Below, in pieces: positions 1 to 31,657 of a stretch of DNA of 31,657 nucleotides. Positions within the stretch are counted from its first letter, which is position 1; the number at the start of each line of letters is the position of its first letter. Source of the DNA: Myxococcota bacterium (GTDB lineage Bacteria > Myxococcota > JACRCW01); the NCBI GenBank assembly GCA_040752415.1, contig JBFMGU010000121.1, positions 1-31,657 of the forward strand, in the 5' to 3' direction. Below the pieces are notes generated by a model that did no database searches, was not told the DNA's origin, and saw nothing but the letters and a program-made list of their open reading frames with translations. The translations under genes and the position numbers were made by a program.

Positions 1-122
1 AAGGAAATGCCTAGCCCGGGGGCAAGAAGTGAATCAACGCGTCCAAGAAGAATGCGCCCCGGTTGCGCAAGTGGCGTCGGGGTAACGGTGTGACACCGTC
101 GGCCCGGGCTAGGCATTTCCTT
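1..122. repeat. Palindromic element with 20-bp perfect terminal inverted repeats (may extend beyond window start)
   Basis: aaggaaatgcctagcccggg (1-20) is the exact reverse complement of cccgggctaggcatttcctt (103-122); internal palindrome acggtgt-g-acaccgt (85-99). Confidence 0.85.
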
Positions 123-235
123 CCACTTTGGCCACCTCCACGACGTGGAAAAGCCTAGCCCCTCCGGCTGCGGCGTCGGCTCACGCCCTGGATACCAGCT
201 GGATACCACCGGCGTGACTGCTCCGGGGACACTAC

Positions 236-292
236 CGTGACGACGTCAGGTGACCAGGTAGTAGTAACAGGCGAGCCACCTGCGTCGTCACG
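236..292. other. Stem-loop just downstream of the minus-strand gene 301-783 (terminator-like or REP-like)
   Basis: cgtgacgacg(t)caggtg (236-252) pairs with cacctgcgtcgtcacg (277-292) with one bulge; no U-tract. Confidence 0.5.
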
Positions 293-300
293 CGGCGTGA

Positions 301-783
301 TCACTTCCCGGCCGGCACCACCGCGGCCTCACCCATCACCGGCACCGGCGTGCCCATCAGCGCGTGCGGCGCCACCTTGCCCATGAGCTCCCCCGACGCG
401 GCACGGCCGCGACCGAAGTGCACGGTCAGTCCCGCCGCACCCAGCAGCACCACCAGCGCGGAGCCCACCAGCGTGGCCAGGCGGCGCATCCGTCGACGCA
501 CGCGCTCCAGTCCGCGCGGACAATCCTGCGTGATCACCGTGCCATCCTTCCGACGGTACAACCGCACGCACACCCGTCCCTCGGTCCGCTCCAGCAGCGC
601 CTCCGCGTCCTGCGTGGTCATGGCGGAGAGGTTGTAGACGTTGAGGTGGCACAGGTCGCAGTGGCGCACGCGGTCATCACCGCGCATCTGGTTCCAGTCC
701 GCCTCACACGGCGTGGCAACCTGGAGCTGCTGCAGCCGGGAGGGACGGACGGGGAGGGGGCTGACCGGCGTGGAGGGCGTCAT
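301..783 (-). CDS. Hypothetical single-pass membrane protein with Cys-rich N-terminal domain
   Basis: PCEADWNQMRGDDRVRHCDLCHLNVYNLSAM...CVRLYRRKDGTVITQDCP resembles a conserved uncharacterised N-terminal module; one hydrophobic helix (LATLVGSALVVLLGAAGLTV); C-terminal MG repeats. Confidence 0.8.
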   Translation of the reverse strand: MTPSTPVSPLPVRPSRLQQLQVATPCEADWNQMRGDDRVRHCDLCHLNVYNLSAMTTQDAEALLERTEGRVCVRLYRRKDGTVITQDCPRGLERVRRRMRRLATLVGSALVVLLGAAGLTVHFGRGRAASGELMGKVAPHALMGTPVPVMGEAAVVPAGK

Positions 784-965
784 GTTCCCGTGAAACGGAT
801 GGGACGCAAGAAGGTTCTTCCCGCTTCACTGGTGACACCCGTTCAGGTGGGACGCGCGGGCGGTGCGTGGGCGGCGACGTGCGCTCCAGCTCGTGTCGGC
901 GGAGAAGGCGGGCTAGGCGCCATCCGCACGACGTGCTACCCGCGCGGCACCATCCGGAGACCCCC

Positions 966-1748
966 ATGTCCAAGCGTTCCCTCCTCATCCCCGTCCTCCT
1001 CGCCGTGGGATGCGCCAAGACACCGTCGTCCACGCCCGCGCCCACGACGTCCCCGGCGCCCTCATCCGCTCCCGCTCCGGTTGCCGCCGCGCTGCCGCAG
1101 GCGCCCCCGCCCGCCGACATGCCGCCTCCGTCGGCGGGGCCGTTGAAGGGACCCATCCTCGAGAAGATCGACGCGGCCGGTTACTCCTACCTGCGTCTGG
1201 GCACGCCGGCGGGCGACGCGTGGGCCGCGGTGCCCCAGACCCCGCACGCGGTGGGCACGGTGGTGGAGGTGGTGGACTCCATGCGCATGGACGGCTTCGA
1301 GAGCAAGACGCTGAACCGTCGCTTCGAGAAGCTGGTGTTCGGCAAGCTGGGCGGAATCACCCCCGCCACGACGACGGCGGCCCCCGCACCCGCCCCGGCG
1401 GCAGCTCCCGCGCCGGCCCCCGCGGCGGCGGCCCCGGCCCCCGCTGGCAACCTGCGCACGGTGGCGGACATCTTCGCGCAGCGCGCCACGCTGAAGGACA
1501 CCACGGTGACCCTGCGCGGCAAGGTGGTGAAGAGCACGGCGGGGGTGATGAACCGCACCTGGCTGCACATCCAGGACGGCTCTGGCTCGTCGGTGAAGAT
1601 GGACAATGACATCACCGTCACCACGCAGGACTCCGCCGCCATCGGCGACGAGGTGGTGGTGCAGGGCAAGGTCAGCCTCGATCGCGACTTTGGTGCCGGC
1701 TACAAGTACGGCGTGATCATCGAGGAGGCCACGGTGAAGAAGCAGTGA
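966..1748 (+). CDS. Lipoprotein with two OB-fold-like domains (NrfJ-like / nucleic-acid-binding OB-fold family)
   Basis: ATG 966 after ggaga; lipobox LLAVGC; Pro/Ala linkers; domain 1 ILEKIDAAGYSYL...WAAVP...FESKTLNRRFEKLVFG; domain 2 LRGKVVK...MNRTWLHIQDGSG...DRDFGAGYKY. Confidence 0.8.
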   Translation: MSKRSLLIPVLLAVGCAKTPSSTPAPTTSPAPSSAPAPVAAALPQAPPPADMPPPSAGPLKGPILEKIDAAGYSYLRLGTPAGDAWAAVPQTPHAVGTVVEVVDSMRMDGFESKTLNRRFEKLVFGKLGGITPATTTAAPAPAPAAAPAPAPAAAAPAPAGNLRTVADIFAQRATLKDTTVTLRGKVVKSTAGVMNRTWLHIQDGSGSSVKMDNDITVTTQDSAAIGDEVVVQGKVSLDRDFGAGYKYGVIIEEATVKKQ

Positions 1749-1795
1749 AGGCATCCATCTTGACAACGTGGGCACGGACGCGCTCCGCTGCCGCC

Positions 1796-2245
1796 ATGAC
1801 GGAGTGGATGCGCTGGACGGTGGTGGTGGGCGCGCTGGTGGTGAGCACGGCGTGCGTGCGCACCGCCTATGATTACGACGGCAACTACAACGGCGACCTG
1901 GTCCGCCGCTACGAGAGCAGCCTGGTTTCCGACGAGGACACCGAGACGGTGGACCAGGGGGTCAGCGCGGTGGACAGCAACACGCTGCGCGTGGAGTTCG
2001 AGTCGTGCCCCCTGGAGTTCAAGGAGGAGGACCCGGAGACCAGCTCGCGCTCGGCGCGTTACGAGCTGACGCCGCGTTCCTGCACGCGGGATGACCAACG
2101 CCATGAATTCAAGGACGGCTTCCTGCGCGTCAACAGCGACGGCGAGCTGGACTACGAGGTCACCGGCAACTTCACCGACGACCGCGTCCTCACCCTGATG
2201 CCCAGCGGCACGTTCCGTTGGACCTTCTCCGGCAAGCGCCGCTGA
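1796..2245 (+). CDS. Hypothetical lipoprotein (beta-rich)
   Basis: Signal peptide with lipobox VSTAC; strong GC3 bias; start at 1796 or 1808. Confidence 0.7.
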   Translation: MTEWMRWTVVVGALVVSTACVRTAYDYDGNYNGDLVRRYESSLVSDEDTETVDQGVSAVDSNTLRVEFESCPLEFKEEDPETSSRSARYELTPRSCTRDDQRHEFKDGFLRVNSDGELDYEVTGNFTDDRVLTLMPSGTFRWTFSGKRR

Positions 2246-2340
2246 GCGGAACGGGCCGGCTGGGGTAGCAGGCGCGCACTGCCGTGCTCCGTCGTCACGG
2301 ACCGGGCCTAGCAGGCGGAGAGGAGCATCTGCGGGGTGGG

Positions 2341-2964
2341 TCAATACGCGAGGCCGATGCGCACCTTGTGGTGGGGCTCGTCGGAGATTTCGCGCAGGAG
2401 GAAGTGCACCACGTCCTCCACGCTGATGCTCTGCGCGCGCTCCAACGTGGCTTCCACCGCCACGCGGTACTTCCCGGTGGTGGCGCCGCGCGGCATGAAC
2501 GGTGGGCAGACCATGACCCAGTCCAGCCCACTGTCGCGCAGCTGCTCGTAGGCGTCCTTCTGGTCGGCGTAGACGAACTGCAGGAACGGCGGGAGGTTCA
2601 CCTCACCCTGCAGCTTTCCCGACGGGTGCGGCAACAAACCGATGTTCCCCATGCACAGGATGCGCGGCACCTGGTACTGCCGCATGGCGGCGACAATGCG
2701 CTTGGCCGCGTCGCTGTGCACCGAGTGCGGGCGGGAGATGTCCTTGGGGCCCAGCGCGCACACCACCAGCTCCTGGCCGCGCACCGCCTCGCGCACCATG
2801 TTGTCGTCGCCCACGCTGCCGCCGCAGACCTTGAGGTTCTTGTGCTTGAGGCGGACGCTGAGCGCGTTGCGGGTGAAGGCGGTGACGTGGTGCCCGCGCT
2901 TGAGCGCCCCCTCCACGAACTGGCTGCCAACGCGCCCGGTGGCGCCGAACACCACGATCTTCAT
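2341..2964 (-). CDS. NAD(P)H-binding protein (atypical SDR, flavin reductase/BVR-B-like)
   Basis: MKIVVFGATGRVG Rossmann motif; GHHVTAFTR; SGLDWVMVCPP; ISVEDVVHFL. Confidence 0.9.
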   Translation of the reverse strand: MKIVVFGATGRVGSQFVEGALKRGHHVTAFTRNALSVRLKHKNLKVCGGSVGDDNMVREAVRGQELVVCALGPKDISRPHSVHSDAAKRIVAAMRQYQVPRILCMGNIGLLPHPSGKLQGEVNLPPFLQFVYADQKDAYEQLRDSGLDWVMVCPPFMPRGATTGKYRVAVEATLERAQSISVEDVVHFLLREISDEPHHKVRIGLAY

Positions 2965-3084
2965 GCGCCCCACCGACTAGCACGCGCGGGGTCACGCCGT
3001 CAGTGGGACTGCCCACGCCCCCGGCCGTGCATCCTCCGCGTCGGGTTTCGGGGAGCGCGGCGGGACGTGTTATGGGCCCCGCGA

Positions 3085-5163
3085 ATGCAGCGCACCACCC
3101 CTCCGCCCGAGCAATCCCCACCGTTGGCGGAAGCCAGGTACCGCGCGGACATTGATGGCCTGCGCGCGGTGGCGGTGCTGGGCGTGGTGGGCTTCCACGC
3201 CTTTCCGGGGTGGGTGCAGGGTGGCTACGTTGGCGTCGACGTCTTCTTTGTCATCTCCGGCTATCTCATCTCCACCATCATCCTGGGCGGCCTGCGCGCC
3301 GGGACCTTCAGCTTCGCCACGTTCTACGCGCGCCGCATCAAGCGCATCTTCCCCGCGCTGCTGCTGGTGCTGTGTGCCTGCCTGGCGTTCTCCTGGTTCG
3401 CGCTTTTCACCGACGAGTACCGGCAGCTGGGAAAACACGTGGCGGGCGGCGCGGGCTTCGTGGCCAACCTCATCCTGCGGAATGAGGCGGGCTACTTCGA
3501 CAACGCGGCCGACACCAAGCCGCTGATGCACCTGTGGTCGCTGGGCATCGAGGAGCAGTTCTATTTCATCTGGCCGCTGCTGCTCTTCCTGGCGTGGCGT
3601 CGCGGCCTCCATCCGCTGGTGATGGTCCTCGCCGTCGCGGCGGTCTCCTTCGCCTTGAACATCCGCGGCGTGGGCCGCGACGCGGTGGGAACCTTCTATT
3701 CCCCGCAGACGCGCTTCTGGGAGCTGCTGGTGGGCGCGGTGCTGGCCCAGGTCACGCTGCAGCACGCGAACGTGGCGCAGCCTCCGGGACGACAGTCGCT
3801 GGGGGACCTGTGGGGCCCGTCCCCCGACGAGAGGCTGGGCAACCTCAAGTCCGTGCTGGGCTGCTCCCTGATCGCCGCGGGGATGCTCCTGCTCACCAGG
3901 GCGCGCGCGTTTCCGGGTGGGTGGGCGTTGCTCCCGACGCTGGGGGCCTTCTTCGTGATCAGCGCGGGGCCGCGGGCGTGGTTGAACCGCGTGGTGCTCT
4001 CCCATCCGCTCATGGTGTGGGTGGGGCTGATCAGCTTCCCGCTCTACCTGTGGCATTGGCCATTGCTTTCGCTGGCGCACATCATCGTGCCGTCCAAGCC
4101 GTCCGTCGCGCTGCGGCTCGGCGCCATCCTGGCCAGCTTCATCCTGGCGTGGTTGACCTATCGGCTCCTGGAGCAGCCCATCCGTCACGGCGGGCGCGGC
4201 GGGGCCAAGGTGGCGGTGTTGTGCACGCTGATGTTGCTGGTGGGTGGCGCGGGATATGCCGCCTATCACCAGGACGGAGTGCCCACGCGCGAGATTGTGA
4301 CGCTGAATCCCAGCGCCAAGTCCCTGGTGCTGGGCGCGGGCGAGGAGCTGGTGGAGCAGGCCTGCGGCGTTTCCGACGAGGAACGCAAGGTGCTGCAGTC
4401 CTGCTACCGCAGCAGGGGTGGAGCGCCGCGTTACGCGTTGTGGGGCGACAGCAAGGCGCACGCACTCTTCTGGGGCCTGGTGCGGGAGTCCACCGACGAG
4501 CAACGCTGGCTGTTCCTGGGCAACATGGTCCCGGTGGTGAGCACGGCCAGCCTCTACCAGAAGGACGCCGAGGCCACGCGCGTGGCGATGAAGACGTTGC
4601 TGGCCCATCCCGACCTCGAGGTGGTGGTGCTGGCCACGGCCATCCGCGCGCTCTTCAGCCTCGCCGGCGACGAGCACGTGGAGGACCTGGAGCAGAGCCC
4701 GAACCTGCAGACCGCGTTCCAGGGGCTGAGTGAATCCATCCGTCAATTGCTGGCCGCGGGGAAAGCCGTGGTGTTCGTCATCGACAACCCCACGTTCCCG
4801 GATCCGCGCCGCTGCCTGACGGGAAGAATCACCGCCATCCCCGCCGTCAACCGTTTCCTGGGTCACGAGGAGAACCCGCGCTGCGCCATGACCTACGAGG
4901 GGCACCTGGCGCTCACGCGGAAGTACCGCGAGCTGGTGACGATGCTGCAGACCGCGCATCCCAGGTTGACGGTCTACGACCCCACGCCCCTGCTCTGCGA
5001 CGTGAAGGCGAACCTGTGCCGGGCCATTGTGCAGGGCACTTCCCTGTATTCCTACACCGACCACATCTCCGACGTGTCCAACACGAGGATCGCGCGGGAG
5101 CTGTTGCCGCTCCTGGACTCGGTTTCTCGTCGGGCGGAGCCCCGCGCGGCGGCGGTTCCCTGA
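3085..5163 (+). CDS. Acyltransferase-3 + SGNH domain O-acetyltransferase (OafA/OatA-like)
   Basis: YRADIDGLRAVAV, GVDVFFVISGYLI, RRIKRIFP, HLWSLGIEEQFY, ISFPLYLWHWP; C-terminal WGDS..H domain. Start reassigned from 2284. Confidence 0.92.
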   Translation: MQRTTPPPEQSPPLAEARYRADIDGLRAVAVLGVVGFHAFPGWVQGGYVGVDVFFVISGYLISTIILGGLRAGTFSFATFYARRIKRIFPALLLVLCACLAFSWFALFTDEYRQLGKHVAGGAGFVANLILRNEAGYFDNAADTKPLMHLWSLGIEEQFYFIWPLLLFLAWRRGLHPLVMVLAVAAVSFALNIRGVGRDAVGTFYSPQTRFWELLVGAVLAQVTLQHANVAQPPGRQSLGDLWGPSPDERLGNLKSVLGCSLIAAGMLLLTRARAFPGGWALLPTLGAFFVISAGPRAWLNRVVLSHPLMVWVGLISFPLYLWHWPLLSLAHIIVPSKPSVALRLGAILASFILAWLTYRLLEQPIRHGGRGGAKVAVLCTLMLLVGGAGYAAYHQDGVPTREIVTLNPSAKSLVLGAGEELVEQACGVSDEERKVLQSCYRSRGGAPRYALWGDSKAHALFWGLVRESTDEQRWLFLGNMVPVVSTASLYQKDAEATRVAMKTLLAHPDLEVVVLATAIRALFSLAGDEHVEDLEQSPNLQTAFQGLSESIRQLLAAGKAVVFVIDNPTFPDPRRCLTGRITAIPAVNRFLGHEENPRCAMTYEGHLALTRKYRELVTMLQTAHPRLTVYDPTPLLCDVKANLCRAIVQGTSLYSYTDHISDVSNTRIARELLPLLDSVSRRAEPRAAAVP

Positions 5164-5178
5164 CAGGCGCGTGCCGAA

Positions 5179-6264
5179 TCACGCTGGTTGCGGCTGGCGT
5201 GTGCCGAGCAATGAAACCAGTTTGGCGGAATCCTTCCGCGCCATGCGGGTGAACATCAGGCGCAGGGGCACCCCGATGATCCGGGTCTTCAGCGACTGCT
5301 CCCGGAAGCGCACCAGCCAGCGGACGCGGGTGCGAGCTCCGTCGTCAATCGGCTCGAAGGTCATGGTCAGCATCATGGCTGGCATGGGGCCGGAGGCCTC
5401 CCCGTCGAAGGTCACGCTGTGCCACGGCCGCCACGCGATGATGCGCATCTCCTTGGTGCTCTCGCCGTGCGCGCAGTGCACCGCGCTGCCCAGCCCCTTG
5501 CGGCCCTGGGCGGTGGGCTTCACCGACCACGCGTCCAGCGACTGCCACTGCGTGGCCTTGTCGTCGTCAATGCACCAGGCCCAGGCCTCCTGGGGAGACA
5601 GCGGCACCTCAAAGCAGGTGACCGCGTTGGCTGTCTCCGCCGTGATGTCCCGGGCGCCGGACTGCTGCAGCTCGGCGAACGCGGCGTGCAGACAGCGCAC
5701 CCCGCAGCGCACCTCGCCCAGGTGCTCGTAGCTCTCCACGTGGTCCATCCATTCCAGCGTGCCCATGCGCTCGCGCGCGGCTTGCGTGGCCAGGATGTAT
5801 GCGCGCTTGCCCAGCTTCTCCGGCACCTCGTTCTTGAGCAGGCGGTGCACCAGGATGACGTCGGAGCCCTCGAGATCGTCGTGGCCGGCGAGGTCATGCA
5901 CCAGGTACTCCCCGAAATGGATCATGAACTTGAGGTCCATGCGCGGCGCGCTCTGGCAGGCCTTGCACGTGCAGGTGGTGCTGCGCTCGACGTTGAACAG
6001 CTGCATGCGGAACGCGTGGTAGATGTCCTCCAGCGTGCCCACCAGCGCGGCTCCGTCGGGAAGCTCCTCGGCGGGTGCGTAGGCAAACACCGCATCTCCT
6101 TCCAGCTTGACCACCCGCACCGGCGCACGCAGGCCGGAGATGATGCCGCGCATGAGGTCCTTGAGGATGTCGTGCGCGTGCTCGAGCTCGCTGCCGGTGA
6201 GGAACGCGGTGTAGCCGCTGATGTCGGCGAGCAGGAGCCAGCCGGTGCCGCGTCTGTTGGCCAT
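5179..6264 (-). CDS. DUF2652 (nucleotide-cyclase-like) domain fused to SRPBCC/START domain
   Basis: LADISGYTAFL, KLEGDAVF, CTCKAC, LKFMIHFGE, VILVHRLLKN; C-terminal PLSPQEAWAW...GLGSAVHCAHG...IIAWRPW...TFEPIDDGARTRV. RBS gggagg before ATG 6264. Confidence 0.85.
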   Translation of the reverse strand: MANRRGTGWLLLADISGYTAFLTGSELEHAHDILKDLMRGIISGLRAPVRVVKLEGDAVFAYAPAEELPDGAALVGTLEDIYHAFRMQLFNVERSTTCTCKACQSAPRMDLKFMIHFGEYLVHDLAGHDDLEGSDVILVHRLLKNEVPEKLGKRAYILATQAARERMGTLEWMDHVESYEHLGEVRCGVRCLHAAFAELQQSGARDITAETANAVTCFEVPLSPQEAWAWCIDDDKATQWQSLDAWSVKPTAQGRKGLGSAVHCAHGESTKEMRIIAWRPWHSVTFDGEASGPMPAMMLTMTFEPIDDGARTRVRWLVRFREQSLKTRIIGVPLRLMFTRMARKDSAKLVSLLGTRQPQPA

Positions 6265-6410
6265 GAGGAACCCTCCCGTCTGCGTCGGAACGATAGGGCA
6301 GGTGCCCGGCATGACGTCCAGCGCTGCGCGGAGGCGCACCTCCCGGAGGCGCTACGAGCGCCCGATTGTCCTCGCGACTTCGTCCTCGGCTTCTCTTGCC
6401 ACGAACGAGC

Positions 6411-6619
6411 CGGCGCGTTCCCAAAGGCGTGGGGTTGGGGCGTGACGGGTGGTCACCGCTGGAAACGCGGTTGCGCCCGGAGGGGAGCCTCTCGGCGGGT
6501 TCTCAATCATGATACCTCGCGCGGTAACAAGGCTGAAGACCCCTGCGGAGGCCACCGGTCCTCGGTCTTCCGACGTCACCCCCGTCACACCCCAACCCCA
6601 CGCCTTTTGGGGCGCGCCG
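6411..6619. repeat. Repeat element A, copy 1 (~30-bp terminal inverted repeats; MITE/REPIN-like)
   Basis: cccaaaggcgtggggttggggcgtgacggg (6420-6449) pairs with cccgtcacaccccaaccccacgccttttggg (6581-6611); outer cggcgcg/cgcgccg; internal hairpins. Confidence 0.9.
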
Positions 6620-6670
6620 ATGACGCGAGCAGACCACCGAGAGCGGTGAACGCCGTCAACAGGTGGTCCG

Positions 6671-6826
6671 TTACAGCGGTTCCCCGGTGGAGTTGACCGT
6701 GGCGGAGGTGAACCTGGCACCTGCGAAGCGATGGTTCTTGGCCCCGGAATCGCAGCCATTCTTGTCTGCGATTCCGCGGCCAAGGGCCATCACTTCCCCG
6801 GCCAATCTGACTGGGAACCGCTGTAA
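6671..6826. repeat. Palindromic element B (14-bp terminal IR enclosing a long hairpin)
   Basis: ttacagcggttccc (6671-6684) / gggaaccgctgtaa (6813-6826) perfect IR; internal ~30-bp stem 6725-6755 / 6766-6796. Confidence 0.85.
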
Positions 6827-6850
6827 GCACCGCTTTCGTCACGACGGAAC

Positions 6851-7059
6851 CGGCGAGTTCCCAAAGGCGTGGGGTTGGGGCGTGACGGGTGGTCACCACT
6901 GGAAACGCGGTTGCGCCCGGAGGGGAGCCTCTCGGCGGGTCCTCAATCATGATACCTAGTGCGGTAACATGTCTGAACGCCCCCGCGGAGGCCACCGGTC
7001 CCTCGGTCTTCCGACGTCACCCCCGTCACACCCCAACCCCACGCCTTTGGGGCGCGCGG
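6851..7059. repeat. Repeat element A, copy 2 (direct repeat of 6411-6619, offset 440 bp)
   Basis: Near-identical to copy 1; arms at 6860-6889 and 7022-7051. Confidence 0.9.
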
Positions 7060-7103
7060 ATGACACGTGAGACCCGTACCGCGCGCCTTCTCCGACGCGA
7101 CCG

Positions 7104-7958
7104 TCACGCCAGGCCGCACACCGAGAGGCTGAGGTCCCACAGGCCGGCGGCCAGCTTGTCGTCGCGGGCTCGCGCGTTGGTACGCGCCACCCTGCGGTCA
7201 TGGAAGTACCCGCCGTTGTGGCGCGCTGCCTCCGCGCTGGTGGCCAGCCAGATGAGCGTCTCCGCGCCCTTCTCCGGGGAGCGTGCCACCAGCTTGCCAA
7301 CCACCTTGACCAACGGCGCCAGCATCCCGCCGTTGTTCTGCCCGAACTCCGTGCTCACGAAGCCGGGATGGAAACAGTTGACCGTCACCGTGCCGCCGAG
7401 GCGTCGCGCCAGCTCCCGCGTGAAGAGGATGTTGGCCAGCTTGGAGTCGCCGTAGGCGGTGAAGCCCGCGGAGCGGTCCGGTCGACGTGCCACCGTGGCC
7501 AGCTCCAACCTGCCGACCTGGTGCGCACCGCTGGAGGTGTTCACCACCCGGGAGCCGGGCGTGGCCTCGAGCACGTGGGAGAGCAGGTGGGTGAGCAGGA
7601 AGTAGCCCACGTGGTTCAGCGCAAAGGTCATCTCCAGCCCGTCCACGCTGGTGCGATGGTCCATGAACACCGCGCCAGCGTTGTTCACCAGCACGTCCAG
7701 CTTCGGTCGGCGCGCCTTGAACGCTTCCGCCACGGCCCGGATGTCCTGGATGCTGGAGAGATCGCCGAGCAGGAAGTCCACGTTGGCGTTGCCGCTGGCG
7801 CTCTTCAGCTCGCTGAGCACGCGCTCGGTCTTCTCGCGGTTGCGCCCCACGATGGTCAGCGTGGCGCCCCGACGGGCGAAGTCCATGGCGGCGGCCTTGC
7901 CGATTCCCTCGGTGGCGCCGGTGACGAGGAAAACCTTGCCTTGCAGGTCCTGGGTCAT
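7104..7958 (-). CDS. SDR family oxidoreductase (retinol dehydrogenase-like)
   Basis: VTGATEGIG, LVNNAG, NTSSGAH, YGDSKLAN (YxxxK), HPGFVST; RBS aaggag before ATG 7958. Confidence 0.93.
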   Translation of the reverse strand: MTQDLQGKVFLVTGATEGIGKAAAMDFARRGATLTIVGRNREKTERVLSELKSASGNANVDFLLGDLSSIQDIRAVAEAFKARRPKLDVLVNNAGAVFMDHRTSVDGLEMTFALNHVGYFLLTHLLSHVLEATPGSRVVNTSSGAHQVGRLELATVARRPDRSAGFTAYGDSKLANILFTRELARRLGGTVTVNCFHPGFVSTEFGQNNGGMLAPLVKVVGKLVARSPEKGAETLIWLATSAEAARHNGGYFHDRRVARTNARARDDKLAAGLWDLSLSVCGLA

Positions 7959-8062
7959 GCGGTCTCCTTGGCGTGGCGGTTGGGGTGAAGTGAAAACGCC
8001 ACGTTGGATGCCGCGGTCGGGCCCACGTTTCCAGAAACAAGATGAAGAAAGATGAAGCAGCG

Positions 8063-8446
8063 TCATTCCATCTGGAGGAGCTCCCGACACTCCTGCTCCC
8101 GGTTGGCCCCCGCGCCTGTGGTGCCGAACCCGCCGCCCTCATACATGCAACAGCCCTGACCGCCCCGGGTGTGCTGCGTTGCGTAGATGATGCAGCAACT
8201 GCCCCCGGAGCGCTCATTGCAGGACGTTTCCGTGTTGCACTGGTTGACCCCTCCCTCCCGACGACAACACGGGTCCTCCCCGTCGGCCACCAGCGCGGTG
8301 TTGTATTCCAGCAGGCAAGCCCGCGTGTCACCGGTGAGGCCCTGGGTGGCGCGGGCAAGCTCCAGCTCGGGATCGGACGCGTTGCAGGACAACATCGTTC
8401 CCACCAGCAACATCACGGCCAGCCACCACGTTGAACGTTGCGCCAT
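8063..8446 (-). CDS. Small Cys-rich lipoprotein
   Basis: RBS aggagg; lipobox MLSC; 10 further Cys including three CC pairs. Confidence 0.75.
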   Translation of the reverse strand: MAQRSTWWLAVMLLVGTMLSCNASDPELELARATQGLTGDTRACLLEYNTALVADGEDPCCRREGGVNQCNTETSCNERSGGSCCIIYATQHTRGGQGCCMYEGGGFGTTGAGANREQECRELLQME

Positions 8447-8652
8447 CTCCCATCCTCCTGTTGGTCCGCAGAATCGCGTAGCGCGAAGCGCGGGGGAACC
8501 AACCGGAACATCGCTCCGCACCATGTCCGCGTTGCAGGGCGCCTGCGCAGCTCGTGCAAGCGCGCCTGCTCAACTTGAGCAGCCAGGACGGTCCAGCGCC
8601 ATCGCCGCGCGCAAAACGTCCCGGTTCTCCTCGAGCAATCGCGCAAATGCGG

Positions 8653-8669
8653 CCGGCACATGGCTTGCC
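8653..8669 (+). promoter_or_regulatory. Possible sigma-54 promoter (-24/-12)
   Basis: ccGGcacatggcttGCc: GG-N10-GC with GGCAC and TTGC, immediately upstream of the 8676/8682 start. Confidence 0.4.
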
Positions 8670-8675
8670 TTGGGG

Positions 8676-9926
8676 ATGGACATGCTCACCGTCCTCCTCG
8701 CCTCCGTCCTGTGTGCAGCTCCCGCCAACTCCCACGCCCCGCGCGCGGTGCTGGTCCTGCCGGTGATGCCGGGACCGCGGGTGGAGGCGGAGCACGTGCA
8801 GTCGGTGCGGAGCGCGCTGCGACGACGACTGGGCCGCGTGGAGGACGTGCGCTTCCTGGACACGGTGGAACAGAACGTGTGGGTGGTGCAGGGGAACGCG
8901 CACAGCGGCATCCGGTGTGACGACGTGGAATGCGCCGCGGAGCTGGGCCTGGCCGTGGGCGTGCCGGAGGTGCTGATGGGCTCCCTGGAGGGCGGGCAGG
9001 ACCAGTACGCGCTGCGCCTGGCCCGGGTGTCGACGAGGAGCATGAAGGTGCTGCGCGCGGCCCAACGGCACGTGAAGGTGGCGCCGGCCACGGCGGTGAC
9101 CCAGCCGCTCTCGGAGATGGTGGAGGAGCTCTACCCCTCGCTGGGCGGTTGCGCGGAGGGCGCGCAGCCCGTGGCGCGGCTCGGCGCGGTCTCCCGCGTG
9201 ACGTCGGAAGACACACCCCAGGTGAAGCCGCCGGTGCGGACCTATCCGCGCGCCCCCGACGTCACCTGGATGCTCCCGACGATTGCCGGGGTCACCTCCG
9301 CGTTGGCGCTGGCGGTGGTGATTGGCGGCGTGCCATTTGCGCTGTCGGCGGTGGTGATGCCGGCGGGCACGGCGTTCTGGTTGAACCACGGCATGGAGCT
9401 GATGGGCACCGGCCTCGACGAGCAGCGCGCCTGGGTCTTTGTCACGTTCCTGCTGCCGGCGTTGATTGGCCTGCCCATGGGACTGGCGGCGCCGGTGGCG
9501 GCCACCGCGGCGGCGTTTGGCGGCTGGTTCCTCCCCACGTGGTTGTGGCGTCGCAACAGCCCGGGCGTGGGCTGGGTGTTGGCCGCGGCGGTGCCCCCGG
9601 CGTTGTTGGGCGCGCTGGCGGTGGCGGGGCCGCTCTCGCTGGGCGGGCTGGCGGCAACGTCCTTCATTGCGCTGAAGGTCCCGGGTCTGGCCAACGTGGG
9701 CACCGTCCCGGTCATGCTGGGCGCCTACGCCGCGGCGTGGATGGGCGCCACCGCGCTCACGTACCTCACCGCGCTGGGCACGTTGGTGCTGCCCGCGGCG
9801 GCGGTGGGACTCGCGCTGTCACGGGATGATTCCCCGCTGCGCAAACCGGGCGAGGAGGAGCCGCTCCCGGTGGATGAGCTGTTGCAGGCGCTGGATGATG
9901 ATCCCCGTCGTCGACCGGTGCGGTGA
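8676..9926 (+). CDS. Membrane protein with CsgG/TolB-N-like N-terminal domain (CxxxxC motif) and multi-TM C-terminus
   Basis: Signal peptide MLTVLLASVLCAA; RAVLVLPV; RCDDVECAAELGLAVGVPEVLMGSL; several hydrophobic helices. Paralog of 19630 and 20853. Confidence 0.75.
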   Translation: MDMLTVLLASVLCAAPANSHAPRAVLVLPVMPGPRVEAEHVQSVRSALRRRLGRVEDVRFLDTVEQNVWVVQGNAHSGIRCDDVECAAELGLAVGVPEVLMGSLEGGQDQYALRLARVSTRSMKVLRAAQRHVKVAPATAVTQPLSEMVEELYPSLGGCAEGAQPVARLGAVSRVTSEDTPQVKPPVRTYPRAPDVTWMLPTIAGVTSALALAVVIGGVPFALSAVVMPAGTAFWLNHGMELMGTGLDEQRAWVFVTFLLPALIGLPMGLAAPVAATAAAFGGWFLPTWLWRRNSPGVGWVLAAAVPPALLGALAVAGPLSLGGLAATSFIALKVPGLANVGTVPVMLGAYAAAWMGATALTYLTALGTLVLPAAAVGLALSRDDSPLRKPGEEEPLPVDELLQALDDDPRRRPVR

Positions 9927-9979
9927 CTGGTGGGCGAGGCCGGTGGCTCTCGGGCCGTGCGTTGGCTAGAATGGCGTGC

Positions 9980-10159
9980 ATGGAATCCAGAACGCCGTCC
10001 ACCTTGACTCCCGCCCAGAAGCTGCGCGCGGTGCTACAGCTTCGCGAGTCGGCGATGGAGCTCAAGGCTGCATGGTTCCGGCTTCAGCACCCGGAGTGGT
10101 CCGAAGAGCAGGTCAGGCACGAAGTGCGCAAGGTCTTCATGCATGCCCGGGACGACTAA
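9980..10159 (+). CDS. Small antitoxin-like protein (MenA1/Rv0078B-like)
   Basis: LTPAQKLRAVLQLRESAMELKAAWFRLQHPEWSEEQV; overlaps the start of the downstream nucleotidyltransferase; TAGAAT at 9967-9972 lies 7 nt before the ATG. Confidence 0.7.
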   Translation: MESRTPSTLTPAQKLRAVLQLRESAMELKAAWFRLQHPEWSEEQVRHEVRKVFMHARDD

Positions 10160-10708
10160 CCTCTTCCTGCTCTTCACGAGACCGCTGGATGAAGCCGGCA
10201 TTCCGTACATGGTGACGGGATCGGTCGCGAGCACACTCTACGGCGAGCCGCGGTTGACACACGACATCGTCTTGTCGTCGACCTCAGCCGTTCCCAGGTC
10301 CCAGCATTGCTGGCCGCGTTCGACGAGCGACAGTTCTACGTTCCCCCAGAGGAGACCCTGCTGGAGGAAGTGCTCCGACCCACCCGCGGACACTTCAACC
10401 TCCTGCACCACCAGTCGGGATTCAAAGCCGACATGTACCTGGTCGGACGAGACGAGCTGCGCAGGTGGGGAATGGGACTGCGGCGACAGGTGTCGTTGGA
10501 TGATGCAACAGTGTGGGTTGCGCCACCCGAGTACGTGATCCTGCGGAAGCTGGAGTATTTCCGGGAAGGTGGCTCCGGGAAGCATCTCCGCGACATCCAC
10601 GCCATGTTGCAGTCCCTGGGGACAGGCCTCGACGTCGCCGAGGTGGAGCGGCGCGCCAAGAGACTGGGGCTGGAGCAGGAATGGCGGCGGGCGCAGAGCA
10701 GGTCGTAG
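10143..10708 (+). pseudogene. Nucleotidyltransferase toxin (MenT1/AbiEii-like), frameshifted
   Basis: First frame: YMVTGSVASTLYGEPRLTHDI; second frame continues LVVDL...FKADMY...VAPPEYVILRKLEYFREGGSGKHLRDI. One base missing at 10269/10270 (atc g-t ctt) would restore HDIDLVVDL. Confidence 0.8.
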
Positions 10709-10752
10709 TCTGGTCCGGATTCTGTTGCCGCTCGCCAACCCGTTGACAGTGT

Positions 10753-11361
10753 TCACGTCGCCAGCTGCGGCGCCAGGACCTGGAGCAGACGGCGACAGTG
10801 CTCCCGCGCCAGCGCCACCTCATCAAACGGGACCCGGTTCAGCGTGCCGTGGATGAACATCACCGCCAGGCCGTGCACGTGGACCCAGGCAAAAACCGCG
10901 TCGGAGAGGATGCCCTGCGCGTCGGTGGGCGGCCGCGCGCCCAGGTTGGTCACCGCGCGCAGCAGTCGCTGGAACGCCGGGTCCATCTCTTCCAATGGCC
11001 CGCAGCCTTCCGGGGGCTCGTGGTGGAAGATGATGTCGAACAGGGCGGGATGACGACGCGCAAAGAGCACGTAGCCCACGCCCGAGGCCACGAGCTGGTC
11101 GGCCGGGTTGTCCGGCGCCGCGGCCATCGCCTCGTGCATGGCCTGGTCCAGCAGGTGGGCCGCACGCTGCGCCAGCGCCAGGATCAGATGGTCCTTGCTT
11201 GGGAAGTGGTTGTAGGGCGCCGCGTGGGAGACCCCGGCACGACGCGCCACCTCCCGCAGCGACAGCTCCTCGAACGGCGTGGTGCGCAGCAGCTCCTCCG
11301 CGGCCAACAACAGCCGTTCACGGAGCTTCACATCATCAGCGCTGGCGCGGGGACGTGCCAT
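10753..11361 (-). CDS. TetR/AcrR family transcriptional regulator (WHG-type C-terminal domain)
   Basis: LSLREVARRAGVSHAAPYNHFPSKDHL HTH; GYVLFARRHPALFDIIF; AWVHVHGLA. Confidence 0.93.
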   Translation of the reverse strand: MARPRASADDVKLRERLLLAAEELLRTTPFEELSLREVARRAGVSHAAPYNHFPSKDHLILALAQRAAHLLDQAMHEAMAAAPDNPADQLVASGVGYVLFARRHPALFDIIFHHEPPEGCGPLEEMDPAFQRLLRAVTNLGARPPTDAQGILSDAVFAWVHVHGLAVMFIHGTLNRVPFDEVALAREHCRRLLQVLAPQLAT

Positions 11362-11420
11362 GCACTCCGCTTACCGACTCCCGCCGCCTCGCGCAATCCA
11401 CGACGCGGAACCACCATAAA

Positions 11421-11433
11421 TTGACAGTGTCAA
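11421..11433. promoter_or_regulatory. Palindromic operator TTGACAGTGTCAA (probable TetR site)
   Basis: Perfect palindrome 60 bp upstream of the tetR start; identical copy at 12326. Confidence 0.8.
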
Positions 11434-11453
11434 CATGGGAGGCAAAAAAAGGG

Positions 11454-11963
11454 TCAGTACACGTCGCGGCCGGTGTTGCGCAGTTTCTCCAGCGCCATCT
11501 CGTAGGTGAGCGGGAGGTCCTGGGCGCGGATCTCCCAGTGGATGACCACGCCGTCCTCCGACCAGGGGCCCATGGTCTCGATCGCGCGCATGTGCTCGTC
11601 GCTGGTGACGAAGTTGTACATGGCCTCCTCCGACTCCCACAACGAGATGGTCCAGTCCTCGTGCAGGTCGCCGGCGGTGCGGGTGCCGTAGCCCACGAAG
11701 CCGGGCAGGTCTCCACTCTCCAGCTTCTCGCGGATGGGCGAGAACACCTCGAGGAAGTGGCGGTGCGCCTCCGGGTCATCCTTCACCACGAGATGCGTGG
11801 CGGCGGCCACGAAGGTGGTGCGGGAGGGGTCCTTGGGGCGGTTGTGCTCGCGGTCCCAGCCCGGGCCGTCGAAGGGGTTGTCCAGGACCGGTTTGCCTTC
11901 CTGCATGGCGCAGGCGGTGACGACGAGAAAGAGGACGGCGGTGATGATGCGATGGGTGCTCAT
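11454..11963 (-). CDS. Lipoprotein with dimeric alpha-beta barrel (ABM/DUF3291-like) domain
   Basis: Lipobox VVTAC; PGFVGYG...WTISLWESEEAMYNFVTSDEHMRAI; ATGA overlap with upstream gene. Confidence 0.75.
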   Translation of the reverse strand: MSTHRIITAVLFLVVTACAMQEGKPVLDNPFDGPGWDREHNRPKDPSRTTFVAAATHLVVKDDPEAHRHFLEVFSPIREKLESGDLPGFVGYGTRTAGDLHEDWTISLWESEEAMYNFVTSDEHMRAIETMGPWSEDGVVIHWEIRAQDLPLTYEMALEKLRNTGRDVY

Positions 11964-12304
11964 GTGTGCTCCGGGTTGGGACGCACGATGCCGAACCACA
12001 GGTCCGTGAAGGTCCGGTCCATCCTGCGTGAGTGGAAATCCTGTCGACGTGCGAAACGCGTGATGCTGGCGCGCATCCCCACCCGGTGCTCACCGCCGAG
12101 GGTGGCCACCCAGACCTCCGAGCCGTCCTCGAGCTGGCATTGCACGTAGCGGTAGGGACCCGCGCTGAGGACCTGGCGGATGGTGCCGTGGTGCGTGGTG
12201 CTTACCGCGTCGCGGACAAAAGGCATGCCCGTGGACGTGGGCGCTTCCGTGCGCGCGCAGCAACCGAGAACCAACACCACCGCCACCACCAGGATCCGAA
12301 TCAT
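11960..12304 (-). CDS. Small OB-fold (NrfJ-like) lipoprotein
   Basis: Lipobox VLGC; GTIRQVLSAGPYRYV...VWVAT...DFHSRRMDRTFTDLWFG aligns by eye with domain 1 of 966-1748. Confidence 0.75.
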   Translation of the reverse strand: MIRILVVAVVLVLGCCARTEAPTSTGMPFVRDAVSTTHHGTIRQVLSAGPYRYVQCQLEDGSEVWVATLGGEHRVGMRASITRFARRQDFHSRRMDRTFTDLWFGIVRPNPEHT

Positions 12305-12310
12305 GCGCCC

Positions 12311-12339
12311 AGGATAGTCGCAAAATTGACAGTGTCAAT
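12311..12339 (-). promoter_or_regulatory. Sigma-70 promoter overlapped by palindromic operator ATTGACACTGTCAAT
   Basis: Minus strand: TTGACA (12338-12333), 16 bp, TATCCT (12316-12311), 6 nt, ATG 12304; palindrome 12325-12339. Confidence 0.75.
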
Positions 12340-12522
12340 GATGTGACTTGGTGGTCTGTTGGATGGTCAGAAAAATCCAATAAAGTCAACAAAGTGGAAG
12401 AAACGGCATCCTGGTCGTCGAGGTTGTCTCTGTCATGTTGTTGGTGCGGCGGTGAGCGTCCGGCTCGGATGTTGACAACGCGGTATCCCGGGGCTCGGAT
12501 GGCTTCCCCCGGGGAGATCACC

Positions 12523-13464
12523 ATGACCAAGATCCACAAGACCGATTTCGTGGGCCGGATGGATGGCAAGTCCATTGACGTGCGCGAGGCGCAGCGCAAT
12601 CCGCAGCTGGCGGAGGTGAACGTCGGTCGCGCGGACCTCAACCACGACGGAAAGATCAAGGGCACCGACGAGGCAGCGCAGCTCTTCAAGGAAGTGGACC
12701 GCTTTGATTCCGACGGCAGCGCGCACTCCATTGCCGCGCTCACCCCCGCCGGTACTCCCACCAAGGGCGCGCGCCTGTTGGACGTGCTCAGCGGCCACAT
12801 CAAGGCGGATGGCCCCACCAACGTGGGCGGCTCGTCGGGCGCCAACGGTGAGAGCGTGGTGCGCGCCGCCCGGATGCTGGTCACCGAGCGCGGACAGAAC
12901 TACGGCGTGGATGATCCCTGGTTCAACCTGGACCCCAACCACGCGCTCCCCGCCAACGTCTCGCTCGGCGGGCTGAAGGGACGGTGGAAGTGCAACCTGT
13001 TCGCGTGCAACACCGTCTACGCCGCGGGTTTCGAGCCGCCGTATTACAACAACCGTGGTCGCGGCGAGTATCCGAACGCCAACCAGCTCTTCAAGTGGAG
13101 CGACAAGTACGCCGGCCAGTACGGCAACAAGACGCACTTCAAGCTGATGGGTGAGCTGGACCCGCAGTCGCTCGAGGGGGAAGCGCGCGAGAAGGCCATC
13201 CGCGACCTGCTGAGGAGCGCGCAGCCCGGGGACCTCATCATCGTGGACCACATGGGCACCGACGTGGCTGACGGAGGGCACTGTCGCGTGCTGCTGGGGG
13301 GAGACCTGGGCGACGGCAGCGGCACCCTCCAGTGCGCGCAGGCCAGCTTTGACGCCGCCGCCATCAAGGATGAGACCGTGCACAGCTTCACCGGCGAGGA
13401 GCGCATCTGGATCCTGCGTCCCAACCGTCCGCGCGCGGCCAACGGCGGCCAGCCCATTGCCTGA
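12523..13464 (+). CDS. EF-hand-containing protein with C-terminal NlpC/P60/CHAP-like (papain-fold) domain
   Basis: RBS ggggag; DLNHDGKIKGTDE and DRFDSDGS loops; WKCNLFACNTVYAAG (Cys), AQPGDLIIV, GGHCRVL (His); no signal peptide. Confidence 0.75.
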   Translation: MTKIHKTDFVGRMDGKSIDVREAQRNPQLAEVNVGRADLNHDGKIKGTDEAAQLFKEVDRFDSDGSAHSIAALTPAGTPTKGARLLDVLSGHIKADGPTNVGGSSGANGESVVRAARMLVTERGQNYGVDDPWFNLDPNHALPANVSLGGLKGRWKCNLFACNTVYAAGFEPPYYNNRGRGEYPNANQLFKWSDKYAGQYGNKTHFKLMGELDPQSLEGEAREKAIRDLLRSAQPGDLIIVDHMGTDVADGGHCRVLLGGDLGDGSGTLQCAQASFDAAAIKDETVHSFTGEERIWILRPNRPRAANGGQPIA

Positions 13465-13571
13465 CGGCGCCGCGCTCTCCCCACATCCACCTCCTTGACA
13501 ACGCATCCGGCCGGGGCGTCTAGATACCCGCCCGACGGACGTCATCACCCGCGCGCCGGGAGGGGGACCGC

Positions 13572-14525
13572 ATGTTCACCATCCGCGAATTCAACTTCGA
13601 CACCAAGCATGAAGGGCCGGTGGAGCTGGAGGGCGCGGTCACCGCCATCAAGGAAGGCCGCTTTGTGTGGCTGGACATGGACGTGCGCGACCAGGACCCC
13701 GCGCGGGCCCACCATGCCATGGTCCAGTGTGGTGTCCCCGACGCCATTGCCCGCGACGCGCTGGCCGACGAGCCGGGTGGCAAGCTGAACGTGGGCGCCG
13801 CGGCGCTGCACCTGGTGATCACCGGCGGCAAGCTGACCGGCGAGAAGCTGACGCTGCAGCGCATGGACGTCATCTTCACCACCAACGTCATGGTGACGGT
13901 GCACCGCGGTGAGGTGGACACCTTCAACCGCATCCGCGCGGTCTACCGGGATGACTTCATCAAGTTCGCCAAGGGGCCCAGCTTCCTGGTGTTCGAGCTG
14001 TGGACGCACTTCCTGAGCAGCGTGGCCGCGCTGGTCAATGAGTTCTCCGACCGCGTCGACGACGCCAGCGCCGCGCTGGAAGGCGACGTCAACGTGGAGA
14101 CCTTTGCCCGCATCCGCGCGCTCTCCAAGGCCGTGCTCACCATGCACAAGCACGTGGTGCCCGCCCGCGACGCGCTGGACACCATGTCCACGCGCAAGAT
14201 GGTCTTCGTCAATGAGGCCACGCAGGGATTCCTCCTCAACATGGTCAAGACGCTGGAGCGCACCATGGAGGACCTCATGACCTGTCGCGAGGTGCTGGAG
14301 GACTCGCTGGACCTCTACATGTCACTGGTGGGCTTCAAGACCAACCAGGTCATGAGCAAGCTCACCGTGGTCACGTTTGCCAGCCTCCCGCTCTTCGTCA
14401 TCTCCAGCGTGGCCAGCGTGGTGGGCTTTGGCGCCGACGAGGCCACCCGCGCGCCCTTCCTGGGCACCCTGGGCGTGGCCACCATCTTCATCCTGTTCCT
14501 GATGCGTCACTGGAAGCTCATCTGA
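13572..14525 (+). CDS. CorA-family divalent cation transporter, atypical (no GMN motif)
   Basis: FVWLDM, VMVTVHR, long helical stalk, LDLYMSLVGFKTNQVMSKLTVVTFASLPL, two C-terminal TMs ending RHWKLI. Confidence 0.85.
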   Translation: MFTIREFNFDTKHEGPVELEGAVTAIKEGRFVWLDMDVRDQDPARAHHAMVQCGVPDAIARDALADEPGGKLNVGAAALHLVITGGKLTGEKLTLQRMDVIFTTNVMVTVHRGEVDTFNRIRAVYRDDFIKFAKGPSFLVFELWTHFLSSVAALVNEFSDRVDDASAALEGDVNVETFARIRALSKAVLTMHKHVVPARDALDTMSTRKMVFVNEATQGFLLNMVKTLERTMEDLMTCREVLEDSLDLYMSLVGFKTNQVMSKLTVVTFASLPLFVISSVASVVGFGADEATRAPFLGTLGVATIFILFLMRHWKLI

Positions 14526-15566
14526 TCAGGTCAGCAGCGCCGCGGTGAACGCCACCGCCGTGAGCAGCGGCAGCGCCAGGTAGCCGCGCGAGGAGAGCGC
14601 GGTGGCCCGGTCGCGGTCGTTGTGTTGCATCATGCGCATCAGCGCCACGGTGATGAGCAGGTTGGCGCCCACCGCCACGTAGGTTGCGGTCATGATCTTG
14701 TCGGTGAGCGTGAGGTAGCCCACCGGCGGAATGGTGTTGGTGAGCGAGACGTGGAACATCACCGAGGCAATCAGGATGCCGATGGCCATGGAGAGCCGGT
14801 TGTCGATCTTCTCCAGCGTCACCAGCATGGAGAGGAAGGTGATGATCACGAAGCAGAAGATGGGCAGGAAGGTCTTCAGCGTGGCGGGCAGCCGGATGCG
14901 CGAGATCTTCACGTTGAGGTGATACTGCGAATAGACCTCGTTGTAGACGGGATAGCTGTGCTCGATGACCGCGGGCGTGGCGCTGCGCAGGTCCCAGCCC
15001 ACGAACTTCACGTCGGGATCAATGCCGGTCTGCTTCTCATCCACCACGAACACCCAGTCACTGCTGGGACGCGTCTTGTGCTCCAGGATGATGGGCAGCA
15101 CCTGGTCATCCCAGGGGTATTCCTTGAGGTCGATGTTGGTGTTGAGGTTGGCCAGCACGCGGTAGAAGAGCTCCTTGCCACCGTCGAGGGTCTGCACCAG
15201 CTCCATGGTGGCGCGGCCGTTGGAGAACTCCACCCCCGCGTCGTCCAGCGGCTCGTCGCTCTTGAGGTTCAGGTAGAAGTCCACGGTGTAGCTGCCCGTG
15301 GAGATGTCAAACTTGCCGATGCTGAGGATGTACACGCCAATGGCCACCTTCTGCGGTGCGCTGCGCTGGGGCTCCTCCTTCTCCTCGAGCTTCTCCGCGG
15401 CGGAAGGTGCGGCGGCGGCGCCGGGCAGCACGTGCGCGGCGGGTTGCTTCTCCTCCGCCAACGAGAGCAGCGGCGCCAGCAGCCCCACGGCCAGCGTGGC
15501 TCCGACGAGAAGATGACCGGTGACGACGAGGGGACGATGCTTCCGCGAAAGGGAGCGCGTGCGCAT
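14526..15566 (-). CDS. Prokaryotic pentameric ligand-gated ion channel (GLIC/ELIC-like)
   Basis: KVAIGVYILSIGKFDISTGSYTVDFYL; Pro-loop LKEYPWDDQVL; GWDL; M1 TFLPIFCFVIITF; M2 RLSMAIGILIASVMFH; PPVGYLTLTDK; M4. Start reassigned to 15566. Confidence 0.88.
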   Translation of the reverse strand: MRTRSLSRKHRPLVVTGHLLVGATLAVGLLAPLLSLAEEKQPAAHVLPGAAAAPSAAEKLEEKEEPQRSAPQKVAIGVYILSIGKFDISTGSYTVDFYLNLKSDEPLDDAGVEFSNGRATMELVQTLDGGKELFYRVLANLNTNIDLKEYPWDDQVLPIILEHKTRPSSDWVFVVDEKQTGIDPDVKFVGWDLRSATPAVIEHSYPVYNEVYSQYHLNVKISRIRLPATLKTFLPIFCFVIITFLSMLVTLEKIDNRLSMAIGILIASVMFHVSLTNTIPPVGYLTLTDKIMTATYVAVGANLLITVALMRMMQHNDRDRATALSSRGYLALPLLTAVAFTAALLT

Positions 15567-15628
15567 GGAGCGAACCTTGTCGCGCCAGGGCCCAGGCACG
15601 CAAGGTCGCACCGCGGTCAGGTGCGCGC

Positions 15629-16381
15629 CTACACCTCCACGACAAGCTCCGAACGGAACCCGATCCCCGGGCGATGCGGGTAGCCGCGCGGGTTGCACAC
15701 CAGGCGGGTGCCGCGCACGCGGAAGTCCGAGGCCAGGTGGATGTGGCCGAAGATCCACGTCGACACGCGCGCGCCGTCCAGGAGGTGCTCCAGCCGGTTC
15801 ACGCTGCTGGTCACCACCGCGGGGGCGCGGGAGGGCCAATCCCGGAGCGCGGCGCGCACCGGCGCGTGATGCGTCACCACCACCGTGGCGCCGGGATGGG
15901 GCCGGGACAAGGCGTCCTCCAGGAAGGCGCGGTCCGCGGCGTGGAAGGCGCGGGTGTCGTCGGGAATCACCGGGGCGCCGCCCGCGCCGCGGATGTGCTC
16001 GTAGTCGCTCAGCGCTTCCCGCGCGGTGGCCATGGCGGCGGGGGCCATCACCTCGCCCAGCGCGTGGAAGTCGGTCCACAACGTGCAGCCCAGGAAACGC
16101 ACGCCGTCAATCGTCGTGGTGGCGCGGTCCAGCACGTGGATGCCCAGCGCCTCCCCGGCGGCGCGCAACACCGCGCGGACCTGCGGGTGCGTGCCACGGT
16201 AGTACTCGTGGTTGCCCGGCACGTAGATGACCGGCCGCCCACGCGCGTGTTGCGCGGCCCAGCGCAGGCCCTGCAGCCCCACCCCCACGTCACCGGCCAG
16301 CACCAGCACGTCGGCGTCGGTGCGCGCGGGCTCGTAGGGGCCGAACTCGAGGTGGACGTCGCTGAGGACCTGGAGGCGCAT
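15629..16381 (-). CDS. Calcineurin-like metallophosphoesterase
   Basis: SDVHLE, LAGDV, GNHEYY, VTHHAP, FGHIH, CNPRGY. Confidence 0.93.
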   Translation of the reverse strand: MRLQVLSDVHLEFGPYEPARTDADVLVLAGDVGVGLQGLRWAAQHARGRPVIYVPGNHEYYRGTHPQVRAVLRAAGEALGIHVLDRATTTIDGVRFLGCTLWTDFHALGEVMAPAAMATAREALSDYEHIRGAGGAPVIPDDTRAFHAADRAFLEDALSRPHPGATVVVTHHAPVRAALRDWPSRAPAVVTSSVNRLEHLLDGARVSTWIFGHIHLASDFRVRGTRLVCNPRGYPHRPGIGFRSELVVEV

Positions 16382-16665
16382 GCGTGACGTCGGTGTAACG
16401 GGTCATGGCCGGCGTGCCAACCGCAGTGGTCCGCTGGAGGCGGTACCAGATGGGCAATCTTGACGCAGCCCCCAACCTCCCACGTTGTTGAGCGGTACGG
16501 TTCGCCAGCCGTTACCATGCGCAGGCGGGGAAACCCCGAAGTCGTCCGGTTCCGGCACGGGCCGTCCATCTCGACGTGGCGGCAGGCGAAACAACCAACA
16601 AGCAGCGGGTGATGGCGCGGCTCGAAGGCGAGGGCGCGTCGCTGAAATCCAACGGGGGATCAATC

Positions 16666-18969
16666 ATGCCATTGAAACGCATCCTGGGACCTGTTGGCCT
16701 TGCGCTCATGATGGCGTGTGGCGCGGAGGTTCCCGACGAGCCAGGCAACGTTGGCGGCGCGTTGGGGAATGCCGGCGGCTCCCGGGCTCTGACCACCGCG
16801 CCCACCGTGACGCTGTTGTCACCTCGTGACGGTGAACGGATGGCAACCACCAACGTCACGTTCCAGTGCTCCGCGGAATCATCCGAGGGGCTGCAGCAGA
16901 TCACGCTGTGGTACGGAACACCTTCCGTGCAATCGCGCGTCTTCCGGGAAGATGCCAAGTCGGGCGTCGTGGTGGATGACACGACCCTCGTTGCGAAGAG
17001 TGCGAAGCGGAACTTCGGAGGGGAAACGTCCGTCAGCGTCGACGGGAACCCCGTGAAGCACGCGCTGATCCGGTTTTCGGGCCTCTTTGGCAGCGGAGTG
17101 GACCAGCTCCCTCCCGGCACCCGGATTGATGAAGCGCGCGTGGTGGTCCGCTGTGTCGACGCGGGCGACACCATGGTGGCCTACCGGCTGCTGGAGGATT
17201 GGACGGAGGGACAGACGACCTGGCTCGAGCGGAAGGCCGGTGTCCCCTGGTCAAACCCCGGCGCCAACGGTGCCGCCTCCCGTGACACGACGGGAATCGT
17301 CTGGAGCTGTCCCGCCGCGGGTGAGCGAGCGTTCGACGCCACGTCGTTCGTGCGGGCGTGGGCGGATGGCGCGCCCAATCATGGCATTGTGGTCATTCCC
17401 ACCGGCGGTGATCTCACGCGCTGGAACAGCAACGAACACACCACGACATCCAGCCGGCCGCGCCTGGAGGTCTCCTGGGTGGAGCTGGGCGACTTCTCGC
17501 CCCGTCAGAGCGTGGCCGTGTCCGGCAGCTCCGCCACCGTGAGCTTCTCGGCGGCGCTCTCATGGAACACGCGGTACCTCTGGAGCTGCGAGGCCACCGA
17601 CGCCACCGGCGCGCGGAGCCGGGCGCCGACGAGCTTCGAGCTCACCGTGGAGCAAACGCCCAGCGCACTCCGTTCCGTGGCCACCGCACCGGACCTGAAG
17701 GTGGCGTTCATCGGCGACCAGGGCCTCGGCCCCAATGCCGTTGCGGTGCTTCAGCTCATCCGTGGCGAGGGCGCGGACGCGGTGCTCCACCAGGGGGACT
17801 TCGAGTACGAGGACAACCCCGCCGCTTGGGAGGAGCAGATCAACAGCGTCCTCGGGCCCGACTTCCCCTATTTCGTCTCCATCGGGAACCATGATGAAGG
17901 CCAGTGGACCGAGTATCAGCGCCGGGCGTTGGAACGCGCCATCCGCGTGGGTGCCACCTGCGAGGGTGACTACGGCGTCATGTCCGCGTGTCATTACCAG
18001 GGTCTGTATTTCGTGCTCGTGGGTCCGGACATCATGGGCTCCGGGCATGACCTGTACATCCGCGACCGTCTCACGGCGGACGCGTCGCTGTGGAGCGTCT
18101 GCTCCTGGCACAAGCTGATGCGACTCATGCAGGTGGAGGGCAAGAACAACGAGACGGGGTGGGGCGTCTACGAGGAGTGCCGACGCGGCGGCGCCATTGT
18201 TGCCACGGCACACGCGCACAGCTACTCGCGCACGCATCTCATGGGCGACTTCGACACGCAGACCGTGGTGTCCACCGCCACCACGCTCACCATCGACCGG
18301 GGACGGACCATCGCCTTCGTCTCTGGCCTGGGCGGAAGGTCCATCCGCGCGCAGCGTCTCGACGGACACTGGTGGGCGTCGATCTACACCGCAACCCAGG
18401 GTGCAACCTACGGAGCGCTGTTCTGCACGTTCAACGTCGCGGGGCACCCCGAGCGCGCCGCCTGCTACTTCAAGGACATCCGGAACCGGGTCATCGATCA
18501 GTTTGGCCTCGAGGCCACGCCGGAGCGCGCGGTGAACCTCCTGCCCGTGGCAAGTGCCGGTGCCGACGTGACCCAGACCGACGTCCACGGTGACGGAGCG
18601 GAAACCATCACGCTGGATGGTCGCGCGTCCGTCGACCCGGATGGAACCATCGTTTCGTACAGCTGGCGGGAGGGCCTCACCGTGCTGGGAACCTCCGCAA
18701 CGCTCACCCGGGCCTTTCCCGTCGGGCGCCACACCGTGACACTGCTCGTGGTCGACGACGATGGCGCGACGGCGAGTGATACCGTGGTGGTCACGGTCAA
18801 CGCGGGCTCCGGGGGCTCCAGCTCGGCGTCGGGCCTCATCACCATCAGCCCGTCCTCGGGCGCCACCACCACGTCCTCCAGCGCAGCCGCGACATCGAGC
18901 ACGACGTCGACGAACGCGTCCGGCACCACGTCCACGAGCTCCAGTGGTGGTGTCCTGCAGGGGCTTTGA
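16666..18969 (+). CDS. Exported lipoprotein: DNRLRE-like domain + metallophosphoesterase + PKD domain + Ser/Thr tail
   Basis: Lipobox MMAC; RNFGG..HALIRF..EDWTEGQTTW..NHGIVV..RPRLEV; IGDQG, HQGDFEY, GNHDE, AHAHSYSR; PVASAGAD..LDGRASVDPDGTIVSYSW..VVDDDGA. Confidence 0.85.
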   Translation: MPLKRILGPVGLALMMACGAEVPDEPGNVGGALGNAGGSRALTTAPTVTLLSPRDGERMATTNVTFQCSAESSEGLQQITLWYGTPSVQSRVFREDAKSGVVVDDTTLVAKSAKRNFGGETSVSVDGNPVKHALIRFSGLFGSGVDQLPPGTRIDEARVVVRCVDAGDTMVAYRLLEDWTEGQTTWLERKAGVPWSNPGANGAASRDTTGIVWSCPAAGERAFDATSFVRAWADGAPNHGIVVIPTGGDLTRWNSNEHTTTSSRPRLEVSWVELGDFSPRQSVAVSGSSATVSFSAALSWNTRYLWSCEATDATGARSRAPTSFELTVEQTPSALRSVATAPDLKVAFIGDQGLGPNAVAVLQLIRGEGADAVLHQGDFEYEDNPAAWEEQINSVLGPDFPYFVSIGNHDEGQWTEYQRRALERAIRVGATCEGDYGVMSACHYQGLYFVLVGPDIMGSGHDLYIRDRLTADASLWSVCSWHKLMRLMQVEGKNNETGWGVYEECRRGGAIVATAHAHSYSRTHLMGDFDTQTVVSTATTLTIDRGRTIAFVSGLGGRSIRAQRLDGHWWASIYTATQGATYGALFCTFNVAGHPERAACYFKDIRNRVIDQFGLEATPERAVNLLPVASAGADVTQTDVHGDGAETITLDGRASVDPDGTIVSYSWREGLTVLGTSATLTRAFPVGRHTVTLLVVDDDGATASDTVVVTVNAGSGGSSSASGLITISPSSGATTTSSSAAATSSTTSTNASGTTSTSSSGGVLQGL

Positions 18970-19058
18970 GCTGGGAAATCGGGGCGCGCGGCGCTGCTGC
19001 GTCACGGGCGACCCCCTTGGTCACAACGAGCCCAGCGAAGGCAACGTGATTCAGCCCG

Positions 19059-19550
19059 TCAAGGGGACGGCACACCCGACGCCACGCGCAGCGCGTCCTG
19101 CCGGAGGATCTCCGCGCGGTCCTCGGTGATCAGCATGGGGATGCGTCGCACCGCGAAGGGCACCGCACCGGCGTGGCACGCCATCTTCACGAACGTGGGA
19201 CACTGCGGCTCCAGCAGGACCCAGATGCGTTGGATCTTCTCCGCGCCCATGGTGAGGCCCCACTGCACCAGGCGGGCCCGCGCGGCCATGTCATAGGTGC
19301 GCGCCCGCTTCCACACGTGCACGAACACCATGGGCTGGGGCGCGCGCGCGTAGGCCTGCTCCAGGCGGGCGGATGCCGTCTCGACGAGGAACTTCACCGT
19401 GGCGCTGGTCATGTTGTCGGTGAGGAGCTCATCCACCATGCCCAGCGGCTCGGTGTACCAGATGGCCATCGACCCGTCGGGAGAGCGCAGGTGGGGCGGC
19501 TCCGCGAAGAACAGCGGCCCCGGGGAGGACAGTTTCTCGTCGACACCCAT
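19059..19550 (-). CDS. Hypothetical protein, STAS/SEC14-like
   Basis: MVFVHVWKRARTYDMAARARLVQWG...IQRIWVLL...FVKMA resembles myxobacterial STAS/SEC14-like small proteins; start reassigned to 19550. Confidence 0.6.
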   Translation of the reverse strand: MGVDEKLSSPGPLFFAEPPHLRSPDGSMAIWYTEPLGMVDELLTDNMTSATVKFLVETASARLEQAYARAPQPMVFVHVWKRARTYDMAARARLVQWGLTMGAEKIQRIWVLLEPQCPTFVKMACHAGAVPFAVRRIPMLITEDRAEILRQDALRVASGVPSP

Positions 19551-19629
19551 GCGCTGGCGGTAACACAGGGGACGTTCAGGCGTCCACGGCGTCTGGCGTG
19601 GCGGTTCCTGTACTAGGCTGCTGCCGCGC

Positions 19630-20856
19630 ATGCTCCTGCTGGTCACCTCCCTGGCGCTCTTCACCGCAACGGAGCTGCCCTCCGCGGCGGTGCTCCCGGT
19701 CAACGTGCGCGTGGAAACCGCGGTGGCGCAGGAGATGGCCGCGCTGCTCACCAGCACCCTCACGCTCAAGCTTGCCGAGACGGGCGGGTACCGCGTCATT
19801 GGCGCCGACGAGGTGCTCAGCCTCCTGGAGCACGAAGCGGAACGGCAGCGCACTGGCTGCGCCGACGACGGCTGCCTGGCGGAGATTGCCGGGGCGCTGG
19901 GCGCGCAGCTGCTGGTCACCGGTGAGGTGGTGAGCGTGGGGCGGAACCTGACGTGGACGGAGAAGGTGCTGGACCACGCGCGCGGCGCGGTGATCCGCAG
20001 CGCCAGCATCAGCGGCCGCACGCTCCAGGCGCTGGCCAGCCAGGTGGACGAGATGGCGGCGGCGCTGGCGGGAAACACCGCGGCGCTGGAGCTGTCCGGT
20101 CCGCGCGCCCGGGAGCGACTGGGTTTTGTCGACGAGGAAGACCTGCGCGCGTTCAAGGAATACCGGGAGGAGCACCCGGAGCGCACCACGTCGGAGGCGC
20201 TCACACGCTTCGTGATCGAACGGAACCTGGAGAGCCCGCGACTCGCCGTGCTGGAGGGTGCGCTCTTCTCCGGCGCCACGTTCCTCACCATTGCCGTGCT
20301 GCTCCTGGGCACCACCAGCGTGCTGGGGCTGCTCCACGTGCAGAACGGGGGAATCAGCCTGGCCGCCAGCAGCGTGGCCTGCCTGCTTGCGCCGGTGGCG
20401 CTCCTGAGCGGTGTGGCGGCGCTGGTGGTTTCCGTCGTCGACGCGCAGGACCTGGGGCGCGTGAAGGTGAAACGCAGCGGGTGCTGTCGTCAGGACTCGG
20501 ACATCCGCGACGCCGCCGAGCGCGACGCGGTCCACCGCACCGCCGCGCTGGCCGTGTTGCTGGGCGGGCCGGTCTCGTTCTCCGGGTATCTCATGGCGTT
20601 GTTGCTGTATCGCGCCGGGTCGTTGGGCGCGGGCGCCAGTGGATGGGGCACCACCACGCCCGCCATTGCCAACAGCACCAACAACCTTGGTCGCACCCTT
20701 GTCGACGGACTGGCCGCGTGGTGTCTGCTGTGCAACGTGGGGTGGTGCATGGTGATTGCGCCGTGGTCGCTCCTCGTGGGGACGCCGGTGGGGGTGGCGC
20801 TCCTGTTCCGTCCCGCCGAAGAGCCCCTCCTTGATGACGAGGGAGAAGCGCCATGA
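19630..20856 (+). CDS. Membrane protein with CsgG/TolB-N-like domain and multi-TM C-terminus (paralog)
   Basis: Signal peptide; AAVLPV; GCADDGCLAEIAGALGAQLLVTGEV; VIERNLES; GRVKVKRSGCCRQD; PLLDDE. Confidence 0.8.
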   Translation: MLLLVTSLALFTATELPSAAVLPVNVRVETAVAQEMAALLTSTLTLKLAETGGYRVIGADEVLSLLEHEAERQRTGCADDGCLAEIAGALGAQLLVTGEVVSVGRNLTWTEKVLDHARGAVIRSASISGRTLQALASQVDEMAAALAGNTAALELSGPRARERLGFVDEEDLRAFKEYREEHPERTTSEALTRFVIERNLESPRLAVLEGALFSGATFLTIAVLLLGTTSVLGLLHVQNGGISLAASSVACLLAPVALLSGVAALVVSVVDAQDLGRVKVKRSGCCRQDSDIRDAAERDAVHRTAALAVLLGGPVSFSGYLMALLLYRAGSLGAGASGWGTTTPAIANSTNNLGRTLVDGLAAWCLLCNVGWCMVIAPWSLLVGTPVGVALLFRPAEEPLLDDEGEAP

Positions 20857-22142
20857 TGTGTCTGCCCGTGCTGCTGGTGTTGGCGGCGCAAGCGGAACCC
20901 GCGCGCGTGGTGGTGCTCCCGCCCCGGCTGGCCGCCGACGCGCGCACCGAGGTGCGTTCCGCCGCGCCGGGGGTGGAACGCTCCCTGGCGGAAAGCCTGG
21001 CGAAGCATTCCGGTTTCCACGTCGTCAGTCGGCTGGAAATTGCCGCCATGCTGGGGAGCGCCGCGCGCGAGCAGCTCATGGGTTGCGACGCGGAATCCTG
21101 CGTGGCCGAGGTGGCCGACGCGCTCAACGCGGACTACGTGGTGACCTCCCAGCTGGGACTGGCGCAGGGTGTGTGGAGCTTCCAGGCCGCGCTGGTGCAG
21201 CGGAAGACCGCCAGTGCGTTGCGCCGTGCGGGCGTGAAGAGCCGCGCGTTGGATGGTCTCATCTCGTCGGTGGACGCGGTGGCGCGACAGTTGGCCAGCG
21301 GCAGCCGGGTGGCCGCGGATGCCGAGGACCTGCAGCGACGACTGGGGACCAACGACGCGGGCGTGCGCGAGCTCCGCTCCCGACTGGCGGAGACACCGGA
21401 CGCGGACCTGACCGCGGTGTGGACCGACGTCGTTGTCGAGCGCAACCGCGAGAGCGACCGGGTGGCGTTGCTGGAGAGCGGGCTGCTCACCGCGGCGGCG
21501 GGGACCAGCATCCTCGCGGGTGCGCTGTTTGGCACGCTGTACGGCATCCACGTGGCCACCACGTTCCGCTTCGGGGACCCCGCCACCGTGGGCTCCACCG
21601 AGACGACGAGCGCGGCGCCTCCCGACGGGCCGTACCTGTTCCCGCTGCCGCTGGTCATCCTCATGCTGGTGCTCCCGGTGCCGATCTACACGCTCTCCGC
21701 GTTGCTGGTGGCCGCCGCGGGCGGGGTGGCCCTCTGGGATGCGTTGGACCGGGGACGCGTGCGCGTGGCGCGCAACGGGTGCTGTCGCGACGAGGAGCGG
21801 GTGCAGGCGGCGCAGCGGCCCGGCGTGGGACGGAGGGTGGCGCCGTACCTCACCGGCACCGCGGGAGCGTGCGCGCTGTTGTCTCCCATGACCGTGATGA
21901 GCTGCGGCGTGGCGTCGGCGCTGGGGTTCATGCCGTTGCTGTTCCTGGGGACGCAGTTCGTGGGGCCCACCGTGGCGCTGCCGCCGCAGGAATTCCGCCA
22001 GGCCTATGACGTCACGAACCTGATCGTGATCATCAACTGGGTGACCACCTCGCTCTCATGCGGCGGGGTGCTGCTGGGGTCCAGCCTGGGGCTGATGCTG
22101 ACCGAGAAGTCCGAGCTCCTGGACGACGACGTGGCGCGGTGA
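20853..22142 (+). CDS. Tandem paralog of 19630-20856
   Basis: ATGA overlap; GCDAESCVAEVADALNADYVVTSQL; VVERNRES; GRVRVARNGCCRDE; ELLDDD. Confidence 0.8.
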   Translation: MMCLPVLLVLAAQAEPARVVVLPPRLAADARTEVRSAAPGVERSLAESLAKHSGFHVVSRLEIAAMLGSAAREQLMGCDAESCVAEVADALNADYVVTSQLGLAQGVWSFQAALVQRKTASALRRAGVKSRALDGLISSVDAVARQLASGSRVAADAEDLQRRLGTNDAGVRELRSRLAETPDADLTAVWTDVVVERNRESDRVALLESGLLTAAAGTSILAGALFGTLYGIHVATTFRFGDPATVGSTETTSAAPPDGPYLFPLPLVILMLVLPVPIYTLSALLVAAAGGVALWDALDRGRVRVARNGCCRDEERVQAAQRPGVGRRVAPYLTGTAGACALLSPMTVMSCGVASALGFMPLLFLGTQFVGPTVALPPQEFRQAYDVTNLIVIINWVTTSLSCGGVLLGSSLGLMLTEKSELLDDDVAR

Positions 22143-22210
22143 GGGCACGCGGGGCCGAAGTCAAAGGCCGAGCACCACCACGCCGCCGACCATGCTTACG
22201 ACTGGTGCGT

Positions 22211-23599
22211 TCACGCGGCGGAACGGTGGTCCCGCGGCACGATTCCGATGCGATGGAGCCCACGCCCGGGGTGCCACTGGTACCCGCGCACCAGCCAGGC
22301 TTCCGGGTTCACCGGCTCCAGCCGCCCCGTCCGGGGATTGCGGCGGAGGTCCAACGCGCCGGGCTGGTTGATGTGCGCCGCCATGCTGTCCAGGTTGTGG
22401 TTCGCGCCGGTGAGCACGCGGATGTCCTGCACCCCGGCTGCCACCGCGGCGTTGATCTGCTGTTGCCACACCGGGCCGTTTCCGCCCGCGGCGGACAGCG
22501 GCACCGCGTCGTCGTCGATAGAAGTGACCAGGCGGACATGGTCGCTGCGCTGGACGATGTTGCGGAATGCAGCCCGCGTCTGCTCCGGATCACCGGGGAT
22601 GTTGGGATTGATGAGCGTGACATTCCCCAGTCGCGGATTGGTGGGATCCGCGGCGTAGGCGCGCAGTGTGTTGAAGCCGTTGGAGTGCACGGTGACGTCG
22701 AGGGGGAGGCCGATCTCGTGCGCCAGCTCCGCGGTTTCCCGCAGCTTGCGCAGCTGCTCCTGGTTCACGTGGGCGTTGCGTCCCGCGACCACGCCGCCGT
22801 CATTGTCCAGGACCGCGTCCACTTCGCGGCCCGAGGTGGTGCTCATGTTGTGGCGGGTGTCGGCGAGCTCCTCGTCGCTGCGCGGCCCACCGCGCGGCCC
22901 ATGGATTCCTGCCAGGCCCACGTTCAGGCGCCCGTTGCGCAGCGCGCGGTCCAGCGCCGCCATGCCGCGCTGCATGTTGCCGTTGCCCAGCGCCCGGGCC
23001 ATCCGGTCCGCGATCTCCCGCGCACGGTGCGCACGCTGCGGTCCCAGGCGCCGTGCAATCTCCGCCTCGACGCGTCGGCGTACCTCGGGGTCGGGTTGGG
23101 GTTGGGGCCGGGGCTTGGTGACCACGCCGTTCTGCGGTTGTGGCGCGTTGCCAACAATCCCACTGTTCGAGGCCTTGAGCTGGTCCTGGGAGCTGCGGGT
23201 CTCGGCGTCCAGCGCCTTGAGGGCCTTGTACTGCTCATTGCGCGCGCTCGCGGTCTCCAGGGCGGGTGGGATCGACGACGACTGCCGGGCTGCCGACGTG
23301 GAAGCCACGGTGTCCGTGTTGTCGGGGGCGTCGAATCGCCGGTGGAGCTGGTCGCGCAGGCCGCTGTTGGCGTGCACCGCCACTTCGCGCGCGGCGGCGG
23401 AATCGATCTCCCGGCGCGGCGCTGACGACGTCGACGCGTGCTCTGGCGGTTGCGGTTCTCCGGTTGCGTCGCGGGTCTCATCGGTGCCGGCAACGCGCGC
23501 GGCCGGACCGTGGCCGTTGGCAGCCGCGGCTCCATCCACGTCCTGGCGACGAGGGGGCGGTGGCGGCGGGCGGAGCGGGTTGAGGACGGTGTCGCTCAC
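22211..23599 (-). CDS. Alpha/beta-hydrolase (lipase-like) with long disordered N-terminus; candidate effector
   Basis: AAGGAGG RBS before GTG 23599; nucleophile elbow VHSNG, VTLINP, TSIDDDAV (Asp), GANHNL (His); Pro/Ala/Ser-rich N-terminal half. Confidence 0.72.
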   Translation of the reverse strand: MSDTVLNPLRPPPPPPRRQDVDGAAAANGHGPAARVAGTDETRDATGEPQPPEHASTSSAPRREIDSAAAREVAVHANSGLRDQLHRRFDAPDNTDTVASTSAARQSSSIPPALETASARNEQYKALKALDAETRSSQDQLKASNSGIVGNAPQPQNGVVTKPRPQPQPDPEVRRRVEAEIARRLGPQRAHRAREIADRMARALGNGNMQRGMAALDRALRNGRLNVGLAGIHGPRGGPRSDEELADTRHNMSTTSGREVDAVLDNDGGVVAGRNAHVNQEQLRKLRETAELAHEIGLPLDVTVHSNGFNTLRAYAADPTNPRLGNVTLINPNIPGDPEQTRAAFRNIVQRSDHVRLVTSIDDDAVPLSAAGGNGPVWQQQINAAVAAGVQDIRVLTGANHNLDSMAAHINQPGALDLRRNPRTGRLEPVNPEAWLVRGYQWHPGRGLHRIGIVPRDHRSAA

Positions 23600-23884
23600 G
23601 GGAGTTCCTCCTTTGTCAGGGGATTCGGCCGGAGGCGCGGGCCCGGTGCGTCCGGGGTGGACAGCTGACCGACGGTCAACCGTCTCATCGGTGAAGGGGA
23701 GGAGACTCCGCTCAGCGCGGGCGAATCCCACCCGTCGCCCTGGCCACGTCGGAGGACCTCGACCTCGTCGGCGCGCACGCGAAGGGCAGCGCGGGAGCGT
23801 CACCGCCACCACCACGCCCGCTTAGCGCCACTTCGCAGGAGAAGAACGCACCACGAACAGGACCGCCGTCACGACGACGACGGC

Positions 23885-24277
23885 TCAGCGGAACAGGATC
23901 TCCGGGTCCTGCTGCACCTGCGCGCTCACGTTGGCCTGCGCGTCGGCGTCATGGACGAAACACGGGCCGTGGCTCTTCAGGATGAACCGCACCAGCGACG
24001 CCAGGCGCGCGCGGGCCGGCTCGGAGCACTCCTGGTTCACCTCGTAGCTGTTGCCTTCCACCACCACCGAACCCACCGCGGAGGCCACCGTCTCACCGCG
24101 GGCCAGACGCGCGCGCTCGTCGAGGGCGGTGGCGGCGCTGTCGCAGAAGAGGAGCCAGTGCACGCCGTGACCGCGGTCCACGTGGATCACCGCCGGGTCC
24201 CGCGTGGCGTGGGCAATCACGTCCTGCAGCACCGCCGCGGGCTTGCCGGAAGGCGTGAGCGAGAAGTGCGTGATCAT
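23885..24277 (-). CDS. Hypothetical protein; candidate immunity protein
   Basis: 130 aa, soluble, ATGA overlap with the upstream gene's stop; strong GC3 bias. Confidence 0.7.
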   Translation of the reverse strand: MITHFSLTPSGKPAAVLQDVIAHATRDPAVIHVDRGHGVHWLLFCDSAATALDERARLARGETVASAVGSVVVEGNSYEVNQECSEPARARLASLVRFILKSHGPCFVHDADAQANVSAQVQQDPEILFR

Positions 24278-25215
24278 GGCGGAGAGAGGTTGGTGTGCGC
24301 CGCGCCCATGATGACGTCGGCGTAGGCCGCGCTGGAATCCGCCGCGGGTGCCTTGAAGCGCGCCAGCTGGGTGTGCGAGCCCCCGGTACCACGCAGGCCG
24401 AAGTGCGGCTGCGGTGCCTTGGGAACCGGGTGCCCGTCGTTGGTGACCTTGAAGGCCTCGTTGTTCCAGCCGGTGTCCCGCTCGACGTCGAAGCGGCCCG
24501 CCACGCCGCTGCCGCGCAACAGCACCGCCTTGCTGGCGTGGGGTTGCGGACGCATGGGGCTGCTGGGGTCGCCCTGCGGCTTGATGCGCACCATGCCGCC
24601 GTCGGCGGGATGCACGTAGATGTCGTGCGGGACCACGTTGTCGTCGGGACTGGTGGTGCGCGTGCCGTCGGCGCGGACGTAGGTCTGCTCCATGGCAATG
24701 AGCGGGTCCGCGGGGTTGGTGGTGCGCCCTCCGTCGGTACGCGCGTAGACCGGCACGCCGTCCTGCTCACCCACCTGGCGCGGACGCATGGGCCCCTTGA
24801 GCGGCTCCCGACGATGCTGGAACCCCGCCGCCAGCAGCTCCGCGTGCAACGTGGCCGCGTCCTTGCCTTGCAGCTCCAGCGCGCGCACGGAGGCACCGGC
24901 CTTGCCCGCCGCGTACTCATCGAGGCGCGCCGACACGCTCTGGAGGAAAGCGCCCGCCTCCGGGGATGCGTTGGCGGGAGCCAGGTCCCACACGCGCCCG
25001 CTCTGGATGTCCGAGAGCGCCTTGGCCGTCACCGGGTTGGCGCCCGTGGCCGCGGTGGTTGACGACGTGGTGTTGACCGTCTGGTACGCGTCGGTGCGCG
25101 GCGCGCTGGCCTTGTCCCCGACGGACGACGTCACCCCGGGCAACACGTCCCGGGTCACGGGCGGCGTCACACGCGGCGGCTGGACGTGGGCGGGGATACG
25201 CACGAGGGACGTCAT
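24274..25215 (-). CDS. Hypothetical protein; candidate toxin with disordered N-terminus and nuclease-like C-terminal domain
   Basis: Pro/Thr/Ser-rich N-terminus, no signal peptide; C-terminal LQGKDAATLHAELLAAGF...IYVHPADGGMVRIKPQG...RPQPHASK...NEAFKV...AAHTNL. Confidence 0.7.
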   Translation of the reverse strand: MTSLVRIPAHVQPPRVTPPVTRDVLPGVTSSVGDKASAPRTDAYQTVNTTSSTTAATGANPVTAKALSDIQSGRVWDLAPANASPEAGAFLQSVSARLDEYAAGKAGASVRALELQGKDAATLHAELLAAGFQHRREPLKGPMRPRQVGEQDGVPVYARTDGGRTTNPADPLIAMEQTYVRADGTRTTSPDDNVVPHDIYVHPADGGMVRIKPQGDPSSPMRPQPHASKAVLLRGSGVAGRFDVERDTGWNNEAFKVTNDGHPVPKAPQPHFGLRGTGGSHTQLARFKAPAADSSAAYADVIMGAAHTNLSPP

Positions 25216-25301
25216 AACCCGGCGGCGCGGTGCTGCTCAAGCAACAGCGACAACGCCCGTCGTCATCTGGGGCGCGTCCTGGCGTCGCGACGCGACCACG
25301 C

Positions 25302-26576
25302 TCAGAAGTACGCCTTGAACTGCAGGAACGCGCTGGCCGGCGAGGTGCCGAACTCACTGCCGAGCTTCAGCGGCCGGGTCGGGTCGCCGGTGGGGGTGCT
25401 GGCGGGGCGCTCGCCCAGCGTGGCGTAGGCGCCGGCGGCAAGCACCGCGTCGTCGGAGAGGCTCCACGTCAGCGAGGGGCCCAGCAACATGCTCTGGTCC
25501 CCCAGGTTGGCCACCGACGAGCAGCCCACCGTCAGCACCGGCAGCAACTCGAAGCTCGCGCTAAGCGCACCGTAATACCGGCCCAGCGCCCAGATCTCCC
25601 CGCGGGCGAACTCCGGGCGGCGCGCCACGTCGTAGTAGTCGGACGGGCGCTCTCCGCCCAGCGTCTGCACGTAGAGCTCACCCGAGAGCATCAGCCCGTT
25701 CTCGAACCGGCGGTCCACGCCGAGGGCGGCGCGCAGGTAGGGACGGCGGAGATCCGCGGGCAGCGTCACCGTTCCCTCCGCGCGCACGCCAAAGCCCAGC
25801 AGCTCTCCCGCGGTGTCCGCTCCCAGCACGGCCTGGCGGTGGACCTCCGCCGCAAACACGCCCACGTCGACGCCGAACACCGTGCTGCCCACGTGCGCGG
25901 CGAGCACCAGGCCATCCAGGTCCCAGCTCCCCGCGTAGGCGGCCACCAGCGTGAGCTTGTTGGAGGTGCCGGAGTAGACGTCGGCGCGCAGCGCGTCCAC
26001 GCCGGGCTTGTACTCGCGGTCCACCACCAGCGGATGGAACGGTGCCACCACGTCCAGCGGCGTGAAGAAGAACGTGGTGCCAAAGCTCATGGCCTGTCTC
26101 CCGACGGTGAAATCCAGGTTGGGAAACCGCAGCGTCAGCGCCGCGCGGTCCACGCGCACGTTCATCCCCAGGCCCGACGAGCTCACCAGCGTGCGACTCA
26201 GCGTGATGGCCTCCGGCTGCGGCGTCAGCCGCGCGGACGCCCCCGCCCCGACGCCACCCGCGGGCGCGCCGTAGGCGGTCACCAGGTTGGGATGCACCAC
26301 CACCCGCAGCCAGTCGCCCACCGCGGCGTCGAGCTTGAGGCGCACGTCCAGCAGCGCGCGGCCCTGCGGGTCCTGCGGCAGGAGCGCGTGCTCATAGGGA
26401 AACACCGCCACCAGGAAGGTCTTCACGTCGCCACCGGCCTCCAGGCTCACGTGCTCGTTGGCAAGGACCTCCAGCGCCCGCACCGGTGACGACGAGAGAT
26501 CCAGCGCCAGCGCCACCGTGACCGCAAGGGGCGCCACCCGCGTGACGACGGAAAAACGTGGCCGGTCGCAACCCAT
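25302..26576 (-). CDS. Outer-membrane beta-barrel protein
   Basis: N-terminal hydrophobic stretch; VDRA..TVGRQAMSFG..PLD..DREYKPGVDALR; amphipathic strands; terminal FLQFKAYF beta-signal. Confidence 0.8.
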   Translation of the reverse strand: MGCDRPRFSVVTRVAPLAVTVALALDLSSSPVRALEVLANEHVSLEAGGDVKTFLVAVFPYEHALLPQDPQGRALLDVRLKLDAAVGDWLRVVVHPNLVTAYGAPAGGVGAGASARLTPQPEAITLSRTLVSSSGLGMNVRVDRAALTLRFPNLDFTVGRQAMSFGTTFFFTPLDVVAPFHPLVVDREYKPGVDALRADVYSGTSNKLTLVAAYAGSWDLDGLVLAAHVGSTVFGVDVGVFAAEVHRQAVLGADTAGELLGFGVRAEGTVTLPADLRRPYLRAALGVDRRFENGLMLSGELYVQTLGGERPSDYYDVARRPEFARGEIWALGRYYGALSASFELLPVLTVGCSSVANLGDQSMLLGPSLTWSLSDDAVLAAGAYATLGERPASTPTGDPTRPLKLGSEFGTSPASAFLQFKAYF

Positions 26577-26612
26577 CCGCCCTCCGGAGAACCCCAGGAA
26601 ACCGGGGTCGAC

Positions 26613-26647
26613 TTGACGAACTGACCAAATATAGCAAAATGGTCAGT
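26613..26647 (+). promoter_or_regulatory. Promoter with palindromic TetR operator (ACTGACCA-N12-TGGTCAGT)
   Basis: TTGACG (26613-26618), 16 bp, CAAAAT (26635-26640), 7 nt, ATG 26648; IR arms 26620-26627 and 26640-26647, between divergent genes. Confidence 0.72.
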
Positions 26648-27448
26648 ATGACCAAGCGCCAGACCTCCCCGAGCAAGAAGTCCGCGCGTCCCGTCGTGGA
26701 GCCGCGGGAGGCCATGCAGGGCGCGGTCCGCCTGTGGACGGAGCGGATCTCGCGCGGCGGGCACGCGTCCCAGAAGGAGCTGGAGGCCCAGTCGCAACGC
26801 TTGATCGACACGTATCTGCCGGCGCTGGACCCCAACGACCCCAAGACGCGCAAGCGCAACCGCATCCTGCGCGCCGCGGCGGATCACTTCGTGCGCAGCG
26901 GCTACCGCAAGACCAGCATGGATGACGTGGCCCGCGACGCGCACGTGGCCAAGGGCACGCTCTATCTCTACTTCCCCAACAAGGCGGAGCTGCTGATGGC
27001 GGCGCTCTCCGACGAGAAGGCGCGCCAGATCCCCCGTCTCATGGGGATGATGAAGCAGGAGCTCTCCGGGCCGGAGTTCCTCCGCCAGTGGCTCCTCAGC
27101 TCCCTGCTGGCGCTGCAGGAGATGCCGCTCACCCTGCGCATGATGAGCGGGGACCGCGAGATCATGCTCGCCTTCGAGGAGCTGAACCGCGAGATGCGCA
27201 CCGACATCCTGTCCTTGCAGAAGGAAGCGGTGGTGAGCTTCCTGGCCACGGCGGGGAAGGGGCGCTGGAGCGCGCCGGAGCTGGAGGACGCGGCCCAGGT
27301 GGTGATGGCGCTGTTCTACGCGGCCGGCCCGCTCTTTGAACCAAAGTCGCGCGGCGAGGTGCCGGTGGAGCGGTTCGCCGCCGCGCTGGTGAACATGATC
27401 GTCGACGGGATCGTCGGCGGAACGCGGGGGAAGGGAGCAGTGAGATGA
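26648..27448 (+). CDS. TetR/AcrR family transcriptional regulator with N-terminal extension
   Basis: RILRAAADHFVRSGYRKTSMDDVARDAHVAKGTLYLYFPNKAEL. Confidence 0.9.
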   Translation: MTKRQTSPSKKSARPVVEPREAMQGAVRLWTERISRGGHASQKELEAQSQRLIDTYLPALDPNDPKTRKRNRILRAAADHFVRSGYRKTSMDDVARDAHVAKGTLYLYFPNKAELLMAALSDEKARQIPRLMGMMKQELSGPEFLRQWLLSSLLALQEMPLTLRMMSGDREIMLAFEELNREMRTDILSLQKEAVVSFLATAGKGRWSAPELEDAAQVVMALFYAAGPLFEPKSRGEVPVERFAAALVNMIVDGIVGGTRGKGAVR

Positions 27449-28218
27449 AGACGCAGATGGCGGTGAGCCGGTTGCTTGCGGTGGTGACGACGTTGCTGCT
27501 GTCCTGGAGCACCGCGCCCGCGCAGGCCATGGACCCGACCTTGGCGGAGATCCTGCGCATCCAGGACGAGAGCGCGCGGGGCTCCTCCAGCGTGGGCACC
27601 ATGACCATGCGCATCAAGACCGCGCAGTGGGAGCGCACCCTGACCTTGAAGACGTGGAGCCAGGGCACCAACAAGACGCTGGTGCGCATTGAGGCGCCCG
27701 CCAAGGAGAAGGGCACGGCCACGCTGAAGGTGGACGGGGACATCTGGAACTACCTGCCCAAGGTGGACCGCACCATCAAGGTGCCGGGGTCCATGATGTC
27801 GGCGTCGTGGATGGGCAGTCACTTCAGCAATGACGACCTGGTGCGCGAATCCCGCTTCACCGACCACTTCACCTGCCAGTTCCTGCAGAAGGCGGATCCC
27901 GCCGCGGGGCGGCACCACCACGTCGTGGAGTGCACCCCCAGGCCCACCGCGCCGGTGGTGTGGGGCAAGGTGCAGCTGCGCGTCCGCGCCGAGGACAAGC
28001 TGGCCGACCAGGTCACCTACTACGACGAGAAGGGCGCCCTGGTGCGCACCATGACCTTCTCCGGGTTCGACGTGGTGGGTGGGCGCAAGATGGCGCGACG
28101 CATGCAGCTCACCGTGGCCGACCGCCCCAACGAGCTGACCGAGATCCACTACGACGAGATCACCTTTGACGTGAAGCACCCCGAGCAGACCTTCACGTTG
28201 CAGGCGCTCAAACGCTAA
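27445..28218 (+). CDS. LolA-like outer membrane lipoprotein-sorting protein
   Basis: Signal peptide (AQA); PAKEKGTATLK..IWNYLPKVDRTIKVPGSMMSASWMGSHFSNDDL; ATGA coupling to tetR. Confidence 0.88.
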   Translation: MKTQMAVSRLLAVVTTLLLSWSTAPAQAMDPTLAEILRIQDESARGSSSVGTMTMRIKTAQWERTLTLKTWSQGTNKTLVRIEAPAKEKGTATLKVDGDIWNYLPKVDRTIKVPGSMMSASWMGSHFSNDDLVRESRFTDHFTCQFLQKADPAAGRHHHVVECTPRPTAPVVWGKVQLRVRAEDKLADQVTYYDEKGALVRTMTFSGFDVVGGRKMARRMQLTVADRPNELTEIHYDEITFDVKHPEQTFTLQALKR

Positions 28219-28246
28219 CGGGTCCTAAACAGGAGCGGAGACGCAC

Positions 28247-29461
28247 GTGGGTACCTTCCGGTTGGCCTGGCGGAACATCTGGCGTCACAAACGTCGCACC
28301 GGCATCACGCTGGCGGCGCTCAGCCTGGCGCTGGTCTTCACCGTCCTCTACGGCAGCATGATGGAAGGCTACATGGTGAACATGGAGCAGGGCGCGCTGG
28401 ACTTCGACATCGGCGGCGCCCAGGTGTTCGCGCCCGGCTACCAGGACAAGCCTTCCATCCACACCCGCATGGCCGACGCCGCGGACATCGTGCAGCGGCT
28501 GGAGCAGCAGGGCATCCCAGCCGCGGCGCGCCTGCTGGCCTCCGGGCTGGTGGCGTCGGGAGAGGCGTCCGCCGGTGCGCAGCTCCGGGGCATTGACCTG
28601 GCCCGCGACACCCGGGTGCTCTCCATCAACACCCAGCTGAAGGAAGGTCGCTGGCTGGACGGCGCCGACCCGCGTGGCGTGGTGCTGGGCGTCAAGCTGG
28701 CGCGCGTGCTGGGCGTGAAGCTGGGCGACGAGCTGGTGGTGCTCTCCCAGGCCACCGACGGCAGCATTGCCAACGAGCTCTTCACCGTGCGCGGCGTGCT
28801 GCTCAGCGTGGGAGAGGCCACCGACCGCAGCGGCGTGTTCCTGACGGATCAGGCCTTCCGCGAGCTGATGTCCTTTGACGGCGGTGCGCACCAGGTGGTG
28901 GTGAAGCGCCCGGTGGAGATGCCGCTCCCCGTGCTGGCGCAGCGCGTGATGGCCGCCGCGCCCGCGCGGGACGTGCAGACCTGGCGTCAGCTCAATCCCA
29001 TCCTGGCGACGATGATGGACTCCGTGCGCGGCATGATGGCGTTCATCTTCTTCATCGTGAACATTGCCACCGCCATTGTGATCCTCAACGCCATGCTGAT
29101 GGCGGTGTTTGAGCGCATCAAGGAGTTCGGCATCCTGAAGGCGCTGGGGGCGGGCGCCACCGACGTGCTGAAGCTGATCTACGCCGAGAGCCTCCTGCAG
29201 GTGGTGCTGGCGGTGGGCGTGGCGCTCGTGGTGGGAACGCCCGCGCTCTGGTACCTGAGCGTGTACGGCGTGGACATGGGCGCGCTGGCCGGCGTCTCCG
29301 CGATGGGACTGGCCATGGTGAGCAACTGGCACGCCGTGGTCAGCGTTCCCGGCATCCTGACACCGTTCCTCATCATGCTCGTGGTGGTCTCCGTGGCGGT
29401 GCTCTATCCCGCGCTGAAGGCCGCGCTCATCCAACCGGTGAAGGCCATCCACCACACCTGA
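28247..29461 (+). CDS. ABC transporter permease (FtsX/MacB/LolC-E family)
   Basis: LAWRNIWRHKRRT; large periplasmic loop; VFERIKEFGILKALG; LYPALKAA. Confidence 0.92.
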   Translation: MGTFRLAWRNIWRHKRRTGITLAALSLALVFTVLYGSMMEGYMVNMEQGALDFDIGGAQVFAPGYQDKPSIHTRMADAADIVQRLEQQGIPAAARLLASGLVASGEASAGAQLRGIDLARDTRVLSINTQLKEGRWLDGADPRGVVLGVKLARVLGVKLGDELVVLSQATDGSIANELFTVRGVLLSVGEATDRSGVFLTDQAFRELMSFDGGAHQVVVKRPVEMPLPVLAQRVMAAAPARDVQTWRQLNPILATMMDSVRGMMAFIFFIVNIATAIVILNAMLMAVFERIKEFGILKALGAGATDVLKLIYAESLLQVVLAVGVALVVGTPALWYLSVYGVDMGALAGVSAMGLAMVSNWHAVVSVPGILTPFLIMLVVVSVAVLYPALKAALIQPVKAIHHT

Positions 29462-29477
29462 AGACACGGAGGAGCTC

Positions 29478-30722
29478 GTGGGTCCATTCATGTTGGCCTC
29501 CATGGCCTGGCGCAACCTGTGGCGGAACACCCGCCGCACCGTGATCACGTTGTCGTCGATTGTGTTCGCGGTGTTCGTGGCGGTGATGGGCACCGGGGTG
29601 CAGGACTCCAACTGGGAGGAGATCGTCAACACCGCGGCGCGGCTGGGCGGCGGACACGTCACCGTGCAGCACCGCGAATACCAGGATAAACCCACACTAA
29701 GCAGGACCGTGCGCGCCGCGCCCGAGCTGTTGGAGACGCTGGGACGTCAGCCGCACGTGACGCGCGTGGTCCGTCGCGTGGTGGGGCAGGTCATGCTGTC
29801 CACCACCTCCGACAGCGCCGGCGCGGGATTCGTGGCCTATGACCCCGCGCGGGAAGACGAAACCACATTGTCGGTGCTGAAGACCCTGCACCAGGGCCAG
29901 GCGTTCACCTCCCCCGACGACAAAGGCATGGTGCTGGGCGTCCGCCTGGCGCAGAACCTGGGCGCGGAGGTGGGCACCAAGGTGGTCTACACGCTCACCG
30001 ACAAGCAGGGCGAGATCGTCAACGGCATGGCGCGGGTGACCGGGATTGTGAAGACCGGCTCACCCGGCGCGGACCTGGGGCTGTGCTTCCTCCCGCTGCG
30101 CGCGGTGCAGGAGGTGCTGGGCTACGCCCCCGACGAGAGCACCCAGGTGGCCGTGTTCCTCCATGACCAGCGCGCTTCTCCCGCGGTGGCCGAGCGCGTG
30201 GGGGCGCTGGTACCCGGCGTCGCTTCTTTGACCTGGAAGGAGACCCAGCCGGACCTGGACAACCTCATTGCCGTCAAGAAGGGCGGCATGGTGTTCCTGG
30301 AGGTGCTCTTCATGCTGCTGTGCGCCGCAGGCATCTTCAACACGCTCTTCGTCAGCGTCATGGAGCGGCTCCGGGAGTTCGGGATCCTCGTCGCCATTGG
30401 CATGAGCTCCGCGCGACTCTTCCTCATGATCATGCTGGAGAGCCTCTGGCTGGCGCTGGTGGGGCTGGTGGTCTCGGTGCTGGCGCTGGCGTACCCGTAC
30501 CACTTCATGAACACCGTGGGCGTGGACATCTCCCAGCGCGTTGGCGCGCAGCAGGCCGACGTGGCCGGCGTGGGAATGCCCATGGTGCTGAAAGCCGCCA
30601 TCTACCCCGAGAACGCCGCGGCCATTGCGGTAGCGGCCATCCTCGCCACGCTGACGGCCGGTCTGTACCCGGCGTGGCGCGCGGGACGCGTGGAACCCGT
30701 GGAATCCATCAAGCTGGTGTGA
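29478..30722 (+). CDS. ABC transporter permease (FtsX/MacB/LolC-E family)
   Basis: MAWRNLWRNTRRT; VMERLREFGILVAIG; LYPAWRAGRVEPVE. Confidence 0.92.
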   Translation: MGPFMLASMAWRNLWRNTRRTVITLSSIVFAVFVAVMGTGVQDSNWEEIVNTAARLGGGHVTVQHREYQDKPTLSRTVRAAPELLETLGRQPHVTRVVRRVVGQVMLSTTSDSAGAGFVAYDPAREDETTLSVLKTLHQGQAFTSPDDKGMVLGVRLAQNLGAEVGTKVVYTLTDKQGEIVNGMARVTGIVKTGSPGADLGLCFLPLRAVQEVLGYAPDESTQVAVFLHDQRASPAVAERVGALVPGVASLTWKETQPDLDNLIAVKKGGMVFLEVLFMLLCAAGIFNTLFVSVMERLREFGILVAIGMSSARLFLMIMLESLWLALVGLVVSVLALAYPYHFMNTVGVDISQRVGAQQADVAGVGMPMVLKAAIYPENAAAIAVAAILATLTAGLYPAWRAGRVEPVESIKLV

Positions 30723-30733
30723 AGGAGCACGTC

Positions 30734-31423
30734 ATGGACGCACCCATCGTCGAGCTGAAGCAGGTCACCAAGGTGTATCGGCAGGGCAGGGTGGACGTGA
30801 ATGCGCTGCGCGGCCTGGACCTCAAGGTCCACCCCGGTGAGTTCACCGCCATTTGCGGTCCCTCCGGCTCCGGCAAGACCACCGCGCTCAACCTCATGGG
30901 CGCGCTGGACCGGCCCACCTCCGGCTCGGTTGTTGTCGAGGGGAGACGACTGGACACGCTGAGCCGCAAGGAGCTTGGCCGCATGCGCAGGGATCGCATT
31001 GGCTTCGTGTTCCAGGCCTACAACCTGGTGCCCGTGCTCACCGCGTACGAGAACGCCGAGATGGTCATGGCCATGCAGGGCGTGGACGCGCGGCAGCGTC
31101 GGGTCCGCGTCATGGAGCTGCTGGCGCGCGTGGGGCTGTCCGGCATGGAGAATCGCAAGCCCGCGGAGATGTCCGGTGGTCAGCAGCAGCGGGTGGCCAT
31201 TGCACGCGCCATTGCCGCCAGCCCTGCCGTGGTGCTGGCGGATGAGCCCACCGCCAACGTCGACAGCGAAACCGCGGAGAAGCTGCTCTCGCTCATGGAG
31301 GAGCTCAACCGCGAGCGCAAGGTGACGTTCGTGTTCTCCACCCACGACCCTCGGGTCATGGAGCGCGCGCGTCGCATTGTGCATATGAAGGACGGGGCGG
31401 TGACGCGCGAAGAGATGCACTGA
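30734..31423 (+). CDS. ABC transporter ATP-binding protein (LolD/MacB-like)
   Basis: RBS aaggag; Walker A GPSGSGKT; MSGGQQQRVAIARA; VLADEPTANVD; STHD. Confidence 0.95.
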   Translation: MDAPIVELKQVTKVYRQGRVDVNALRGLDLKVHPGEFTAICGPSGSGKTTALNLMGALDRPTSGSVVVEGRRLDTLSRKELGRMRRDRIGFVFQAYNLVPVLTAYENAEMVMAMQGVDARQRRVRVMELLARVGLSGMENRKPAEMSGGQQQRVAIARAIAASPAVVLADEPTANVDSETAEKLLSLMEELNRERKVTFVFSTHDPRVMERARRIVHMKDGAVTREEMH

Positions 31424-31426
31424 GGG

Positions 31427-31460
31427 TGTCCGGAATTCAGTCACCCTGTCCGGAATTCAG
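31427..31460. repeat. Tandem 14-bp direct repeat tgtccggaattcag (20-bp period), each in a small hairpin
   Basis: Copies at 31427-31440 and 31447-31460; flanked by gggtg/caccc and ctgtc/gacag. Confidence 0.7.
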
Positions 31461-31505
31461 ACAGGTCCGGACCGTCCTCCCACGCGATTTCCGTCGAGAA
31501 CCGGG

Positions 31506-31522
31506 TTGGCATTGCGCGTGCT
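31506..31522 (+). promoter_or_regulatory. Possible sigma-54 promoter for a gene beyond the window
   Basis: ttGGcattgcgcgtGCt has GG-N10-GC spacing. Confidence 0.3.
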
Positions 31523-31657
31523 CTGCGCTCCCACGCCCCCCCGGCCCCAAGAACAAACCAGCCAGGCGGCGTGGCCACAATGCCTGGCTGGGGGGCTAAG
31601 AGACAGTGGGGGTTGGCACGGAGATAAGCACCGGAATTGCCAGATTCCGACCGGGAA

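Follow-up and report, generated by a model that had tools for sequence, protein, structure and literature searches.

A candidate polymorphic-toxin domain family and its putative immunity partner, represented by a stand-alone gene pair in a Myxococcota genome

Polymorphic toxin systems, in a classification of the Zhang/Aravind type, carry their toxin domains at the C-termini of RHS/YD, eCIS-DUF4157, LXG, CdiA and PAAR carriers, with the immunity gene downstream, and the cargo of RHS and eCIS carriers consists mostly of toxins that act in the cytoplasm. New enzymatic activities and antibacterial mechanisms, as well as pairs of a protein and its inhibitor, come in large part from such toxins. In Myxococcus, the SitA toxins of the SitA/SitI system are outer-membrane-exchange lipoproteins with an N-terminal lipobox. 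A further described pair is PT7/PIM7 of Bacillus cereus (PDB 8owu; Nachmias et al.), found at polymorphic-toxin tips with the immunity gene downstream. The report on this pair (10.1101/2021.10.19.465003) presents PT7 as an Mg-dependent DNase with a topology described as new, whose catalytic pocket is covered by a face of the immunity protein that is negatively charged. A second paper (PMC13675652) has PT7 degrading total RNA as well as DNA.

The pair of genes considered here lies on the minus strand of a 31,657-nt stretch of Myxococcota DNA (the window). Gene A (24274..25215, minus strand, stop codon included) encodes a 313-aa stand-alone member of what appears to be a new toxin-domain family, and gene B (23885..24277, minus strand, stop codon included) a 130-aa cytoplasmic, acidic protein of immunity type, also of an apparently new family; the ORF listing places both frames where the initial annotation had them. 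The gene caller starts A four codons later, at GTG 25203, which gives a 309-aa alternative to the 313-aa start. Third-position GC content is of coding type in both genes (GC3 of 0.91 for A and 0.93 for B). The ATGA overlap (24274..24277, minus strand), read directly from the sequence, is real: the TGA stop of A and the ATG of B share it, within ...CCGCCATGATCACG..., and by its sequence it is a translational coupling of A with B.

We consider that A is probably a toxin and B the immunity protein cognate to it, and that they come from a polymorphic-toxin domain family and a matching immunity family that have not been described before. That the two represent a new toxin and immunity family inside the known polymorphic-toxin paradigm is well supported by sequence comparison and structure prediction. 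The initial annotation had proposed a new toxin domain with its cognate immunity gene directly downstream, and this proposal is backed by relatives of the domain at RHS and eCIS tips, by the recurrence of a B-like downstream gene and by the predicted complex of the two proteins. Our current working hypothesis is that the folded C-terminal domain of A (approximately residues 66-313) would be the toxic module of a protein exported from the cell, and that B, made in the same cytoplasm by way of the ATGA overlap, would bind a large face of this domain beside its conserved polar cluster, as in the predicted complex, possibly occluding the active site and protecting the producer. The pair would add a toxin domain and an immunity domain that Pfam, NCBIfam, PADLOC and the sequences of the PDB do not contain.

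Exhaustive phmmer searches with the C-terminal domain of A gave 175 cluster representatives at E<=1e-3, of which 86 reach E<=1e-10, and the toxin/immunity family is present in at least five phyla. A itself has no match in Pfam or in NCBIfam at E<=0.1 and fits no PADLOC model, and none of 118 aligned family members has a Pfam match to the domain. When a profile of these 118 sequences was run against every chain sequence in the PDB at E<=10, only two hits came back, both unrelated (E 0.31 and 1.4). A literature search for four motif strings of A and for 8OWU found no match, although text cannot reveal a family by sequence. In the 11-Mb genome A is a single copy, being the only match to the family HMM among 98,897 frames, and B is likewise the sole match to its own HMM among these frames; 7 of 401 genomes in the phylum have the pair, which is an accessory set of genes. 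All of the motifs that had been quoted from A are present (LAAGFQH, YVHPADGGMVRIKPQG, RPQPHASK, NEAFK and GAAH) and coincide with conserved columns of the 118-sequence alignment. Among the conserved positions are D205 and R210 (each in 112 of 118 sequences), E253 (110/117), H202 (101/118) and K229 (100/118); H226 is variable (72/118), and E253 is substituted in distant family members of Myxococcaceae type.

The domain of A recurs as the extreme C-terminus of four RHS proteins (P0031, P0093, L021 and L028), in two of which, L021 and L028, RHS_repeat is matched at E 3.5e-46 and 3.5e-44 alongside DUF6531 and the RHS core. The eCIS_core/DUF4157 proteins P0023 and L014 and a PKD protein, P0076, likewise end in the domain. 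Pfam domains were found in 4 of the 30 long relatives scanned and were confined to RHS, eCIS_core and PKD; LXG was not seen among these 30. Many short members of the family have Sec signals or lipoboxes, and stand-alone forms of about 200 aa that have no N-terminal extension also occur. A check suggested in the initial annotation, that homologous domains might be found at RHS tips with the same downstream gene, gave a positive result, in both RHS and eCIS_core/DUF4157 forms.

The product of gene A resembles the described polymorphic toxins in that its relatives end RHS and eCIS_core proteins and are followed by a conserved small gene, and in that its partner is acidic, cytoplasmic and confidently predicted to interact with it. 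It differs in being a stand-alone protein of 313 aa, with only a disordered leader of 65 residues in place of a carrier domain, in that the domains of A and B lie outside the Pfam, NCBIfam and PADLOC models, and in that some relatives fuse both domains. The leader (codons 1-65; 25021..25215, minus strand) is basic (pI 10.3), rich in Pro, Thr, Val and Ala, and has a GC3 of 0.95 in frame as against 0.62 and 0.65 in the two other frames. Within these 65 residues there is no Cys, no hydrophobic segment, no signal peptide and no lipobox, and A thus differs from SitA, which it resembles as a myxobacterial polymorphic toxin with its immunity gene directly downstream. Because A matches no Pfam, NCBIfam or PADLOC family and its N-terminus has neither Cys nor a hydrophobic signal, the earlier remark that RHS, PAAR, VgrG and lipoprotein signals are missing holds for this copy. 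The first 22 or so residues resemble, in an alignment, the N-termini of the three closest relatives (P0153, P0006 and P0007). A leader common to A and to the frames at 22211-23599 and 12523-13464 had also been suggested, and this did not stand, the motif occurring in no ORF other than A among 11,141 high-GC3 frames of the genome.

Of 28 distinct loci, 24 of them informative, 15 have a B-like ORF just downstream on the same strand, RHS and eCIS forms included, with a gap of -58 to +22 bp in 11 loci and of 150-806 bp in 4. Loci outside the building of the B HMM match it in L026 (4e-26), L028 (1e-21), L020/21 (1.9e-11), L014/15 (1e-9), L016 (6e-8), L018 (1e-6) and L019 (7e-6). Compared by hhalign with six downstream ORFs of other loci, B aligns over 126 columns at E 2.6e-6, and it is 27-35% identical to ORFs downstream of eCIS/RHS-type relatives. 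The description of B as an orphan therefore applies only to a word-indexed search, in which it stands alone among 123 candidates; profile methods give it a family. B has a pI of 5.9 and its homologues are acidic, signal-less proteins of about 130 aa; none of the 15 B-family sequences begins with a hydrophobic signal, and their pI values range from 4.5 to 5.9. Since every member is acidic and has no signal peptide, the target of the toxin would most likely be cytoplasmic and anionic. A single Pfam candidate for B, DUF7466, seen in 1 of the 15 family members, was judged to be a chance match (E 0.0044; 17.4 bits, where the cut-off is 27), and Pfam gave no other hit for B. Seven of 160 stored family proteins (324-340 aa) are single-chain fusions of the toxin domain followed by a B-like domain (E 8.9e-10 to 7.1e-4). 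Such fusions are unusual for exported weapons and would fit an intracellular regulated enzyme equally well.

No B-like gene was found downstream in 9 of the 24 informative loci; these are mostly Sec-signal forms, with L009 and L027 also having no obvious signal. In a different reading of the pair, A would be a secreted effector or enzyme directed at prey or eukaryotic hosts, with a target other than nucleic acid (a nucleotide, a lipid head group or a protein) and with B as its inhibitor. The frequent lack of a B-like gene beside Sec-signal forms would suit this explanation, as would a fold that has no confident functional neighbour and the fact that the named genomes with the family (Bdellovibrio, Oligoflexia, Paracaedibacteraceae, Myxococcota and Sericytochromatia) belong to predatory or host-associated lineages. 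We regard it as quite unlikely: a B that is acidic and cytoplasmic, together with the conserved cluster in A that is rich in Lys and Arg, would suit an anionic polymer as substrate, the sole outlying fold match of A is a nuclease, and the cargo of RHS and eCIS carriers usually consists of toxins acting in the cytoplasm.

When A and B were co-folded, a check that the initial annotation had put forward, the pair passed its controls, with an ipSAE of 0.86 in each of three runs and of 0.00 for the best of three control pairs. Of 157 solved complexes, 116 score this high, as do 2 of 215 mismatched pairs; these counts hold only roughly here because we used our own alignments, unlike the calibration. 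Contacts agree between runs to at least 92%, and the pLDDT of the partner is 93. The predicted interface contains the conserved R222 and H307 and residues adjoining N252/E253 and K266, and B is placed on folded residues 60-313 of A through about 150 contacts, the leader being outside the model.

Two alternatives give B a function other than immunity. In the first, A and B would be an intracellular two-part module (a toxin-antitoxin system, a phage-defence system or an enzyme with a regulatory or inhibitory subunit) in which B restrains A until a trigger. CapRel is a fused toxin-antitoxin defence protein, and the seven relatives with an N-terminal toxin and a C-terminal B-like domain in one chain are reminiscent of it; A also has no signal peptide or trafficking domain, stand-alone forms of about 200 aa exist without an N-terminal extension, and the pair is accessory within its phylum. 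However, A and B are separate genes that differ from CapRel in having no sequence or fold relation to toxins of RelA/SpoT type and no PADLOC hit. The same two families appear as an RHS tip or eCIS-marker protein with its downstream gene, which are export contexts, and many members have Sec signals or lipoboxes; the toxin-first order, with a B that has no DNA-binding domain, is moreover that of polymorphic toxins and not the usual one of type II toxin-antitoxin systems, and no PADLOC model matches. We consider such a module unlikely.

In the second, A would be secreted by a type III system with B acting as its class I chaperone. A chaperone of this class would bind the first 50-100 residues of its effector, with partners confined to type III loci. 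For this the disordered, signal-less N-terminus of A and the size, acidity and alpha/beta fold of B (about 130 aa; model pLDDT 95.0) might speak, together with two FHIPEP (SctV/FlhA-type) genes in the genome. One of these is flagellar, since its contig also has two flagellin genes. RHS and eCIS-marker proteins make no use of type III chaperones, yet have B-like genes after them, B is predicted, in a model of residues 60-313, to sit on the folded C-terminal domain of A, and the leader motif is on no other ORF of the genome, so that this alternative seems to us extremely improbable. To return to the reading of A and B as toxin and immunity protein, a weapon of this kind faces the absence of a visible delivery route, A having no trafficking domain or signal peptide and the 96.8%-complete genome having yielded no TssC (T6SS sheath) gene. 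A scan of the genome for eCIS_core gave no match either, a result that carries no information because its control gave no signal. Five giant ORFs of the genome have RHS repeats, none of them bearing the domain of A.

The toxin domain (residues 66-313; 24277..25020, minus strand) consists of a helical N-subdomain and a beta-rich core that bears H202, D205, R210, K229, E253 and K266. The model, which leaves out the leader, has a pLDDT of 93.8; the models of both A and B are very confident, and hardly any structure resembles the toxin fold. A Foldseek search of the PDB with the A model found nothing (best E 0.51). The best score in the ESM Atlas, 0.84, is below the 0.9 at which we take a match as more than a lead. 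The nuclease toxin PT7 (8owu) is the only outlier in the fold-search lists. Because this single outlying match is a DNase/RNase toxin, the most likely activity of A would be that of a metal-dependent, nuclease-type phosphodiesterase acting through H202/D205/R210/K229/E253/K266. Like PT7, the domain of A occurs at polymorphic-toxin tips, with a putative immunity gene downstream; the face of PIM7 is negatively charged and B is acidic. The catalytic Asp and His of PT7 are D37 and H47, and the candidates for equivalent residues in A, the Mg site included, would be H202, D205 and E253. The differences are considerable: PT7 has 76 aa, whereas the domain of A has about 250, with the helical N-subdomain and long hairpin insertions; the two are 13% identical, with no sequence-level match in the PDB profile search; PT7 is linked to LXG and has been reported in Firmicutes and Proteobacteria, whereas LXG was missing from the 30 long relatives of A; and a structure search with the B model did not retrieve PIM7.

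A BECR-fold RNase toxin (barnase/EndoU/colicin E5-D/RelE) had been suggested for the domain of A, and is in our judgement very unlikely. The toxin-immunity context and the conserved His, Arg and Lys residues would be in keeping with it, and PT7, the only structural neighbour, is described in the second paper (PMC13675652) as degrading total RNA besides DNA. However, the model, for all its confidence, gives no BECR-fold structure in the Foldseek search of the PDB, and near-invariant D205 and E253 would suggest metal-dependent chemistry and not the metal-independent chemistry of BECR type. Barnase, EndoU, colicin E5/D and RelE are not listed in the fold searches, an absence that in itself excludes no fold.

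It is tempting to speculate further that the domain is the large, elaborated founder of a cross-phylum toxin superfamily with the otherwise unique PT7 topology. Its four uses would be the loading of RHS and of eCIS carriers, Sec export without immunity in predatory and intracellular bacteria, and a single-chain fusion of toxin and immunity domains that might serve inside the cell as a sensor or in defence. The motif of about 22 residues in the myxobacterial subfamily, A included, would direct export by a route that no known trafficking domain marks; we think this proposal, taken as a whole, rather unlikely. Were the link to PT7 true, an isolated fold, whose authors called its topology unlike that of any known protein, would become a superfamily. 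That one toxin occurs in RHS and eCIS forms as well as Sec-secreted, leaderless and self-fused ones makes the family useful for the study of how a toxic module moves between delivery systems and of when immunity is dispensable. The family is enriched in lineages that are predatory or host-associated, a hint that it may play a part in predation.

The outer-membrane-type gene upstream of A (25302-26576) was considered as a dedicated export pore and rejected: it belongs to a LolA/MacB operon, 13 of 31 relatives have it conserved, and in G011 and G029 it lies in an OMP/LolA-like/MacB/MacB cluster without A or B. Immediately 3' of the B stop, the RNA fold of 23800-23900 has a 9-bp GC-rich hairpin followed by a U-containing tract (23862..23884, minus strand), a possible end of the A-B transcript; the 101-nt fold around it is not exceptional (z = -1.46), and its role as a terminator is only putative because it is absent from the terminators given by the consensus scan. 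The same scan places a terminator-like hairpin (25248..25267, minus strand) in the 86-bp gap between the outer-membrane-type gene and A, where, by consensus match only, there are 2 overlapping terminator sites against 0.4 expected from shuffles. The position of this hairpin 5' of A suggests, at the level of sequence, that A and B form their own transcription unit.

ORF A (24274–25215, minus strand, 313 aa) and ORF B (23885–24277, minus strand, 130 aa) lie on contig C26, all 31,657 bp of which make up the window, in an 11.0 Mb genome that is 96.8% complete, and are joined by an ATGA overlap read directly from the sequence. We consider it fairly likely that they encode a toxin and its immunity protein, a reading supported by the co-inheritance of the two families, by carriage on RHS and eCIS proteins, by single-chain fusions and by a confident predicted complex. 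The GC3 of both ORFs is that of real genes (A 0.91, B 0.93; local DNA 68–72% GC), and in the Pro/Thr-rich codons 1–65 of A it is 0.95 in frame versus 0.62 and 0.65 out of frame, so this leader is translated; the gene caller chose an alternative GTG start four codons further in. Because a weak terminator-like hairpin (25248–25267) separates A from the upstream gene and a 9 bp GC hairpin (23862–23884) directly follows the stop codon of B, A–B is probably a two-gene unit of its own.

No match for A was found in Pfam, NCBIfam or PADLOC, and a word-indexed search returned only two relatives; exhaustive phmmer comparison of A with 1.84 billion protein cluster representatives yielded 175 at E≤1e-3, of which 86 also pass E≤1e-10 and 5 pass E≤1e-30. 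The conserved unit spans roughly residues 66–313, and the nearest subfamily (P0005/P0153, P0006 and P0007; 44–46% identity) has an extra duplicated hairpin in common with A. In an alignment of 118 members, none of which has a Pfam match to the toxin domain, the polar columns are H202 (101/118), D205 (112), R210 (112), K212 (96), K229 (100), N252 (83), E253 (110/117), K256 (95), K266 (99) and H307 (96); H226 is variable (72/118). Members are named 'hypothetical protein' wherever a source name was seen. The named genomes belong to Alphaproteobacteria (including Paracaedibacteraceae), Sericytochromatia/Cyanobacteria, Oligoflexia, Bdellovibrio and Myxococcota/Kofleriaceae, and one B-family partner protein is labelled Eisenbacteria. 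The family is rare in Myxococcota, occurring in 7 of 401 genomes, the window's own included. Distant versions (loci L038–L041, from genomes G123, G264, G344 and G160; phylum family f11) are C-terminal in open frames of 796–1298 aa; in these another residue stands in place of the otherwise near-invariant Glu E253 (SVAFK, IACK), and DGG becomes DGT or DGS.

As judged from sequence, the A-family domain behaves as a polymorphic-toxin tip. When 30 long relatives were scanned against Pfam for N-terminal modules, four had a recognisable one, namely P0031 (RHS repeats), P0093 (RHS repeats, DUF6531 and RHS core), P0023 (eCIS_core, DUF4157) and P0076 (PKD), whereas no such module was recognised in the remaining 26. 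Among the loci whose DNA was fetched, L021 and L028 encode RHS proteins (RHS_repeat E 3.5e-46 and 3.5e-44), both with an RHS core followed by the toxin domain, and L014 encodes an eCIS_core protein. In many short members Sec signals or lipoboxes take the place of carriers, and A itself contains no carrier domain. In RHS, eCIS and Sec-signal forms (L021, L014, L002, P0008, P0012, P0015, P0018, P0020 and P0021) a 'YPG(R/H)' motif recurs 30–60 residues ahead of the toxin domain; it may be a processing or boundary site, and A lacks it.

A word search with B alone found no relatives, and the initial annotation described B as an orphan. Nevertheless, Sericytochromatia and Kofleriaceae loci have, immediately after the toxin gene, ORFs of 127–135 aa that align colinearly with B, and hhalign of B against these six ORFs gave a probability of 88.7% (E 2.6e-6, 126 columns). 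An HMM built from these sequences was applied to every ORF of the window and of 33 fetched loci; in 15 of 28 distinct loci it detected a B-like ORF that closely follows the toxin gene on the same strand, so that B can no longer be called an orphan. Loci left out of HMM building also match (E 4e-26 to 7e-6). Among them are both RHS loci and the eCIS loci, the arrangement of RHS-tip domain and same downstream gene that the initial annotation had proposed looking for; B shares 27–35% identity with eCIS/RHS-type partners. In a control search of the whole genome (98,897 stop-to-stop frames), the toxin HMM matched A only and the B HMM matched B only, the next match of the B HMM having E 0.46. A B-like gene is missing in 13 of the 28 loci, four of which extend no more than 200 bp beyond the toxin gene; the nine informative negatives are mostly Sec-signal loci (L002, L003, L022/23, L005 and L008), the others being L009, L027, L031 and L033. 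A weak B-like domain starts the downstream 270 aa ORF in two of L038–L041 (E about 3e-5 to 6e-5), and three other distant Myxococcaceae-type loci showed none.

Seven of 160 stored family proteins, all metagenomic and of 324–340 aa (P0133, P0075, P0143, P0087, P0152, P0111 and P0109), carry the toxin domain N-terminally and a B-like domain C-terminally in one chain (E 8.9e-10 to 7.1e-4). They lack an N-terminal extension, keep H202, D205 and K229 and mostly also R210 and E253, and may be self-inhibited toxins or defence-type sensors.

The AF2 model of A residues 60–313 is very confident (pLDDT 93.8, pTM 0.88) and has almost no structural neighbours, the best Foldseek E values being 0.51 against PDB and 0.2 against BFVD. 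The model of B is as confident (pLDDT 95.0, pTM 0.87) but shows a generic alpha/beta sandwich, for which fold searches gave no outlying match. The proposed co-folding of the pair supports binding at the level of prediction: A(60–313) with B reached a predicted ipSAE of 0.86 in 3/3 runs, against 0.00 for the best of three controls. Of 157 solved complexes 116 attain this value, as do 2 of 215 mismatched pairs; both counts apply only approximately here, the alignments being our own. At least 92% of contacts recur between the runs (partner pLDDT 93), and the predicted interface of ~150 contacts involves conserved R222 and H307, neighbours of N252/E253 and K266, and the duplicated hairpins of A.

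Our working hypothesis is that the C-terminal domain of A would be toxic and B protective. The target would be cytoplasmic, since none of the 15 B-family proteins has a signal peptide and all are acidic (pI 4.5–5.9). The cluster of His/Asp/Glu plus Lys/Arg and a resemblance to PT7, a Bacillus cereus toxin and the one outlying fold match, suggest that A may be a metal-dependent phosphodiesterase or nuclease; the nuclease step, drawn from these same features, is tentative. The BECR-fold RNase initially proposed was unsupported by every fold search. PT7 is described as an LXG-linked, Mg-dependent, non-specific DNase of a topology unlike any known protein according to its authors, its catalytic pocket covered by an acidic face of the immunity protein (10.1101/2021.10.19.465003); wild-type PT7 is reported to degrade total RNA as well (PMC13675652). 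Polymorphic toxins with immunity proteins are a well-known type of system. Both domain families appear undescribed, because they have no library model, PDB sequence relative or source name; a literature text search, blind to families defined by sequence, found neither. Two of the forms, the leaderless stand-alone protein and the single-chain fusion, are unusual variants.

The first ~22 residues of A resemble those of its three closest relatives (R-x-P...Q-x-P...P-x-x-T/V-R/Q). Across 11,141 high-GC3 frames of the genome this pattern occurs in A only, and therefore the leader is not, as had been suggested, common to neighbouring orphans. TssC was not found in the genome. Of its two FHIPEP (FlhA/SctV) genes, one is on contig C138 and the other on C24, together with the genome's two flagellin genes, an indication that the lineage is flagellated. 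Five giant ORFs contain RHS repeats, none of them with A's toxin domain.

In the window, A–B adjoins an upstream gene (25302–26576, minus strand) for an outer-membrane-type protein of 424 aa ending ...FKAYF, which has no Pfam family and is conserved in 13 of 31 relatives. We rejected this protein as a dedicated export pore for A: in G011 and G029, two genomes lacking A and B, its homologue is clustered with LolA-like and two MacB genes. In the window, beside the plus-strand stretch 26558–30722, it is inverted, with a TetR gene between it and the LolA-like/MacB genes.

Directly downstream of B is an orphan (22211–23815, minus strand; likely start GTG 23599, 462 aa) without Pfam, NCBIfam, PADLOC or PDB sequence match, present in the window's genome only among 31 searched. 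Its N-terminus is long, Pro-rich and disordered; from its C-terminal region, where a nucleophile-elbow-like 'HSNG' motif is followed by Asp/His residues, it may be an alpha/beta-hydrolase-type effector. A further orphan (12343–13464, plus strand; possible start ATG 12523), initially grouped with A, lacks a similar leader and any Pfam or PADLOC match; in its C-terminal region Cys and His stand in an NlpC/P60- or CHAP-like arrangement (...NLFACNTVYAAG...GGHCRV...).
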